The translations under genes and the position numbers were made by a program. Shown piece after piece: positions 1 through 64,000 of a stretch of 64,000 nt of DNA (positions within the stretch are counted from its first letter, which is position 1; every line of letters starts with the position of its first letter). A model generated the notes under the pieces. It was given only the letters and a program-made list of their open reading frames with translations. It ran no database searches and had not been told where the DNA came from. This DNA comes from an uncultured Nitrososphaeria archaeon (GTDB taxonomy: Archaea; Thermoproteota; Nitrososphaeria; JACIWG01): NCBI GenBank assembly GCA_964448685.1, contig CAYUWR010000010.1, forward strand, positions 1,144 to 65,143, written 5' to 3'.

Positions 1-681
1 GAGAACCTCCGCTACCTTGATCAATTCTTCTCGAGCGTTGGATAGGTAGACACCTCTGCCTGCCAAGATGACTGGAAGCTCCGCCTTCTCCAGTAGGCCG
101 ATTATCACCTCAACCTGTCCATGGTCAGGGGGAGGCCGCCGAACAGGCAGCCTCATGTAGTCGGCAGAAGCACCTTCTTCCATGAAGACTTCGACGGCGA
201 CCTCTATGTAGACAGGCCCCGGCCTACCACTTCTGGCATGACCAAATGCCTGAGAAACAGCCTGTGAAATCTGCTTGAGCGCTCTTATCCTGTACTGCGC
301 CTTCGTGATAGGCTTCACGATGTCAAGTTGGTCGCTTCCACCCATCAGCTGATGCATATGTGATCTCCTGTGGTTTCTGGGAGGAATCGTCGCTAAAACT
401 ACAAGTGGATCGCCTTCAAGCATTGCTTCAGCGATCGGCGAGAGAGAGCCTATTAGGCCAGGGCCGGATGTCACAATCAGGACGCCTTGAGTATTCTTGA
501 TCCTTGAATGTACGAGAGCCATGAAGGCAGCGGACAGTTCAAGCTTTGAGTTGACAACCTTTATGCCTTTCTCCAAAGACGACTTAAGCAGTGGAAGTAT
601 GCTTTCAGCCGATACAGTGTATACTGTTTCGACACCTTCCCCTAGAAGACATTCAACTATACATTCGCATCCCTTGGGCAT
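1..681 (-). CDS. Thiamine-diphosphate-dependent enzyme, acetolactate-synthase-like (N-terminal 227 codons; 3' end lies outside the window)
   Basis: Absent from the ORF track because it runs off the window edge. My minus-strand translation from ATG 681..679 gives MPKGCECIVECLLGEGVETVYTVSAES...VTSGPGLIGSLSPIAEAMLEGDPLVVLA...RPGPVYIEVAVEV...LPVILAGRG, typical of TPP-enzyme N-terminal and central domains. Confidence 0.7.
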   Translation of the reverse strand, partial: MPKGCECIVECLLGEGVETVYTVSAESILPLLKSSLEKGIKVVNSKLELSAAFMALVHSRIKNTQGVLIVTSGPGLIGSLSPIAEAMLEGDPLVVLATIPPRNHRRSHMHQLMGGSDQLDIVKPITKAQYRIRALKQISQAVSQAFGHARSGRPGPVYIEVAVEVFMEEGASADYMRLPVRRPPPDHGQVEVIIGLLEKAELPVILAGRGVYLSNAREELIKVAEVL

Positions 682-713
682 AAAGTCACTAAATACCGTT
701 TGCCTGACGGTTT

Positions 714-721
714 TTTATAAA
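714..721 (-). promoter_or_regulatory. TATA box (TTTATAAA) for the TPP-enzyme gene
   Basis: Palindromic TTTATAAA lies about 36 nt upstream of ATG 681. A 7-bp hairpin (gagacac...gtgtctc, 729..750) sits between it and the cbf5 stop. Confidence 0.4.
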
Positions 722-752
722 CCTTAGAGACACAGAAAAGTGAGTGTCTCCG

Positions 753-1754
753 TTAGCTCGATGAGGAAGGCTCTTTGGAACGCTTCCAGAGTCTCGGATA
801 GGTGTCTTCTGCCATTATCACCCGCTCTGTTCTCGCTGCAATCCCCTTCGAATTCTCTTCTATGGCGTCAGAGTCGAGCACAGCCCTACCTAGAGCGACA
901 AGCTCGCCTTTAAGACTCAATATGGTTACGAGATCGCCCTTTCCGATGTCGGCTGAAAAGCTGACGATACCTGGAATGGCGAGCTGAGCTCCATGACATA
1001 GAGCATCTATGGCTGAATCTCTTACAACGATCTTCTTGAAATGTCCGAGAACATTTTCTATCGGCTGAACGAGAACACGTAGGCCTGATTCATCGCCAGC
1101 CTCCTTCCATCTGTGGACAGAGGCAGAAAGCTCATGTAATGTGACAAGGCCCTGGTCTTCGCTCAAGTTGAACACTTTCGTCCTCCTCAGCTCCACCATC
1201 GTCGCGCCAACACCCAAGACTTCTCCTATATCGTACACGAGCTTTCTAATGTACGTGCCCGCCTCACATCTGACTCTGATGATCATGAGACGCCCCCGCT
1301 TCTCCACCACCTCTATTTCATATATTGTCCTAGGCCTTATCACCCTCTTCACACTAGACTTCTGAGGGGGACGCTGGTATATTGGCCCAGTGAACTCCGA
1401 AAGCACCCTATCAATCTCTTTTTCTGGAACATCATTATGTATCCTGACGACAGAGACATATTCTTTGGGACCGAGAAGAAAAAGGCCGAGAGCCTTCGTC
1501 GCATTTCCTAGAGCGATGGGCAGAAGGCCTGAAACCCCCGGATCCAATGTGCCACTGTGCCCAGCCTTCTCTCTCTGCAGCATCTTCCTCACCCAAGCGA
1601 CTACCTCGTGGCTTGAGGGACCTCGTGGCTTATCCAATGGTATGAAGCCGTAATCTAAATGTATGTTTATCGGCCTCTTGTCTGGATAGTAGCCGTATCT
1701 ATCGTCAGTCCTCTCATCTGACAAGATTACCATGTTGTCGGATGCTGAAGCCAT
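753..1754 (-). CDS. cbf5: H/ACA RNP pseudouridine synthase Cbf5 (TruB family with C-terminal PUA domain)
   Basis: 333 aa. Contains PLDKPRGPSSHEVVAWVRK...GHSGTLDPGVSGLLPIALG (TruB catalytic Asp motif). Its position after cmk at the end of the r-protein cluster is conserved in archaea. Confidence 0.9.
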   Translation of the reverse strand: MASASDNMVILSDERTDDRYGYYPDKRPINIHLDYGFIPLDKPRGPSSHEVVAWVRKMLQREKAGHSGTLDPGVSGLLPIALGNATKALGLFLLGPKEYVSVVRIHNDVPEKEIDRVLSEFTGPIYQRPPQKSSVKRVIRPRTIYEIEVVEKRGRLMIIRVRCEAGTYIRKLVYDIGEVLGVGATMVELRRTKVFNLSEDQGLVTLHELSASVHRWKEAGDESGLRVLVQPIENVLGHFKKIVVRDSAIDALCHGAQLAIPGIVSFSADIGKGDLVTILSLKGELVALGRAVLDSDAIEENSKGIAARTERVIMAEDTYPRLWKRSKEPSSSS

Positions 1755-1757
1755 ACC

Positions 1758-2318
1758 CTATTTCCCCAGCCTTCGCATCCTCGTCTCCACATAGCATTTA
1801 AGTATCGAGAAGACTTCGTCCTCGCTCAAGTCTTCCGTTGACATGATCAGATCACAGGCGTTCTTCACATCCTCCATAGATAGGCCATAGTACTTCTTGA
1901 ACCTGGCTATTTCACTGCCCTCTCTCGCTATTGTTTCCTGATATGATTCAGAAAAGGGTCTTCCATCTCTGACCGCGATCCTATCTATTCTGACGTTGTC
2001 AGGGGCAAAGAGAAATATTTTGATGTCCGCAACATCTCTGAGAAACCATGCACATAGCATGGAATCTACTACTACGTTTCCCTTCCTTCCCTCCTCCACA
2101 ACCGCTCCGTCTATGAAGCGGTCGATTTCTTGAGAACCTTCAGCCTCCATTGAGAGAGATAGGAGGGAGATATTTCGTGACCGAGCGAGGCTTCTAAATA
2201 TCATGCCACCTGAAACATGTCTGAGGCCGAAAGATTCAGCCAGCCTTCTGGCTTGAGAGGTCTTTCCTACACCATGTAGGCCGCTGACAGCAACTACTAT
2301 ACCCTTTCTGCTAGTCAA
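1758..2318 (-). CDS. cmk: Archaeal-type cytidylate (CMP) kinase
   Basis: 186 aa. P-loop VSGLHGVGKTS with nucleoside-monophosphate-kinase-like length, in the conserved position downstream of secY/DUF106. Confidence 0.8.
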   Translation of the reverse strand: MTSRKGIVVAVSGLHGVGKTSQARRLAESFGLRHVSGGMIFRSLARSRNISLLSLSMEAEGSQEIDRFIDGAVVEEGRKGNVVVDSMLCAWFLRDVADIKIFLFAPDNVRIDRIAVRDGRPFSESYQETIAREGSEIARFKKYYGLSMEDVKNACDLIMSTEDLSEDEVFSILKCYVETRMRRLGK

Positions 2319-2793
2319 GGCTCGTCCCAGCCAACTTAGATATCATCGTCGAGAATGCGAAGGATGTTATAAGATACCACCAGAAGAGCTCGAGGCTTGG
2401 GCCTACGAATATCAAATGGATGGGAGAGTAGGCGACAACAGACGCTGACCCAACAACGGATGAGACAAACCAGAAGATGAGCATGAACGGTATAAGGAAG
2501 ATGAAGGACGCCTTCAGACGCTGGTTAGAGGACTTCAGCTCCATTTCCCTGATACCCTTCTCCTTCTTTCTAAGCTTCTCCTCTCTAGCCTTATCACCCT
2601 TTCTCACAGCGTCCATAAGCTCCTTCCTAAACCGTCTCGCCTCCCTAGCGATCCGCCTTGACTCTTCGACGTTCACCAGAAACCTTGTCGCAACCTGAGA
2701 TATGACGTTCAACCCTAACGAAGTCAACACGATAAGCAAGGTAGAGTAGGGAATCTCATTCCAGACGATTTCAAATATCATCGACTCAATCAA
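2311..2793 (-). CDS. DUF106 membrane protein (EMC3/TMCO1-like, Oxa1/YidC-superfamily insertase homolog)
   Basis: 160 aa. TM helix, then a charged coiled-coil (RRIAREARRFRKELMDAVRKGDKAREEKLRKKEK), then 2 TM helices. Conserved archaeal neighbour of secY. Confidence 0.7.
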   Translation of the reverse strand: MIESMIFEIVWNEIPYSTLLIVLTSLGLNVISQVATRFLVNVEESRRIAREARRFRKELMDAVRKGDKAREEKLRKKEKGIREMELKSSNQRLKASFIFLIPFMLIFWFVSSVVGSASVVAYSPIHLIFVGPSLELFWWYLITSFAFSTMISKLAGTSLD

Positions 2794-2840
2794 CCCAGAA
2801 GACCTTCTGCACTCTTAACCATAGAAACGGTAACATAATA

Positions 2841-4259
2841 TCATTTTCTGCCAAGCAGGCCACCTAACCTAGGCATGAACTCTTCAATCTGCTCCTGAAC
2901 AAGCGTCTGATAGTATTGGATACCTATGTCGACCATAAGAAGTATACCTATGCCTGAACCTAACACCATGAACAGGTCAGAAAATGCCGCGAGAAGGCCT
3001 ATGAAGAGGCCGCCCAAAAGCGTCAAGGTTGGAATATACTTGTTCAAGATCTGGCTGATGCTCACCTCCGACCTCCTGAAGCCTGGAACCTGCACGCCTG
3101 CGTCGACAAGGTTCTTCGCAACCTTCTCAGGCGATAGGCCGCCGATCTCCACCCAGATCTTTGCGAAGAGTACACAGAAGCCCACAAGCAGCAGTGTAAA
3201 TATAAGCACATGAAGTGGGTCTGAAGTAACTGCTGAAAGACCTCTGGGAGCTGTTACATAGTAGGCTAACCCTCCTGTAGGCGCATTCGTCGTACTATTG
3301 AAGGTGCCGAACAGGTTAAGTATGAAGTTGTCATTCTTGGGGTTAAACCTAACCCAAGCGAACTGAGAAAAGAATGTTATATTCGTCAGCATGGCAGAAG
3401 TCAAGATTATGGGAATATTTGACACATAGAGGAACTTTATAGGGTAGACGCCGCCGAAACCTCTGTACCTAGAAGAGGTGATAGGTATTTCAACCCTCAA
3501 ACCCTCCACGTAGACGATAAGAAGTATTACGAGTATCGTTAATAGAACAGTCAATATAGAGGGGAAACCGGAGCTTCTATAGAAGAGTTCTGCGAAGCTC
3601 GACGTCGGCGCCTTAGCAACAAGATAGGGGATCAGACCATAAGGGGCAGTAACATTAGCTTCATCGGTTATTGGAAGAGGACTCAGGATCCCCCATATGA
3701 TCTGTACGGCGGCACCGGAGAAGATGAATAAGCTGATACCGCTTCCTATCCCCCAACCCTTCTGGACCATTTCATCCAAGAGCATCACAATTACAGTTGC
3801 CACGAATAGCTGGAGCATGATTACGACTGTGATCTGTGGGGTGATATTCGCACCGAACATGCCGCCGAATATGTATGCAGAGCATTCCATCAAGGCTATA
3901 ATTATCGTCATGAACTTTGTTGAAGCAGTAAACAGAGCTCTATCTTCAGTCTTCTTAAGATCCAACTTTATTATATCTGCGCCTTGAAGAAGCTGAACTA
4001 TCAAGCCTGCTGTAACTATAGGCCCTATACCCAACTCCATCAACGTCCCCCTAGCAGAGGCGAAGATGATTCTCGAGTACGTTAGAGGATCGTTCCCTTT
4101 AGCAACCCCATATAGTGGGGTTTCAACCATGACAAAGTAGATGACAAGCACTGCGGCAGTCCATATAAGGCGTTCGTTGAGAGAAAGCTTTCTGGTCGGC
4201 TTCGGGACCTCAGGGATTATCGTCGAGAAGTTCTTGATGAAGCTGGAGAGGGCACCCAA
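2841..4259 (-). CDS. secY: Preprotein translocase subunit SecY
   Basis: 472 aa polytopic membrane protein with an N-terminus of the type ...IPEVPKPTRKLSLNERLIWT. TTG start 8 nt after the uL15 stop. Confidence 0.95.
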   Translation of the reverse strand: MGALSSFIKNFSTIIPEVPKPTRKLSLNERLIWTAAVLVIYFVMVETPLYGVAKGNDPLTYSRIIFASARGTLMELGIGPIVTAGLIVQLLQGADIIKLDLKKTEDRALFTASTKFMTIIIALMECSAYIFGGMFGANITPQITVVIMLQLFVATVIVMLLDEMVQKGWGIGSGISLFIFSGAAVQIIWGILSPLPITDEANVTAPYGLIPYLVAKAPTSSFAELFYRSSGFPSILTVLLTILVILLIVYVEGLRVEIPITSSRYRGFGGVYPIKFLYVSNIPIILTSAMLTNITFFSQFAWVRFNPKNDNFILNLFGTFNSTTNAPTGGLAYYVTAPRGLSAVTSDPLHVLIFTLLLVGFCVLFAKIWVEIGGLSPEKVAKNLVDAGVQVPGFRRSEVSISQILNKYIPTLTLLGGLFIGLLAAFSDLFMVLGSGIGILLMVDIGIQYYQTLVQEQIEEFMPRLGGLLGRK

Positions 4260-4267
4260 GATCAGCT

Positions 4268-4636
4268 CTACCCTTTAATTACTCCCCCAGCGTCAACAAC
4301 CTTCCTTCTGGCTCCTTCAGTGAAGCTATCGACTACGATCAGATAAGCGCCTTTGACCGAGCCGCCGCCGAGAAGCTTCTTTATCCCCATCGAGGAGAGG
4401 TCGAGAACCGGCTTGCCTTCCAAGTCTCCAACCTTTCCCTTGGTTGAAAGCTTCCTGTAAAGCTCATCCAATGAGCCGACATTGATCCACTTATCGGGCT
4501 TAGAGGCCTGTGGGGGGTGCATGTCATCCTTGCCAAAGTGGTCTGGGTCATACTTTATAGTCCAACTCCACCTATGCTTATGTAGGCCAGCGTTGCCAAC
4601 TCCACCCCTCTGCCCAGAAGCCCTATGTTGGCCCAC
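4268..4636 (-). CDS. rpl15: 50S ribosomal protein uL15 (coordinates run to the first canonical start; conserved N-terminal codons continue to 4702)
   Basis: GQHRASGQRGGVGNAGLHKHRWSW matches uL15. The same frame upstream encodes TPTRLRKIRKLRGSRTHGWGQ with no ATG/GTG/TTG (see finding). Confidence 0.85.
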   Translation of the reverse strand: MGQHRASGQRGGVGNAGLHKHRWSWTIKYDPDHFGKDDMHPPQASKPDKWINVGSLDELYRKLSTKGKVGDLEGKPVLDLSSMGIKKLLGGGSVKGAYLIVVDSFTEGARRKVVDAGGVIKG

Positions 4637-4719
4637 CTGACCCCAACCGTGGGTCCTAGATCCACGAAGCTTTCTGATCTTTCTAAGTCTAGTAGGCGTA
4701 ACCTATCACCTTAACCATG

Positions 4720-5211
4720 TCATTTCTTCTTCAATCTGATTTCCAAGATGCCATTGTTGCATTGCATCTGCATAGATCCAATGTCAGCATCAGGGGGAAC
4801 AGATATAATCTTTTCATATTTTGCGTCCTTGGAGTCCACCGACAGACGAATTTCGTTCCCTCTCACGCCGAGGTGGACGTCCTCCTTCTTCACGCCTGGA
4901 ACTTCGGCGAGGACTACAACTTCCCTACCTCGGTCCATGACATCAACAAGAGGCTCTCTGACCTCAGACAGAACCCTGCCACGTCCCGTTCTACGCACAT
5001 TTCCAAACTCTCTGACTTCAGGCCTACCATCAGGGCCGATGGTTATAGAGAAGCCGTAGATGTAAGGCCCAGGCTTCTTGCCTTCTGGCTCCCGATCCAC
5101 TTCAACAGTGTCGAAGTGCTTGAACATTTCGTCAACCAGCTCATCGAACTTGTCGTCGAATTCGTCGAACACGTCAAACCACTTCTTCTTCTTTCTCTTA
5201 TTCCAGCTCAT
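4720..5211 (-). CDS. hsp20: Small heat-shock protein, Hsp20/alpha-crystallin family
   Basis: 163 aa. Alpha-crystallin domain DVMDRGREVVVLAEVPGVKKEDVHLGV...NNGILEIRLKKK. ATG start with GGAGG 9 nt upstream. Confidence 0.85.
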   Translation of the reverse strand: MSWNKRKKKKWFDVFDEFDDKFDELVDEMFKHFDTVEVDREPEGKKPGPYIYGFSITIGPDGRPEVREFGNVRRTGRGRVLSEVREPLVDVMDRGREVVVLAEVPGVKKEDVHLGVRGNEIRLSVDSKDAKYEKIISVPPDADIGSMQMQCNNGILEIRLKKK

Positions 5212-5253
5212 CTTTCCTATCCTCCGGACATCCGCACCATCATGCCGTTAACC

Positions 5254-5261
5254 TTATATCT
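5254..5261 (-). promoter_or_regulatory. TATA-like box (AGATATAA on the minus strand) upstream of hsp20
   Basis: Lies in the 72-nt gap between the rpl30 stop (5284) and hsp20 ATG (5211), about 46 nt from the ATG and followed by SD GGAGG (5225..5221). Confidence 0.4.
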
Positions 5262-5283
5262 TTTGACGCATTTATTAACTTAG

Positions 5284-5757
5284 CTAGATCATTCTAGATA
5301 TCAGAGAGAGGATCTGCCTGTTTTCTCCCAACACACCGCCTGCGTTAAACGGCTTCTTCGTCGACCTCTTGAACCCTCCCTTAGGCGGCGAAAGATTAAA
5401 GTACTGCTTCACCTTCTTGAGCTGGTTCAGCTTCGTAGCACCATCGACCACACTTGATATCATCTTGTCGAGATCTTCAAAGCCTTCGGCTTTGGCGACT
5501 GATTCATCAACACGTTTACCCTCCACCGTTCTACCCCTCTCCACAAAGAGGCGCTTAGCTGTCTCGAAATCGATTTCACCCCATGCGATGTGGTCTTTCG
5601 CCAAATTGAGCATCCCCAGATAGTAGCTGTCCTTTGGGACAATAGTCGCACTATATAGCCTTCTCAGTTTCAAGAGTTCAAGGGTCTTTCTCACATCATA
5701 TCGTGTGTTGACCGTCCCCCTTACCCTGACGACAACCAGCTGAGCCATTTCGACCAC
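5284..5757 (-). CDS. rpl30: 50S ribosomal protein uL30
   Basis: 157 aa. LVVVRVRGTVNTRYDVRKTLELLKLRR, in the conserved operon position. Confidence 0.9.
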   Translation of the reverse strand: MVEMAQLVVVRVRGTVNTRYDVRKTLELLKLRRLYSATIVPKDSYYLGMLNLAKDHIAWGEIDFETAKRLFVERGRTVEGKRVDESVAKAEGFEDLDKMISSVVDGATKLNQLKKVKQYFNLSPPKGGFKRSTKKPFNAGGVLGENRQILSLISRMI

Positions 5758-6386
5758 TATTTCACCTGTGAAAGCAGGTGCAGCTGCTTAAGTGCATCAT
5801 AGATCGCATATGCGACAGATGGGTATGTGTTGGTTGCACCATAGGTTCTTGTCCAAGCGTCCTTCAATCCAGCAAGTGACAGAAGCTTCTTTATGTTTTC
5901 GCCTGCCACAAGTCCAAGACCTCTCGGTCCAGGAATGATGTCGATGCGGACGCTGCCACATTTTCCAGTAACCTTGAAAGGAAGCGAATGCGGCTGATTG
6001 CATTTGCATTCCCAGCTGCCGCATCCTAGCTCGACAGGCACAATATTCAATAAAGCATCGTTTGTAGCCTTGTCTATTGCAGTACGCATCGTCGCAGCCT
6101 TTCCTGCGCCAACCCCAAACCAGCCATTACCGTTGCCTACAGCCAGTATAACCCTAAACTTTGTGACTTCTCCTGCATCCGTCTGTTTCTGGACGATCGT
6201 GACGCCTACAACTTCTGTTGAAACATCAGCCAGCAGTGTCTTCACGATTTCAGGCTCCTTTATCTTGTATCCGAGCTCGAAAGCCTCATGCAAATCTGCA
6301 AGCTTGCCCTCAGCTACAAGCCTACCTAGCTTAGTCTTCGGAGCCCAAGATGAAGAACCCTCCTTGACCCTTTCTCGCCTACTCAT
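5757..6386 (-). CDS. rps5: 30S ribosomal protein uS5
   Basis: 209 aa. VVGVTIVQKQTDAGEVTKFRVILAVGNGNGWFGVGAGKA...; operon position. Confidence 0.92.
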   Translation of the reverse strand: MSRRERVKEGSSSWAPKTKLGRLVAEGKLADLHEAFELGYKIKEPEIVKTLLADVSTEVVGVTIVQKQTDAGEVTKFRVILAVGNGNGWFGVGAGKAATMRTAIDKATNDALLNIVPVELGCGSWECKCNQPHSLPFKVTGKCGSVRIDIIPGPRGLGLVAGENIKKLLSLAGLKDAWTRTYGATNTYPSVAYAIYDALKQLHLLSQVK

Positions 6387-6976
6387 TCTATCGCACCCTC
6401 CTTTTCAACTATCGCCTTTCTAACTTTATCGAATACATTTGATAGCTCTTCGACGTCGACTCCTTCTCGGACATAGCCGGAAAACCTCCTATTGTATAGG
6501 TCGAAGTCGGAGGACTTAAGCCTCCTGACATAGGAGACGATATGTTCACCTCTTATCTTCCCGTCATCTGGGAAGGTTTCAGGGTCAGCTTCAACCTTCA
6601 AGCCTCCATCAATCAACCCCTTCACAGCTGCCGCAGCCCTGGAGCCTACAACATATGGCTCAATACCCATATATACTATAGCCCGTGAGCCAACCTTCTC
6701 CTTCACCCTAAGTCCAAGCATGAGGCCGCAGAGATAGCATGCAGGAATATTCTTCCTCGAGAAGGGCCAGCCGAACTTCTGGAGCTGCCTCGACTGCACC
6801 GAACCAACCACTATGTCTCCTCTTGGTTCAGCCCTTATCACCTGCAATAGGACATTCTTGTTTGAAATCCTTATTGTCACAAACGGAAGACGGCTTGCCA
6901 CAACCTTCTTTCTAAGATGGTAGTCGGTCTTACCCTCCCTCCTCCTTCTATACATCTGAACGTGTCTAGCCTTCAA
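6383..6976 (-). CDS. rpl18: 50S ribosomal protein uL18
   Basis: 197 aa. YRRRREGKTDYHLRKKVV...ISNKNVLLQVI; operon position. Confidence 0.92.
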   Translation of the reverse strand: MKARHVQMYRRRREGKTDYHLRKKVVASRLPFVTIRISNKNVLLQVIRAEPRGDIVVGSVQSRQLQKFGWPFSRKNIPACYLCGLMLGLRVKEKVGSRAIVYMGIEPYVVGSRAAAAVKGLIDGGLKVEADPETFPDDGKIRGEHIVSYVRRLKSSDFDLYNRRFSGYVREGVDVEELSNVFDKVRKAIVEKEGAIE

Positions 6977-7407
6977 CTCAAAGCACCCCTTCTACCCATT
7001 TCTCTAGCTATCTCGTCAAGCCTCTTGACCGTCTTCACCTGCCCACCTTTCACCCAAAGATAGAGCTTCTTGTAGTTTTCCTTGCTTATCACACCATTCT
7101 TCAGAAGATAGCGTAGGTGAGCCCTTAGAGCCCTAACCTTCTTCACCCAAGCCCTCTTCTTTCCCTGCCTCACACCCTTCGCACCCTTCCTCGATCCAGC
7201 ACCTTTCCTCACCTTCTTTCTTACACGGGATCTTGAGACCCCCGTCTTCTGCCTGATCACTATAGCCTTCTGGTTGATCAAGGAGTCGATTTCCTCTCTT
7301 GTAATCGCATCCTGTATGTGTTCTCTCGCTTCAGGCATAAGCTTCACCCGCGATACTCCAACGCCAAGGATCCTTGCAACCAGCTCCTTCTTACCTCTTA
7401 AGTTCAA
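6973..7407 (-). CDS. rpl19e: 50S ribosomal protein eL19
   Basis: 144 aa. LRGKKELVARILGVGVSRVKL...GSRKGAKGVRQGKKRAW. Confidence 0.9.
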   Translation of the reverse strand: MNLRGKKELVARILGVGVSRVKLMPEAREHIQDAITREEIDSLINQKAIVIRQKTGVSRSRVRKKVRKGAGSRKGAKGVRQGKKRAWVKKVRALRAHLRYLLKNGVISKENYKKLYLWVKGGQVKTVKRLDEIAREMGRRGALS

Positions 7408-7801
7408 CCTTCTTCAACCTCCTTGGGTTAAGTACATGAATATTCAACTCCTTGGACTTCTGGATTATTTCAAGCCTCTTCCTTCTGCCAACTGTCGCAG
7501 CGATCCTTGCGGCATCCAACTTCGGATTCAAGGCAGCCAACTCTTCCACGTTGTGTACGAGAACTTCCCTGTATCCAGACGGATGTAAGCCTCTGATGAT
7601 TCTTGGAGAACCGTAGCCGACCTTTACTCTAGCAGGCCACCCACTATACTCCTTTCTAACCTTGTTATCCAAGCCTTTCGGTTTCCGCCAGTTAGGCTTC
7701 AACCTAACATATCTCCACGACTCAGGCCTCACAAACTTGGGCTTCTTCTTCAAGCGCCCCCTTCTCGCCGCTTCAGCTTCGCTCATACACGTATACACCA
7801 T
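7391..7801 (-). CDS. rpl32e: 50S ribosomal protein eL32
   Basis: 136 aa. KPKFVRPESWRYVRLKPNWRKPKGLDNKVR. The start could instead be ATG 7786. Confidence 0.9.
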   Translation of the reverse strand: MVYTCMSEAEAARRGRLKKKPKFVRPESWRYVRLKPNWRKPKGLDNKVRKEYSGWPARVKVGYGSPRIIRGLHPSGYREVLVHNVEELAALNPKLDAARIAATVGRRKRLEIIQKSKELNIHVLNPRRLKKVELKR

Positions 7802-8294
7802 CCAAGAAAACTCTTTGATCTTTCCTTCTCACCGTGGTCGCTGATTCTATGTTAGCAGCCGTCTGGCCAACATCCTCCTTTGAAACCCCTTGCACAATAA
7901 CGTCGTCGCCTACGACAGAAACCTTGCATGAGCCGACGATCTTGGCGACCCTCGGAGACTTTTCACCGTAAAAGTTTTCGATGAAGACTTCATTTCCTTT
8001 GACCTTGATAGAGATAGGAAAATGGGCGGAGACTACCTTGAGCTTATAGGTGTATCCTTTGGTGACACCAGTAAACATGTTTTCGATCAGTGACGAGGCT
8101 GTGCCTAAGACCGCGAAGTCGCTTCTTCTGTCACTGTACGACCTCAACTTTATGTTTCCATTAGACAGTTCAATAAACAGCCTTATCTTGGAGAAGTCTC
8201 TAGCAGCCGAGCCAAGTGGGCCTGCAACCTTCAAGATCCCCCCCTCCAAGGCCACTGAAACGTTTTCAGGCTTTCTTATCGAGACTTCAGCCAT
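7773..8294 (-). CDS. rpl6: 50S ribosomal protein uL6
   Basis: I place the start at internal ATG 8294 (MAEVSIRKPENVSVALEGGILKVAGPLG...). The 64-codon upstream extension in the ORF track overlaps uS8 and looks non-coding. Confidence 0.9.
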   Translation of the reverse strand: MAEVSIRKPENVSVALEGGILKVAGPLGSAARDFSKIRLFIELSNGNIKLRSYSDRRSDFAVLGTASSLIENMFTGVTKGYTYKLKVVSAHFPISIKVKGNEVFIENFYGEKSPRVAKIVGSCKVSVVGDDVIVQGVSKEDVGQTAANIESATTVRRKDQRVFLDGVYVYERS

Positions 8295-8305
8295 CGCCGA
8301 CACCT

Positions 8306-8707
8306 CTAATAAACGTACCCCAGAAGCTTGCCGCCTACACCCTTCTTCTTGGCTTCGATCTGCGACATCACACCCTGTGATGTGCTTACAACAAGCATGC
8401 CATAGTTGAAGGATGGAAGGTACTTCCTCTCCCATAGGTCGTATTCGTCCACCTTCACACTGTACCTTGGAGTTATAGAACTGCATTTCACAATCTTGCC
8501 GAGCAACTGCACCCTAAACTTTCCACCTCTACCATCGTCTACCTGCTCGAACTCCCCTATGTACCCATACTTCTGCAGGATCTTCAGCACCTCCCTTGCG
8601 AGGTTCGAGGTTGGCGCAATCACGCATTCCTTCTTCCTTCTGAGCTCGTTATTGTATAATGTGCTGAAAAGGTTTGATATGACGTTCTTCGCTGGCATCA
8701 GATCCAC
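8306..8707 (-). CDS. rps8: 30S ribosomal protein uS8
   Basis: 133 aa. NVISNLFSTLYNNELRRKKECVIAPTSNLAREVLKILQKYGYIGEFE. Confidence 0.92.
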   Translation of the reverse strand: MDLMPAKNVISNLFSTLYNNELRRKKECVIAPTSNLAREVLKILQKYGYIGEFEQVDDGRGGKFRVQLLGKIVKCSSITPRYSVKVDEYDLWERKYLPSFNYGMLVVSTSQGVMSQIEAKKKGVGGKLLGYVY

Positions 8708-8869
8708 CTACTCATATTTTCTGAAGCCCAGCTTCTCAGCCATCTCCTTGAAGCATTGCCTACAATAGTATAGGTTGTACATTTGGATCACCGGCCCATA
8801 TGCACCACATCTCCTACACACCCTCGATCCCTTTCCAAACTTCCTCGGCTTTCCATGACGTATCTTCAC
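8708..8869 (-). CDS. rps14: 30S ribosomal protein uS14 (zinc-binding type)
   Basis: Too short for the ORF track. My translation is (V/M)[52 protein letters not shown], with CxxC...CxxC. GTG 8869 (or TTG 8872). It fills the expected gap between uL5 and uS8. Confidence 0.85.
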
Positions 8870-8873
8870 CAAA

Positions 8874-9386
8874 TCATGCCACCTCAACCTTGAATGTGTC
8901 CTTCATGAACTGTATCGCCTCATCTCTTTTGACCTTCTGTTTCCTGCCAACCTTCGAAGGACAAAGCCTCCTTCTCGCCACCCTATAGCCTGGACGTTCA
9001 AGTTTAACATTGACGTCGAGCCCAAATATTCCTGTGTCAGGATCATATTTTGTTCCCGGAATCTCTATATGCTCCTTTATCCCAAAGGAAACGTTACCTT
9101 CATCATCAAACGAGGTGATTGGAAGCTTCAAACCTCTAGCTATCAGCAGCCGCTTCAGAAGCTGAAAGGCTTCATCCCCCATCAGGGTAACCTTTACGCC
9201 TATAGGCTCTCCCTTGCGGACACCAAAGTCTCTAATAGTCTTCTTCGCCTTAGTCTGTATCGGGGTCCTTCCACTTATCTGCCTCAGAACTTCCTGCGCC
9301 CTCTCCACAACCTCACCTGATCTGCCGACACCAATATTCAAGACAACCTTCTGAACATAGATCCTGCGCATCGGGTTCTCAACCAT
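8874..9386 (-). CDS. rpl5: 50S ribosomal protein uL5
   Basis: [25 protein letters not shown]... from ATG 9386. The ORF track extends to TTG 9398. Confidence 0.92.
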
Positions 9387-9401
9387 CTGGGAACACAACA
9401 G

Positions 9402-10136
9402 CTATTCACCACCAAGAGGCAGGACAGGTTTCTCGACGCCCACAGCCATCAGAAGGCCAACAGGCACCTTGACAGGTGAACCGTCAACCTCCACTTCTGC
9501 AGACTTCGTCGAATGCAGGCTTCCTGGGTAGATCTCTTTGACTACGCCAAGCTTACCAGTCGCCTTACCCTTAAGGAATAGGACAAGTGAACCCTTCTCC
9601 ATCTTCACATTCGAGACAACCTTCCCCTCTGGAATAGCCAATAGGAGGCTGTCGTCCACGTTGACGCCTAAGTCATCCTTCGAAAGAACCATCCTTCCAT
9701 CATGAAGTCCGTAAGAGAAGAGGTTCGAGGGAGCCTTCTTCTTTGATCTGACCTTACAGAGCTTAAGCTTGGAAGACTCGATGTCTATGGGGACCGGATA
9801 GAGCATAAGCCCCTTCGCGGGAAGAAGGCGGAAGGCCCTATCCATCGATGGGATACATATAACATCCATCAAGCCTACTGGGAACCTACTGTCTCTTCTG
9901 ACGACACCGTCGACCATCACCTTGCCCAAGGTTATGGCTGAATTGGCTTCTCTCATCGTCCCAACAACCTTGAGGATGTCCCTGAGAAGGACTGCTAGAG
10001 GGTAGCTTTCATCTATCGCGTGAGGGCCAGCTGAGGGCTTGGTTACGAACTGCCCATGCTTGCGTGATATCTTCCAGAACGCCGGCGCCGCATGCCTCTT
10101 CATATGCTTCGAGGACCCCATGTGCCCCATCATCAT
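9402..10136 (-). CDS. rps4e: 30S ribosomal protein eS4
   Basis: 244 aa. GSSKHMKRHAAPAFWKISRKHGQFVTKPSAGPH. Confidence 0.92.
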   Translation of the reverse strand: MMMGHMGSSKHMKRHAAPAFWKISRKHGQFVTKPSAGPHAIDESYPLAVLLRDILKVVGTMREANSAITLGKVMVDGVVRRDSRFPVGLMDVICIPSMDRAFRLLPAKGLMLYPVPIDIESSKLKLCKVRSKKKAPSNLFSYGLHDGRMVLSKDDLGVNVDDSLLLAIPEGKVVSNVKMEKGSLVLFLKGKATGKLGVVKEIYPGSLHSTKSAEVEVDGSPVKVPVGLLMAVGVEKPVLPLGGE

Positions 10137-10507
10137 CCACCTTTCACGCCGGATGCCCGTGCCTCGAACAGGGCCTTCCTATACTTGTCATCCAAGTTCA
10201 GTGAGGTAATAACCACCTTGGAGGCGTGAATCTTTACAGGAGTCTGCTCCCCCTTAACTCTTTCCCTGAAGACACCTTCAACAGTCAGCCTACAGTGTTT
10301 TACGTCCACGCCAGTCACCTTGCCTTCGACCCCAGCAAACTCTCCCCTGACAATCCTCACACTATCCCCCTTCCTAACACGTGCAGTCTTGAAGGCATAC
10401 TTGGAGCGCAAGTCATCAGACAGGCGTGCTTTTAACATTTTGCCCAAGACATGCAGTGGTAAGCCAGCCATCTTCTTTTTCATCCTATCAGACCTTTTGG
10501 AAGACAT
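10133..10507 (-). CDS. rpl24: 50S ribosomal protein uL24
   Basis: 124 aa. KOW motif VRKGDSVRIVRGEFAGVEGKV. Confidence 0.9.
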   Translation of the reverse strand: MSSKRSDRMKKKMAGLPLHVLGKMLKARLSDDLRSKYAFKTARVRKGDSVRIVRGEFAGVEGKVTGVDVKHCRLTVEGVFRERVKGEQTPVKIHASKVVITSLNLDDKYRKALFEARASGVKGG

Positions 10508-10516
10508 ACTCTCAAC

Positions 10517-10963
10517 CTAGACGATAATAGAGGAAAGGTTGGCTATCCTAGGCCACCTCTCAGCAGCCTCAGACGCGACCGGACCCTTTATTTCAGTACC
10601 TTTGACTTCGCCTTCGGGAGTTATGATCACAGCAGCATTATCTTCAAATGATATCCTCAATCCAGAAACACGCCTTATCGGATACCTCTGCCGGACCACG
10701 ATCGCTGGAAAAACCTGCTTCTTGAGGTCAGGGGGGCCCTTTTTGACGACAACATTGATCTTGTCGCCGACAGATGCGGCAGGAATACGCTTCAGCCTAC
10801 CCTTGTACTGTAGCACCTGGACCACCCTTAGAGTCTTCGCTCCTGTGTTATCGGCGCAGTTTATGACAGCTGTGACAGGAATCCCCCTCGTAACATATGG
10901 CTTGAACTCTTGAGCTCCCTTGGCTGAAACAGCCCTAGACTTGCCTGAAGACATTTCACCCAC
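10517..10963 (-). CDS. rpl14: 50S ribosomal protein uL14
   Basis: 148 aa. VINCADNTGAKTLRVVQV...GDKINVVVKKG. Confidence 0.92.
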   Translation of the reverse strand: MGEMSSGKSRAVSAKGAQEFKPYVTRGIPVTAVINCADNTGAKTLRVVQVLQYKGRLKRIPAASVGDKINVVVKKGPPDLKKQVFPAIVVRQRYPIRRVSGLRISFEDNAAVIITPEGEVKGTEIKGPVASEAAERWPRIANLSSIIV

Positions 10964-11282
10964 TACCCCTGTTCTCGAGAACTACAAATGAGACGCTCTT
11001 CGAGAGCGGCCTGCATTCTCCTAAGGTCACGTTATCTCCCACCTGCACAGGAATACATTTCGGAAGCTTAGCGTGAACATGCTTCCTCACCCTATAGTAT
11101 CGGCTGAACTTGCTCGAATACCTCGTAAGCTGCTTTTCGACGACCACAATATCTCCAGAGGCTACACTGACAACCTTTCCCCTCTGCAGTATACCTCTAA
11201 CCGGTAGGCTCCCGTGAAAAGGACACAGCCGATCGTTACATGTCCTTTCAGGAGGCTTCAAAGGAATACCAACATTCTTCAT
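10956..11282 (-). CDS. rps17: 30S ribosomal protein uS17
   Basis: 108 aa. CNDRLCPFHGSLPVRGILQRGKVVS...; operon position. Confidence 0.9.
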   Translation of the reverse strand: MKNVGIPLKPPERTCNDRLCPFHGSLPVRGILQRGKVVSVASGDIVVVEKQLTRYSSKFSRYYRVRKHVHAKLPKCIPVQVGDNVTLGECRPLSKSVSFVVLENRGSG

Positions 11283-11288
11283 GAAAGA

Positions 11289-11558
11289 TCACCTTAACCT
11301 TGACAGCCTAGCCTCCGGCCTACCCAAAATGCTGGAGCCTGGAACATCTAGAAGTTCTCCGGAAGGCAGCTCAAACTGGAAGACGCACGCCTCCTTAGGC
11401 GCAGCACGGACCCTACCACAGTCATCAAAATAGAGCATATTCTTGGTCTCAAAGACAACCCTACCCCCCAATCCGACCAGACTCTTTATCGAAGAGCCTG
11501 ATATCTTCATCTTCAAACAGATCAGCTCATGGTATCTCAGATTGCCTGAGGTGATCAA
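11289..11558 (-). CDS. rnp1: RNase P protein component 1 (Rpp29/Pop4 homolog)
   Basis: 89 aa. LICLKMKISGSSIKSLVGLGGRVVFETKNMLYF. Conserved archaeal position between uL29 and uS17. Confidence 0.8.
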   Translation of the reverse strand: MITSGNLRYHELICLKMKISGSSIKSLVGLGGRVVFETKNMLYFDDCGRVRAAPKEACVFQFELPSGELLDVPGSSILGRPEARLSRLR

Positions 11559-11791
11559 GCCCTCTTCACCTCCCTTTTCATCTCCATCTGCTTCAGCCGC
11601 TTCGCAGTCTCCAGCCTGGCAATATTCCTCCTAACACTCCTAATAACCCCCGTCTCCTTCTTGACAGCACCCCTCGCGGACATAGCCTTGAGCCTAGAGT
11701 ATTCGCTGCGGAGATCGAGAAGCCGCCTCTCCAACTCTTCGACAGAAAGATTAAGAAGCTCCTTCTCCTTCAGCTTTTTCAACACCCTCAC
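11555..11791 (-). CDS. rpl29: 50S ribosomal protein uL29
   Basis: 78 aa. LNLSVEELERRLLDLRSEYSRLKAMSARG. Overlaps the uS3 3' end. Confidence 0.88.
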   Translation of the reverse strand: MRVLKKLKEKELLNLSVEELERRLLDLRSEYSRLKAMSARGAVKKETGVIRSVRRNIARLETAKRLKQMEMKREVKRA

Positions 11792-12419
11792 CTTCCTTAG
11801 GAGGCTCAGCGACCTCCTTGAGCTTGTACTCTGGAGACATCCTACTCTTCAACGCGATCTTCACCTTGACTCCGAAGAGCCCTGCCTTCAAGAGAACACT
11901 TGTGGTACCCTTCAAGACAGCCACACGAGCTACTTCTCCACTCTTTGGGACAACTCCAGCCACAAACTTTTGATAATGGGCACGCTCACTTCTAATCTTG
12001 CCCGATATTATGATTTCAGCGCCTAGGGCGCCGGCGCCCATGATCTGATTCAGAGCCCAGACCGCCGTCCTCCTGAATGGGGTACCCTTCTGCATGGAGC
12101 TCGCTATCCTCTCACATATAACCCTCGGATTCGTCTCCGGCACTTCGATTTCGGCGACAGAAATCTGAACATTACTTAAACCGAACCTGTGGACGAGCTT
12201 GTCGGATATGTCCTTTATGCCGACACCTCGCCTTCCAATCACAAGCCCTGGTCGAGTAACATAAAGCGTCAGCCTAACCCCTAAGGGGCCTTCAGAGATT
12301 TCAACCCCACCATATCCTGCATCCTTCAACTCTCGCTCAAGAAATTCGTCTAATCCAACATACGTCAACTGCTTGCTCAAGATCTTCTTGACCGGAGAAC
12401 GCTCGATCTGCTCAGACAT
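11751..12419 (-). CDS. rps3: 30S ribosomal protein uS3
   Basis: 222 aa. KH-domain region LTLYVTRPGLVIGRRGVGIKDI. Confidence 0.92.
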   Translation of the reverse strand: MSEQIERSPVKKILSKQLTYVGLDEFLERELKDAGYGGVEISEGPLGVRLTLYVTRPGLVIGRRGVGIKDISDKLVHRFGLSNVQISVAEIEVPETNPRVICERIASSMQKGTPFRRTAVWALNQIMGAGALGAEIIISGKIRSERAHYQKFVAGVVPKSGEVARVAVLKGTTSVLLKAGLFGVKVKIALKSRMSPEYKLKEVAEPPKEGEGVEKAEGEGAS

Positions 12420-12423
12420 AACC

Positions 12424-12888
12424 TTACGCCACCTCCTTCCCCACTAGCTCTATATGAACTAGTACATGAAAGTTGGGGGAAGAGCGGCCGTGCGCTCTTG
12501 GCACATAATCCTTTATCGCGATACCCTTGTATGCGTTCGCGTGAACAATAGCCACCTTCTCAACGTTCATCCCCTTGAAGGAAGCATTATTTTCTAGATT
12601 ATCTAGAAGCTTCAGGAAGACTTCAGCGGACTTGACAGGATAGCCTCCGGCCACATATCCCCTTGCCGAAGACTTATGTGAAACCTGCTGATGATACCTT
12701 CTATAGGGTATAGCAACCTTCTCCTCCCTAACCTCCTCCAGAAGCTTCCTCGCCTTAGTTATCGTCATACCCTTTATCGACCTACATATCTCTCTAGCAT
12801 GCTTCGGCGAGATGTTCACCTCGCGTGCGCTAGCCCTCACATATAGGAGGGGATCCTCCACCTGGAAACTGTACCCGAACTTAGGCAA
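12424..12888 (-). CDS. rpl22: 50S ribosomal protein uL22
   Basis: 154 aa. ASAREVNISPKHAREICRSIKGMTITKARKLLE. Confidence 0.92.
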   Translation of the reverse strand: MPKFGYSFQVEDPLLYVRASAREVNISPKHAREICRSIKGMTITKARKLLEEVREEKVAIPYRRYHQQVSHKSSARGYVAGGYPVKSAEVFLKLLDNLENNASFKGMNVEKVAIVHANAYKGIAIKDYVPRAHGRSSPNFHVLVHIELVGKEVA

Positions 12889-12996
12889 CCGCAGACACCA
12901 CGTAAATTAACCCCATTTTCTATTAGAATAAATACTTTAGCATATTGGAGAACAAGATTATTAAGAGGGCTGACGCAAAGCATAATATGAGAAAGG

Positions 12997-13758
12997 ATGG
13001 GCGACGAGCTGGAGAAGGAGGCGTTATCGAATCCTAGCCGAAGAAGAATAATAGAGGTGATAGGTGGCGCGGGGAAGGTCTCATTTTCTCAGATAAAGAA
13101 GGAGACAAACATAAGCACCGGAGCAATATACTATCATCTGTCGAGACTTCGAGACTTCGTGGAAGTCGACGACAGGCGAAGATACTATCTAAACGGCAAC
13201 GGAGAAAGACTGTACGAGAGAATAGTCAAAGGCTATTCTGCGCAAAGGCAAGAAGGCGAATCGACCACTCTTTCCAGGTACACGTTGACACCGTTGGCGA
13301 GGCTGCTGACGAGAAGCCGGAAGATGACGATTGCAGCCATGATTCTAGCTCCAATGGTACAGGTTGCCATCGCAGGCTATACACAGAAAGGCATGATCTT
13401 CTTTGCGCCAGTAGAGCAGAGCCTGATGAATTCGATGTACACTCCGATACTGTTGTCGATCGCCCCACTGTGGCTTCTGACAAAGGCCTTCACCTTGGCC
13501 TTCGTCAAAGAAAGCTATGGGGAAATAGAGCTCTTAGCTGGCGTAATTCTCTCAACCTTGCCGCCGTCGCTTGCGCTACCACTTTTCCTATTCGACAGAA
13601 TACTATTTCAGGTCGGCGCGATCCTTTCGATAACTGTCTCAACCATGATGTTGGCGTCCGTGATAAACATCACCAAGGGGATAGCATTCCAGATAACTTT
13701 AGTATTCAGCATGATGGTAGGATACCTGTCATTCATCATCGAGTTCGTCACAATATAG
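12997..13758 (+). CDS. Membrane-anchored winged-helix (ArsR-like) transcription-regulator-like protein
   Basis: 253 aa. The N-terminus NPSRRRIIEVIGG..VSFSQIKKETNISTGAIYYHLSRLRDFVEV is wHTH-like. The C-terminal ~150 aa contain 4-5 hydrophobic helices. Confidence 0.6.
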   Translation: MGDELEKEALSNPSRRRIIEVIGGAGKVSFSQIKKETNISTGAIYYHLSRLRDFVEVDDRRRYYLNGNGERLYERIVKGYSAQRQEGESTTLSRYTLTPLARLLTRSRKMTIAAMILAPMVQVAIAGYTQKGMIFFAPVEQSLMNSMYTPILLSIAPLWLLTKAFTLAFVKESYGEIELLAGVILSTLPPSLALPLFLFDRILFQVGAILSITVSTMMLASVINITKGIAFQITLVFSMMVGYLSFIIEFVTI

Positions 13759-13770
13759 GAAGCTGGAAAC

Positions 13771-14166
13771 CTACTTGAGGGGCACATATAGGCTCGAACG
13801 GGAGGCGCCTATGCCTGGGGTTCCATGTACAACCTTCTTGTTGGTTATCGCATACTCTCCAAGATAGTGGCCGATCATTTCAGGCTTTATTTCAAGAGCG
13901 ACAAACTCCTTTCCATTATGCACATGAACGGTGGCTCCAACCATTATAGGCAAAACTATCATGTCACGAGCATGAGTCTTAATTGGAGACTTTATTGAAC
14001 CCTCCTTAAACCTCTTGATTTCATCCAAGAGCTTCATCTTTTCTTTGCTGAGCCCCTTGTTAAGGGACCGACGCATCCTTGAAGGAAGAAGTCCGATGAA
14101 CATTTCATATGACATGCTTTGCAGCTGCTCAAGCGTGTAACCTCGATACTTGAACTCCTTCGGCAT
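13771..14166 (-). CDS. rps19: 30S ribosomal protein uS19
   Basis: 131 aa. [42 protein letters not shown]. Confidence 0.92.
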
Positions 14167-14169
14167 CGA

Positions 14170-14904
14170 CTATCTCACCTCCAAGGTCCTCCTAATACGC
14201 TTTCTACCAGTCTTCCTTGGAGCAACATGCCCCACCTTTCTCCCAGGAGGAGCATTCCTCGAGGTGGAAGTTGACTTTCCAGGATGCTGATGTCTGCCAC
14301 CACCGAAGGGGTGATGAACCGCAGCCATCGCGATACCCCTCATCCGCGGATACAGCTTTATCTTAGCCTTCATCTTATGATATTTAGCTCCAGCCTTAAG
14401 AAATGGCCTATCAGAGAAGCCTGCGCCTGCCACAGCGCCAATCGTCGCCCTACACCTTCCATTGAGCAGAACCATCTTTCCACTTGGAAACTTCACTATG
14501 CTGCCTTCACCGGTCTGAGAGAAAAGAATCGCGCCGGCTCCAGCTGACCTCACCAGCCTACCACCATCTCCTGGACGTCTTTCTATGTTACTTATCATCG
14601 AACCTTCAGGAATGCTCTTCAACGTGAGAACGTTGCCGACCTTGATCGGCGCCCCATCACCGAATTCAACAGATGCGCCCAACTCTAGACCCTTGACTGC
14701 TGGAAGATAGTAGTAGGAGTTGCCAACCCTGACCTGCGCCAACGGAGCTATCCGCCCACGTTCATGAACAATCTTACTGACAACACCAGTCACCTTCTCA
14801 TCCTTCAGAGGGGGATAGGCCACTTCAGCTATCTTTCCAACCTTAGGGGCTCTATACTGTATATGTCCCATACCCCTCCTCTGCTGAATCAGCGACTTAC
14901 CCAA
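14170..14904 (-). CDS. rpl2: 50S ribosomal protein uL2
   Basis: 244 aa. AMAAVHHPFGGGRHQHPGKSTSTSRNAPPGRKVG. Confidence 0.95.
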   Translation of the reverse strand: MGKSLIQQRRGMGHIQYRAPKVGKIAEVAYPPLKDEKVTGVVSKIVHERGRIAPLAQVRVGNSYYYLPAVKGLELGASVEFGDGAPIKVGNVLTLKSIPEGSMISNIERRPGDGGRLVRSAGAGAILFSQTGEGSIVKFPSGKMVLLNGRCRATIGAVAGAGFSDRPFLKAGAKYHKMKAKIKLYPRMRGIAMAAVHHPFGGGRHQHPGKSTSTSRNAPPGRKVGHVAPRKTGRKRIRRTLEVR

Positions 14905-14916
14905 TTACATTCACCA

Positions 14917-15183
14917 TTACACGACACCGATCTTAGAAGCGAGCTCTGACGCAGAATAGCCCCTGGCCAAACGCACGTAAGCCTTCTTCCCCTTCTTAGA
15001 GGAAAGGACACCAACCTTCTCCACCTTAACATTATACAGCGACTCAACCGCCTCCTTCACCTTTTCCTTGCCAACACCCTCTCCCACAATAAATGTCAGA
15101 GTGTTGGTCTTGGTGATCAGCATCGAACTCTTTTCAGTTATATATGGATACTTTATAACCTTCAAGGCTTCTGTCTGATTCAT
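14917..15183 (-). CDS. rpl23: 50S ribosomal protein uL23
   Basis: 88 aa. IKYPYITEKSSMLITKTNTLTFIV. Confidence 0.9.
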   Translation of the reverse strand: MNQTEALKVIKYPYITEKSSMLITKTNTLTFIVGEGVGKEKVKEAVESLYNVKVEKVGVLSSKKGKKAYVRLARGYSASELASKIGVV

Positions 15184-15977
15184 GCAACCACCGCCTTCAA
15201 CCTTTCATCCAAAAATTTCATAGCCGACTCTGTCCATATGACAAACCTGACAGGGTGGCCTCCTGCTACAAGGTCGAGCACTGACAGGGAGTCGACGTCG
15301 ACAACCTTCACGCCTGGAATGTTCTCTGCAACATTTCTGACCTTGACCCCATCAGGTGAGGTAACTATAAGTGGGCCGACAGGAACATATCTTGTACGCC
15401 CACGCCTTCTAGCCTTACCACTCCTACGTTTGATTCCATGTCCGATCCTTTCCATTTCATCCTCCAGCCCCCACAGCTTGAAGGCGTTGATCAAGTCCCT
15501 AACCTTCGTCACCTGCTCAAGATCGGATGCTGCAACAAAGGGCAGTGATGGAACATTCTGGATCTTGTGACCCCTGCCCTCCACGACATCCCTCAACGCT
15601 GTAGCAGATATCGCCGAAGCCAAGGCCAGCCGACGCTCCCTCTTATTCACCCTCTTGTAGATCACCTTCTCGGCCTTTGGCGGATGAGGCAGCCTACCCT
15701 TAACAACACTTGCAACACCAGCAGCCATACCCGACCGGCTGAATCTTTCACCCTTAACTCGTGGAACTCTGGCAACACCGCGGCCGGTCTGCCAAGACCG
15801 CGCTGAAGTCCTTTCTCCAGCCATAGGGTCTCTGCCCTGAGGCTGAAGAGCATGCGTGTACTGTGAAACATAAACTCGATGTATCACGTCAGGCCTATAT
15901 GGCATCGAAAAGACCTTGGGCAGAGGAATCTTGGCCTTCTCTAGGCCGTCAAGGCCGTATACTGGAACCTCGATCAT
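15180..15977 (-). CDS. rpl4: 50S ribosomal protein uL4
   Basis: 265 aa. ARSWQTGRGVARVPRVKG...; operon position. Confidence 0.92.
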   Translation of the reverse strand: MIEVPVYGLDGLEKAKIPLPKVFSMPYRPDVIHRVYVSQYTHALQPQGRDPMAGERTSARSWQTGRGVARVPRVKGERFSRSGMAAGVASVVKGRLPHPPKAEKVIYKRVNKRERRLALASAISATALRDVVEGRGHKIQNVPSLPFVAASDLEQVTKVRDLINAFKLWGLEDEMERIGHGIKRRSGKARRRGRTRYVPVGPLIVTSPDGVKVRNVAENIPGVKVVDVDSLSVLDLVAGGHPVRFVIWTESAMKFLDERLKAVVA

Positions 15978-16999
15978 GACCTGACACCTCCAGAGGCAGG
16001 GGAGACGCTCATCTGGATGACCTTAGGGGGAACCGGCTTCTCAGACTTCTTTCTCATGGAAAACCTGACTACTACCGGACGTTTAGGTGGACCCTGCACG
16101 CTACCCTCAAGAACCATGTAGTCGCCTCTAACTATGCCGAAGTGCTCAAATCCCCCCCTAGGATTGAACATCGCCCCTTCGCCAACAGAATCAGCTGAGA
16201 TAACCCTCTTATTGTATTCCACCCTCTGACTGAACCCCATCTGTCCAGCCCTCGCCACAGTGTACGTGACAACCGCGGGATGCCATGGACCGATACATCC
16301 TACAGCTCTAACACTCTTCCTCGACTTATGCTGCTTCCTCTTTATTCCAAACCGCTTAACTGGACCTTGAAAGCCTTTACCTTTGGTGATGCCTATGGTG
16401 TCCACGTACTCTCCTGGCCTAAAGACATCTCTAACATGAACTTTGCTTCCGAGAATCGATTTAGCATAATCTATCCTCTCTTTAGTAGACCTTCCGCCGC
16501 CCACTTCAACCTCCAAAATGATAGGTTTCTTCTGAGATAATCCGGCAGCCGACGGCTCAACACCAGCCAAGACCGTGACCAACTCAGCTTCTTCAGCGAA
16601 CTTGTCGAGGACGCTAAGGTCATATTTCTTCTTCAGACAGCCCTCCGGCAGCACCCTTCCATACTCCTTCGGAAGCCTATCAGAATAAAGTTCTGTGAGA
16701 ACATATCTTCCGCGGACGTTTCTGCCATAGAGCCTTATCCCACCTATGGTCATAGGGGGAGAAGCGACAACCGTCGCCACCTTGAAGATGGGCTTTCCGA
16801 AGGTTGGAGCCCTCGGATTATCTCCCATCAACATAGCATGAATTGTTCCAGCCTTAAATCCAACAAACCCCAACACGGTAGGCTTTGGGCTATCAACAAC
16901 AGTCCAGTTCCTAACATGTGGCATAATGTCCCCAGCCCTTCCTCTCGGCCTAAAGGCTAGAGACCCATGCCTCGGCGCACTCTTCTTTCTATGGCCCAA
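15974..16999 (-). CDS. rpl3: 50S ribosomal protein uL3
   Basis: 341 aa. MGHRKKSAPRHGSLAFRPRGRA...GITKGKGFQGPVKRFG. Confidence 0.95.
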   Translation of the reverse strand: MGHRKKSAPRHGSLAFRPRGRAGDIMPHVRNWTVVDSPKPTVLGFVGFKAGTIHAMLMGDNPRAPTFGKPIFKVATVVASPPMTIGGIRLYGRNVRGRYVLTELYSDRLPKEYGRVLPEGCLKKKYDLSVLDKFAEEAELVTVLAGVEPSAAGLSQKKPIILEVEVGGGRSTKERIDYAKSILGSKVHVRDVFRPGEYVDTIGITKGKGFQGPVKRFGIKRKQHKSRKSVRAVGCIGPWHPAVVTYTVARAGQMGFSQRVEYNKRVISADSVGEGAMFNPRGGFEHFGIVRGDYMVLEGSVQGPPKRPVVVRFSMRKKSEKPVPPKVIQMSVSPASGGVRS

Positions 17000-17054
17000 A
17001 GTAAACCACTTGCGTATCTTACCAAATCTGTAGTCTTTTTAAATGTTTACATTT

Positions 17055-17894
17055 CTATCTTCCCAAATAGGAAGCAAGGTAGATGATAGAGAGGGAGATG
17101 AAGATCGCCTCCTCCGATCTTATCGTAGCAGTCCCCTGCCCAGGCACAAAGTTGATCACGAAATCAGCAACATCCTCTGGCGCAAGACCTTCATCCTTTA
17201 AGATATCGTATAGGCCCCGGTCTGGGGAGCCGAATACGAGAGCAACAGTGTCGGCTGCTTTGACAGAGCAGACAAGCGCGTCGAACTCCTCATTCACCCG
17301 CACACCCAGCCTTGAAGCTATAATCTTTAAGCCGCCGAAGCCACGCTTCAAGACCTTGCCAACAGATCCAACCCTGATCACACGATAGCCCCAGTACTCT
17401 CTTACTTCACCAGGAGATGCGAGCCTACATACAGGAAGGGGGGAGACTTCTTCCACGTAAACCGTGACCCGCTGACCCTCGACTCCACGTCCAACAAACT
17501 TCACCAGGGAACTTAGTCCAACGTCTGCAAAGAGTAGACCACCCTTCTTCACTAATACAGCCTCCCTTACATCTCCAACCTTCATCCCATCCAAGGGTAC
17601 AAACGGCTTATGTGAGGGCGTCCTCAACGGAGGCAGAATCCCAACTTCCCTAAGCAGCTCACTTTTTGGAAAAAGATGCTTACGAAGATACTGTGGAGTC
17701 TCAGCATATTCGAGGATAAGCTTCTCCAGCAGATAATCCTTTTCAAATGAGCCCTGCCCATCGGTGTATATGTAGATTCTTTCAACCTTAAAGATCGAAC
17801 AGGCTCTAGCGATCAAACCCAACTTCACAGTCTTATCCCTTAAGCTTTTATCCTCACATAAGATCGAGTCTGGGATGAAGACCGACAGGACCAT
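17055..17894 (-). CDS. SPOUT-superfamily putative RNA methyltransferase (DUF171 / Methyltrn_RNA_3-like)
   Basis: MVLSVFIPDSILCEDKSLRDKTVKLGLIARACSIFKVERIYIY... Conserved archaeal neighbour upstream of rpl3. ATG 17894 lies about 31 nt downstream of an ATATATA element; the ORF track extends to GTG 17912. Confidence 0.65.
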   Translation of the reverse strand: MVLSVFIPDSILCEDKSLRDKTVKLGLIARACSIFKVERIYIYTDGQGSFEKDYLLEKLILEYAETPQYLRKHLFPKSELLREVGILPPLRTPSHKPFVPLDGMKVGDVREAVLVKKGGLLFADVGLSSLVKFVGRGVEGQRVTVYVEEVSPLPVCRLASPGEVREYWGYRVIRVGSVGKVLKRGFGGLKIIASRLGVRVNEEFDALVCSVKAADTVALVFGSPDRGLYDILKDEGLAPEDVADFVINFVPGQGTATIRSEEAIFISLSIIYLASYLGR

Positions 17895-17955
17895 ATTACA
17901 TATGTACCACACTTAATGTTATATATGTTAGGCGACGACGCTAAGTCGGTCAAGG

Positions 17956-18327
17956 ATGTCGAATGAAGACGCCGAACTAAGGCTTCTGAAGGCCAAGAAG
18001 CTCGCTGAACTGTCAAGGAAGCTTCAAGAGAAGACGAAGGTCAAGACTGCAAGAGATATAGTCTTAGAGCAGCTGATCGACAGAGGGGATGAAGTCTTAT
18101 ACAAGGCAGAGCGGCTCTATCCAAAGGAAATGGAGATATTGATAGAGAAGCTTGCAGAATTCATAAGGTCAGGGGACTTGGACCAGAAGATAACAGGAGG
18201 CCAGCTCCTGCAGCTACTGAGAGTGCTCGGATTGAATGTCCCCATTGAAACAAAGATAGAGTTCTATGAAGATGGCAAGTTCGTGTCCTTCCAAGAGAAG
18301 ATCAAAAAGTCTATGGGTGGAGACTAG
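17956..18327 (+). CDS. PDCD5/TFAR19-like dsDNA-binding protein
   Basis: 123 aa, helical and acidic/basic (LRLLKAKKLAELSRKLQEK...). Length and pattern resemble the archaeal PDCD5 family. Motif-level call only. Confidence 0.5.
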   Translation: MSNEDAELRLLKAKKLAELSRKLQEKTKVKTARDIVLEQLIDRGDEVLYKAERLYPKEMEILIEKLAEFIRSGDLDQKITGGQLLQLLRVLGLNVPIETKIEFYEDGKFVSFQEKIKKSMGGD

Positions 18328-19006
18328 AACTCTTCAAGTGCTCCTCATATATTGACTTCGTTGAGCTTGTGCCGATCCTGTCAGCTCCCGCCTTCAAGAA
18401 TTCGATGACCTGGGGCAATGTCCGAATCCCACCAGCCGCCTTCACCTTCAGCTTCCCCCTACAGTGATTCTTCAAGAGGATCACATCCTGCAGAGTCGCC
18501 CCAGACGACCCAAACCCGGTAGATGTCTTCACAAAGTCTACATCGAGAACATTCAACCGCTCAGTTACGAGAACCTTCTCTTGGTCGGTGAGATTGCATG
18601 CTTCAATGATGGCCTTGGTTACCACATTATACCTGGAGGCTACATCTACAACCGCGAGGACGTCCCTGTCAAATTCATCCCAGCAGCCTCCCTTAACGAG
18701 ACCCTGGTTTATCACAAAGTCGACTTCATCCGCCCCCTCGCCGATGCACCTTTCCACTTCAAAGGCCTTAACTTCAGGGAGACTATAGCCTAGGGGAAAG
18801 GCTATGACACAGTCAATCTTCAAGGATGAGCCCACCGTCTCCTTCGCCAAGTGAACGTATGAAGGTGGAACACATACACTGCAAACCTTCATTTCAAGCC
18901 CTTCGTGGCATAGGCGAGCGATCTCTTGAGAGGTGGCAGTAGGCTTAAGCATTGTATGATCTATATGCTCTCCAATGAGGCTCCATGCCGTCAACTCCAT
19001 AGCCAT
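18311..19006 (-). CDS. deoC: Deoxyribose-phosphate aldolase
   Basis: 231 aa. IDHTMLKPTAT...VDFVKTSTGF...KVKAAGGIRT (Schiff-base Lys region). Confidence 0.85.
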   Translation of the reverse strand: MAMELTAWSLIGEHIDHTMLKPTATSQEIARLCHEGLEMKVCSVCVPPSYVHLAKETVGSSLKIDCVIAFPLGYSLPEVKAFEVERCIGEGADEVDFVINQGLVKGGCWDEFDRDVLAVVDVASRYNVVTKAIIEACNLTDQEKVLVTERLNVLDVDFVKTSTGFGSSGATLQDVILLKNHCRGKLKVKAAGGIRTLPQVIEFLKAGADRIGTSSTKSIYEEHLKSSSLHP

Positions 19007-19065
19007 AAAGCGGGGGCACTAGAGAAATAAACTTTTAAGCATCTGAAGAGTGGCCTGAAAACTTT

Positions 19066-20097
19066 TCATTTGCCAACAAGCTTCTTGATCCTGTCAGCGA
19101 TCGCCTTAGCCATCTCCATCGTGGTAGCGCTCCCCCCAAGATCGTATGTGACATGCTCACGTTCAGCAATCACCTCTTCTGTAGCCGCGAACACAGCCTG
19201 ACTCGATTTCCTGTCACCTAGATAGTCCAGCATCCATCCTGCAGAGAGGATCATAGCAGTAGGATTAACCTTATTTAAGCCCTTGTACTTTGGAGCACTA
19301 CCGTGAGCTGGCTCAAACAACGCGTACCTGTCACCGAAGTTACCCGAATAAATGCATCCTATGCTTCCCACGAGACCAGACGCCTCTTCAGATATTATGT
19401 CCATGAAGAGGTTTGTCCCCAATATCACGTTCTGATCAAATCTTTGAGGATTCTTAACAAGCTGCTGAGCCAAGTTGTCGATGTAATATTCCTCGTAGGA
19501 TATGTTGGGAAATCCCTTAGATGCCTTTTCGACAGACTCAATAAAGATGCCATCACATTCCCTCATAATGTTACGTTTGGTTACGACAACAACCTTCTTC
19601 CAGCCCCTATCATACGCGACCTCAAACGCCTTTCTAGCCACCTTCTCAGACTGCCTTCTCGTAATCTTTCTAACCGCTATCGCGGCATCATCGCCGATCC
19701 TGTGCTCGATTCCACTGTAAAGCCCCTCTGTCGTCTCCCTCACACAGACAAAATCCACCTTCCCAAGCGGCCCCTCATAACCTCTAAACGTCTTTATCGG
19801 CCTAATGTTAGCATAGAGATCAAACTTCTGCCTTATACTTACAACTACACTCTTCGGTGCACCACTCACCGATGGGGTGGTCATCGGCGCCTTAAGGCAT
19901 GCATCAGAATTCTTCAACTTCTCCCATGTTTCGTCAGGGATGAACGAGTCACCACCATGAACCTGCCACCATTCATAGCCGGCATCACATTGGACGAAAT
20001 CGATTTCAGGCTTAAGCGCATCAAGCACAACCTGTGCAGCCTCCAAGAGCTCTGGGCCAACACCATCTCCTTTAATCAAGGCGACACGCTTCAACAT
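19066..20097 (-). CDS. Isocitrate / homoisocitrate / isopropylmalate dehydrogenase family enzyme (paralog of leuB at 33375)
   Basis: 343 aa. IKGDGVGPE...LYANIRP...RETTEGLYSG...NLFMDIISEEASGLVGSIG...FEPAHGSAP. Substrate specificity cannot be decided from the sequence alone. Confidence 0.8.
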   Translation of the reverse strand: MLKRVALIKGDGVGPELLEAAQVVLDALKPEIDFVQCDAGYEWWQVHGGDSFIPDETWEKLKNSDACLKAPMTTPSVSGAPKSVVVSIRQKFDLYANIRPIKTFRGYEGPLGKVDFVCVRETTEGLYSGIEHRIGDDAAIAVRKITRRQSEKVARKAFEVAYDRGWKKVVVVTKRNIMRECDGIFIESVEKASKGFPNISYEEYYIDNLAQQLVKNPQRFDQNVILGTNLFMDIISEEASGLVGSIGCIYSGNFGDRYALFEPAHGSAPKYKGLNKVNPTAMILSAGWMLDYLGDRKSSQAVFAATEEVIAEREHVTYDLGGSATTMEMAKAIADRIKKLVGK

Positions 20098-20458
20098 TCA
20101 CACTGAAGGGAGCTCCATTACATATCCAATTAAATCTTTCGCATTGGCAACTTCAAGAACACGCCTACAGCCATCAGCCTATCTACTCAATATGCGTCTG
20201 CCACAGCTACCGTGGCAGAACACATTCAAGAGACGGGAAAGGCCAGAGTCCATCCATGAGCACGGAGACAACAGCTGCCGCGGTCGACTTCACCATCCAA
20301 CCTCACAGGGCTGCATAACTTCAGCCTCGGCAACAGTCTTTCCGACCGATGCCGATCTTCGAGAATATTGGAAGACGGAAGACCCAAAGAAGCCATACAC
20401 ACACTGACGTCGTGTATAATAATGTATCATCTACCCTATGTGAGCTGACCGGAAGCCA

Positions 20459-21721
20459 TCACTTCCTTCTAGCATCGAACAATTTCTTTACAATATAGTA
20501 GGCAGCACCAGCCAATAGACATGCGCAGCCCATCAAGAACACCTGCAACTGAACAAAGGCCAAGAGAGCCAAACACGTCACCAGACCCACAGCTGGGACA
20601 AGACGAGGATAGACCCTAAGATCTGCCTTCAACCTCAGATCAGAGACATTTGCTATAGCATAATAGAACAACAGTGCAAAGTTGCTTACCGCGACGACAC
20701 CAGCAAGATCGACAAACATGACAAGCAACATCATGATAATTCCAAAGGCCAAGATCGACCACGACGGAACCCCATGGCCTGAACCCAACCTGCCGAAGAT
20801 GGATGGTAGATCATTGCGTCTAGCCATTGCGAAGGCCATCCGTGAAACACCGAGAATCGATGTGAGCAATACGGTGGCGGTCGCCAACATGCCACCCAAC
20901 GATATGGCGTAAACAAGTAGGGGGCTACCAATGACACCTACTGCGTCAGAAAGGGGAGAATTAGACTTCGAAATGCCACCTGCGCCGACAAGACCGACAG
21001 CTACAACACCGACGGAAATGTACAAGGCTGTAGAAATTATTAGAGATAAGATTATCGCGCGGGGAACATTCTTTCTCGCATCCTTGACTTCTTCTGCTAC
21101 AACCGCGATCCTTGCAAACCCACCATAGGCGAAGAAGATGAAGAAGGCACCATAGAATACGCCTAACTGGGAGGGCATGAAGGGCACAAAGTTCGAAGGT
21201 TTCATGTAAAAGAGTCCAACAGCACAAAAGATGACCAAGATGGAAACCTTCGCGGTGACAAGCAGATTATTCAATACAGCCGACTGCTTTGAACCAAACA
21301 GGTTGAAGGCTGTAAAGACAAGGCAGACAGCTGCCGCCACCATCCGGTAGTCGACAGAGGGAAAAAGCACCTTCAAGTAGTATGCGAACCCTAAAGAGAC
21401 AGCCGCACCAACAAAGGTGTTTGATACAATCCACATCCAGCCCGTCAAGAATCCCGCGAATGGTGAGATAAGCTGATAGGCGAATTCGTAGACACTGCCC
21501 TCCTTCGGCATCCACCTAGTCAGTTCAACGAAACTCAAAGCAGTAAAAAATGCTATCAAGCCAGCTATCATCATAGATACGACAAGGGCTGGACCGGCCA
21601 GACCAGCCGCAATACCTGTTACGATATATATCCCGCCGCCTATGATCGCCCCTATAGATATAGTCGTAGCGTCAAACAGGCTCAAAGTCGACCTAAGATG
21701 TCTCTCTGACTTGCCACTCAC
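20459..21721 (-). CDS. APC-family amino-acid permease
   Basis: 420 aa with about 12 TM helices. N-terminal motif LSLFDATTISIGAIIGGGIY. Confidence 0.8.
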   Translation of the reverse strand: MSGKSERHLRSTLSLFDATTISIGAIIGGGIYIVTGIAAGLAGPALVVSMMIAGLIAFFTALSFVELTRWMPKEGSVYEFAYQLISPFAGFLTGWMWIVSNTFVGAAVSLGFAYYLKVLFPSVDYRMVAAAVCLVFTAFNLFGSKQSAVLNNLLVTAKVSILVIFCAVGLFYMKPSNFVPFMPSQLGVFYGAFFIFFAYGGFARIAVVAEEVKDARKNVPRAIILSLIISTALYISVGVVAVGLVGAGGISKSNSPLSDAVGVIGSPLLVYAISLGGMLATATVLLTSILGVSRMAFAMARRNDLPSIFGRLGSGHGVPSWSILAFGIIMMLLVMFVDLAGVVAVSNFALLFYYAIANVSDLRLKADLRVYPRLVPAVGLVTCLALLAFVQLQVFLMGCACLLAGAAYYIVKKLFDARRK

Positions 21722-21786
21722 AATCGAAGCATCAACACTATTTTATTAAAACTTTAGATGCCCACGTCCACGAGCCACCCGTAGCC

Positions 21787-21815
21787 GTTCTAAGATTAGA
21801 ACGTGTGCGTTCTAA
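21787..21815 (+). promoter_or_regulatory. Operator-like repeats GTTCTAA-GA-TTAGAAC-N6-GTTCTAA abutting a TATA-like AAATTATA
   Basis: A perfect 7-bp inverted repeat (21787..21793 / 21796..21802) plus a third direct half-site (21809..21815). The half-site overlaps the AT box about 37 nt upstream of ATG 21855. Confidence 0.35.
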
Positions 21816-21854
21816 ATTATAGGATTATCTCTCCCGACATCTGCCATAAACGCG

Positions 21855-22622
21855 ATGGACATGAACAGAGAACAGAAGATCGTAACAATCGGTGTAGTGG
21901 CAATAGCTCTTGCGCTGGCTTCAGCTTCTTTCTACACAGGCTTTAACAGCAACCCTACAATCACAGCAAACACGACAACTCCACCCGAACACACCCTCTC
22001 AGTCACAGGAGTTGGAGAAGTCAACGTCAACCCAGACCTCGCGAAAATCATGTTGGCGTCGGTCACAGAGGCTCCAACAACTGCAGAGGCAGCTGCCAGA
22101 AATGCGGAGATCGTGAACGAGCTCCTAAACCGACTGGCTGCGATGGGCATAGGGAAAGATAGCATAAAGACAACCTCCTATAACATATATCCAGTCTACA
22201 AATATCCAAGTGACGGAAGCACCCCATTCATAGTAGGATATAGGGTATCCCACAGCCTAGAGATTTCTATCCAGGGAACCGACATGCTACAGCTTGGACA
22301 AAGAGCTGGAAAGGTCATAGACGAGGCGGTCGCGGCAGGAGTAAACCAAGTGTCAGGAGTAAGATTCACTGTGACAGAGCAGACAATGAAGCAGCTCAGG
22401 AACCAGGCGCTACAGCTGGCGATATCTGATGCGTCAACAAAGGCGAACCTAACAGCCAAAGCCTTAGGGGTAAAGATAATCGGTGTACAATCCGCCAGCG
22501 AGAGTGCATCAACTCAGCCGCCTATCTACTACCTAGACGCCAAAGCAGAAGCCGGAACAACCCTGATACCGGGACAGGTCACCATATCTTCTTCAATATA
22601 CGTCGTCTACATAATAGGCTAG
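21855..22622 (+). CDS. SIMPL/DUF541-domain protein with N-terminal membrane anchor
   Basis: 255 aa. N-terminal TM, then LSVTGVGEVNVNPDLAKI...AEAAARNAEIVNELLNRLAAMGIGKDSIKTTSYNIYPVY. Confidence 0.7.
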   Translation: MDMNREQKIVTIGVVAIALALASASFYTGFNSNPTITANTTTPPEHTLSVTGVGEVNVNPDLAKIMLASVTEAPTTAEAAARNAEIVNELLNRLAAMGIGKDSIKTTSYNIYPVYKYPSDGSTPFIVGYRVSHSLEISIQGTDMLQLGQRAGKVIDEAVAAGVNQVSGVRFTVTEQTMKQLRNQALQLAISDASTKANLTAKALGVKIIGVQSASESASTQPPIYYLDAKAEAGTTLIPGQVTISSSIYVVYIIG

Positions 22623-22721
22623 AAGCAGAATCCAAGCCACCGTACACCTGAAGGAGGGAAACCTCCACCCATTTTTGTTCTCCAACAGCCAAAAGCACAC
22701 TGGAGAATATGGAGACTACCC

Positions 22722-22729
22722 TTATATAT
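22722..22729 (+). promoter_or_regulatory. TATA box (TTATATAT) for the EamA transporter gene
   Basis: Centre lies about 30 nt upstream of ATG 22756, implying a leaderless or near-leaderless transcript. Confidence 0.45.
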
Positions 22730-22755
22730 GGTACACATTTCAGTTCGAGCAGAAC

Positions 22756-23625
22756 ATGATAGACATCGTGCTCGCAATACTGGCATCATTCTTTCTGGCC
22801 TCAAGCGTTGTAGACATAAGAAGAGGGCTGCAGAAGATGGATTACATAACATGCAGCATCATCATCACTCTAGTCGGGTTGGCGGTACTACTTCCGCCCA
22901 CCATCCTCTTCACAGACTTCCATAAGGTAGACTACGGCAGCCTCATGCTCTTCACGGTAGCCGGAATACTGGCACCAGGCCTCGCAAGACTATTCCTCTT
23001 CAAGAGCATCGAAAAGATCGGTGCCCTAATAACGGCATCGATCATGCCAGCCCAACCGATCGTAAGCGCTTCACTAGCAGCATTCATGCTATCGGAGAAA
23101 CCTTCAATCGGACTCTGGATAGCCATATTCTCGATCGTCGTAGGGTCGATAGTCATCGAAACCAGTCGGATAATAGAAAGCGGGTCAACAGATGTCACGT
23201 TCTGGCTGCTGGTTCCCTTCTCCGGCATATTCTTTGGCGGTTTAAGCGATCTAACGAGGAAGGTGGCGTTAAGTTTCACCCCGCTTCCTCTGCTGGGGAC
23301 AACGGTAGCAAACATTTCTTCGCTACTTCCATTCGCTATCGCATTTGCCATATCAGATGATCCGAAGAAGGGTAGAGTTCTAAGACGGGAGAATATTCTA
23401 GCGCTCTGGAGAGGAGGCATACTTATGGCAGCTGGCTGGCTACTTAGCTTCTACGCACTCAACTACGGTGAAGTTTCAAGGGTGATCCCTCTTGTCAGCG
23501 CACAGCCTCTATTCGTATTCCTAATTGCACGCACATACTTGAAGGGGGTCGAGAATGTATCATGGAGGCCTGTGGCCGGCGCAATCGTGATGATATCAGG
23601 CATCATATTGCTTCTTATCGCCTGA
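22756..23625 (+). CDS. EamA/DMT-superfamily transporter
   Basis: Starting at ATG 22756 (MIDIVLAILASFFLASS...) there are 10 predicted TM helices forming two EamA-like halves. The upstream 27 codons of the ORF-track model overlap the TATA box. Confidence 0.75.
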   Translation: MIDIVLAILASFFLASSVVDIRRGLQKMDYITCSIIITLVGLAVLLPPTILFTDFHKVDYGSLMLFTVAGILAPGLARLFLFKSIEKIGALITASIMPAQPIVSASLAAFMLSEKPSIGLWIAIFSIVVGSIVIETSRIIESGSTDVTFWLLVPFSGIFFGGLSDLTRKVALSFTPLPLLGTTVANISSLLPFAIAFAISDDPKKGRVLRRENILALWRGGILMAAGWLLSFYALNYGEVSRVIPLVSAQPLFVFLIARTYLKGVENVSWRPVAGAIVMISGIILLLIA

Positions 23626-23644
23626 CGGCATCCTCTAAACCAGA

Positions 23645-24583
23645 TCAGACGAAGTCAAACCAACTACTATATCTGCCATCCGCAGTCGATATCACTTCAA
23701 AGAACCTTTGCGACAGAATCCTCGTTACAGAACCAACCTTGCCGTCACCTACAGGCCTGTGGTCAACCTCCACAATCGGCGTAACTTCAGCAGCAGTTCC
23801 AGTGAAAAAGAGCTCGTCAGCCAAGAAGACTTCCTCCTTGAGGATATCCTTTTCTACGACCTTATAGCCTAAATCAGAGGCCAGCTTCATGACAGAATCG
23901 CGGGTGACACCCAACAGAATAGAAGATCCAGGCGTTGGCGTATATAGTACGCCGTCTTTGACCAGAAAAAGGTTTTCACCTGGGCCTTCGGAGACAAACC
24001 CTCTAGAGTCCAACATCAAGGCTTCATCGAACCCCTTCATGCGGGCTTCAATGCAGGCCAGTGAAGAGTTGATGTACTGGCCTGTCGCCTTCGCCATCAT
24101 GGGAAGCATGCAGTTCTGGATCCTAACCCAGGACGAAAACGTGCACCTGATACCCTTGTCCCTTGCTCCCTCCCCAAGATAGGCACCCCAAGGCCAGATG
24201 GCGATAGCTACATGAACTGGATTCTCACGATAGTCCAAGCCTCGGTTGCCTACGCCTTTAAAGGCTATCGGCCTGATGTAGTAGTCTCTGAGACCACACA
24301 CTCTGATCAGCTCCTTTGTAGCTTCAACAATAGCCTCCCTCGTATAGGGGATGTTTAAGAAGTATATCTTCGCCGAATTGAAGAACCTATCTATGTGCTC
24401 CTTAAGCCTGAAGACCGCATACCCCTTTATGGTCTTATAGCATCTGATCCCCTCGAAGACGCCGGAACCATAATGTAGGCCGCTTACAAGCACATGAACT
24501 TTGGCTTCATCCCAGGCCACAAACTTGCCATCCATCCAAATCTTTTCAGTTTTCTCTGGCAAATTGACTAAATGGCAGCCCAA
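23645..24583 (-). CDS. ilvE: Branched-chain amino-acid aminotransferase
   Basis: KIWMDGKFVAWDEAKVHVLVSGLHYGSGVFEGIRCY...; class IV PLP fold. The true start may be TTG 24565, given a TATA-like TTTTAATATA at about 24590..24599. Confidence 0.88.
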   Translation of the reverse strand: MGCHLVNLPEKTEKIWMDGKFVAWDEAKVHVLVSGLHYGSGVFEGIRCYKTIKGYAVFRLKEHIDRFFNSAKIYFLNIPYTREAIVEATKELIRVCGLRDYYIRPIAFKGVGNRGLDYRENPVHVAIAIWPWGAYLGEGARDKGIRCTFSSWVRIQNCMLPMMAKATGQYINSSLACIEARMKGFDEALMLDSRGFVSEGPGENLFLVKDGVLYTPTPGSSILLGVTRDSVMKLASDLGYKVVEKDILKEEVFLADELFFTGTAAEVTPIVEVDHRPVGDGKVGSVTRILSQRFFEVISTADGRYSSWFDFV

Positions 24584-24683
24584 GCTCTATATTAAAAGAT
24601 TTCCATAGTAGAATATGGCCTTCCGAGGATAAAGGCAGAGAAAGATGCTTCCAATCGGCAGAAGACATCTAAAGCCTAAGCAC

Positions 24684-25304
24684 TTAGGCCAGGAACACCT
24701 CTCTGTCGACCTCCAGACACCTAGGCCTCGAACGTTCAAAGGATCGAATCCTCTCTTCAAAGCCCAGGGTCAAGCTTATCTCATCCTGTTCGGCGAGACG
24801 CCGCCGAAGCAGAGCGGGGTCCATTTCGAACCCGATCTTGTCACCCTTATTGGTTCGAATCTCCTGGCGGCCCAGATCTATTTCAGCAGTCAACTCACCG
24901 TCCTTCGACTGTTCCTGGAGCTGGCGCACTCCATCTTCGGAAACTCTCACGCATAGAAGGCCACTTTTGAGAGCGTTCCCGTAGAAGATGTCTCCAAAAG
25001 AAGGCGCGATCACCGCTTTGAATCCATAATCGAGCAGGGCCCAAACAGCGAACTCCCTGGAAGACCCTATTCCAAAGTTCTTGCCAGCTACCAGAATAAC
25101 TGCGTCCTTGAATCTGCCGTCATTCAATAGGAAATCGCTTCTTGGCCGGCCTAACTCATCATACCTCCACGTGTAGAAAAGATATCTTCCAAGACCCTTC
25201 CTCGACAACAACTTCAGATATTCTGCTGGTATGATCTGGTCTGTGTCAACATTTTCTGCAGGCAAAGGAGCAACCTTACCAATGATCGAATTCAGCTCAT
25301 TCAC
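24684..25304 (-). CDS. leuD: 3-isopropylmalate dehydratase small subunit
   Basis: GTG 25304 lies 4 nt after the leuC stop. VNELNSIIGKVAPLPAENVDTDQIIPAEYLK...GKNFGIGSSRE. Confidence 0.88.
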   Translation of the reverse strand: MNELNSIIGKVAPLPAENVDTDQIIPAEYLKLLSRKGLGRYLFYTWRYDELGRPRSDFLLNDGRFKDAVILVAGKNFGIGSSREFAVWALLDYGFKAVIAPSFGDIFYGNALKSGLLCVRVSEDGVRQLQEQSKDGELTAEIDLGRQEIRTNKGDKIGFEMDPALLRRRLAEQDEISLTLGFEERIRSFERSRPRCLEVDREVFLA

Positions 25305-25308
25305 AGTC

Positions 25309-26730
25309 TCACACCTCCAAGTCGGCTTGATCCAGTTCCCTAACGTCCACAAAATGGCCTTCGATAGCGGCTGCCGCGGCCATCGTTGGACTCACCAAAT
25401 GGGTCTTGACGCCTACGCCCTGCCTGTTCTCAAAGTTTCTGTTAGAGGTGCTGGCAACCCTCTCTCCAGCCTCAAACCTGTCTCCATTCATGCATAGACA
25501 TAGGCTGCAGCCAGAATTCCGAAATTCGAATCCTGCATCAGCAAAGATCTTGTGCAGCCCAAGCCTTTCAGCGTTCCTCTTAACAAGCTGTGACCCTGGC
25601 ACTATTATCGCTTTCACATGCTCTTTCACCTTCTTCCCCTTGACAACCCTAGCCACAGATATGAGGTCAGAGAGCCGCCCATTTGTGCATGAGCCTATGA
25701 AGACGCCTGTAACCTCGATCTCGGAAATCCTTGTTCCAGGCTTAAGGCTCATATATTTTAGGGCTCTTTCCACAGCCTTCCTTTCAGATTCATCCGAATA
25801 GTCTTCGGGACCAGGCACGCTTCCAGTTATCCCTGAAGTCATGGCAGGATTTGTTCCCCACGTCACCTGAGGCTCAAGTCTTGAGACATCGATGGCCACT
25901 TCCTTTTCGAATCTTGCGCTTGGATCTGTGTTTAGTGTCTTGAATAGCCTGCAGGCTTCATCCCATAGCACCCCCTTCGGCGAGAAAGGCTTGTCCTTGA
26001 CATACTCTAACGTCTTGTAGTCGGGTGCTATGATTGAAGTCCTCGCCCCAGCTTCAACAGACATATTACAGATGGTCATCCTCTCTTCAACAGACATAGA
26101 GGCAACCGTGTCCCCGCCGTATTCGATCACGTGCCCAAATCCTCCGCCCACACCCATCACTTTTATGGTATAGAGTACCACGTCCTTGGCTGTGACACCA
26201 TACGGCATACCACCCTTGAGCTCCACCTTCATATTCTTCGGCTTCTTAAGCCAAAGAGTCTGGGTGGCAAGAATATGGGCCAGCTCACTCGTCCCCACTC
26301 CAAAGGCTAGGGAGCCTAAGGCGCCATGCGTACACGTGTGGCTATCTCCACATGCTATCAAGGTGCCTGGAAGGGTCAATCCAAGCTCCGGATATGTCAC
26401 GTGGGCGATCCCCTGATAGGGGCTGAAGCAGTCGAGCAACAGCACATCGAATTCTTTCGCGTTTCTTGAGAGGCTTGCTATCTGCTCAAACGCAAGCACA
26501 TTATCCTCTGAAACCTCTCTGCCAACAGTTGGTATATCATGATCTATGACTGCAAATGTGAGATCTGGCCTCCTAACCCTTATCCCCTTCGACCTCAGCT
26601 CGTCAAAGGCAACCGGCGAAGTGACCTCGTGAACAATATGCCTGTCCACATACAATAGGTCCCTACCATCATCTCCCTCCACTATCACGTGGGCATCCCA
26701 TATCTTGTCTGCAAGAGTCTTACCAGCCAT
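25309..26730 (-). CDS. leuC: 3-isopropylmalate dehydratase large subunit
   Basis: ATG 26730 gives MAGKTLADKIWDAHV...DRHIVHEVTSP...GDSHTCTHGA...GSCTNGR (aconitase-family Fe-S ligand motifs). Confidence 0.9.
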   Translation of the reverse strand: MAGKTLADKIWDAHVIVEGDDGRDLLYVDRHIVHEVTSPVAFDELRSKGIRVRRPDLTFAVIDHDIPTVGREVSEDNVLAFEQIASLSRNAKEFDVLLLDCFSPYQGIAHVTYPELGLTLPGTLIACGDSHTCTHGALGSLAFGVGTSELAHILATQTLWLKKPKNMKVELKGGMPYGVTAKDVVLYTIKVMGVGGGFGHVIEYGGDTVASMSVEERMTICNMSVEAGARTSIIAPDYKTLEYVKDKPFSPKGVLWDEACRLFKTLNTDPSARFEKEVAIDVSRLEPQVTWGTNPAMTSGITGSVPGPEDYSDESERKAVERALKYMSLKPGTRISEIEVTGVFIGSCTNGRLSDLISVARVVKGKKVKEHVKAIIVPGSQLVKRNAERLGLHKIFADAGFEFRNSGCSLCLCMNGDRFEAGERVASTSNRNFENRQGVGVKTHLVSPTMAAAAAIEGHFVDVRELDQADLEV

Positions 26731-26735
26731 CGCCG

Positions 26736-28388
26736 TCACCGCAGAACACATCCTTCACTGGCAGACGTGACACTTCGACTATATCTGAGAAGGAACCTTG
26801 ACTTAGTGGAAGGCCCAGAATAACGCCATCCGCTCCTTCTCCTCTCAAGCTCGTCTGCTTCAACGAGAAGGTCTATCCTCCGTTCAGGCACACTTATCTT
26901 GATCAAGTCTCCCTCCTCCACCAAGGCTATTGGCCCACCTACAGCCGCCTCTGGACATATGTGGCCTACCGCCGGCCCCCGGCTTCCCCCTGAAAACCTA
27001 CCATCCGTTACAAGTGCAACGTCCTTGTCTAGCCCCATTCCCACTATAGTACTTGTGGGACTCAACATTTCACGCATGCCTGGGCCTCCTTTTGGGCCTT
27101 CATATCTGATCACCACGACATCGCCCTTAGCCACCTTCCCATTTGTAATCGCATCATAAGCCTCCTCTTCGCAGTCATACACTTTAGAGCGGCCTTCAAA
27201 AACGTAGTCCTTAGCCTCTAAGGCAGAAGCCTTCATAACGGCACCTTCAGGTGCAAGGGTACCCCTCAAGATCACCACCCCTCCGGTAGGATGAATAGGC
27301 TCATCCAATTCTCTAATGACCTCCTCGTTCGATATCACAGCGTTCTCCACTATCTCGTTGACTTGTTTCCCTGACACAGTCGGCAAGTTCAAATGTAGCC
27401 TACCCTTTATCCTCTTCATGAGAGCCGGGACCCCGCCGCTTGCGTGAAGATCTTCGATCACATATTCACCGCCAGGATATATTGGTGAAATGTGTGGTAT
27501 GATCCGACTTAACCCATCAAAGTCGTCCAATCCTATTTCGACCCCAGCTTCTCTACTGATAGCCATCAGGTGCAATACGGTGTTGGTTGACCCCCCCAAC
27601 GCCATGTCAACCATTATCGCGTTCTCAAAAGCCTTCCTACTCATGAACCTTCGAATATTCTCTCCATCTCGGACCAGCTTCACTATCTGGCATCCCGTCT
27701 TGTAGGCGATCTCCCTCCTTTCCTGACCCATAGACGGCGCAGTTGAAGAGTATGGCAGTGAGATCCCCATCGCTTCACCGAGTATCGCCATTGTGTTGGC
27801 TGTGAACAGGCCACAGCAGGATCCAGGCCCAGGACAAGCCTTCTTCTCGATCTCTACAAGTTCATCGTATCCTATCTTTCCCCTTTCAAATTCGCCTACA
27901 GCCTCGAAGACGTGAATAAGACCTATCTTGTGTCCTCTATAGCGTCCAGCCTCCATCGGCCCGCCTGTCACCAAGATCGAGGGAAGGTCTAGTCTGGCTG
28001 CAGCCATGACCATGCCTGGAGTTATCTTGTCACAGTTAGACAGCAGCACGAGACCGTCGAAGGCGTGCGCTTTGGCCATGATCTCCACAGAGTCCGCGAT
28101 AACCTCCCTTGATGGAAGAGAATACTTCATACCCTCATGCCCCATGGCAATACCATCGTCCACCGCTATCGTGTTAAATTCGAATGGCACACCTCCAGAG
28201 TCAACCACCCCCTTCTTCACATACCCGACGAGCTCGTTCAGGTGAACATGCCCAGCAACAACTTCCGAGTAGCTGTTAGCTATTCCTATGAAGGGTTTGC
28301 TGAAGTCTTCATCCCTTAATCCGACAGCTCTAAAGAGCGAGCGATGCGGCGCCCTACCTGGGCCCTCCTTAACCCTCCTACTTTCCAT
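26736..28388 (-). CDS. ilvD: Dihydroxy-acid dehydratase
   Basis: 550 aa. PFIGIANSYSEVVAGHVHL...SNCDKITPGM...GGSTNTVLHL...ALVTDGRFSGGS. Confidence 0.93.
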   Translation of the reverse strand: MESRRVKEGPGRAPHRSLFRAVGLRDEDFSKPFIGIANSYSEVVAGHVHLNELVGYVKKGVVDSGGVPFEFNTIAVDDGIAMGHEGMKYSLPSREVIADSVEIMAKAHAFDGLVLLSNCDKITPGMVMAAARLDLPSILVTGGPMEAGRYRGHKIGLIHVFEAVGEFERGKIGYDELVEIEKKACPGPGSCCGLFTANTMAILGEAMGISLPYSSTAPSMGQERREIAYKTGCQIVKLVRDGENIRRFMSRKAFENAIMVDMALGGSTNTVLHLMAISREAGVEIGLDDFDGLSRIIPHISPIYPGGEYVIEDLHASGGVPALMKRIKGRLHLNLPTVSGKQVNEIVENAVISNEEVIRELDEPIHPTGGVVILRGTLAPEGAVMKASALEAKDYVFEGRSKVYDCEEEAYDAITNGKVAKGDVVVIRYEGPKGGPGMREMLSPTSTIVGMGLDKDVALVTDGRFSGGSRGPAVGHICPEAAVGGPIALVEEGDLIKISVPERRIDLLVEADELERRRSGWRYSGPSTKSRFLLRYSRSVTSASEGCVLR

Positions 28389-28412
28389 GGTACGGAGAAC
28401 GGCTGACCATTT

Positions 28413-28420
28413 CTATATAA
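28413..28420 (-). promoter_or_regulatory. TATA box (TTATATAG on the minus strand) for ilvD-leuCD
   Basis: Centre lies about 28 nt upstream of ilvD ATG 28388, matching the leaderless spacing seen elsewhere in this window. Confidence 0.5.
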
Positions 28421-28532
28421 GCGTTTGCTGTGAGAGACACTTGGCATAAGCCTTGGAAATGGTTCGAGCAGGCCGCAAAGGTGGCAGATTAGCCTATTTT
28501 GGGGCCGCCTTTGACATCATGGCTCCGATAAG

Positions 28533-28540
28533 TTTATAAA
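28533..28540 (+). promoter_or_regulatory. TATA box (TTTATAAA) driving the ilv leader / ilvBN-ilvC-leuAB operon
   Basis: Centre lies about 29-30 nt upstream of ATG 28566, the same spacing as at 22722/22756 and 28413/28388. Confidence 0.5.
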
Positions 28541-28565
28541 ATGAATTGTGGTTGCTTGATTGCTA

Positions 28566-28646
28566 ATGAAAAGGTCAATCGCACAGTCGACGCAGTCCTC
28601 CAGCACAAGGAGAACAGATATTATTCTCCTTGTACTCATTGTATAA
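28566..28646 (+). CDS. Candidate 26-codon leader peptide MKRSIAQSTQSSSTRRTDIILLVLIV* (last 8 codons all Ile/Leu/Val)
   Basis: My own translation. The ATG sits at the predicted TSS. The final codons are ATT ATT CTC CTT GTA CTC ATT GTA TAA, and the ORF ends 37 nt before ilvB. Too short for the ORF track. Confidence 0.35.
   Translation: MKRSIAQSTQSSSTRRTDIILLVLIV
28605..28633 (+). promoter_or_regulatory. Perfect 10-bp stem hairpin inside the leader ORF (ACAAGGAGAA-N9-TTCTCCTTGT)
   Basis: The 3' arm coincides with the Ile-Ile-Leu-Leu-Val codons of the leader ORF. Confidence 0.4.
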
Positions 28647-28647
28647 G

Positions 28648-28672
28648 CTGCCCTGCTAGATTATAAGGGCAG
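28648..28672 (+). promoter_or_regulatory. 7-bp stem hairpin (CTGCCCT-N11-AGGGCAG) between the leader stop and ilvB ATG
   Basis: Starts 2 nt after the leader TAA and ends 11 nt before ilvB ATG. The loop contains ATTATAA. No oligo-T follows it. Confidence 0.4.
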
Positions 28673-28683
28673 GTGACAAAAAA

Positions 28684-30366
28684 ATGGTTCAGCTCTCCGG
28701 CTCCCATGCTCTCGTTGAAGTCTTGAGGCAAGAGGGAGTCGAGATCTTGTTCGGTTATCCAGGAGGCGCAATCATACCAGTCTACGACGACCTCATGGAC
28801 AGCGGGATAAGACATATCCTTGCAAGACACGAGCAGAGCGCCGCACACATGGCAGACGGGTATGCTAGAGCCTCTGGAAAAGTTGGCGTCGCAATCGCGA
28901 CGTCAGGTCCGGGGGCGACAAATCTTGTTACAGGTATAGCCACAGCCTACCTTGACTCATCTCCAATAGTCGCGATAACAGGCCAAGTTCCAACAAGCCT
29001 CCTTGACACAGACGCATTCCAAGAAGCCGATGTCCCCGCAATATTCAATTCTATCTCAAAGTATGTGTTTCAGCCGAGGTCGCCTACTGAGGTAGCCTAT
29101 AGCGTGAAGGCTGCATTCTATATCGCGTCGACTGGTAGAACAGGCCCAGTTGTAGTTGACATACCGAAAGATGTCCAGACGAGGACAGGAGACGTAGTCT
29201 TTCCAAAGGAGGTGAGGATAAGAGGGTATGTTCCACACATCAGCCCAGACCCTGCATCAGTCAAGAGGGCAGCCAGAACCCTCATGAACGCTGAAAGACC
29301 AGTCATATTGGCAGGCGGCGGAGTCAAAAGAAACAGGGCTGAAGACATCCTCGTGGCAATAGCCGAGCATCTCATGATACCTGTTGTCACGACCTTGATG
29401 GGCAAGGGAGCCTTCCCAGAAGAACACCCCCTATCATTGGGCACTATAGGAATGCATGGCACATATCAAGCCAACACGATCATGGCAGAGGCTGATGTCG
29501 TAGTCGCCTTCGGCACCAGGTTTTCTGATCGATCGACCATGAACACAGCAGAGTTTTCAAACGGGAAGAAGGTGATCCAATTCGACATCGACCCAACCGA
29601 AGTCAGCAAGAACATTGAGCCAACAGACTCCGTCATCGGAGACCTAAAGGCCTCCATGACCATGTTCTATCAGCAGATAAAAGAGAACGCTTGCATGAAA
29701 GAGGATTCTCCTTGGCTGAAGAAGGCGATGGAACTGAGGAGAGAATATGATGACAAGATCTTCGGAAACAACCATAGCAGACTCTCACCCCCAAAGATCA
29801 TCAAGAAGATAAGGGAAATACTACCTCCTGAGGCGATCGTCGCCACCGAGGTTGGACAGAACCAGATGTGGACCCAACTATACTTTAAGGTGAAGAAGCC
29901 TGGCATGTTCATAACAAGCGGAGGCCTGGGAACAATGGGATTCGGCTTCCCAGCAGCAATCGGCGCAAAAGCCGCCAAACCTTCAGTTCCAGTCTTAGAT
30001 GTCGCAGGCGACGGAAGCTTCCAAATGACATGTAACTCTCTAGCCACAAGCGTGTCAGAGAAGCTTCCTGTCATCGTATGCATCCTAAACAACAGCTCAC
30101 TCGGCCTCGTGGCACAATGGCAACGGACATTCTACAATAGAAGATGCTTTGCAACATGGCTTGGGCAGGCACCAGATTTCGTTCAGCTAGCCAAAGCCTA
30201 TGGAGCAGAAGGCTTCAGGGTCCAGAGCCTAGACGAACTAGAGAGGGCGCTGAAGCAGGCACTAGGATATGAGGTTGCAACCGTAATCGACATACCTATT
30301 TCTCCGGAAGAGGATGTCCTACCGTTTGTTCCATCTGGAGGAAGCCTAAAGGATATGCTGGTGTGA
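28684..30366 (+). CDS. ilvB: Acetolactate synthase large (catalytic) subunit
   Basis: 560 aa. GSHALVEVLRQEGVEILFGYPGGAIIPVYD...TSGPGATNLVTG...GLGTMGFGFPAAIGAK...GDGSFQM. Confidence 0.93.
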   Translation: MVQLSGSHALVEVLRQEGVEILFGYPGGAIIPVYDDLMDSGIRHILARHEQSAAHMADGYARASGKVGVAIATSGPGATNLVTGIATAYLDSSPIVAITGQVPTSLLDTDAFQEADVPAIFNSISKYVFQPRSPTEVAYSVKAAFYIASTGRTGPVVVDIPKDVQTRTGDVVFPKEVRIRGYVPHISPDPASVKRAARTLMNAERPVILAGGGVKRNRAEDILVAIAEHLMIPVVTTLMGKGAFPEEHPLSLGTIGMHGTYQANTIMAEADVVVAFGTRFSDRSTMNTAEFSNGKKVIQFDIDPTEVSKNIEPTDSVIGDLKASMTMFYQQIKENACMKEDSPWLKKAMELRREYDDKIFGNNHSRLSPPKIIKKIREILPPEAIVATEVGQNQMWTQLYFKVKKPGMFITSGGLGTMGFGFPAAIGAKAAKPSVPVLDVAGDGSFQMTCNSLATSVSEKLPVIVCILNNSSLGLVAQWQRTFYNRRCFATWLGQAPDFVQLAKAYGAEGFRVQSLDELERALKQALGYEVATVIDIPISPEEDVLPFVPSGGSLKDMLV

Positions 30367-30866
30367 CTATGACTGAAACTGGAAAAGATGGCCTAAAGAC
30401 CGTCTCACTGCTTGTAGAAAACAAGCCAGGTGTACTATTCAGAGTCGTAAGCCACTTCAAGAGGAGAAACTATAACATAGAAAGCATAGCTGTCGGCCCA
30501 ACCGAGGATAAGACAGTCTCCAGAATCGTCATCACAATGGTAGCCGATAGGAGAAGCATGAACTCCTTCGTCAGGCTGCTGAGGAGGACGATAGACGTCC
30601 TAGAGGTCAAGACAGTCGAAGAAGACGAGGTCGTAGCCCGCGAGCTCGCACTCGTCAAAATATCGGCAAGAGACCGAGACGCCAGAGAACAGGCCATCGC
30701 ATACGCAAAGTCCAGAGGGGCAAAGGTGGCTGAAGTAACAGAGACCACAGTCGTCCTAGAGGTTTCAGACACCTTTGAGAGGGTAGAAGACTTTATAAAT
30801 TCAGCTTCAGGGTTTAATGTGAGTGGAATTTCGAGAACAGGTGTAACCGTGATTGAGAAACAGTAG
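30363..30866 (+). CDS. ilvN: Acetolactate synthase small (regulatory) subunit
   Basis: 167 aa. ACT domain VSLLVENKPGVLFRVVSHFKRRNYNIESIAVGPTED. Overlaps the ilvB stop. Confidence 0.88.
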   Translation: MTMTETGKDGLKTVSLLVENKPGVLFRVVSHFKRRNYNIESIAVGPTEDKTVSRIVITMVADRRSMNSFVRLLRRTIDVLEVKTVEEDEVVARELALVKISARDRDAREQAIAYAKSRGAKVAEVTETTVVLEVSDTFERVEDFINSASGFNVSGISRTGVTVIEKQ

Positions 30867-30880
30867 ATATCCATCAGGGG

Positions 30881-31876
30881 ATGAAGATGGCGAAAATATA
30901 CTATGATTCAGACACAAGCCTAAGTCCGCTGCATGAGAAGAAGGTTGCAATAATAGGCTACGGCAGCCAGGGAAGAGCTCACGCGTTAAACCTACGCGAT
31001 TCCGGAATAGACGTTACCGTAGGCTTGAGAAGGGGGGGAGCTAGCTGGAATAAGGCAGGCGAAGACGGCTTCAAGCCAGAGGAAGTCGACAACGCCTCCC
31101 ACGAAGCCGACATTATAATGATCTTAACCCCGGACACAACACACAACACCCTCTACATGACATCGATCAAGGACAACTTGAAGGCTGGAAAGGCACTGGG
31201 CTTCGCCCACGGCTACGCCATAAGATTCGGGCTCATCAAGCCACCCAAGTACGTGGACGTGTTCATGGTAGCTCCAAAGGGGCCAGGCGCCAAGGTGAGA
31301 GAAACCTTCTTGAACAAGTTTGGGGTGCCTGCCCTGATAGCCGTTGAACAGAACTACAGTGGAAAGGCAAAGGAGCTGGCTCTAGCATATGCGAAAGCGC
31401 TCGGCGCAACCAGAGCAGGAGTCCTAGAGACCACCTTCGCAGAGGAGACAGAATCAGACCTATTAGGCGAACAGGCTGTCCTATGCGGCGGCGTAGTAAG
31501 CCTAATAGAAAAAGGCTACGAGGTTCTAACAGAAGCCGGATACCAACCTGAACTGGCCTACTTCGAAGTATGCAACGAACTCAAACTCATAGTTGACCTA
31601 ATATATGAGAAGGGGCTTAAAGGCATGCTGACGTCCGTCAGCGACACAGCAAAATACGGCTGTCTGACAAAAGGATATGAAATCGTTGACGATCACGTAA
31701 AACAGAACATGAAGAAAGCCCTTGAAGAGATCAGGAACGGAAAGTTTGCAGAAAGATGGACAGGCAGCATGCCATCAAGCACCAGACAGCTTGCAGAAAT
31801 GATGGCCAAATTGGATGAAAAAGAGATAGAGAAGGTAGGACGCCAGATAAGGAGACTCGCTGGGATAGAAAGATGA
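30881..31876 (+). CDS. ilvC: Ketol-acid reductoisomerase
   Basis: 331 aa. KVAIIGYGSQGRAHALNLRDSG...GFAHGYAIRFG...LLGEQAVLCGG. Confidence 0.93.
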   Translation: MKMAKIYYDSDTSLSPLHEKKVAIIGYGSQGRAHALNLRDSGIDVTVGLRRGGASWNKAGEDGFKPEEVDNASHEADIIMILTPDTTHNTLYMTSIKDNLKAGKALGFAHGYAIRFGLIKPPKYVDVFMVAPKGPGAKVRETFLNKFGVPALIAVEQNYSGKAKELALAYAKALGATRAGVLETTFAEETESDLLGEQAVLCGGVVSLIEKGYEVLTEAGYQPELAYFEVCNELKLIVDLIYEKGLKGMLTSVSDTAKYGCLTKGYEIVDDHVKQNMKKALEEIRNGKFAERWTGSMPSSTRQLAEMMAKLDEKEIEKVGRQIRRLAGIER

Positions 31877-33378
31877 ACGAACGTGTATACGTCTTCGACA
31901 CAACCCTCAGAGATGGTGAACAGACACCTGAAGTCAGCCTGACAGCAGACGACAAGCTTCAGATCGCCATCCAGTTAGACCGGCTCGGAGTCGACGTCAT
32001 AGAAGCAGGATTCCCCATCAGCAGCGAAGGCGAATATCAGGCGATAAAGAAGATAACACAGCAGAAGCTTAATGCGAAGATATGTGCACTAGCCAGAGCA
32101 GTAAAGAGCGACATGGACAGAGCCTTAGACTCAGACGTCGACAGAGTACACGTTTTCATAGCCACATCAGACATCCACCTAAAGCATAAACTGAAGATGA
32201 CCAGAGAGCAGGCCTATCAGAAGGCTGTCGAAGCCGTCGAATACCTCAGAGGCCACGGCGTAGAAGTTGAATTCTCCGCAGAAGATGCGACGAGAACAGA
32301 CATCGACTTCCTGAAAAGGGTTTACGAGGGAGCCTCCAAGGCAGGAGCAGACTACCTCGACATAGCGGACACGGTGGGTATAGCCCGCCCAGACACGATG
32401 ACAAAGCTGGTGGAGGCAGTCAAGAGCGTTTCAGCCAAGTCGATAGTGAGCGTCCACTGCCACAACGACTTCGGCCTCGCAGCGTCAAACACTATAGCGG
32501 GAGTCGTCGCGGGCGCAAGACAGTTCCACGCGACCGTAAACGGAATAGGAGAGAGAGCCGGAAACGCCAGCCTAGAAGAGGTTGCGATGGCCCTAGACAT
32601 CCTCTACGGCTACAAGCTCAAAATCAACAAGAAGCTGATATATCAGACGAGCCGTCTCGTCTCAAGGCTGACAGGACTCTATGTCCAACCAAACAAGGCG
32701 ATCGTAGGAGACAACGCATTTGGACATGGAGCAGGGATACATACCCATGGCGTAATAGAGGAGCCCTCAACATATGAGTCGATCAAACCCGAAATGGTCG
32801 GAAAGAAGAGGTGGCTAACAGCCGGAAAATATGCAGGATCACATGGCATAAGGGCACAACTGGAAGCTCTCGGCATAAAGCCGAAGGAAGAGCAGCTCAA
32901 GACGATCGTCCTAAAGGTGAAGGAGCTTGGAGACAGGGGAAAGCTGGTGACAGACAGCGACCTCGCAGCCATAGCAAATTCTGTACTCGGCCAAGTGAGT
33001 GCAGAAGAGAGGGCTCTAAGCTTAGAAGAGTTCATAGTGGTCACAGGACACAAGGTGATGCCGACCGCTTCGATCAAGGTAAGATTTGATGGAAAAGAGT
33101 ATGCCGCCTCCCAGATGGGAGTCGGGCCAGTAGACGCCGCGATGAAGGCGATCCAAGAAGTCCTCAAAGACACGTTAAAGGTGAGCCTAAAAGAGTATAG
33201 AATCGAGGCCGTGACAGGAGGCTCCGACGCCCTCGCCGAAGTCACAGTCAGAGTCGAGGACGCAAACAACCTTCAAGCTTCAGCGAGGACAGCTGGCTCA
33301 GACATCGTCCAGACGAGCGTGGAAGCAATGCTGGAAGGCATCAACAAGCTACTCCTCAAGAGAAAGTATCAGAGATGA
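31873..33378 (+). CDS. leuA: 2-isopropylmalate synthase (a citramalate synthase of the same family cannot be excluded)
   Basis: 501 aa. VFDTTLRDGEQTPEV...HCHNDFGLAASNTIAGV...; C-terminal LeuA-dimer-like regulatory domain. Confidence 0.85.
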   Translation: MNERVYVFDTTLRDGEQTPEVSLTADDKLQIAIQLDRLGVDVIEAGFPISSEGEYQAIKKITQQKLNAKICALARAVKSDMDRALDSDVDRVHVFIATSDIHLKHKLKMTREQAYQKAVEAVEYLRGHGVEVEFSAEDATRTDIDFLKRVYEGASKAGADYLDIADTVGIARPDTMTKLVEAVKSVSAKSIVSVHCHNDFGLAASNTIAGVVAGARQFHATVNGIGERAGNASLEEVAMALDILYGYKLKINKKLIYQTSRLVSRLTGLYVQPNKAIVGDNAFGHGAGIHTHGVIEEPSTYESIKPEMVGKKRWLTAGKYAGSHGIRAQLEALGIKPKEEQLKTIVLKVKELGDRGKLVTDSDLAAIANSVLGQVSAEERALSLEEFIVVTGHKVMPTASIKVRFDGKEYAASQMGVGPVDAAMKAIQEVLKDTLKVSLKEYRIEAVTGGSDALAEVTVRVEDANNLQASARTAGSDIVQTSVEAMLEGINKLLLKRKYQR

Positions 33379-34394
33379 AGTACAACATAGCTTGGGTGCA
33401 TGGAGACGGCATAGGACCAGAAATATCGAAGGCAGCATTGAAGATTCTGGACACTCTAAGGGAAAAACGTGCACTCGACCTAAAAATATCCTTCTACCAT
33501 GCCGGAGACCACTGCAAAAGCAGCTTCGGCGTCCCATTACCAGATGCAACCATCGATGGAATAAGGCAGGCTGACGCGACTGTGAAAGAGCCTGTAGGCG
33601 AAAGCGCCGCAGACGTGATAGTCAGACTCCGCAGAATGCTCGACCTATACGCGAACATAAGGCCAGCCAAAAACTATGAGAAGCACCCATACTTTAACGA
33701 CATCGACCTCATAATAGTCAGAGAGAATACAGAAGACCTATACAGCGGCATAGAATTCGACATAGACAGTGGAGCAGTCGCTCTGAGGATAATAACAGAG
33801 AAGGCTTCACTGCGGATTGCAGAGGTAGCGGCGAAGCTGGCTCTTTCAAGAAGAAGAAAGGTTACAATCGTCCACAAAGCTAACGTGATGAAGAAGACCT
33901 GTGGACTGTTCGCGAAAACCGTCAAAGAGAAGCTGGCAGAATATCCTGAACTCACAGTAGACGAGATGTATGTGGATGCTGCAAGCATGGCGCTGATAAG
34001 AAGACCTGAATCATTTGACATAATAGCCACCACAAACCTCTTCGGAGACATATTGAGTGACGAAGCTGCCCAGGTAGCCGGAGGCCTTGGGATGGCTGCA
34101 TCCGCAAACATAGGCACATCGATGGCAATATTTGAGCCAGTACACGGCTCAGCACCCGACATAGCAGGCAAGGAAATCGCAAACCCATATTCAATGATAC
34201 TATCGTGCAAGATGATGCTTGACTGGCTACATAGCCGAAACGGCGACAGAAGGCTTTCAGAGGCAGCTCAAGACATAGAGCAGGCCTGCATAAGAGGCCT
34301 ACAGATGAACGTGAAGACCCCAGACATAGGGGGAGAACTTAAGACCCAGCAGGTAGCCGAAAAGCTATGTGATCTCATATCTGAGACAGCTTGA
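33375..34394 (+). CDS. leuB: 3-isopropylmalate dehydrogenase
   Basis: 339 aa. HGDGIGPE...LYANIRP...VRENTEDLYSG...NLFGDILSDEAAQVAGGLG. Sits within the leu operon. Confidence 0.88.
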   Translation: MKYNIAWVHGDGIGPEISKAALKILDTLREKRALDLKISFYHAGDHCKSSFGVPLPDATIDGIRQADATVKEPVGESAADVIVRLRRMLDLYANIRPAKNYEKHPYFNDIDLIIVRENTEDLYSGIEFDIDSGAVALRIITEKASLRIAEVAAKLALSRRRKVTIVHKANVMKKTCGLFAKTVKEKLAEYPELTVDEMYVDAASMALIRRPESFDIIATTNLFGDILSDEAAQVAGGLGMAASANIGTSMAIFEPVHGSAPDIAGKEIANPYSMILSCKMMLDWLHSRNGDRRLSEAAQDIEQACIRGLQMNVKTPDIGGELKTQQVAEKLCDLISETA

Positions 34395-34419
34395 TAAGCC
34401 AACAGCCTCTTCTTGCACA

Positions 34420-34794
34420 ATGATTATAAACGATCGCATACAATTATCGTATGGCGAAAAATTGTTGTTCAGCAAAAGTTTCTCAGTCGCCGTAATGGTG
34501 TCAGATGCCAAAGCATCAGCAAAGTGGTACAGAGAAAAGCTTGGCTTCAATTCTTCAGAAGAAGGACACTGGGTTACAGTGTGGCCGAAGGGAGCGCAAT
34601 GGAAGATCCACCTATGCCAAGGAAAACTGGAGCCAGGCAACACTGGCATAGCCTTCTACTGCGATAACCTGGCCAAGACCGTCAAACAGCTAAAAGCCAA
34701 GGGTGTAAAATTCAGCCAAGACGTGAAAAAGGAAGACTGGGGCACATACGCCATGATAGAAGACCCAGATGGAAACATCTTCTGGCTAATGTAG
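34420..34794 (+). CDS. Glyoxalase/VOC-family protein
   Basis: FSVAVMVSDAKASAKWYREKLGF...IAFYCDNLAKTVKQLKAKGVKF...YAMIEDPDGNIFWL. The start is uncertain (ATG 34420; the ORF track begins at 34369, overlapping leuB). Confidence 0.65.
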   Translation: MIINDRIQLSYGEKLLFSKSFSVAVMVSDAKASAKWYREKLGFNSSEEGHWVTVWPKGAQWKIHLCQGKLEPGNTGIAFYCDNLAKTVKQLKAKGVKFSQDVKKEDWGTYAMIEDPDGNIFWLM

Positions 34795-34824
34795 AGAAGA
34801 TCGTAGAATTCTGGGCTCACCCAA

Positions 34825-34830
34825 TTTTTT
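34825..34830 (+). terminator. Oligo-T tract (T6), candidate archaeal terminator for the ilv-leu operon
   Basis: TTTTTT 31 nt downstream of the VOC stop. Archaeal RNAP terminates at oligo-T. Confidence 0.35.
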
Positions 34831-34977
34831 AGAAAACTCCCGCAGCCTACTGATGCACCACCATCACATGATCAACAGATGTCTACTCTTGCTACCACAC
34901 AACTTCAAGATTCAACATATTATGTTCTGGATCTTCCAAGCACAGACTGGGGGATCGATTAGACTACAATAGCGGGG

Positions 34978-36423
34978 TTAACCTTTGACGACACCTATCG
35001 GAACTATCCTAGCAACCTTCGTGGCAATACCGACCCTATCTGAGACATCAGCCACCACATCAACGTCCTTGTAGGCCTCCGGAGCTTCTTCGCTTACAAC
35101 CTTGATGTCCGCAGCCTCCAAGAGTATCCCATGACCCTCCAGCTCCCTCTTAACTTCAAACCCACTTCTAGAACGTAAGGCGCCAGCCCTGCTCATCATG
35201 CGTCCAGCACCATGGGCAGTACTGCCAAAACTCTTTGCCATCGCAATCTCGTTACCTACAAGAATCCAACTCGATGTGCCCATAGAGCCTGGAATAAGAA
35301 CAGGTTGGCCGACACCTCGATACCTCAAAGGAACTTCAACCCTACCCTTCGGAAAGGCTCTGGTAGCACCCTTACGGTGAACAACAACCTTCACCCTCTC
35401 ACCATCGACAACGTGCTCTTCGACCTTCGCAATATTATGTGCTACATCATAGACCAGCTTCAGCTCCCCTTCGCCGACACCAAACGTCTTACTGAAGGCT
35501 CTTCGAACCCAGTGAGTGATCATCTGACGATTAGCCCAGGCAAAGTTTGCGGCAGCAGCCATCGCACCCAAATAGTCTCTTCCCTCAGGACTGTCCACAG
35601 GGACACTGGCCAATTCACGATCAGGCAACATAATATTATATTTTCGAGAAGCCTGCTCCATCAACCTAAGATAGTCGCTGCACACCTGATGACCTAGACC
35701 ACGGCTTCCAGTGTGAACCCACAACATCACCTCGCCCTCTTCAACAATGCCAAAGACCTTAGCAACGGAAGCGTCATAGACCTTATCCACAAGACCAACC
35801 TCCAGAAAGTGGTTGCCGCTACCCAGGCTACCGAGCTGAGGAGCACCACGCTGCTTCGCATTAGAACTAACACGCCTAGAATCAGCCAACCTCATACACC
35901 CATTTTCTTCACAGAACTCCCTATCTTCAGCAAAACCGTAGCCGTTTCCAACAGCCCAGTCAACCCCATCATCCAAAACCCTATCCAGCTCGCCGACACT
36001 CAAACGAACCTGACCCCTGCTACCCAAACCACTAGGCACCTGAACAAACAACTCATGAACCAACTGCCTCAACCTAGGACGAACATCACGCTCAAACAAA
36101 GGAGTAGAAATCAACCTCACACCACAATTTATGTCATAACCTACGCCACCAGGACTCACCACACCATCATCAAAGCTAGTGGCAGCAACACCACCAATAG
36201 GAAATCCATAGCCTTCATGACCGTCAGGAAGTACAATTGAAAACTTTTGGACACCGGGCAAATGAGCTACGTTCACAGCCTGCTCCAGCGTCCTGTCCTC
36301 AAGCATCTTATGTAAGAGTTGTTCGTTTGCGTAGATTTTTACTGGGACTCTCATTCCTTCTTTTGCGCCCTTAGGTATCTCATATTCTACTTCTGAAACC
36401 TTTTGAGGCGCATATTTTGCCAT
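34978..36423 (-). CDS. rtcB: RNA-splicing ligase RtcB
   Basis: 481 aa. LPGVQKFSIVLPDGHEGYGFPIGGV...GYDINCGVR...GSGNHFLEV...HTGSRGLGHQV...HNIAKVEEH. Confidence 0.95.
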   Translation of the reverse strand: MAKYAPQKVSEVEYEIPKGAKEGMRVPVKIYANEQLLHKMLEDRTLEQAVNVAHLPGVQKFSIVLPDGHEGYGFPIGGVAATSFDDGVVSPGGVGYDINCGVRLISTPLFERDVRPRLRQLVHELFVQVPSGLGSRGQVRLSVGELDRVLDDGVDWAVGNGYGFAEDREFCEENGCMRLADSRRVSSNAKQRGAPQLGSLGSGNHFLEVGLVDKVYDASVAKVFGIVEEGEVMLWVHTGSRGLGHQVCSDYLRLMEQASRKYNIMLPDRELASVPVDSPEGRDYLGAMAAAANFAWANRQMITHWVRRAFSKTFGVGEGELKLVYDVAHNIAKVEEHVVDGERVKVVVHRKGATRAFPKGRVEVPLRYRGVGQPVLIPGSMGTSSWILVGNEIAMAKSFGSTAHGAGRMMSRAGALRSRSGFEVKRELEGHGILLEAADIKVVSEEAPEAYKDVDVVADVSDRVGIATKVARIVPIGVVKG

Positions 36424-36427
36424 CTTG

Positions 36428-36466
36428 GATCACCTCTTTCGAGAGCATGTTTTCTCGGAGGTGATC
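36428..36466 (-). promoter_or_regulatory. SD-sequestering hairpin in the rtcB 5' UTR (GAUCACCUC...GAGGUGAUC, 9+5 bp)
   Basis: On the mRNA: 5'-GAUCACCUC CGAGA AAACAUGC UCUCG AAA GAGGUGAUC-3', followed by CAAG AUG. The upstream arm equals the 16S rRNA 3'-tail sequence. Confidence 0.5.
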
Positions 36467-36471
36467 TCCAT
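36430..36471 (-). other. Possible 13-codon uORF (MEITSEKTCSRKR*) spanning the rtcB hairpin
   Basis: ATG 36471 is preceded by GGAGGAAA. Its TGA stop lies inside the rtcB SD (GAGGUGAUC), 6 nt before the rtcB ATG. My own translation; speculative. Confidence 0.25.
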
Positions 36472-36518
36472 TTTCCTCCAAGAAGAATTTTGTTCACTAA
36501 CAGATTGTAGGCTCATGG

Positions 36519-36526
36519 TTTATAAA
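36519..36526. promoter_or_regulatory. Palindromic TATA box TTTATAAA, candidate rtcB promoter (about 70-nt 5' UTR)
   Basis: It is the only TATA-like element between the hairpin and the AT-rich tract. No closer candidate lies upstream of rtcB. Confidence 0.35.
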
Positions 36527-36808
36527 TTTTTAATATTGTGAGTTAGTTTTTAATATCTTGCATTTTTACTTTTTAAGGTACATGCTATCCTTATACCTCT
36601 CAGGAACATTCCCTGACTTTATGAAGATAGAAAGGCTTTTCAAAGAACTGTACAAGTACGCTTCCCCTAAAAATTAAGTCAGAAAATAGAATATTATTTT
36701 ATTATATTCTTTTGCCGCTATTGTCCAATTATCCTCTCCCTTCAATGCTTATTTTTGTTAGATTTCTTGTCTTTTTTACTTGAAACGTTTCTTAAAGAAT
36801 CCGTTATC

Positions 36809-37501
36809 ATGGAAAAGCTATCTTTCAAGAAGGAAGAATCTTGTTCTATAAGAATCTGTACATTTATTAGCGTGGCCAAATTCAACATATTTGACTCTAT
36901 GCCTCCGTCCGCTGTCAAAACTGTTAGGGATCTTATTTTTTGGCAATACGCTAAGATCATTTCTGAATCAGCTGGCATAGGTAAGAAAAATTGGCGTTTT
37001 GTGATGAGAAAATTTAGGCAGCTCAAGGAAGGTGAAATTTTCTGGAATGAGATTAGAGAGTATGTTAAGGAAAAAGAAAGGAAGGATGAATGCATCTTCT
37101 GCGGGAAGAAAAATGACTTGACTATAGATCATCTGCTTCCCCGCTCCTTAGGTGGACCTAACGATGAAAAGAATGTGGTATTTGTTTGTGGGGAATGTAA
37201 TTCATCTAAGGGGTCAAGAAGACTTTATGAATTTTGGACCATAAGGAGAGGATTAGAAGGAGCAAAGTATGAGGTACCAAGAATAGCTGAAGGGAAATAC
37301 CTTAAGTTTGTCTATGAAGTTTTAGAGAAAAATCTGTTGCTCGACCTTGACCTGAACAAGATTAGGAAACAGATTTGCCCAGAATGTGATGTCAAGTTCT
37401 TATGTGTTAAGGAGAAGAGTGTAGGAAAACTTTCGCCACTTTGTTTAGATGGTATTGTTACGTTATGTTTTAGAGGGAAAAATGGAATGAGCCAAGTTTA
37501 A
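36809..37501 (+). CDS. HNH endonuclease-domain protein
   Basis: CIFCGKKNDLTIDHLLPRSLGGPNDEKNVVFVCGECNSSKGSRRLYEFW (HNH/ββα-Me with flanking Cys pairs). The start is uncertain (ATG 36809, or TTG 36755 as in the ORF track). Confidence 0.75.
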   Translation: MEKLSFKKEESCSIRICTFISVAKFNIFDSMPPSAVKTVRDLIFWQYAKIISESAGIGKKNWRFVMRKFRQLKEGEIFWNEIREYVKEKERKDECIFCGKKNDLTIDHLLPRSLGGPNDEKNVVFVCGECNSSKGSRRLYEFWTIRRGLEGAKYEVPRIAEGKYLKFVYEVLEKNLLLDLDLNKIRKQICPECDVKFLCVKEKSVGKLSPLCLDGIVTLCFRGKNGMSQV

Positions 37502-37647
37502 CCTTTAACCCATGCCTAGAGTCAAACAGCAACTATGCCCCAAAACACAAAATTCATCCACCATTCCCCAATGCTCCAATAACGTCTATGATGCGAATGT
37601 CTTAAACACTTTTAAGTTGCCATCGCCCCAAAGTAGCATGATGTCTT

Positions 37648-38547
37648 ATGGACAAGGTCGACATCACCCTATGCCGTCTGCTCCTATCTAATTCAAGGCT
37701 TTCTTATCGCGAGCTGGCCGATAAGCTGAACCTTTCTGTTACCGCAGTCCATAGCCGTATACAATCATTGATGAACGCCGGTGTAATTCGACATTTTACA
37801 GCCAAGATCAGTTTAAGTGTGTTAAAGGCGGTTCCTGTTGTAATCTTCGGGCTGTCAAAGATTGGCCTGGTTAAGGGCTTGGAGAGCAGGCTTGCGAACC
37901 ATGGGTCGATATATTGGCTTGCCATAGGCAGCGGGAACATGGTATATGTGGGCGCCTACTTGAAGGGCGTGAATGAGCTCGGATCAATTGTACAGTATTT
38001 GAAGGAGGAGGCTAAACTGCTGGAGCCAACTGTGGGCATAGTGCCTTTACCCAATATTGTATCAACCGAAGTTGGGTCGTCTAACCTAGTCCTCCATGAC
38101 CTGGATTATAAGATAATCAGATGCTTGAAGGATAATTCACGCAAGACGATTTCTGAAGCCGCGTACGAATTGAATGTTTCAGCTAAAACACTACATCGTC
38201 GTCTTTCGAGGATGATGAAGCTTGGACTAATAGAATTGTCTATGGAATGGTATCCTGACCGATCAAATGATATAATAACTGTCTTCCACATAAATGTCAA
38301 GCCCGAGGCGGACAAATATTTTATAGGCCACCTTTTTGAAAAATACCCTTCCAACATGATCTTTTACTGGGAGTTCAGTAACATTCTAAACTTTTATCTT
38401 GCATTCTTTTGGGCTAGCGCGATGAAAGAGGTCCATGCCATCCGCGAGGGTATGGAAAACGAGCGAATGATACAGTCTGTCTCACCGAACATCCTCTACA
38501 CGGGCTACATATTCGAAACTTGGAGAGACAGGCTTCTTGAAATGTGA
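37648..38547 (+). CDS. Tandem (duplicated) Lrp/AsnC-type regulator
   Basis: 299 aa with two HTH_AsnC-like units (LSYRELADKLNLSVTAVHSRIQSL..., and DYKIIRCLKDNSRKTISEAAYELNVSAKTLHRRLSRM...), each followed by a RAM-like domain. Confidence 0.7.
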   Translation: MDKVDITLCRLLLSNSRLSYRELADKLNLSVTAVHSRIQSLMNAGVIRHFTAKISLSVLKAVPVVIFGLSKIGLVKGLESRLANHGSIYWLAIGSGNMVYVGAYLKGVNELGSIVQYLKEEAKLLEPTVGIVPLPNIVSTEVGSSNLVLHDLDYKIIRCLKDNSRKTISEAAYELNVSAKTLHRRLSRMMKLGLIELSMEWYPDRSNDIITVFHINVKPEADKYFIGHLFEKYPSNMIFYWEFSNILNFYLAFFWASAMKEVHAIREGMENERMIQSVSPNILYTGYIFETWRDRLLEM

Positions 38548-38676
38548 ACGCCCAATTTTTCAATCTATTTTGGTTAAAATGGCCCTTTCCAATAGGCATC
38601 CTTTGACCAAGTCATAAAGTAGGATGCTAACGCAAGCCTATATTCCAGAACTTGTTTGCCACCTGCACGAGGAAAG

Positions 38677-39423
38677 TTGAATGAACCAATAATCGTGATA
38701 GAAGATTTGGTTAAAAGGTTTGGAGATTCAACTGCAGTAGACAATCTGAGTCTGAAGATTTTTGAAGGGGAACTTTTTGGCCTCTTGGGACCGAATGGTG
38801 CAGGAAAGACTACCACAATAAACGTCCTCTGCGGCCTTTTCAAACCTACAGGTGGCAAAGTTCTAGTGGACGGCTTCGATGTCCAAAAAGAGACTTCAAA
38901 GGTTAAGAGTCTCATAGGAGTATGTCCACAGGACACCGCCGTCTTCAAGTATCTTACAGGCAGAGAGAACGTTGAGCTCTTCGGAAGCCTTTACGGTCTC
39001 CCAAAAGAGAAGCTCAGACGGAATGCTAGCACGCTACTGAATAGGTTAGGCTTTAACGGATATGCTGATGTGCTCACAAGTAAGTACAGTGGTGGCATGA
39101 AAAGAAGACTTAGCCTGATAATGGCCCTTGTCCACGATCCGGAAATAGCCTTCCTCGACGAGCCCACTGTCGGCATGGACCCACAGTCACGTCATGCCGT
39201 CTGGACCTTCCTCCGCGAACTAAAGGGTCACGGCAAGACCATAATCTTGACAACTCATTATATGGAGGAGGCTGAAAACCTATGTGATAGGATAGGCATA
39301 GTTGATCATGGGAAGCTTATTGCAGTTGGAACTTTGGACGAGCTAAAGGAGCAGTATGGGGTGAACTGCCTAGAGGATGTCTTCATGCAATTGACTGGAA
39401 GAAAGATAAGAGATGAGATGTGA
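38677..39423 (+). CDS. ABC transporter ATP-binding protein (ABC-2/DrrA-like)
   Basis: Walker A GPNGAGKTTT, signature YSGGMKRRL, Walker B IAFLDEPT. TTG 38677 is preceded by GAGGA; the ORF track begins at TTG 38656. Confidence 0.9.
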   Translation: MNEPIIVIEDLVKRFGDSTAVDNLSLKIFEGELFGLLGPNGAGKTTTINVLCGLFKPTGGKVLVDGFDVQKETSKVKSLIGVCPQDTAVFKYLTGRENVELFGSLYGLPKEKLRRNASTLLNRLGFNGYADVLTSKYSGGMKRRLSLIMALVHDPEIAFLDEPTVGMDPQSRHAVWTFLRELKGHGKTIILTTHYMEEAENLCDRIGIVDHGKLIAVGTLDELKEQYGVNCLEDVFMQLTGRKIRDEM

Positions 39424-40584
39424 ATGAATTTCCGAAAGGTTTTGGCTCTAGTAAGAAAGGAGTTTAAGAAGACGACCAGAGAGCCCGCGATCCTCTTTCT
39501 GACAATCCTATTTCCTATAATGCTGACTTTAGCCTTTGGCCTCTCCTTTGGAGCGGTTGGAGGCACACAACAGGATACGTTCCAAATAGGCTTGATAAAC
39601 ATGGACAACGGGAGCTCCCAAAATTGGGCTCAAAGCTTTATATCAAACTTAACAAGCACCCAGGTTCTTAAAGTCAACATCTACAGCGAAAACCATACAG
39701 CCCAATTTGATCTACAGCAGGGAAGGCTTAAGGCGGTACTGATTATCCCAGAAGGCTTCTCAGAAGCCTGCAGCGTTCTCAAAGTATCGTCTATAAGTAC
39801 GAGCAAGTGGAAAAACGTTAGCATACCGCTTTATCTTGACCGTGGTTCGATAATTGCAACCCAAGCTATACCACCAATAATTCAACAGGCTTTATCTACA
39901 ACGGTCTACGGTCCGCAGCAGAACATTGCAGTGCAACCTATAAGATTGGATCTTTCAATGGTTGAGGTTTCGAAGCAGACGGCATTCGATTATATGGCTC
40001 CAGGCCTTTTCGCCTACGCCTCAATATTTTTGACGATGACTGTAGCTGGATCCTTTACAGGCGACCGCGAAAACGGCCTGCTCCGTAGAATAAGTACTAC
40101 ACCATTAACCGCCACAGAGTTCATGATCAGCCAGGTTTTCTCGAACATGGGCTTAGGCCTAATCCAGGCAATAATAATATTCGCGATGGCCTACACTGTA
40201 GGCTTCCGCCCACAAGTTGAAGCAGGTAACATAATTGTCGCCTTCCTCATAATGCTGACATTCTCCCTTTGCAACGTAGGCTTCGGGCTCATTACCGCGA
40301 CAATAGCCAAATCCTCTAACGCCGCCACCGGAATAGCCTTCATATTCATACTTCCTCAAATGTTTCTTGGAACCTTTGTCGGTGCAGCCCTCTCGCCTAC
40401 CGCTCAAGCTATTGGCCGGCTTGTCCCAAGCTATTATGTAACAGACGCTATAACATCGCTTCTACTACGCAAGGCCCACTTCTCCAGCCCAACCGTGCTC
40501 CTGGATTTCGGAATCATAATTGCCTCCAGTATTATGGTTTTGGCCTTTGGAATACTATCATTCAAAAGGTATGGGAAAGCCTAG
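39424..40584 (+). CDS. ABC-2 type transporter permease
   Basis: 386 aa. N-terminal TM, a large extracytoplasmic loop, then 5 C-terminal TM helices. Start is adjacent to the ATPase stop. Confidence 0.85.
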   Translation: MNFRKVLALVRKEFKKTTREPAILFLTILFPIMLTLAFGLSFGAVGGTQQDTFQIGLINMDNGSSQNWAQSFISNLTSTQVLKVNIYSENHTAQFDLQQGRLKAVLIIPEGFSEACSVLKVSSISTSKWKNVSIPLYLDRGSIIATQAIPPIIQQALSTTVYGPQQNIAVQPIRLDLSMVEVSKQTAFDYMAPGLFAYASIFLTMTVAGSFTGDRENGLLRRISTTPLTATEFMISQVFSNMGLGLIQAIIIFAMAYTVGFRPQVEAGNIIVAFLIMLTFSLCNVGFGLITATIAKSSNAATGIAFIFILPQMFLGTFVGAALSPTAQAIGRLVPSYYVTDAITSLLLRKAHFSSPTVLLDFGIIIASSIMVLAFGILSFKRYGKA

Positions 40585-40592
40585 ATGGTGTC

Positions 40593-40967
40593 GTGAAAAT
40601 GAAAGATCATAGCCCTATAGACGCAAAACTTCTGTTGAAGGAGGCTGAAGCATCGGAGCATGGGGAGGCCTATGCAACCCTAACTCGATCATCAAATTAT
40701 AGAATTGGCGTCGGTGTAAGGATATCGTCAAGTAACACACCATCCTTTTTCATTGAAATCATCATCTACCTGTGCCTCGGCTCAGTTAGAGCTGATTTGA
40801 GCCTTTTACAAAAAAGCCTGTCCTGCTTAAAGCGGTTGCAGGCGAGAAAATACTCTATATCATACCAAAATGACAACTGCATTATATGCGAAAAGACACT
40901 TTCGATCCAAAACTTGTATAGAGAATATGAGACAGCTAACCTTCTTGTAAAAAGATGTTTTGAATAG
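40593..40967 (+). CDS. Hypothetical protein (no recognisable domain)
   Basis: 124-aa ORF 8 nt after the permease. I recognise no motifs. Its stop is directly followed, in the same frame, by the enolase-superfamily remnant. Confidence 0.35.
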   Translation: MKMKDHSPIDAKLLLKEAEASEHGEAYATLTRSSNYRIGVGVRISSSNTPSFFIEIIIYLCLGSVRADLSLLQKSLSCLKRLQARKYSISYQNDNCIICEKTLSIQNLYREYETANLLVKRCFE

Positions 40968-41227
40968 CGATCAGAATCGCCAAGGTTTCCATGGATCTAT
41001 GTAGAAGTTGAAACAAACGACGGCTTCCAAGGTTTCGGTGTAGCGCTAGACTACGGGACAAGTGGCGTGAGGGAAAGCCTTGAGCTTATTGGGAGAAGAC
41101 TTACAGGGAGGGATCCGACTAAGTCGAATTGATCTGGCAGGAACTTTTCAGGGAAGGCTTCTCAACGCCGGCTATAAGCGGTATAGAGGTTGCGCTCATG
41201 AAATCCTTGGAAAGCACCTTAACAGGT
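40968..41227 (+). pseudogene. Remnant of an enolase-superfamily (mandelate racemase/muconate lactonizing enzyme-like) gene: N-terminal domain only, frameshifted
   Basis: Frame 1: ...PWIYVEVETNDGFQGFGVALDYGTSGVRESLELIGRRLTGRDPTKSN*. Frame shift at about 41129, then LIWQELFREGFSTPAISGIEVALMKSLES. This pattern matches the MR_MLE N-terminal domain. There is no start codon and no barrel domain. Confidence 0.55.
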
Positions 41228-41479
41228 TTCAAGTGCACTGAACAGAGGTTTGCCCTTACCATGCTGACTATTGCATCTCTTATTTCGGTGAAGTTTCAGA
41301 CTCCCTACCCTACCCACCTGGCTGATGCTATCACACTTTCATTAAAATATAAAACCACCATCGACGGCCAACACTATGCTTTCCTATCGTGAGCTGTTTT
41401 ACAAATATGTATCAGTAACTGAGACACTTTTACAAAAATGTTTCTCAGTTGTTGATATAAATGGCGCGCCGCTGTCTGT

Positions 41480-42712
41480 GTGAACAGGGAAAAGGTAAGA
41501 AGGTATATAGAAGATTGGTACAATAGGAGGCTGCCTGAGCTGATCGAACGGGAGTTAAAAGTTGACCTGATAAAGGGCAAGGTAAAATGTGTTGCCGGCC
41601 CAAGAAGGGCTGGGAAAACTTACTTCTTTTTCCAGCTGATCAAAAGTATTGGTTCACCATCACTGTACCTTGACTTTGAAGACATAGCCTTACACGATAC
41701 AAGATTTGATGAAATCTTAGATGTAATAAACTTGTATTATGAGGCGACTGGAAGGGAATTGAATAACGTTTTCCTTGATGAGGTTCAGAATGTAATGAAC
41801 TGGGAGTCTACTACTAGAACTCTATTGGATAGAACAGATTTAAACGTGTTCGTGACAGGCTCTTCCTCAAAATTGTTGCCAAGTGAAGTTGCAACCCAGT
41901 TAAGGGGAAGGTCGCTTTCTTACCTGCTGCTTCCATTCTCCTTTAAGGAATTTTTGGAGGCTAAGAGCTTCGAATTAAGGGATGTTCTGACTGACAGGGA
42001 TAGGGCGATCACAAGAAATCTGCTCAAAGAATACTTAGATTACGGAGGATTCCCTGAAGTTGTCCTTTCAGAAAGCAAGGAGAAGATATTGAAAGAATAT
42101 CATAATACGATCATGTTCAGGGACTTCGTTGAAAGGTTCAGTTTGAAAAGCATCAATGTCGCAAGATTTCTATTTGAATTCGTGTTCCAGAATGTCGCTA
42201 ACGAAATTAGCGTGAACAAGATAGTAAATTACTTTAGGTCCCAAAACATTTCCTTCGGAAAAAACACCGTATACGATTACGTTGATAAACTGCAGGACAC
42301 TCTAGTCTTCTTTTTCATCGAAAGATATTCTCCGAGCATTCATAAAAGGAAATCCTTTCCGAAGAAAATCTATGTAGCAGACTCGGGCTTAAACAGAATA
42401 ATCAGATTTTCAGAGGACTTCGGAAAAAGAATGGAGAACGTTGTCTATCTAGAACTATTGAGAAAAACAAACTATAACCCACTTCAAGAAATCTTCTACT
42501 TTAAAGACAGGAGAAGGGAGGTAGACTTTATTATCAAAGAAGGAGCTGAAGTCAGGCAACTAATCAACGTAACCTACTCGTCCGCAAAAGAGGAGACAGC
42601 GAAAAGAGAAATCGATTCACTAATGGAAGCGTCAGAGTTACTTAGCTGCAGAAATCTACTCCTAATAACCTGGACTACGAAGATACAGTTAAACTTGGTA
42701 ACAGAAAGATGA
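41480..42712 (+). CDS. AAA+ ATPase of the COG1373/DUF4143 family, C-terminus frameshifted
   Basis: Walker A GPRRAGKTY, FLDEVQ (Walker B), DUF4143-like middle region. The conserved C-terminal ...DYEDTVKLGNRKMKIVPLWKWLLV* lies in another frame, running to 42747. Confidence 0.75.
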   Translation: MNREKVRRYIEDWYNRRLPELIERELKVDLIKGKVKCVAGPRRAGKTYFFFQLIKSIGSPSLYLDFEDIALHDTRFDEILDVINLYYEATGRELNNVFLDEVQNVMNWESTTRTLLDRTDLNVFVTGSSSKLLPSEVATQLRGRSLSYLLLPFSFKEFLEAKSFELRDVLTDRDRAITRNLLKEYLDYGGFPEVVLSESKEKILKEYHNTIMFRDFVERFSLKSINVARFLFEFVFQNVANEISVNKIVNYFRSQNISFGKNTVYDYVDKLQDTLVFFFIERYSPSIHKRKSFPKKIYVADSGLNRIIRFSEDFGKRMENVVYLELLRKTNYNPLQEIFYFKDRRREVDFIIKEGAEVRQLINVTYSSAKEETAKREIDSLMEASELLSCRNLLLITWTTKIQLNLVTER

Positions 42713-42925
42713 AGATTGTCCCTCTTTGGAAATGGCTGCTCGTCTAAACCAGCAGTATCTTGTTCGAAGCCACGACTTTGTTGGAAGATCTGTCTTCTAA
42801 TTCCTAATCCTTCTTTACTATTTAGCACTCTATCTTCACGACTTAATTGCTTCGTTTACTTCTCTTAGATAACGTTATTATATATGCAAGTTGGAAGCTT
42901 AAGCTAGACGTCTTAATGGACATTA

Positions 42926-43831
42926 TCAGAAGAGATCTGTTGTAAGATATTTGAGTCCACTGTCAGGCAGTATCGCCACTATCATCTTGCCTTTGCCAAG
43001 CTCTCTGGCTTTGTTCAGGGCAACATACATTATTGCACCCGAACTCATGCCGATCAGTAGGCCTTCTTCTCTAGCAGCCCTTCTAGCAACTTTGACCGAT
43101 TCAGATACCATGCCATTGGTCATTTCCACGATTTCATCAAAGCATTCGCTTCTGAACAGTTGCGTTGGAAAGGCTTCACTGGGATTTCTTAATCCCTGTA
43201 TGCTTACACCAATTTTAGGCATTACCCCCACAACCTTTATGTTATGATTGTATTCTTTGACTCGAATAGAAGTGCCTACTCCAGTGCCTGCTGTCCCTAT
43301 GCCGACTACTACCATATTCACTCTTCCCCCAGTCTGTTCAAGGATCTCCTTGCCTGTGGTCTGATAATGTGACAGGATATTTGCGGGATCTTTGAATTGG
43401 TCCAAGTCAACATATTTGTCTGGGTGCTCCTTTAGCAGTTTCTGCTTTAGTTCAATGGCTCCACCAGTTCCCTTTTCTCCTGAAGAAAGAATCAGTTCTG
43501 CGCCATATGCTTGGATGATCTTTCGCCTCTCCAAACTGACGGATTCAGGCATTACTATTGCGATCTTGTAACCCTTAGCCGCCGCGATCATCGACAGGGC
43601 GATACCTGTGTTTCCTGAGGTTGCTTCCAAGATTGTACTGTCCTCCTTCAATTTTCCTGCCGCTTCAGCATATTCTATCATGTAAAGTGCCATCCTGTCC
43701 TTGACAGATCCGCCGATGTTGTACCATTCCAGTTTGGCGTAGACGGTTGCGTCGTCTTCGCCTGCAAGCCTATTTATTCTGACGATTGGTGTTTTCCCTA
43801 TTAGACCAAAGATGTTATCTGCAACTTTCAT
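42926..43831 (-). CDS. cysK: Cysteine synthase (O-acetylserine/O-phosphoserine sulfhydrylase, PLP fold type II)
   Basis: 301 aa. GKTPIVRINRL...KLEWYNIGGSVKDRMALYMIE...EATSGNTGIALSMIAA. Confidence 0.88.
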   Translation of the reverse strand: MKVADNIFGLIGKTPIVRINRLAGEDDATVYAKLEWYNIGGSVKDRMALYMIEYAEAAGKLKEDSTILEATSGNTGIALSMIAAAKGYKIAIVMPESVSLERRKIIQAYGAELILSSGEKGTGGAIELKQKLLKEHPDKYVDLDQFKDPANILSHYQTTGKEILEQTGGRVNMVVVGIGTAGTGVGTSIRVKEYNHNIKVVGVMPKIGVSIQGLRNPSEAFPTQLFRSECFDEIVEMTNGMVSESVKVARRAAREEGLLIGMSSGAIMYVALNKARELGKGKMIVAILPDSGLKYLTTDLF

Positions 43832-44289
43832 TACCGCATTTCACCCTGTAGGGTAGTCAAAGGCATGTTAACAAGCTTCTCGATCGAAGAAATATGCTTG
43901 AGCTTACCATTCGAATTTATCATATGTTTTGTCGTCTTCGGAGGCAACAGTCTCCTAGAAAGCCCTGCCTCTATGACGTCCGACTTCGTTAGAAAGATGA
44001 AGTCTTTACGTCTACTAAATAGTAGGACATCTTCTGACATGTAGTCCACCAAGACTACAGGAACAATCCTGCAATTCAGCCGCCTGAGGGACTGCAATCT
44101 ATGCTCGCCATCTAGCACGACAGACGTACTCTTGTCGACTGCGATGGATCTCTTCAGGCAGCCATCTGACATTATCTGCTCCAAGAGAGCAGTTAGATGC
44201 TTCGGATCCACCTCCTCGTGACTCTTTAAGCTAGAAATGTCAAGCAGCCTGTACTCTGGCCTGTTTTCTCTCAAGTCACTTCTTGCCAC
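43831..44289 (-). CDS. ParB/sulfiredoxin-fold domain protein, translationally coupled to cysteine synthase
   Basis: 152 aa. LLDISSLKSHEEVDPKHLTALLEQIMSDGCLKRSIAVDKSTSVVLDGEHRLQSLRRL (ParB-like nuclease-domain pattern). Its TAA overlaps the cysK ATG (TAATG). Confidence 0.6.
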   Translation of the reverse strand: MARSDLRENRPEYRLLDISSLKSHEEVDPKHLTALLEQIMSDGCLKRSIAVDKSTSVVLDGEHRLQSLRRLNCRIVPVVLVDYMSEDVLLFSRRKDFIFLTKSDVIEAGLSRRLLPPKTTKHMINSNGKLKHISSIEKLVNMPLTTLQGEMR

Positions 44290-44401
44290 ATGGCAAATAT
44301 TACACCGTTATAAATATTTCTGTGGACATATCTTCGGCCAGAATTCAAGTACTAAAGAAAAGAGTCAACCCACTATTTCCGGATAAACTGAGCATGAAAA
44401 A

Positions 44402-44896
44402 TCAGATGTTTAGCCTAATGTCTTCCTTAACAGTCCTTACTCCAACCATGGAGAATGCTTCTTGGACACCATCAGTCTTTGACACACGTTCACTGAGATT
44501 GTGCAGGTCTATGTTGTCACGTACCTTGACCTTTAAGAATATGTCATATTGGCCTACTATTTCGTGGACTTCTTGTACGTCGGGCATTCTAGCTATTCTA
44601 TCAGCTACTTCACAGCAGTCCGCGCCCTTTTCAATCTTCACGGTAATCCATGCAGTCGTCTTGTAGCCTAACCTCTCTGCGTCAAGAACAGGTATTATGC
44701 TCTTGATTATACCAGCCTTACGCAGCCTCTTGACCCTGTCGAAGACCGTCGAAGGGGGTAATCCTATCACGTCGCCAAGTTCTTTATAGGGCAACGATGC
44801 GTCCTGCTGATAACCTCGAAGAACCCTCTTGTCTATTTCATCCACCTGATACTCTTCTGCAGACGCCGTCGGCCTCTTGAGCTGAGCCATCACCAT
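44402..44896 (-). CDS. Lrp/AsnC-family transcriptional regulator
   Basis: From ATG 44896: ...DEIDKRVLRGYQQDASLPYKELGDVIGLPPSTVFDRVKRLRKAGIIKS..., then a RAM domain. The 58-codon upstream extension in the ORF track looks non-coding. Confidence 0.8.
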   Translation of the reverse strand: MVMAQLKRPTASAEEYQVDEIDKRVLRGYQQDASLPYKELGDVIGLPPSTVFDRVKRLRKAGIIKSIIPVLDAERLGYKTTAWITVKIEKGADCCEVADRIARMPDVQEVHEIVGQYDIFLKVKVRDNIDLHNLSERVSKTDGVQEAFSMVGVRTVKEDIRLNI

Positions 44897-45092
44897 CTCC
44901 CACCATTCCACATGCAACCAAGCCTTTAACCTTTCGCATAGTATTAGGGCTCTTAGCCATCCTGCGAATCTAGTCCGAACAATCCGGCGGCAGAACAGAC
45001 TTGCGCCGCCTTCTCCGCATAGCATTCGGATAAGTTCCAAGAACGTATATAAGATGCGTTCATTAATCAAGTATCCGGAGGTAATCTAGAAT

Positions 45093-45356
45093 ATGCCAGA
45101 AAAATTGAAGATATTTGTCTCAAATGTGATTCAAGGCGTAAAATATTCGATGCATAGGTTTCCGAGACAACGCAGCTCCAATGCCGGATCGAGCCTAGAG
45201 GACGTTTACATAGAAGACTTCAGGAAATCTTTAAACAGGGACTCGCTATATCTCACATCATACACAATAGAAGAGTCCGAACGTATGAAGTGGATCTTAT
45301 GGCGCACAAGTGGAAGCGTGTATGTTTGGAAGGACTATCGGAAGATGGAATGGTAG
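45093..45356 (+). CDS. Hypothetical small protein
   Basis: 87-aa ORF with GGAGGTAATC 10 nt upstream of the ATG. No recognisable motif. Confidence 0.3.
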   Translation: MPEKLKIFVSNVIQGVKYSMHRFPRQRSSNAGSSLEDVYIEDFRKSLNRDSLYLTSYTIEESERMKWILWRTSGSVYVWKDYRKMEW

Positions 45357-45441
45357 GATCTGTATCCGGAAAGTTCTTCGGCAACAACAGAAAGAAGCCC
45401 TGCTCATACCATCTATGCAGCCTTCATGAGGCCGCCATGCT

Positions 45442-46368
45442 TTGGACCTGATTGAATGTTTGATGAAGAATGGCTACGACGGAAGAATCGTGCCAGTCGA
45501 TTACATGAGCCGATTGGTAGAAGATATAGAGTGTTTACATAGGACAGGGGTATTGTATGAGCCCTTATATCGCGAATACTTGGCTCATCTCATATGTGGT
45601 AGGCTGTACAGTCCCTCTGATGCGAGGTCTATGATCATAATATCGATCCCGCAGCCCATAACATGGATTATTTTCCGTTATAGAGGTGAATCGGTAGAGG
45701 CAGCCATACCTCCAACATATGTCGGCCAAAGCAAGGTTGCCTCAAACGTTTGGAGGTTGCTTAGAGGAAGTTTGCCTGAGCACAACTTCATCAAGGCTAG
45801 GGTGCCCTTGAAGAGCCTTGCAGTACATAGTGGCCTAGCATTATATGGACGAAACAACATAACTTATACACCTAGATCAGGAAGTTTCCATCGATTGGTC
45901 GCCTTTGCCACCAACTGCCAATCTCAAGATAGTCTGTGGAGACAACATGAATGCCTTCCAAGATGCCAAGACTGCCAACTATGTATCGAAGCCTGCCCGA
46001 CAGGTGCAATATCAAAGGATAGGTTCTTGATCAGAGCCGAAAGATGCATAGCTTTCCATAATGAGAAGAGCGCTGAACATCCTTTCCCAAAGTGGCTTGA
46101 CCCATCATGGCATAACGCTATCGTGGGATGCATGCATTGCCAGACGGTTTGCCCCCAGAACAAAGAGGCGCTCAGCTGGCGTCGATATGGAGGAGAATTC
46201 GATGAAGAGGAAACCGAATACCTTCTCAGGGGAAGATTCTGCGGTGCAGAGGCTTCAAGAATCGAAAGAAAGTTGAAGAAGGTTGGCTTAGACCTGACCA
46301 TATTTCCGAGAAACCTACGGTACCTTTTGAAAGGGAAAGCCTATGGGAATGTAGTAGACCAGATATAA
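45442..46368 (+). CDS. Epoxyqueuosine-reductase (QueG)/reductive-dehalogenase-like 4Fe-4S protein
   Basis: 308 aa. CQDCQLCIEACPTGAI and CMHCQTVCPQN ferredoxin-type motifs within a QueG-like framework. TTG start. Confidence 0.6.
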   Translation: MDLIECLMKNGYDGRIVPVDYMSRLVEDIECLHRTGVLYEPLYREYLAHLICGRLYSPSDARSMIIISIPQPITWIIFRYRGESVEAAIPPTYVGQSKVASNVWRLLRGSLPEHNFIKARVPLKSLAVHSGLALYGRNNITYTPRSGSFHRLVAFATNCQSQDSLWRQHECLPRCQDCQLCIEACPTGAISKDRFLIRAERCIAFHNEKSAEHPFPKWLDPSWHNAIVGCMHCQTVCPQNKEALSWRRYGGEFDEEETEYLLRGRFCGAEASRIERKLKKVGLDLTIFPRNLRYLLKGKAYGNVVDQI

Positions 46369-46447
46369 TACCATGGTGAAGACTTGCTGGGAACTCCTAC
46401 GTCGACAACGATTAGACGTTCTTGAGCCAATCCTCATCCCAAGAATA

Positions 46448-48433
46448 TCAGGTCTCCAATTCGCTGGCGACATCCTTAAGACCGAGTGATTCCAGCTTCT
46501 CTCTCGTCGGAGCCCCTGTTCTCTTATCCCATCCTCTGCGTTCGTAGTATCTGTCAAGTAGGGCGGAGAACCTGCTCAAATCAAGCGTCTGAATCTCGTT
46601 TCGGTGCATCGAAGGCTGCTCCTTGAAATAGTCTGTGACACTTTCGTCGTCTTTTCTTGTTCTACCCTGCCTGACATGTAAGGCCCTTAGGACGTTGACA
46701 CATCTTTCAGCCGACGTCAGCATTTCTTCCAGCGTCCAACTGTTTCCTGTGACTGCATTGAACAGTCTCACTTCCGCCTCATAGTCTCCCACCATATCTG
46801 GTGTCGCTGTCGTCCAAGTCATAGGAAACATCCAGTCGCAAACTGGCAGGCTGGTCTTCATCATACTTCTATGTTGATGATAGATTGCGACAATTTCCTT
46901 ATCCTTGTATCCCAGTTCCAAGTCATTTCCCCATCCGCTGAATGCGTCTTCTGTACCATAGACCTTCTGTCCTATCACCTTAAGCTGACTGTATGGCACC
47001 GGCCCCCTCCCCCATTCCCTGACCGCGTTGTAGTAACCTTCGACCGCGCAGTGGGTTGAATTGAATGGATCCCTTCCCCAGGTCGCCCAAAGGAGAGCGC
47101 TTATGACCCACAGCGGGTAACTTATAAAGTGAAGATATCTTCCATCCCAATGTGGGCCGTAGCCATGCTTGTGCGTCCTCCACACCATATCCTTTAAGCC
47201 GAGTTTTTCTGCAGCCCTAGGGGATCCTTCGGCGAAGACGTCTCCATCTCCAATCCTGTAAGCGATCGCCCTGATGAATTTAGCAGCAAGTGATTGAGTG
47301 AATCCCGTCCAAGCCTGCGACTTGGGAAAGACGGCGGGCCCATTTTTGTTGAGGGTCAGCTTTTCTCCCATAAGCTCAGTCAGCCTCCCGTCATTATAGC
47401 AGTTTTGGATGAACCAGTTCATTCCAGCGAAGAGCTCCCAGTGGTTCAAGCCAAGCATGTCAGCCAGCTTGTTGAATTCGAAGGCTTCTTCCTTGTCGTC
47501 CCAATCGTTGTCAAGGAGCAAAGGTGCGCTGCGGCCGACGCAGTGCATATCTCCTGATATCATTCCTGTGCCAGTCCAACGTTGCTGGACACCTTCATAG
47601 TAGTCTGGAAAGGCGTCAGTGTTCATCATGCATTCTCCACATGAAGTGCATCCGCTGTGTTTTCTGGTGGTGTAGCGTCCTCTGCGGTCAGAATCGGATA
47701 GTGGCCTCAACACTCCAGTGCCCTTGGGACAGCCTTTAGGCAGCTCCGAAGCAATCTTCTTCACCTCCTCTATCAAGACGTCAGGTCTAGCGACTCTAAC
47801 CCTTTCGCTTCCCTTGACGACCACTGCCTTAAGGTTCTTTGACCCCATTACCGCCCCAAAGCCACCTTGACCAGCTACATTCTCTGTCTTTGTCAAGATC
47901 ACTGCAAGCCTCACAAGGTTCTCTCCTGCTGGGCCTATGGTCGCTATCGCACAATCTGCTCCATGCTTCCTCATGAGCAACTGCTGCGTCTTGATCGTGT
48001 AGAGACCCCATAGTGATGAGCCGTCCAATAGTTCGACATCGCCATCGTGAACGTAGACGTAGCTAGGGCGATCGGATCTGCCAACAAACATTATAGCATC
48101 ATAGCCTGCCAACTTCATCTTCATGGCGAAGTCTCCGCCGAATCCTGAGTCGGTGACCCAACATATGGGATAGGATTGTGGAGCCATGCATGCAACCTCA
48201 GTCCGTCCTGATGAAGGTGCCGGGGTTCCCGCAAGCGGGCCTGTGGAGAAGATTAAGGGCGCCTCTGGATCAAATTCCTTGGGAACCGGTTTACCTGACA
48301 ACTCATCCCACATCAGCTTCAAGGCCATCCCATATCCTCCTATGAATTCTGGAACATATTTCTCAGTGTCTATCTCGCCTATTTCACCATCTGACAGATC
48401 CACTCTTAATATCTTCCCCATCCAGCCGTTCAT
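46448..48433 (-). CDS. Aldehyde:ferredoxin oxidoreductase (AOR) family tungsto/molybdopterin enzyme
   Basis: 661 aa. MGKILRVDLSDGEI...FIGGYGMALKLMWDE...STGPLAGT...; AOR N-terminal and catalytic domains. Confidence 0.88.
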   Translation of the reverse strand: MNGWMGKILRVDLSDGEIGEIDTEKYVPEFIGGYGMALKLMWDELSGKPVPKEFDPEAPLIFSTGPLAGTPAPSSGRTEVACMAPQSYPICWVTDSGFGGDFAMKMKLAGYDAIMFVGRSDRPSYVYVHDGDVELLDGSSLWGLYTIKTQQLLMRKHGADCAIATIGPAGENLVRLAVILTKTENVAGQGGFGAVMGSKNLKAVVVKGSERVRVARPDVLIEEVKKIASELPKGCPKGTGVLRPLSDSDRRGRYTTRKHSGCTSCGECMMNTDAFPDYYEGVQQRWTGTGMISGDMHCVGRSAPLLLDNDWDDKEEAFEFNKLADMLGLNHWELFAGMNWFIQNCYNDGRLTELMGEKLTLNKNGPAVFPKSQAWTGFTQSLAAKFIRAIAYRIGDGDVFAEGSPRAAEKLGLKDMVWRTHKHGYGPHWDGRYLHFISYPLWVISALLWATWGRDPFNSTHCAVEGYYNAVREWGRGPVPYSQLKVIGQKVYGTEDAFSGWGNDLELGYKDKEIVAIYHQHRSMMKTSLPVCDWMFPMTWTTATPDMVGDYEAEVRLFNAVTGNSWTLEEMLTSAERCVNVLRALHVRQGRTRKDDESVTDYFKEQPSMHRNEIQTLDLSRFSALLDRYYERRGWDKRTGAPTREKLESLGLKDVASELET

Positions 48434-48439
48434 GCCTAC

Positions 48440-49093
48440 TTACTTCCTCTCCACACTTGTTACCAAGGTCAGAGCCTTACCTGCCCCAGCCTCGGAGCAG
48501 ACTTCCACACAGACTGGACCTCCCTGCCTGTCCTTGCATAGGTCACATTTGAACGAAACCTTCCTTTGCGGGTCAAAGCCTATCCTTGACGGAGTAAGCG
48601 GACAGGCCCTAATGCAGGACTGGCATCCTACACATTCGTCTGCATTTATGTATCTGGCTCCAGTCGACTTGTCGATGCAAAGTGCCTGGTCTCTCTTAGG
48701 GCAGGCCCAATAGCATTCTGGATCATCACATTGCCTACAGAACATAGGCTCTTGGATACGTTCTTTGATGTATTCCTCCCTCCACATGATCCTCGAAAGA
48801 TTAATTGACGCAGCCCCCTCATGGACCAAGGCGCAGGCGAGGACACATCTTTCACAGCCAACACATTTCTCGTGAGAGTATTCGATTACACCCGATCTTT
48901 GAGGCTTGGGCAGAGGAGCCCCAGATACGCTAGAAGTCTGCGAGACAGTTACGGTCGTGGTCTTTTCAGCGGCTGGAGGCTTAAGTACTGTCGCAATACC
49001 TGATGTGGCAGCCACACCAACCGCAGCCCCTGTCCCCAGGCCCTGCAGAAACCTCCTCCTAGAAAGTGCCTTTTCCTTGTCTTCCTCAGACAT
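48440..49093 (-). CDS. Tat-signal 4x[4Fe-4S] ferredoxin-like subunit (DmsB/YdhX-like)
   Basis: 217 aa. Twin-arginine motif SRRRFLQGLGTGAAVG, then a Thr/Ser-rich linker, then CVGCERCVLAC, CRQCDDPEC, CVGCQSCIRACP and CDLC... clusters. GGTGA SD. Confidence 0.85.
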   Translation of the reverse strand: MSEEDKEKALSRRRFLQGLGTGAAVGVAATSGIATVLKPPAAEKTTTVTVSQTSSVSGAPLPKPQRSGVIEYSHEKCVGCERCVLACALVHEGAASINLSRIMWREEYIKERIQEPMFCRQCDDPECYWACPKRDQALCIDKSTGARYINADECVGCQSCIRACPLTPSRIGFDPQRKVSFKCDLCKDRQGGPVCVEVCSEAGAGKALTLVTSVERK

Positions 49094-49207
49094 TCACTTC
49101 ACCAAAGCACACTCACTTTAGAGAGCCTTAAAGGTGTATCGGAAGGCTTTGAGCTGGAGGAAGACCTTGAGCCTTTTCAATATCCCAAATATTGGATTAT
49201 TGCAGTA

Positions 49208-50422
49208 TCATTTCGGCACATCTGGGTTGCCTGGTCCGAAGTGTTTGAGAATGACCAGGTTTTCTTTGCCACTTTCGTTCACTATCTCCACCCCTTCTCT
49301 TGCCGCATCAAATGTCACAAAGAGTTCGTCGTTGGTCAGATCGCCGTATCTGATCATGGTCGGCGACTCTACATCAAAGCATCCAAGTCTTCCATGACCT
49401 TGAACGACTATCAAGCCGTATGCTCCGCCGTCACATAACTTCACCTTCTTCTTTGGCAGGACCGTAAGCTCCTTTGCAGAGAATAAGTCCGTTCCATAAG
49501 TGATCCAGTTTTCAATGTAGCCTTCACCCTCCATTTCCTTTCGGCCTCTAACTGGCTTAGGCGCCCTAAAATGGTGTCTCTCAAAGTCTGGGTCAAGATT
49601 CAACTCCCAATCGATCAGGTCCACAATATAGTCTAGGTCGTTTCGGCGGTCTACTGGCACATCCTTTACCACCCAATCCCAGGGAATGAGCTTGTCTTCA
49701 ACCTTCGACTGAAACATCGCTGCAACATCCGACGCCCACTGGGGCTCATAGGTCACCAAAGTTCCAGGGGCGTGAAGTATTCCTGCTGGAATCACCCAAC
49801 CCGAGCCAGGCGTAATCCTATAGGCTCTAGAGTATTCGATTATATGATTGTCTCCTTCTTTCCATCGCATGAGGCACTCCTTTATCTTCTCCCTGGTCGT
49901 ACCAGGGCTGAGGCCGAAGAACGTGTATGGAAAACGGCCTTCCACAAAGTTCAGTTGAGTTGGAAAATAGTAGGCTTCAGGCTTAGGTTGCCTATTCACC
50001 AGGCGAGCATGCTCATCCCTCAAGTGTAGGTGAAGTGGTATGGCGTAGAGGTAGTCGTAGATCTTAGAAAAGGTAGGCCACCCCCTATACTTCGCAAACA
50101 TTTCTTTGCCTATGAAGGCTTTTCCGAAGAGTTCGATCCCGTCCTTAAGCAGAACCTTGCAGATTGCGCCATCATCCTCTAACACCATATAGCTCATACC
50201 TTCATCCTCAGGGGTTCCTGGGCCGTTGTCAGCCCGAGCAGTCGAAGCAAACCATCTTTCACAGAAGCCACCTCTTTCGACACCTAAAGCATAGAGATCC
50301 TGTGGCGCAAGCTTCATTCGCCCACCAGGTGGCAAAAATGTTCTGGGCACCCACGCGGGCGCAAGCCTAACAACCCCTTCCCCTTCTTCAAGTGCCTTCA
50401 AGACAACCTTCTCCTTATCCAT
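49208..50422 (-). CDS. Cupin-fold protein resembling class I phosphomannose isomerase
   Basis: 404 aa. VIPAGILHAPGTLVTYEPQWASDV resembles the PMI type I active-site region. Own TATA (GCTTATATACC) about 33 nt upstream. Confidence 0.45.
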   Translation of the reverse strand: MDKEKVVLKALEEGEGVVRLAPAWVPRTFLPPGGRMKLAPQDLYALGVERGGFCERWFASTARADNGPGTPEDEGMSYMVLEDDGAICKVLLKDGIELFGKAFIGKEMFAKYRGWPTFSKIYDYLYAIPLHLHLRDEHARLVNRQPKPEAYYFPTQLNFVEGRFPYTFFGLSPGTTREKIKECLMRWKEGDNHIIEYSRAYRITPGSGWVIPAGILHAPGTLVTYEPQWASDVAAMFQSKVEDKLIPWDWVVKDVPVDRRNDLDYIVDLIDWELNLDPDFERHHFRAPKPVRGRKEMEGEGYIENWITYGTDLFSAKELTVLPKKKVKLCDGGAYGLIVVQGHGRLGCFDVESPTMIRYGDLTNDELFVTFDAAREGVEIVNESGKENLVILKHFGPGNPDVPK

Positions 50423-50526
50423 TTCAATTCAAAAGTTCACAGCTTCAAGTTGGTATATAAGCTTTATCTGGGTCTTAGATCCTATCTCAAACATCAGAAA
50501 GTATCATGACAGCCCTTGTTAGACTA

Positions 50527-51603
50527 CTACAGCGTCCTAAATGAGCTATGCTTCTCATATCTTTTGGCAACCGAAACCATCGCGTCAATATTCCTAAACG
50601 GCGTCCCCGGCGACATCCCTCCGCCTGTCGAAAGCCAGAACTTGCCAGGCCAAGCCATGGAGATGAGCTTCTCACATTCTTCTACGACCTGGCGTTCACT
50701 CATCTTCACGAAGTCAGGAGGATGTATGTTGCCCTGTAGGCAGAAGTGAGTCTTCAAACGACATCGAGCCACATCTTCAGAGGGGCCGAAATGCCACACT
50801 TCAGCATCGATCTTGTCTACTTCCTCAAGCATGTGGCCTACAGCACCCTCATTGTGCCAGACACGCAGTGCACCCTTATATCTGCCAAACACCTTGTTCA
50901 AATATGGGAGAACAAACTCTTGAAACTGCTTCTTCCCCATCATATGAGGTATATGATCTGGAACCCATAAGACCTTGCAAGGCCCAACAACCTCCTCTAT
51001 CGCCCTACAGTACTTCAGATACCAGTCGGTGGCGATCCTGAGCCACCTATGAAGTGAGTCTGGATGAAGGCGCATCCACACAAAGAACTTGTCGTAGCCC
51101 ATCGACAACGCCGCCCCTTCGACGAGTGCACCTGGACAGAGGACACCATCAACATACCCGTATTCTTCCCTAAGGTCTTTCGGGAACCATTCATAGAAAT
51201 ATTCTAACCTCTTGAGGAACTCTGACGCAACACCTGAGGCTGCATCCGGCACACCAGCCTCTTCAATTCTGTCAACATCTTCTGGAACAGCTATTGGATA
51301 GTTGACGACATACGGTGGAGAGTCCTCCATCCATCTTATTTCACCCCCGAAGGCAGTGGGTATCGTTATCATTTCGCCACCTTCTGGATAGCTGCCCATC
51401 CCTATGTTTACGACCGACGGAAACCGACGTTGGAAGGCAACCTTTGACCTAAGCTGCAGCCTAACATCCTGATAATATTCGTATTCTTTGACACCGCCGA
51501 ATCTCTTCAGAACCAACCCATAGACTTGAAGAACCACTGGGACAGCCTCAAAATCCTTTCCCCAGGCGACTGCCAAAGCCTTCTCCCAAACGGTCATAGC
51601 CAT
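50527..51603 (-). CDS. Uroporphyrinogen-decarboxylase (URO-D) family protein, MtaA/CmuA-like methyltransferase type
   Basis: 358 aa. Overall URO-D/TIM-barrel pattern (…VWVPDHIPHMMGKKQFQEFVLPYL…WHNEGAVGHML…). Specific activity not assignable. Confidence 0.6.
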   Translation of the reverse strand: MAMTVWEKALAVAWGKDFEAVPVVLQVYGLVLKRFGGVKEYEYYQDVRLQLRSKVAFQRRFPSVVNIGMGSYPEGGEMITIPTAFGGEIRWMEDSPPYVVNYPIAVPEDVDRIEEAGVPDAASGVASEFLKRLEYFYEWFPKDLREEYGYVDGVLCPGALVEGAALSMGYDKFFVWMRLHPDSLHRWLRIATDWYLKYCRAIEEVVGPCKVLWVPDHIPHMMGKKQFQEFVLPYLNKVFGRYKGALRVWHNEGAVGHMLEEVDKIDAEVWHFGPSEDVARCRLKTHFCLQGNIHPPDFVKMSERQVVEECEKLISMAWPGKFWLSTGGGMSPGTPFRNIDAMVSVAKRYEKHSSFRTL

Positions 51604-51654
51604 CTTCTCGTGAACCGATTTATTTAAGTCTTGAACCTCAAGCAGACTATAGGA

Positions 51655-53079
51655 TCATTTGAGAGAGGAAAAGAAGGCTTCGATGTTGTCCTTCACAGAT
51701 TTCAGCAGCGGGTGCCTTATCTTCTCAGGATTCTTCAGTCGCTCAAGTCGATCCACTCTAAAATAGATAGGTGGATGAGGGTCAAAGCCTATCCATTCCT
51801 GAAACCTGTAGGATGGAGCCCTCTCATAGAGTAGCTTCAGAAACCCTATCTTCCTCAGACCTTCTGCGAGGACCTTAGGCTGGCCGATTCTAGCAGCAGA
51901 CTCCAAGTCAGCCTTGGATTCGAAGAACTTTGCGATAAAGTAGACCATACTGAATGCGATAAAAAGGTAGAAGAAGCCTAAAATCAAAAGGAGAGGCCAG
52001 AGGATGTACACCCTCAAAATGTATTCTGCTGACATCAAGCCGAAAAAGGCCAGCGTGTCTCTGCCCTTCATGTGGCTCAGCTCATGTCCAACTACCCCCA
52101 ATATTTCATCATCTTCAAGTTGCATCAGGAGACCTGTTGTTATCAGCATAACTCCGAACCTTGGACCAGGCCCAGATGCCGCAGCATTTGGCACCGTCGT
52201 GTTTGACACCACTATCTTTGGGATCGGAAGTCTGAACCTCTCAGCGCCCTCTCTGACGATGGCGTACAAGTTGACAACCTTCGCTGAAACACTTTCCGGG
52301 GAACACTCCAATTCATACTTCTTCAAAACCTCTCTTGCCGTCTCACAGTCCAGCGGCCTGCCGACAGCCAAGGTCCTATCATAGATCTCCTTCTTTATTT
52401 TAGCGAACGCATCTTTCCCGAATTTCTGTAAGAAGTTCCTCTGGTCTTCTATTGGAAGCTGATACTGTAGGATGTGGACATTCGGATTCCTCTCGGATAT
52501 CTGCCAGTCAGCGACACGTTCGATGATCTTTCCAGAGAGGAGAACCAAGGCAAACTGTATTATAACAAGCAATATTGGAGTATACGGCCCAAGGATAAAA
52601 AAGAGTATGACACTGAAGGAAATGAAGACTATGTAGAAAAGAAGCATACTCTCTGAAAACAGCCTATATGTTACGTTGTTCTTCTTAGAAGAGAGCCTTT
52701 CAGGTATCACCTGCTCACCTTCAACCCATGTAAAGTATAGGGTGGTCCTTCTAGCCTTCTCTTCAAAGAGTTGGACGCTGATAAAGAGGTCGTCCTTGAG
52801 CTTGTCTACAACCTCCCTAGGCACCAAAGCATCCTTAAAGCTCATCTTCACCTGAATTGGCGCACCAGCCTCGACTTCTACATCAAACGACCACCTTCCA
52901 CCAGGATCGGCTACTGAGAATGTAAGAAAGTGTGTGTGATCGTCTTCGAACATTTCTATGCCGCCAAAGAGCTTGTCCTTCTTCAGATAGTTCTCCACGA
53001 GGAACTTCAGAAGATTCCTGTAATATGACGGCGAAAGCTCCGTGTCTATCGTGAACGTCGAGAGCGGCTCCGAGGACAT
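51655..53079 (-). CDS. M48-family (HtpX/Ste24-like) zinc metalloprotease with extended N-terminal domain
   Basis: 474 aa. HELSHMKGRD zinc motif flanked by TM helices. About 130 aa of N-terminal soluble domain of unknown type. Confidence 0.75.
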   Translation of the reverse strand: MSSEPLSTFTIDTELSPSYYRNLLKFLVENYLKKDKLFGGIEMFEDDHTHFLTFSVADPGGRWSFDVEVEAGAPIQVKMSFKDALVPREVVDKLKDDLFISVQLFEEKARRTTLYFTWVEGEQVIPERLSSKKNNVTYRLFSESMLLFYIVFISFSVILFFILGPYTPILLVIIQFALVLLSGKIIERVADWQISERNPNVHILQYQLPIEDQRNFLQKFGKDAFAKIKKEIYDRTLAVGRPLDCETAREVLKKYELECSPESVSAKVVNLYAIVREGAERFRLPIPKIVVSNTTVPNAAASGPGPRFGVMLITTGLLMQLEDDEILGVVGHELSHMKGRDTLAFFGLMSAEYILRVYILWPLLLILGFFYLFIAFSMVYFIAKFFESKADLESAARIGQPKVLAEGLRKIGFLKLLYERAPSYRFQEWIGFDPHPPIYFRVDRLERLKNPEKIRHPLLKSVKDNIEAFFSSLK

Positions 53080-53188
53080 AAGTGAACCTAGAAGACGGAC
53101 AAGTTGATTTAAACCTTTCTCAACACTTCAGCCGTCACTATCTCCAGTTGACAAAGCCTTTTAAAAGCAGCAAAATTAGGCGACATAC

Positions 53189-53941
53189 ATGCCATACCAC
53201 AAGCCACACAATCCGACTGCGGGGCTCAATCAGGCAACAGAGGGCACCGCCATCTTCATCGACCTAGACGGTACCATAATGAAGTTTCCATTCAAACGCA
53301 AGATCCTATCTTATGCAATAAGGGAGCTATCAGAGCAGACAAAGACAAGCCCGCTCAAGATAAAGGGTATGCTGATGGACAAAGAGTATGCTCGAGAAAA
53401 AAGCTTGAGCGATCGAAGATACGACTGGGACGACATTGTGAGGGAGGTAGCAAGAGAATTGGGCGCAGAATGGAAACACGATCTAGGCAAGATCGCAGAA
53501 GAATCCAGCATATCAAACAGCTTCATATACCCTCGAACAAAGAGGACACTCAGAGGCCTTCGAAAGATGGGGTATATACTTTATGCGGCAACAAACGGCC
53601 TCTACAGATACCAGAACCCCATACTTGAGAAACTCGACCTCAGAAAATACTTTGATTACATAATAGCACCTGACAAAGATGGCTACTACAAGAATGAAAA
53701 TGAGTTCTTTAGACCTTATGTGCCGAAACAAGGCTTCTCGGTCATGGTTGGAGACGAATACGGCTACGACGTCTACTACCCCAAAAAGTTTGGGTTGAAG
53801 GCAGTGCTATTGAGGAGACCTCAAAATTATAGGTGGAGCCTTGAGGGCGCTACACCAGTTGGAAGTGATGCAGAAGAACCGGATGCGATAATATACGATA
53901 TATCAGAGCTGCCTAGAGCGCTCAAGAAGATACTGACCTAA
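53189..53941 (+). CDS. HAD-superfamily hydrolase
   Basis: 250 aa. FIDLDGTIM (motif I), AATNG (II), VMVGDEYGYDV (IV). TATA about 26 nt upstream. Confidence 0.75.
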   Translation: MPYHKPHNPTAGLNQATEGTAIFIDLDGTIMKFPFKRKILSYAIRELSEQTKTSPLKIKGMLMDKEYAREKSLSDRRYDWDDIVREVARELGAEWKHDLGKIAEESSISNSFIYPRTKRTLRGLRKMGYILYAATNGLYRYQNPILEKLDLRKYFDYIIAPDKDGYYKNENEFFRPYVPKQGFSVMVGDEYGYDVYYPKKFGLKAVLLRRPQNYRWSLEGATPVGSDAEEPDAIIYDISELPRALKKILT

Positions 53942-54012
53942 AAGAAACACGTGAACGTTGGAAATTCTTAATTATAGTCGCACAGGTAACATCTGACACA
54001 GTAGATGATGGT

Positions 54013-54909
54013 ATGATGGAGATGAAGATCGGATTTATCGGCTTAGGATTGATGGGGAAGCCAATGGCAATAAACCTCATCAAAGCAGGATATCCCTTGA
54101 CGGTCTGGAATAGAACCACCTCAAAGATGACGGAACTCTTGGCTCTAGGCGCAAAGGGAGCAAGGTCGCCAAAGGAGGTAGCTGAAAACTCTGATACTGT
54201 GATAACAATGTTGACAGATTCACCTGACGTTGAACAGGTTGTACTCGGCCCAGATGGAATAATAGAAGCCGCAAAAGAAGGAATGGTCCTAATAGATATG
54301 AGTACAATCTCGCCACAGACGACAAGAAAGATAGCTGAGGAGCTATCTCGAAAAGGCGTGGAAATGCTTGACGCCCCTGTTACAGGAGGCCAGATCGGCG
54401 CAATAAATGCAACCTTATCTATCATGGTCGGAGGAAAAGAAGAGGTCTACGAGAAATGCAGGCCAATCTTTCAAACCCTAGGAAAGAAGGTTACCTACAT
54501 GGGCACCCATGGAAGCGGGCAGATAACAAAACTCTGTAACCAGATAATGTGCGTGCTAAACATCCAAGGAATCTGCGAAGGCCTTATGCTGGGTGCCAAA
54601 GCGGGACTGGACTTAAACAAGCTGATCGAAGTCTTAACAGGTGGGGCTGCAAACTCTTGGCAGCTCGCCAACCTAGGACCAAAGATCGTCAAAGGAGACC
54701 TTGAACCAGGATTCAAAATCAAGACCCAACAGAAGGATCTGAGACTCGTACTTGAAACCGCCGCAGAATACAGCCTTCCCCTTCCAGGCACAGCCCTAGT
54801 CAACCAAATATTGAGGATCGCTGAAGCCGAAGGCTACTCAGAGAAGGGAACCCAGGCAGCGATCAAAGCAATGGAGAAGATTTCAGGATACAGGGTCACT
54901 CCCACCTAA
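54013..54909 (+). CDS. NAD(P)-dependent beta-hydroxyacid dehydrogenase (3-hydroxyisobutyrate / 2-hydroxy-3-oxopropionate reductase family)
   Basis: 298 aa. KIGFIGLGLMGKPMAINLIKAGYPLTVWNRT...DAPVTGG... Confidence 0.82.
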   Translation: MMEMKIGFIGLGLMGKPMAINLIKAGYPLTVWNRTTSKMTELLALGAKGARSPKEVAENSDTVITMLTDSPDVEQVVLGPDGIIEAAKEGMVLIDMSTISPQTTRKIAEELSRKGVEMLDAPVTGGQIGAINATLSIMVGGKEEVYEKCRPIFQTLGKKVTYMGTHGSGQITKLCNQIMCVLNIQGICEGLMLGAKAGLDLNKLIEVLTGGAANSWQLANLGPKIVKGDLEPGFKIKTQQKDLRLVLETAAEYSLPLPGTALVNQILRIAEAEGYSEKGTQAAIKAMEKISGYRVTPT

Positions 54910-55075
54910 ATCGAACCAGTCAAGAAAGCATCATCATGCCTTATCAGGGGCATTAGTCAGCGTCGACATCAATGCAGCCTAGCAGAAGTCGGCCGCAGAC
55001 CGTTGAAACCCAATCAAACGAAAAATTATATATCAGAGACCATTGAGACCCTATTGCTTTAAAGGAGTGGTTTTG

Positions 55076-55624
55076 ATGAGCGAGGAAAAAAGCACATCTC
55101 AGAGAAGGATATCGCGGTTGGAGAAGTTGACAAGAGAACTTGAAGAAGAAAAGAGGCGATCAGACGAGTACCTGACACGTCTCAAATATATGCAGGCAGA
55201 CTTTGAAAACTACAGAAAGAGGGTTGACAGGCAGATAGAGGATATCAAGAGATATTCAAATGAACGCCTTGTCTCAGACCTCTTGGAGACCGTAGACGAA
55301 CTGGAGATGGCCATCAAAGCGGCAAGAACATCAAACTCCATCGAGGTGCTGATTCAGGGAGTTGAGATGTCATTGAGGAAGATTCAGAAGATTCTAGCAA
55401 ACGAAGGGGTGACGCCGATAGAAACTATCGGGAAACCATTTGACCCAACAAGACACAGCTCAGTCGCCACCATCGAAAAAGAGGGGGTGGAAGAAGGTAC
55501 AATAGTGGAGGAAATTAGAAAAGGATATATTATGAAGGATAAGGTGATTAGGCCGAGTATTGTCAAGGTGGCAGTCAAGCCATGCCAAAAACCCGAAACT
55601 CTACAAGGTGGTTCAAATGAGTAA
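55076..55624 (+). CDS. grpE: Nucleotide exchange factor GrpE
   Basis: ATG 55076 with GGAG 8 nt upstream. [21 protein letters not shown]...FDPTRHSSV...[16 protein letters not shown]. Confidence 0.9.
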
Positions 55625-57473
55625 ACCAAATGAGAAAGTAATCGGAATAGACCTTGGTACGACCAACTCCGCGGCAGCTGTCTACGAAGGAGGCAGAGCC
55701 ACGGTAATACCGAGCGTCGAAGGGCCATCGGTAGCAGGCAAGATGTTTCCCTCAGTTGTCGCATTCACAAAAGATGGACAACTATTAGTCGGCGAGCCAG
55801 CAAAGAGGCAGGCAACAGCCAACCCTGAAGGCACAATCTTCGAAATAAAACGTAAGATGGGGACAGACTATAAGGTGAAAATCTTCGGGAAAGAGTACAC
55901 CCCCCAGCAGATTTCAGCCTTCATATTACAGAAGATAAAGAGGGACGCTGAAACATACCTTGGCACTCCAGTGAAGAAGGCCGTCATAACTGTGCCAGCG
56001 CATTTCAACGACAACCAACGCCAAGCAACCAAAGACGCAGGCGAAATAGCTGGACTAGAAGTTCTCAGGATAATCAATGAGCCTACCGCAGCCTGCCTCG
56101 CATATGGCATCGACAAACTTGACAGAGACATGAAGATTCTTGTGTTCAGCTTCGGAGGTGGAACACATGACGTGACAGTAATGGACTTCGGCAAAGGAGT
56201 CTTCCAGGTCCTCTCAACAAGCGGCGACACCAAGACCGGGGGAGCAGACATCGACCAAGCCGTCATGGATTACGTGATCGAAGAATTCAGAAAACAGACA
56301 GGAGTCGACCTCAGAAACGACAGGATGGCCATGGCGAGACTCAAAGAGGCTGCAGAAAAAGCCAAGATAGAGCTGTCAACATTGCTGACCACAGACATCG
56401 ACCTACCATTCATATACGTCGACGCATCAGGGCCGAAGAACCTTCATTTGACACTGACAAGAGCCAAACTTGAGGAGCTGGCTGAACCAATAGTCGAAAA
56501 GACAGGGCGAACAATTACGAGGGCATTAGAAGACGCCAAACTGACACCACAGGAGATAGACAAGATCATCCTCATAGGAGGCACCACGAGAATGCCATTG
56601 GTGCAGAAGTTCGTCGAAAGAGTGATCGGGAAACCCGCGGAAAGAGGGGTTGATCCAATGGAGTGTGTGGCGGTGGGCGCAGCCATACAGGGAGCTGTCC
56701 TCTCAGGCGAAGTCAAAGACATACTCCTCTTGGACGTCACACCACTTTCTCTTGGAGTGGAGACCCTGGGAGGCATCTTCACCAAGATCATCGAGAGAAA
56801 CACAACCATACCTACGAGGAGAAGCCAGATCTTTTCAACAGCATCGGACTTCCAGACCGCAGTCACCATCCACATCCTCCAAGGAGAAAGACCGATGGCA
56901 GCCGACAACGTTTCCCTTGGCATGTTCAACCTCGAAGGAATACCTCCTGCCCCAAGAGGCGTACCCCAGATAGAGGTTACATTCGACATAGACGCAAACG
57001 GCATCTTGAATGTGACCGCAAAAGATCTTGGCACAGGAAAGGAGGCTAAGATAACGATAACCGCATCAACGAAACTGTCAAAAGAGATGAAGGAGAAGAT
57101 GGTGAAGGAGGCTGAACAGTTCGCTGAACAGGACAGGAAAAGACGTGAGGAAGCTGAACTGAGAAATGATGCAGAAGCATTGGTTTACACGTCAGAGAAG
57201 ACAAAGAAAGACTTAGGTGAGAAACTTACACAGCAACAGAAGGATCAGATAGACAAAGCCGTCGCAGCCCTCAAGGAAGCCCTAGCTGGAAAAGAGATAG
57301 ACAAGATAAAGGAGAAGATGGAGGAACTTAGGAAAGTCCTACAGGAGGTCGGCACCGTAATCTACCAGCAGGCAGCTTCAGAGTACGCCAGACAGCAGAA
57401 GGGGCAACAGCAGGGAGAAGTCAAGCCTCAAGACAAAGACAAGACAGTAGACACTGACTACACAGTAAAATAG
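55617..57473 (+). CDS. dnaK: Chaperone DnaK (Hsp70)
   Basis: ATG 55617 gives [18 protein letters not shown]...[10 protein letters not shown]...IINEPTAA...LGGGTHDV... Overlaps the grpE end by 8 nt. Confidence 0.95.
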
Positions 57474-57510
57474 AAAGACTTACAGCCTGTCAAGTTAGAG
57501 GAATGACGGC

Positions 57511-58635
57511 ATGTCGGCCAAGAAGGATTACTATGAAGTACTTGGAGTCCCACGCGATGCCACGAAAGAACAGATCAAGGACGCGTACAGGAAGCTGGCC
57601 CTACAGTATCATCCAGACAGAAACAAGTCTCCTGATGCAGAAGAGAAGTTCAAAGAAATCTCTGAAGCCTATGCTGTGCTATCAGATGACGAGAAACGTA
57701 GACAGTACGACATGCTAGGTCATTCAGGCTTCGACCAAAGGTACACGACAGAAGACATATTCAGGGGAACAGACTTCGAGTCAATACTACGCGACTTAGG
57801 CTTTGACTTCGGCTTCGACAGCATATTTGACTTCTTCTTTGGAAGAGGCGGATTCAGGAGAGAGAGAGCAAGAGGCAGAGACCTGACCTACGAGCTTGAA
57901 ATAACATTAGAAGAAGCAGCAAGAGGAGTGCAGAAGGAGATAGAGGTGCCGAGAACAGAACGATGTGACGTCTGCAATGGGACAGGGGCAAGCCCGGGCA
58001 CAAGACCTAAGACCTGCACAAACTGCAGAGGCACAGGCCAAGTTCAGAAGGTACGCTCAAGCGGATTCGCAAGATTTGTAGAGATAACGACATGCCAAAG
58101 CTGCAGAGGTACAGGAACAATAATAGAGTCACCATGCAGAGGATGTGGAGGAACAGGGATAACGAGGAAAAGGAGAAAGATAGTCGTCAAGGTGCCAGCA
58201 GGAATAGATGAAGGATATCAGCTCAGACTAGAGGGACAGGGAGACACCCTACCAAATGGCGGCCCACCAGGAGACCTGTATGTCCAGATCGGAATCCTAC
58301 CACACCGACACTTCCAGAGGGAAGGAGACAATCTTCACTATCAGCTGACAATAAGCTTCCCTCAAGCCGCACTGGGGACAGATATAGCAATACCGACACT
58401 CGACGGAAACACAACAGTAAAGATTCCGCCTGGAACACAGCCAGGCGAAGTCATAAAGCTTTCCGGAAAGGGCATGCCAAGACTGAACAGATACGGAAGA
58501 GGAGACCTACTGGTACACGTGAGCGTGTCTGTGCCAAAGAAGCTTACACAGAGACAAAAGGAGCTTCTGCAAGAGCTTTCAAAAGACCTTGACGTGGATC
58601 ACGAGAGCAAGAAGAGTAGGTTCTTCAGATTCTAG
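57511..58635 (+). CDS. dnaJ: Co-chaperone DnaJ (type I, with zinc-finger domain)
   Basis: 374 aa. DYYEVLGV...YHPDRN J-domain, a G/F region, and four CxxCxGxG repeats. Confidence 0.95.
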
Positions 58636-58729
58636 ATTTGACCAGCAGACAACACGATCAAACTTTCTTCCAAACAAGTTATATAAGGCCTAAAAGAGGC
58701 CAAATAGAAACCAAGAGGTTGACCCAAAA

Positions 58730-59626
58730 ATGGTAAAGGTGTCCTTGGCGAAGGACAAGACAAGATATGATACCGTCAGAAAAGCTCTTGACCTGGTCAA
58801 AGAAGACATTGAGAAGGACATAAAGGACAAGAGGAGCATACTGTTCAAACCTAACCTTGTGTCACCATATCATCCGCTATCATCAACTCAAGTCGATACA
58901 GCAAAGGCGACACTCGACTTCATCACCCAGTTCACGGACAAGCCTATCACGATCGCAGAAGGCTCAGCCTACGATACCGCGACAGCATACAAGAACTACC
59001 TGTACCTAGACCTAAAGAGAGAATACAATGTCAAACTCGTCGACCTAAACAACGACGACTACGAGGAAGTCGAAGCCTTCGACAGCCGCTTCAACAGGAT
59101 ACCATTCAAGGTCGCCAAGACAGTACTTGAAAGCGACTACATAATATCATCGGCCGTCCTGAAGACCCATGATACAGTAATCGCAACAATGGCGATAAAG
59201 AATATCGTAGTCGGAAGCCTAATACATAAGAAGAGGATTCATCAAGGGTATCCAGCCACAAACCTGAACATCTACAAAATTTCAAGATATGTCTGGCCAA
59301 AACTGGCAATAATCGACGGATTCGTCGCAATGGAAGGAAGAGGCCCCGAGTCAGGGGAACCAGTCGACATGAAGATAGCGATCGCGAGCAACGACCCGCT
59401 AGCAGCCGATGTAGTCGGCGCCTACATCATGGGATTCAACCCAGAAGAGATAGGATACCTGCACTATTGTAGACGAATGAATTTAGGCGAAGGAGACCTA
59501 AACAAGATACAGGTCGTAGGAGAGGACATCGACAAAGTCAAAAGGAAGTTCAGGCCACATCCAAGCTATGAGGCCCAAAAGAGATGGATGATAGAGGAAG
59601 AACTTCTTTCCAAACTGCTCATCTAA
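58730..59626 (+). CDS. DUF362-domain protein
   Basis: 298 aa. ...ILFKPNLVS...AVLKTHDTVIATMAIKNIV...DGFVAMEGRGP...; DUF362 pattern. Confidence 0.6.
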   Translation: MVKVSLAKDKTRYDTVRKALDLVKEDIEKDIKDKRSILFKPNLVSPYHPLSSTQVDTAKATLDFITQFTDKPITIAEGSAYDTATAYKNYLYLDLKREYNVKLVDLNNDDYEEVEAFDSRFNRIPFKVAKTVLESDYIISSAVLKTHDTVIATMAIKNIVVGSLIHKKRIHQGYPATNLNIYKISRYVWPKLAIIDGFVAMEGRGPESGEPVDMKIAIASNDPLAADVVGAYIMGFNPEEIGYLHYCRRMNLGEGDLNKIQVVGEDIDKVKRKFRPHPSYEAQKRWMIEEELLSKLLI

Positions 59627-59718
59627 CGTGTAAGCCTACGAGCTTGCTTCGAATTCCCGGAGGGTAAAAGAGCAGGAAGACTTATAAGAAGAGCGTATGA
59701 GAAGCCATTGTCGGAGTT

Positions 59719-62334
59719 ATGGAGAAGACAGACCTCTATTCTGAAATAGACAGCCATCTAAGCCCACAAAAGACAGAGCGTATTGAAGACCTCCTGAGCA
59801 ACCCCATATCTGAGGTCATGGAACGATTCCACACTTCACAAGAGGGGCTGACCACAGAAGAGGCTGAAAAACGTCTACAAGTCTTCGGACCCAACGAGTT
59901 AAGGAGAAGGAAAAGACGCAGTACAGCAGAAAAGTTCCTCCTACAGCTAAAAAGCCCACTCTTGATCATACTTTTATTTGCAGGCTCAATATCAGGACTT
60001 CTCGGCGAAGCGATCAACGCAGCCATCATCTTCTCCATAGTGATGGTAAGCGTGGTACTCCTCTTCTTTCAAGAATCCAAAGCCGAAAAGGCAGCTGACA
60101 TGTTAAGAGAGAAAGTGACCACGACAACAACAGTCATAAGAGATGGAAGAAAGAAGGAGGTGAAGATTTCAGAAATAGTGCCTGGAGATATCTTATCCCT
60201 TTCTGCCGGAGACATGATTCCAGCCGATGCAAGAGTAATCAGCGCAAAAGACCTATTCGTCAACCAGTCAGCGTTAACCGGCGAGTCAGTTCCAGTGGAG
60301 AAGACAAGCACCCCATCGAAAGCCAAAAATGCTACGATAACCGAATTACACAACTGCCTTTTCCTAGGAACGTCAATAGTCAGTGGCACCACGACAGCAC
60401 TGGTACTGAGGACAGGGAGCGCCACCGAATACGGAAAGATTTCAAGAAAACTTGTTTCAAGGGAGCCTGAGACAGAGTTCGAGAAGGGGCTTAGAAGGTT
60501 CGGATACCTCATAATGGAGACCACCTTTATACTCGTAATATTCGTCTTCTTCATAAACGCGCTCTTCAAACGGGGAGTCTTAGAGTCACTCCTCTTCTCC
60601 GTGGCGCTCGCTGTCGGGCTAACACCCGAACTTCTTCCTATGATTCTGTCAGTCAACCTCTCAAAAGGAGCTATCTCGATGTCTAAGAGACATGTTATCG
60701 TTAAGCGCCTATCAGCCATACAGAACTTCGGAAGCATGGATATACTATGCACAGACAAGACTGGCACACTTACAGAAAACAAGATAACGCTCATAAAACA
60801 CATAGATGTCGAAGGGAAAGATGATGAGAAGGTACTCTTGTTCTCCTTCTTAAACAGCTCATTCCAGACCGGACTCAGAAGCCCACTCGATGAAGCCATA
60901 TTAAGATACAAGGATATAGATATCAAAAGCTATCAAAAGATAGACGAGGTTCCATTCGATTTCATAAGAAAACGTGTTTCGATAGTCACAGAACGTGAGA
61001 GAGAGCGGCTGATGATCGCCAAGGGAGCACCTGAAGAAATCCTGAAGATCTGCGCCTACTGCGAAATTGACGACAAAGTCTATGATCTGATGACAGAACT
61101 GCAGAACAAGATACATGAGAAATATGAGGAGTTGAGCAGAGAGGGGTTCAGGGTCCTAGGAGTATCATATAAGAGGGTTAGAGAGGACAAGCTCATATAC
61201 TCCATCGAAGACGAAAGCGAAATGATATTTTTGGGGTTCGTCGCCTTCATAGACCCTCCGAAGGAGACAGCTAAAGAGTCCCTGCGGTTGCTCAACAAAA
61301 CAGGTATAGAACTCAAGATCCTCACAGGAGACAACGAGCTCGTCACACAGAAGACATGCGAGCAGCTCGGATTCGAGATAAAAAAGGTCGTCTTAGGAAG
61401 CGAGGTTGCACAAATGCATGATGACGCCCTTGCAAGAGTTGTGGAAGAGGCCAATATCTTCGCGAGAGTGACACCAGCCCAAAAGGACAGAATAATACTC
61501 GCACTAAAAAACAACGGCCACGTCGTCGGCTTCCTCGGAGACGGAATCAATGATGCACCCTCGCTGAAAACATCAGATGTTGGGATATCGGTGGATAATG
61601 CAGTCGATGTAGCCAAAGAATCGGCGGACATAATACTACTGCAAAAGGATCTGACAGTGCTTGCAGATGGAGTCCTCGAAGGAAGAAAGACATTCGGTAA
61701 CACAATGAAGTATATCATGATGGGCACAAGTTCAAACTTTGGAAACATGTTCAGCGTAGCCGGAGCATCACTCTTTCTACCCTTCCTACCGATGTTACCC
61801 ACCCAGATCTTATTAAACAACCTACTCTATGACCTCTCAGAGCTTTCTATTCCAACAGATAACGTCGACCCAGAATATGTCAGAAAGCCAAAAAGGCTAG
61901 ACATCTCTTTAATAAGACTCTTCATGATCTGCCTGGGCCCAATAAGCTCCATCTTCGACTTCCTCACATTCTTCATAATGCTGCTTGTATTTCACGCAAG
62001 TGCACCACTGTTCCAAACCGCCTGGTTCCTTGAGTCATTAGCTTCACAGGCACTGGTCATATTCGTCATCCGAACAAGAAAGGTGCCGTTCTATAAGAGT
62101 AGGCCAAGCCGCCTCCTGCTGGCGAGCACCCTAGGCATCGTCGCATTTTCGATGCTAATCCCATCCACACCGATCGGAGAACTCTTCAAGTTCGAGACAC
62201 CACCCTTAAGCTTCTACATGGTCCTAGCAGGCCTGCTCATCTTATACCTTGCCTCAGTTGAAGCTGTCAAGAGATGGTTCTATAGCAGATACTCCAACGG
62301 GCTAGAGACGCAGAGACTGAGGCCAAGCCTCTAG
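59719..62334 (+). CDS. mgtA: Mg2+-importing P-type ATPase (MgtA/MgtB type)
   Basis: 871 aa. CTDKTGTLTENK, TGDN, GDGINDAPSLK. Ten TM helices with MgtA-like N- and C-termini. Confidence 0.88.
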   Translation: MEKTDLYSEIDSHLSPQKTERIEDLLSNPISEVMERFHTSQEGLTTEEAEKRLQVFGPNELRRRKRRSTAEKFLLQLKSPLLIILLFAGSISGLLGEAINAAIIFSIVMVSVVLLFFQESKAEKAADMLREKVTTTTTVIRDGRKKEVKISEIVPGDILSLSAGDMIPADARVISAKDLFVNQSALTGESVPVEKTSTPSKAKNATITELHNCLFLGTSIVSGTTTALVLRTGSATEYGKISRKLVSREPETEFEKGLRRFGYLIMETTFILVIFVFFINALFKRGVLESLLFSVALAVGLTPELLPMILSVNLSKGAISMSKRHVIVKRLSAIQNFGSMDILCTDKTGTLTENKITLIKHIDVEGKDDEKVLLFSFLNSSFQTGLRSPLDEAILRYKDIDIKSYQKIDEVPFDFIRKRVSIVTERERERLMIAKGAPEEILKICAYCEIDDKVYDLMTELQNKIHEKYEELSREGFRVLGVSYKRVREDKLIYSIEDESEMIFLGFVAFIDPPKETAKESLRLLNKTGIELKILTGDNELVTQKTCEQLGFEIKKVVLGSEVAQMHDDALARVVEEANIFARVTPAQKDRIILALKNNGHVVGFLGDGINDAPSLKTSDVGISVDNAVDVAKESADIILLQKDLTVLADGVLEGRKTFGNTMKYIMMGTSSNFGNMFSVAGASLFLPFLPMLPTQILLNNLLYDLSELSIPTDNVDPEYVRKPKRLDISLIRLFMICLGPISSIFDFLTFFIMLLVFHASAPLFQTAWFLESLASQALVIFVIRTRKVPFYKSRPSRLLLASTLGIVAFSMLIPSTPIGELFKFETPPLSFYMVLAGLLILYLASVEAVKRWFYSRYSNGLETQRLRPSL

Positions 62335-62424
62335 ACAGATATCGAAGAGACTGCACCATGAGCCCCTAATCTACGGCAGCATCTTGCTGATGGAAGACTA
62401 TATCATACATGACTTCACATACAC

Positions 62425-64000
62425 CTATCTTCCTCTACCCTCCATCATGAAGCCAGCGTATTCCCTCAGCCTTTCAGCCATCTCCTTCAGCCTTCGGTCA
62501 ACCCTGTAGTTCACAGACTCTTCTTCGAACAATCCATCAGACCCCCTTACTCCAGCCTTTACACCGGTGAGGAGTTCGATCCCCTCATCTATAGTCTTCA
62601 CAGGATACACATGAAATCTGCCGTTTCTCACAGCCTCAACCACATCCTCCTTCAGCATAAGATTCTGCACGTTACTTTCAGGGATTATAACACCCTGCTC
62701 GCCGGTCAAGCCCTTGACCTTACAGACTTCAAAGAAGCCTTCGATCTTTTCATTAACTCCTCCTATCGCTTGAACTTCACCTTTCTGGTTCACTGAGCCA
62801 GTTACAGCTATCGACTGCTTAACCGGAAGCCCTGAGAGTGCGGAGAGGATAGCGTAGAGCTCTGTGCTCGACGCACTATCACCTTCAACGCCTTCATAGC
62901 TCTGCTCGAAGACAAGACGAGCGGATAGACTAAGCGGCTTATCCTGAGCATACTTGTTAGACAGATAGCCGCTCAATATCATCACACCCTTGCTGTGGAT
63001 TGGACCACCCAAAGTCGACTCCCGCTCTATGTCGATGATGCCTTCTCTACCCAACCCTACACTGGCAGTCACCCTGGAAGGCCTACCAAATGAAAAGTCT
63101 CCTAAGCTGACGACTGATAGACCATTGACTTGCCCGATTGCATATCCCTCGGTGTCTATAAGCACCAACCCCTTCTCGATCATCTGCTGTATCTTCTCTT
63201 GAATAAGGTTTGAGCGGTAACGTTTTTCTTCAATTGCCCTCCTCACATGACTTTCACTTATGTAGGTGGACGCCTCCTGCACGGCGTAGAAGTTGGCTTC
63301 CCTAATGATGTCGGCGATGTAGGCAAAGCCGGTAGAAAGCTTATTCTGGTCTTCAGCCAACCTAGAGCCATATTCGATTATCTTGCCGATAGCCGACGAA
63401 TCGAGATGCTTCAACCCTTCCTTAATGCAGAAAGTGCATATGAAGGCCGCATACTTTCTCATGTTCTCTTCATTCCTGTCCATTGAAGTGTCGAAGTCAG
63501 CCTTAATCTTGAATAGCTCCTTAAAGTCTCTGTCCAAGACATAAAGCATCTGATAAAGCAGCGGATCACCTACGACTATGACCTTAACGTCCAAAGGTAA
63601 AGGTGAAGGCTTCAACCCTTTAGTTGTAACAAAGCCTAGACGTTCACCAGCCTCCTCAATCGTCAGCTGCTGGCTCTTGAGGGCCATCTTCAAACCTTCC
63701 CAAGAAAATGGGTTCTTAATCAGCTCTTCCATTGGAAGAACAAGGTATCCACCATTGGCCTTGTGTATAGAACCACCTCGAACCATCGTGAAATCGGTGG
63801 TCAACACACCAAATTGTGCTTCCTTCTCTATTCTCCCAAACAGATTCTGATAGGTTGGGTTAAGCTCAACGACGACAGGGGCGCCCTTCAGGCTAGAATT
63901 ATCAACTATCACATTCACCTCATACCGCTTGAAAGGAATCTGCTTCATCCATGGAAATGGCGTGGAGGGAGCGGATTCGGGTGCTGACATAAACTCGTCG
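62425..64000 (-). CDS. Lon-like ATP-dependent protease (AAA32 + Lon_C/S16 domains), 5' end outside the window
   Basis: The frame stays open to the window edge (…DEF before M at 63990). IGQVNGLSVV...GPIHSKGV...GDSASSTELYAILSALSG...TGSVNQKGEVQAIGGVNEKIEGF (Lon catalytic Ser/Lys region). Confidence 0.85.
   Translation of the reverse strand, partial: DEFMSAPESAPSTPFPWMKQIPFKRYEVNVIVDNSSLKGAPVVVELNPTYQNLFGRIEKEAQFGVLTTDFTMVRGGSIHKANGGYLVLPMEELIKNPFSWEGLKMALKSQQLTIEEAGERLGFVTTKGLKPSPLPLDVKVIVVGDPLLYQMLYVLDRDFKELFKIKADFDTSMDRNEENMRKYAAFICTFCIKEGLKHLDSSAIGKIIEYGSRLAEDQNKLSTGFAYIADIIREANFYAVQEASTYISESHVRRAIEEKRYRSNLIQEKIQQMIEKGLVLIDTEGYAIGQVNGLSVVSLGDFSFGRPSRVTASVGLGREGIIDIERESTLGGPIHSKGVMILSGYLSNKYAQDKPLSLSARLVFEQSYEGVEGDSASSTELYAILSALSGLPVKQSIAVTGSVNQKGEVQAIGGVNEKIEGFFEVCKVKGLTGEQGVIIPESNVQNLMLKEDVVEAVRNGRFHVYPVKTIDEGIELLTGVKAGVRGSDGLFEEESVNYRVDRRLKEMAERLREYAGFMMEGRGR

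Follow-up and report, generated by a model that had tools for sequence, protein, structure and literature searches.

Bacteria are the textbook setting for ribosome-mediated control by leader peptides. Classical attenuators consist of a leader ORF led by a Shine–Dalgarno (SD) sequence, with the regulatory codons in the middle of the ORF, followed by antiterminator and terminator hairpins that exclude each other and by a U-run. The locus that we describe here, upstream of an archaeal ilv-leu operon, resembles the enterobacterial ilvGMEDA, ilvBN, and leu attenuators (Rfam Leu_leader type) in having a leader with end-product codons and regulatory codons that lie in a helix. It differs from the classical arrangement in that it has no terminator, no evident alternative pairing, and no Rfam match, and in that its codons are C-terminal. 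In mycobacteria, ribosomes stalled on leaderless poly-Cys short ORFs keep the downstream ribosome-binding site from being sequestered, by blocking the structures involved (Canestrari et al., bioRxiv 10.1101/834739). These Ms5788A-type ORFs are, like ours, leaderless first cistrons with a run of end-product codons and require no terminator, but they are bacterial, sense Cys, and have been demonstrated experimentally, whereas the archaeal ORF carries codons for Ile, Leu, and Val (ILV) behind an archaeal TATA/BRE promoter, has its codon run at the C-terminus abutting the stop codon, and shows only partial SD sequestration without statistical support. According to the summary in the same preprint (10.1101/834739), a ribosome stalled in the short ORF upstream of ermC or cat remodels a hairpin that occludes the downstream SD; stalling in those cases depends on a drug and the nascent peptide, and not on the aminoacyl-tRNA limitation that we propose.

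The ilvBNC leaders of the actinobacteria Corynebacterium, Mycobacterium, and Streptomyces also place an ORF with Ile/Val/Leu codons before ilvB, overlapping a hairpin (PMC1262725, PMC10272879, PMC11857589). Their hairpins are followed by poly-U runs and are candidate intrinsic terminators, whereas the archaeal locus has no such run, and they have no sequence or Rfam relationship to the archaeal leader. The Corynebacterium ilvB leader is reportedly translated without a ribosome-binding site (title of Morbach 2000). For a comparable ilvB leader of Streptomyces coelicolor, regulation was unchanged after its candidate regulatory codons had been replaced (PMC1262725), a result that we count against a sensor model. 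For archaea, an earlier note on this DNA had held that leader-peptide control of amino-acid operons is not an established mechanism, and our full-text search of the searchable literature agrees, having returned no archaeal precedent. Archaeal Ribo-seq papers describe small ORFs in 5′-UTRs merely as "reminiscent" of leader peptides (PMC10117724).

The locus belongs to an uncultured Nitrososphaeria archaeon (MAG), and by the window we mean the whole 64-kb stretch of DNA that was analysed. Pfam domains identify a putatively leader-controlled operon on the forward strand (28684..34394) consisting of ilvB (28684-30366, with its ATG at 28684), ilvN (30363-30866), ilvC (30881-31876), leuA (31873-33378), and leuB (33375-34394), and the gene order in relatives matches that of the window. 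A divergent block on the reverse strand (26736..28420), also assigned by Pfam, holds ilvD (26736-28388) and is followed by leuC, so that the ilvD-leuC and ilvB operons have a common control region of 295 nt. An inverted repeat (28476-85 / 28504-13) lies within this shared region. The first genes of operons in the window lack an SD and have a TATA box at roughly -24 to -38, and operon-internal genes have a GGAGG or GGTGA SD. ilvD follows the first pattern: its start is leaderless, with a reverse-strand TATA box at 28413-28420 that ends 24 nt from the ATG, and it has neither an SD nor a leader ORF.

Upstream of ilvB on the forward strand is an ORF of 26 codons plus stop (28566..28646; MKRSIAQSTQSSSTRRTDIILLVLIV). 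Its last eight codons, ATT ATT CTC CTT GTA CTC ATT GTA (28620..28643), are all Ile, Leu, or Val, ending in Leu, Ile, Val, and are the candidate regulatory codons; in a sample of this genome, five of them are the least used synonym for Ile (ATT) or Val (GTA). Runs of at least eight I/L/V residues occur just twice in all six frames of the window. Orthologous ORFs are present in four relatives (L169, L170, L173, and L177), and among relatives the tails keep the ILV class at 62–100% of positions while residue identity drifts; the N-terminal part of the peptide is merely 6–56% identical among relatives. The leader therefore meets two criteria: the enrichment of end-product codons found in attenuators of the trp/leu/ilv type, and conservation of the regulatory-codon class while the remaining peptide drifts. 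The ORF, its eight-codon tail, the downstream ilvBN-ilvC-leuA-leuB genes, and a TATA box upstream of ATG 28566 had all been described in the earlier note, and each was recovered here. A longer, 41-codon ORF (28541-28666) was considered and rejected, as its ATG comes directly after the TATA box, upstream of any start site, and the ORF is absent in L169.

The TATA box TTTATAAA (28533..28540) forms the second half of a promoter block, CCGATAAG-TTTATAAA (28525..28540), in which it is preceded by a BRE-like element. This block occurs once in the window. It does not vary among the window, its strains, L169, L170, and L173, is also present in L171 and L175, and reads CGATAACTTTATAAA in L174 and CAATAACTTTATTAA in L176. 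Every relative with enough upstream sequence has this TATA block with little or no variation (L177 has too little). The TATA box ends 25 nt before the leader ATG, a spacing that is kept in alignable relatives and resembles that of the leaderless ilvD promoter on the opposite strand. From this geometry we predict a transcription start at 28562..28566, which has not been mapped. The short ORF is probably leaderless or nearly so, a conclusion that rests on the inferred start and not on transcription-start or ribosome-profiling data. An alternative start from the ATTATAA at 28661-67, which the earlier note had named as a finding that would refute the leader ORF, is rejected: as an ilvB promoter this motif would be only 17 nt from the ilvB ATG, and it is not conserved in L169 or L170.

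Two hairpins were found in the leader, and an independent repeat finder recovers both as inverted repeats (I1 and I2). Stem 1 (28602..28636) is a perfect 10-bp helix with arms ACAAGGAGAA (28605-14) and TTCTCCTTGT (28624-33), and its 3′ arm falls within the ILV codons. Its predicted stability is -12.5 kcal/mol (z = -5.0, compared with -4.8 in L169 and -3.5 in L170). Stem 2 has a 7-bp core (28648-54 / 28666-72) that extends outward to span 28639..28681, with 28639-42 pairing with 28676-79 and 28646 with 28674, so that part of the ilvB SD and the spacer is base-paired to the last Ile/Val codons and the stop codon. The extended form has a stability of -14.4 kcal/mol (z = -2.3, compared with -2.1 in L169 and -2.9 in L170). 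In alignments, 84% of cells are paired in stem 1 across five sequences, with two pairs changed on both sides, and 86% in the core of stem 2, with three such pairs; pairing is kept in these changes, but the covariation evidence comes from only five and nine sequences. The whole 139-nt leader is no more stable than its shuffles (z = -0.47), and only the individual hairpins are significant. The earlier note had looked to a fold of the leader for alternative structures. Both stems appear in the MFE, centroid, and ribosome-masked folds, but none of these gives a convincing alternative pairing between them; both central strands of the leader are pyrimidine-rich. The function of stem 1 is unexplained, and this counts against a sensor model.

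Both hairpins had been proposed in the earlier note, as had the absence of an oligo-T terminator, and these proposals hold: no terminator-like site was found in 28300-28800, no T-run follows either hairpin, and stem 2 is followed by GTGACAAAAAAA. Rfam gave no match at gathering thresholds anywhere in the window, and a permissive scan of the leader (E ≤ 10) returned a single match, to snoU25, at chance level (E = 0.79). The same note erred in stating that ilvB has no SD. The sequence AGGTGA occupies 28671..28676, with 7 nt between it and the ATG (AGGTG at -13), and overlaps the 3′ arm of stem 2. The core hairpin covers two of its six bases and the extended form four, the SD partners in the extended form being the last codons, the stop codon, and the first 8 nt beyond. 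A GGTGA or GGAGGTG SD is kept in relatives with enough sequence, L177 having just GTGTGA. The presence of this SD strengthens the case for the leader ORF, because ilvB thereby resembles an internal cistron, as expected if the short ORF is the leaderless first cistron of the operon.

Related leaders had been expected to contain similar ORFs, and they do. A short ORF whose C-terminus is rich in ILV lies upstream of ilvB in all nine relatives at 63–85% IlvB identity, and in eight of them a clear hairpin starts between -3 and +4 nt from the stop codon (L177 is less clear). In a broader sample drawn from IlvB pattern scans of genomes and metagenomes (at most 59% identity among the matches listed), 25 of 155 ilvB loci have an ORF whose tail contains at least 6 ILV codons in 10. 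The reverse strand gives 2 such loci and dinucleotide shuffles give 2.2 ± 1.6 (maximum 7), so that about 2 are expected. With at least 7 in 10, the counts are 18 loci, 0 on the reverse strand, and 0.3 ± 0.6 in shuffles, and an earlier count at the lower threshold gave 27 of 153 loci against 2 on the reverse complement. ILV-tailed ORFs are thus enriched more than 10-fold over shuffles and the reverse strand. The positive loci fall into about a dozen leader types that cannot be aligned with one another, from Nitrososphaera, Nitrosopumilaceae, Bathyarchaeia, and some Euryarchaeota. Among thirty leaders examined in detail, the tails (300 residues) are 77% L/V/I, with one Phe, no Met, and no Trp; in every one of the thirty the last ILV codon is 0–1 codons away from the stop, and the hairpin starts between -3 and +8 nt from the stop. 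These thirty were chosen by ILV content, which makes the composition and geometry figures partly circular. In Nitrososphaera-type leaders the ILV codons pair with the segment after the stop codon in 93% of cells, compared with 31–43% in slid controls. The helix partner of the ILV codons therefore lies downstream in Nitrososphaera, whereas in the lineage of the window it lies upstream. Close relatives obtained through the IlvD cluster are of the same species, 98.5% identical throughout with no special conservation of the spacer, and so are uninformative for covariation.

On this sequence evidence, an ILV-codon leader ORF that would sense translation ahead of an archaeal ilv-leu operon is supported, and the short ORF is a strong candidate for a bacterial-style leader-peptide amino-acid sensor in archaea. 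Specifically, we consider it probable that the 26-codon ORF is a translated, likely leaderless first cistron that senses the supply of branched-chain aminoacyl-tRNA for ilvBN-ilvC-leuAB, a reading for which there are no transcript, ribosome-profiling, or expression data from any of these organisms; the searchable literature yielded no transcription-start or Ribo-seq data for Nitrososphaera or Nitrosopumilus. We envisage the following sequence of events, in which we infer where transcription starts, that the ORF is translated, that ribosomes stall on it, and in which direction and at what level regulation acts. Transcription would begin about 25 nt past the TATA box, and ribosomes would initiate at the 5′-terminal AUG. 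A shortage of charged Ile-, Leu-, or Val-tRNA would make ribosomes dwell on the eight terminal ILV codons. If the bacterial toeprint footprint applies (it is unmeasured in archaea), a ribosome on the last codons would cover about 12 nt downstream; by geometry, this segment corresponds to the 5′ strand of the hairpin beginning 1–2 nt beyond the stop codon, and the hairpin would be blocked. Because this hairpin shares bases of its 3′ strand with the ilvB SD and lacks a T-run behind it, the likely output in this lineage is translational: occlusion of the SD would be relieved and ilvB initiation would increase, as in translational attenuation. When ILV are plentiful, the ribosome would terminate and leave, the hairpin would re-form, and ilvB initiation would be damped.

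SD masking itself lacked statistical support. Pairing of the SD with the ribosome-covered segment was 0.43 in the window and 0.37 in composition-matched shuffles, which is not above expectation; across 24 leaders the means were 0.32 and 0.22 (Wilcoxon p = 0.13), and such pairing is essentially absent in most Nitrososphaera-type leaders. Folding with the ribosome footprint masked gave no clean rise in SD accessibility in the window and a clearer one only for L170. Since the family-wide test was non-significant, we do not claim SD masking as a universal output. On the suggestion in the earlier note that control may be translational rather than by a terminator, this lineage has no T-run after its hairpin, but SD sequestration does not exceed that in shuffles. 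We regard a preference for a translational output in this lineage as reasonable but unproven.

The same ILV-sensing ORF could instead act on transcription, with the post-stop hairpin promoting premature termination or 3′-end cleavage, either intrinsically or via aCPSF1/FttA, and a ribosome held on the ILV codons preventing it. Archaeal termination depends on U-rich tracts, and T-runs do follow the equivalent hairpin in several leaders (T6 in L175 and L048, T7 in L154, TTTGTTTGT in L176, and TTTTATTTTT in L075). Moreover, the hairpin of Nitrososphaera-type leaders does not reach the SD, so that an output other than SD masking is needed there. For the window this explanation is unlikely, given that the window, L169, L170, and L172 all lack a T-run after the hairpin, with an A-run in its place in the window and L170, and that, to our knowledge, no dependence of archaeal termination on hairpins has been established. 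In the lineages that do have a T-run, the sensor that we propose may control transcription termination instead of SD access.

Taking the lineages together, we lean toward the view that there is a widespread archaeal class of ILV-tailed leaderless or short-leader ORFs that abut a hairpin, in which ribosome dwell would set the expression of branched-chain operons. This class would include thermophilic and ammonia-oxidising Nitrososphaeria, Bathyarchaeia, and some Euryarchaeota, would have arisen repeatedly, with differing helix partners and outputs (SD masking or T-run termination), and would operate with the archaeal (eukaryote-like) transcription machinery, without a bacterial-type terminator. 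If the element works as we propose, leader-ORF amino-acid sensing would extend to archaea, in a form that combines TATA/BRE promoters with leaderless initiation and lacks a hairpin-dependent terminator. It would also provide a cis-regulatory handle on the amino-acid metabolism of the ecologically dominant ammonia-oxidising archaea and of Bathyarchaeia, and archaeal attenuation would be directly testable because leaders of the Nitrososphaera type (MP...HVLVLL..LA) and of the Nitrosopumilus/Nitrosarchaeum type (MSTT...GVLLLVDLVL) occur in lineages with cultured members. A search rule for archaeal sensors follows: a short first cistron whose C-terminal run of cognate codons abuts a hairpin.

Sensing is not required by every reading in which the ORF is translated. 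The ORF could be a constitutive leaderless entry cistron that feeds ribosomes to the SD-led ilvB by coupling or reinitiation, its ILV tail being a by-product of the need for a pyrimidine-rich strand to pair with the purine-rich AAGGAGA arm and SD. Consistent with this, the conserved helix always has the ILV codons as one arm, pairing with the SD is about as good for shuffled pyrimidine-rich segments as for the real one, and replacing the candidate regulatory codons of the S. coelicolor ilvB leader had no effect on regulation (PMC1262725). Nevertheless, a pyrimidine arm read in a random frame would yield Phe, Ser, and Pro as often as L/V/I, whereas the tails contain a single Phe, and about a dozen unrelated leaders, with differing helix partners, retain the frame, the ATG, and the position of the stop codon. 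The association is also specific to the ILV pathway gene, and no comparable leader ORF was found before the other operons of the window, where SD-led genes that follow long gaps are preceded by ordinary small genes. We therefore think it quite improbable that the ORF is translated without sensing.

It is also conceivable that these features are due to chance or belong to a generic structured 5′ UTR, with the operon under the control of only a DNA-binding regulator at the shared 295-nt region. The inverted repeat at 28476-85 / 28504-13 and the invariant CCGATAAG could be protein-binding sites, and the leader as a whole folds no better than shuffles. Each hairpin is nevertheless significant individually, ILV-tailed ORFs are enriched more than 10-fold and recur in all nine relatives, and a protein regulator would not rule out a leader mechanism; we consider this explanation very doubtful. 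Finally, the conserved presence of the ORF and its hydrophobic C-terminus could point to a functional micropeptide, membrane-associated or enzyme-binding, in place of a cis-acting sensor, but this is extremely unlikely, as the peptide sequence is unconserved outside the ILV class and the ORF lies at a constant position with respect to ilvB and the hairpin, and the membrane form is rejected on length and composition, the hydrophobic run being just 8–10 residues, too short for a membrane span, and consisting of L/V/I only, without the Phe, Ala, Gly, and Met typical of membrane segments.

A TATA box, TTTATAAA (28533..28540, +), lies 25 nt upstream of the ATG of the 26-codon leader ORF (28566..28646, +), which encodes MKRSIAQSTQSSSTRRTDIILLVLIV and closes with eight Ile, Leu, or Val (ILV) codons, ATT ATT CTC CTT GTA CTC ATT GTA (28620..28643, +). 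A perfect 10-bp stem (stem 1, 28605-14/28624-33, +) and the 7-bp core of a second hairpin (stem 2, 28648-54/28666-72, +) accompany it, each recovered independently by a repeat finder. Pfam assigns the downstream genes to ilvB, ilvN, ilvC, leuA, and leuB, and places a divergent ilvD-leuC operon on the opposite strand across a 295-nt spacer. The promoter, ORF, codon run, hairpins, and ilvBN-ilvC-leuA-leuB order that the earlier note had read from the sequence alone are thus all confirmed. Stem 1 alone has a dG of -12.5 kcal/mol (z = -5.0), and stem 2 reaches -14.4 kcal/mol (z = -2.3) with an extension (28639-42:28676-79 and 28646:28674, +) found by folding and by the repeat finder, which base-pairs the final Ile/Val codons and stop codon to part of the Shine-Dalgarno sequence (SD) and spacer; the whole leader was no more stable than its shuffles (z = -0.47). 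Only two I/L/V runs of at least eight occur in the six frames of the 64 kb window, and a chance origin of the tail and stems is unlikely. The rarest synonyms for Ile (ATT, 15%) and Val (GTA, 16%) in a 21-gene sample make up five of the eight tail codons. No Rfam family matches the leader. Stem 1 has no explained role; it may block re-initiation on the leader once a first ribosome has passed, or it may serve in timing.

The earlier note held that ilvB has neither an SD nor a well-spaced TATA box. The first part was wrong: AGGTGA (28671..28676, +) stands 7 nt before the ilvB ATG (28684, +) and overlaps the 3' arm of stem 2. ATTATAA (28661-67), which the note had raised as an alternative, was rejected as an ilvB TATA box, being 17 nt from the ATG and unconserved. 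On a rough gene map, genes that open a transcription unit lack an SD and are preceded at approximately 24 to 38 nt by a TATA-like box (for ilvD, TTATATAG 24 nt ahead of its ATG), and genes inside operons are led by GGAGG or GGTGA at -10 to -17. Because of its AGGTG at -13, ilvB resembles an internal cistron, as a transcript with the short ORF as its leaderless first cistron would predict. Alignable relatives carry the promoter block CCGATAAGTTTATAAA unchanged and keep its 25-nt distance to the ATG.

We then compared the upstream DNA of nine IlvB relatives from the window's own lineage (63-85% identity), and all nine have a short upstream ORF with an ILV-rich C terminus, bearing out the expectation that such ORFs recur in related archaea. 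The encoded peptides, with IlvB identities, are MERSTISSTSSTNTRRSVLILLVLIV (L169, 85%), MEQLEASSKLVSIIRRLNVILLIIV (L170, 77%), MSDLEVQENAYFDSVGLFVVQLELLL (L177, 71%), MHRVYHQKRSVLGVRGLLVVLLNLII (L173, 69%), MDRLRAPNIILISLLIVLPLVLLL (L174, 69%), LDKRLSSTKLLNIDIPVVPLLVLLL (L175, 69%, TTG start), MNNKGIRLNRNVLVLVPLVLLL (L171, 68%), MKNKSQSRKWLSGRRVSADTPLLVVSSIL (L172, 65%), and MSNNAAKAFIECVRTLVILPLILNV (L176, 63%), L-numbers denoting ilvB loci; L169 and L170 are "Nitrososphaeria archaeon" MAGs. A few metagenome and MAG contigs also encode the window's proteins. The contigs to which the IlvD cluster led belong to the same species (98.5% identity throughout) and are uninformative for comparison, and among the matches listed by pattern scans of genomes and metagenomes, no relative exceeded 59% identity (these were Bathyarchaeia, Nitrososphaerales, and others). 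In eight of the nine relatives a clear hairpin begins -3 to +4 nt from the stop and is followed by GGTGA or GGAGGTG; L177 is less clear. Among relatives, 62-100% of tail positions retain the ILV class, while only 6-56% of residues are identical in the N-terminal part and, in more distant pairs, identity within the tail drops to 25-50%; this pattern indicates that selection acts on codon class and not on the peptide. Both window stems persist in L169, L170, and L173. With five sequences only, 84% and 86% of cells are paired in the two stems, with two and three pairs changed on both sides, and overall stem pairing is 71% versus 43-57% in slid controls.

Across archaea, we searched for ATG-started ORFs of 8-60 codons with at least six ILV among the last ten. 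Where enough upstream DNA was available, 27 of 153 ilvB loci qualified on the ilvB strand versus 2 on the reverse complement; against dinucleotide shuffles, the count was 25 of 155 versus 2.2 ± 1.6 (maximum 7), and at a stricter seven or more of ten, 18 loci versus 0.3 ± 0.6. The positives fall into about a dozen mutually non-alignable types: a Nitrososphaera type (MP....H.VHVLVLL.LA, then stop), a Nitrosopumilaceae type (MSTT...GVLLLVDLVL), several from Bathyarchaeia (...DVVVIII, ...GLVIVVLLV, and ...IVLLLVLVVILQ), and ILV-tailed leaders in a DHVE2 archaeon (L048), an Archaeoglobaceae MAG (L075, ...VAIIVVH), and two metagenome contigs of unknown affiliation (L061, L154). Bacteria-titled loci gave one weak match only; metagenome loci are without taxonomy. 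In 30 leaders picked for their ILV content, L/V/I account for 77% of the final ten codons; Phe appears once, and Met and Trp are missing. All 30 have their last ILV codon within 0-1 codons of the stop, and the start of a hairpin falls at -3 to +8 nt relative to the stop. The way the 30 were picked makes these composition and geometry figures partly circular, a concern that does not extend to the shuffle and strand controls.

The ILV codons also form helices. In nine Nitrososphaera-type leaders (alignment A3: L007, L099, L009, L011, L110, L014, L016, L020, L006), they (GGUUCUGCUG) pair with a post-stop segment, CAGCAAGC; 93% of cells are paired versus 31-43% in slid controls, and seven cells changed on both sides versus 3.0 ± 1.5 in shuffles. 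In at least some members (read from L014), this segment is part of the loop of a local hairpin after the stop, and the two together would form a pseudoknot. Several members also have a small TTGCC/GGCAA stem whose loop contains the stop codon. In L171, L174, L175, and L176, GGGGCAG(AACG) near the leader start pairs instead with CGTTCTGCCCC (Val-Leu-Pro codons) in the tail, which accounts for the Pro codon conserved within the run; in L174 the duplex is at least 11 bp (1369-1381 with 1426-1437) and encloses almost the whole ORF. Such a helix would sequester the leader start region once the tail is transcribed. The ILV codons are thus always one arm of a conserved helix, with a partner that varies from lineage to lineage.

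All lineages share a first cistron that is short and has an ILV run at its extreme C terminus, a stop-abutting hairpin, and an SD-led ilvB downstream. We propose that a ribosome paused on the final codons for want of charged Ile-, Leu-, or Val-tRNA would occupy approximately 12 nt downstream (a footprint assumed from bacterial toeprints) and keep the 5' strand of the hairpin single-stranded; once the ribosome terminates and departs, the hairpin would form. For the window's lineage we favor relief of SD occlusion as the inferred output, because the 3' strand of extended stem 2 enters the ilvB SD (four of six bases paired) and no T-run follows. The same logic has been shown for mycobacterial leaderless poly-Cys ORFs (10.1101/834739). 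Support for this step is weak: the probability of the SD pairing with the segment under the ribosome is, for the window, 0.43 versus 0.37 for shuffled segments, and 0.32 versus 0.22 over 24 leaders (p = 0.13); in this test the SD is uninvolved in most Nitrososphaera-type leaders, and footprint-masked folding of the window gave no clear result. We consider an ILV-sensing leader ORF acting through ribosome occlusion probable, with its output step unproven.

The main rival, which we regard as unlikely, keeps the sensor and makes the output transcriptional. T-runs follow the hairpin in L175, L176, L154, L075, and L048, so the same sensor may feed transcription termination there, and oligo-T directly before the ilvB SD (T7 in L154, approximately 23 nt before ilvB; TTTTATTTTT in L075; T6 in L048) suggests a termination-based version; the window leader has no terminator-like site, in line with the original reading. 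We find it rather improbable that the ORF is a constitutive entry site whose ILV tail follows incidentally from a pyrimidine-rich helix arm. Substitution of the candidate regulatory codons in S. coelicolor, which was without effect (PMC1262725), keeps this reading open, but against it Phe, Ser, and Pro are nearly absent here, the frame is fixed, and helix partners differ. Chance, or control solely by a protein regulator, is very improbable, the former given the controls and the latter being compatible with a leader mechanism rather than exclusive of it. A functional micropeptide is least credible, given the composition and absent peptide conservation.

The leader would thus work like a leader-peptide sensor by function, without the terminator that defines classical attenuators, and it fits leader-ORF translational attenuation only in part, because four of six SD bases pair yet the pairing probability does not stand out from that of shuffles. 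The earlier note's view that leader-peptide control is not established in archaea agrees with our full-text literature search, which returned no archaeal amino-acid-sensing leader peptide; subscription journals lay mostly outside it, so this is not proof. Archaeal Ribo-seq papers describe 5'-UTR small ORFs only as "reminiscent" of leader peptides (PMC10117724) or as possible uORFs. The principle is familiar; what is new is the domain of life, the machinery, and an architecture that places the codon run at the C terminus against a hairpin and that arose repeatedly and independently. The translation-sensing interpretation first offered is supported by strong comparative evidence.

Several minor features were observed. 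The octamer CCGATAAG (28525-28532) adjoins the leader TATA box upstream and is invariant in the window, L169, L170, L171, L173, and L175, down to 68% IlvB identity, with close variants in L174 and L176, while the remaining spacer diverges. The octamer is unlike the sequence upstream of the ilvD TATA box and may be a BRE or a binding site particular to the leader promoter. Between the divergent promoters, approximately 20-55 nt upstream of the leader TATA box, lies a 10-nt inverted repeat (CAAAGGTGGC/GCCGCCTTTG, 28476-28485/28504-28513, 90% complementary, 18 nt apart) that may serve as the operator of a DNA-binding protein regulating both BCAA operons; visual inspection of L169 shows another inverted repeat (GGCTCAA ... 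TTGAGCC) in a comparable position. The 9-mer AAATGGTTC spanning the ilvB start codon (28682-28690) has an exact copy 225 nt upstream in the inter-promoter region (28457-28465), and its complement (GAAATGGT/ACCATTTC) forms an 8-nt inverted repeat with 28406-13 near the ilvD TATA box; this repetition may be chance. A 28-codon ATG ORF without amino-acid bias, MSLQSVSEQNSSWRKMEITSEKTCSRKR (36430-36516, -), has TATA-like motifs 17-37 nt upstream and stops 6 nt short of rtcB, a gene with a GAGGT SD of its own; this ORF is possibly another short first cistron before an SD-led gene.
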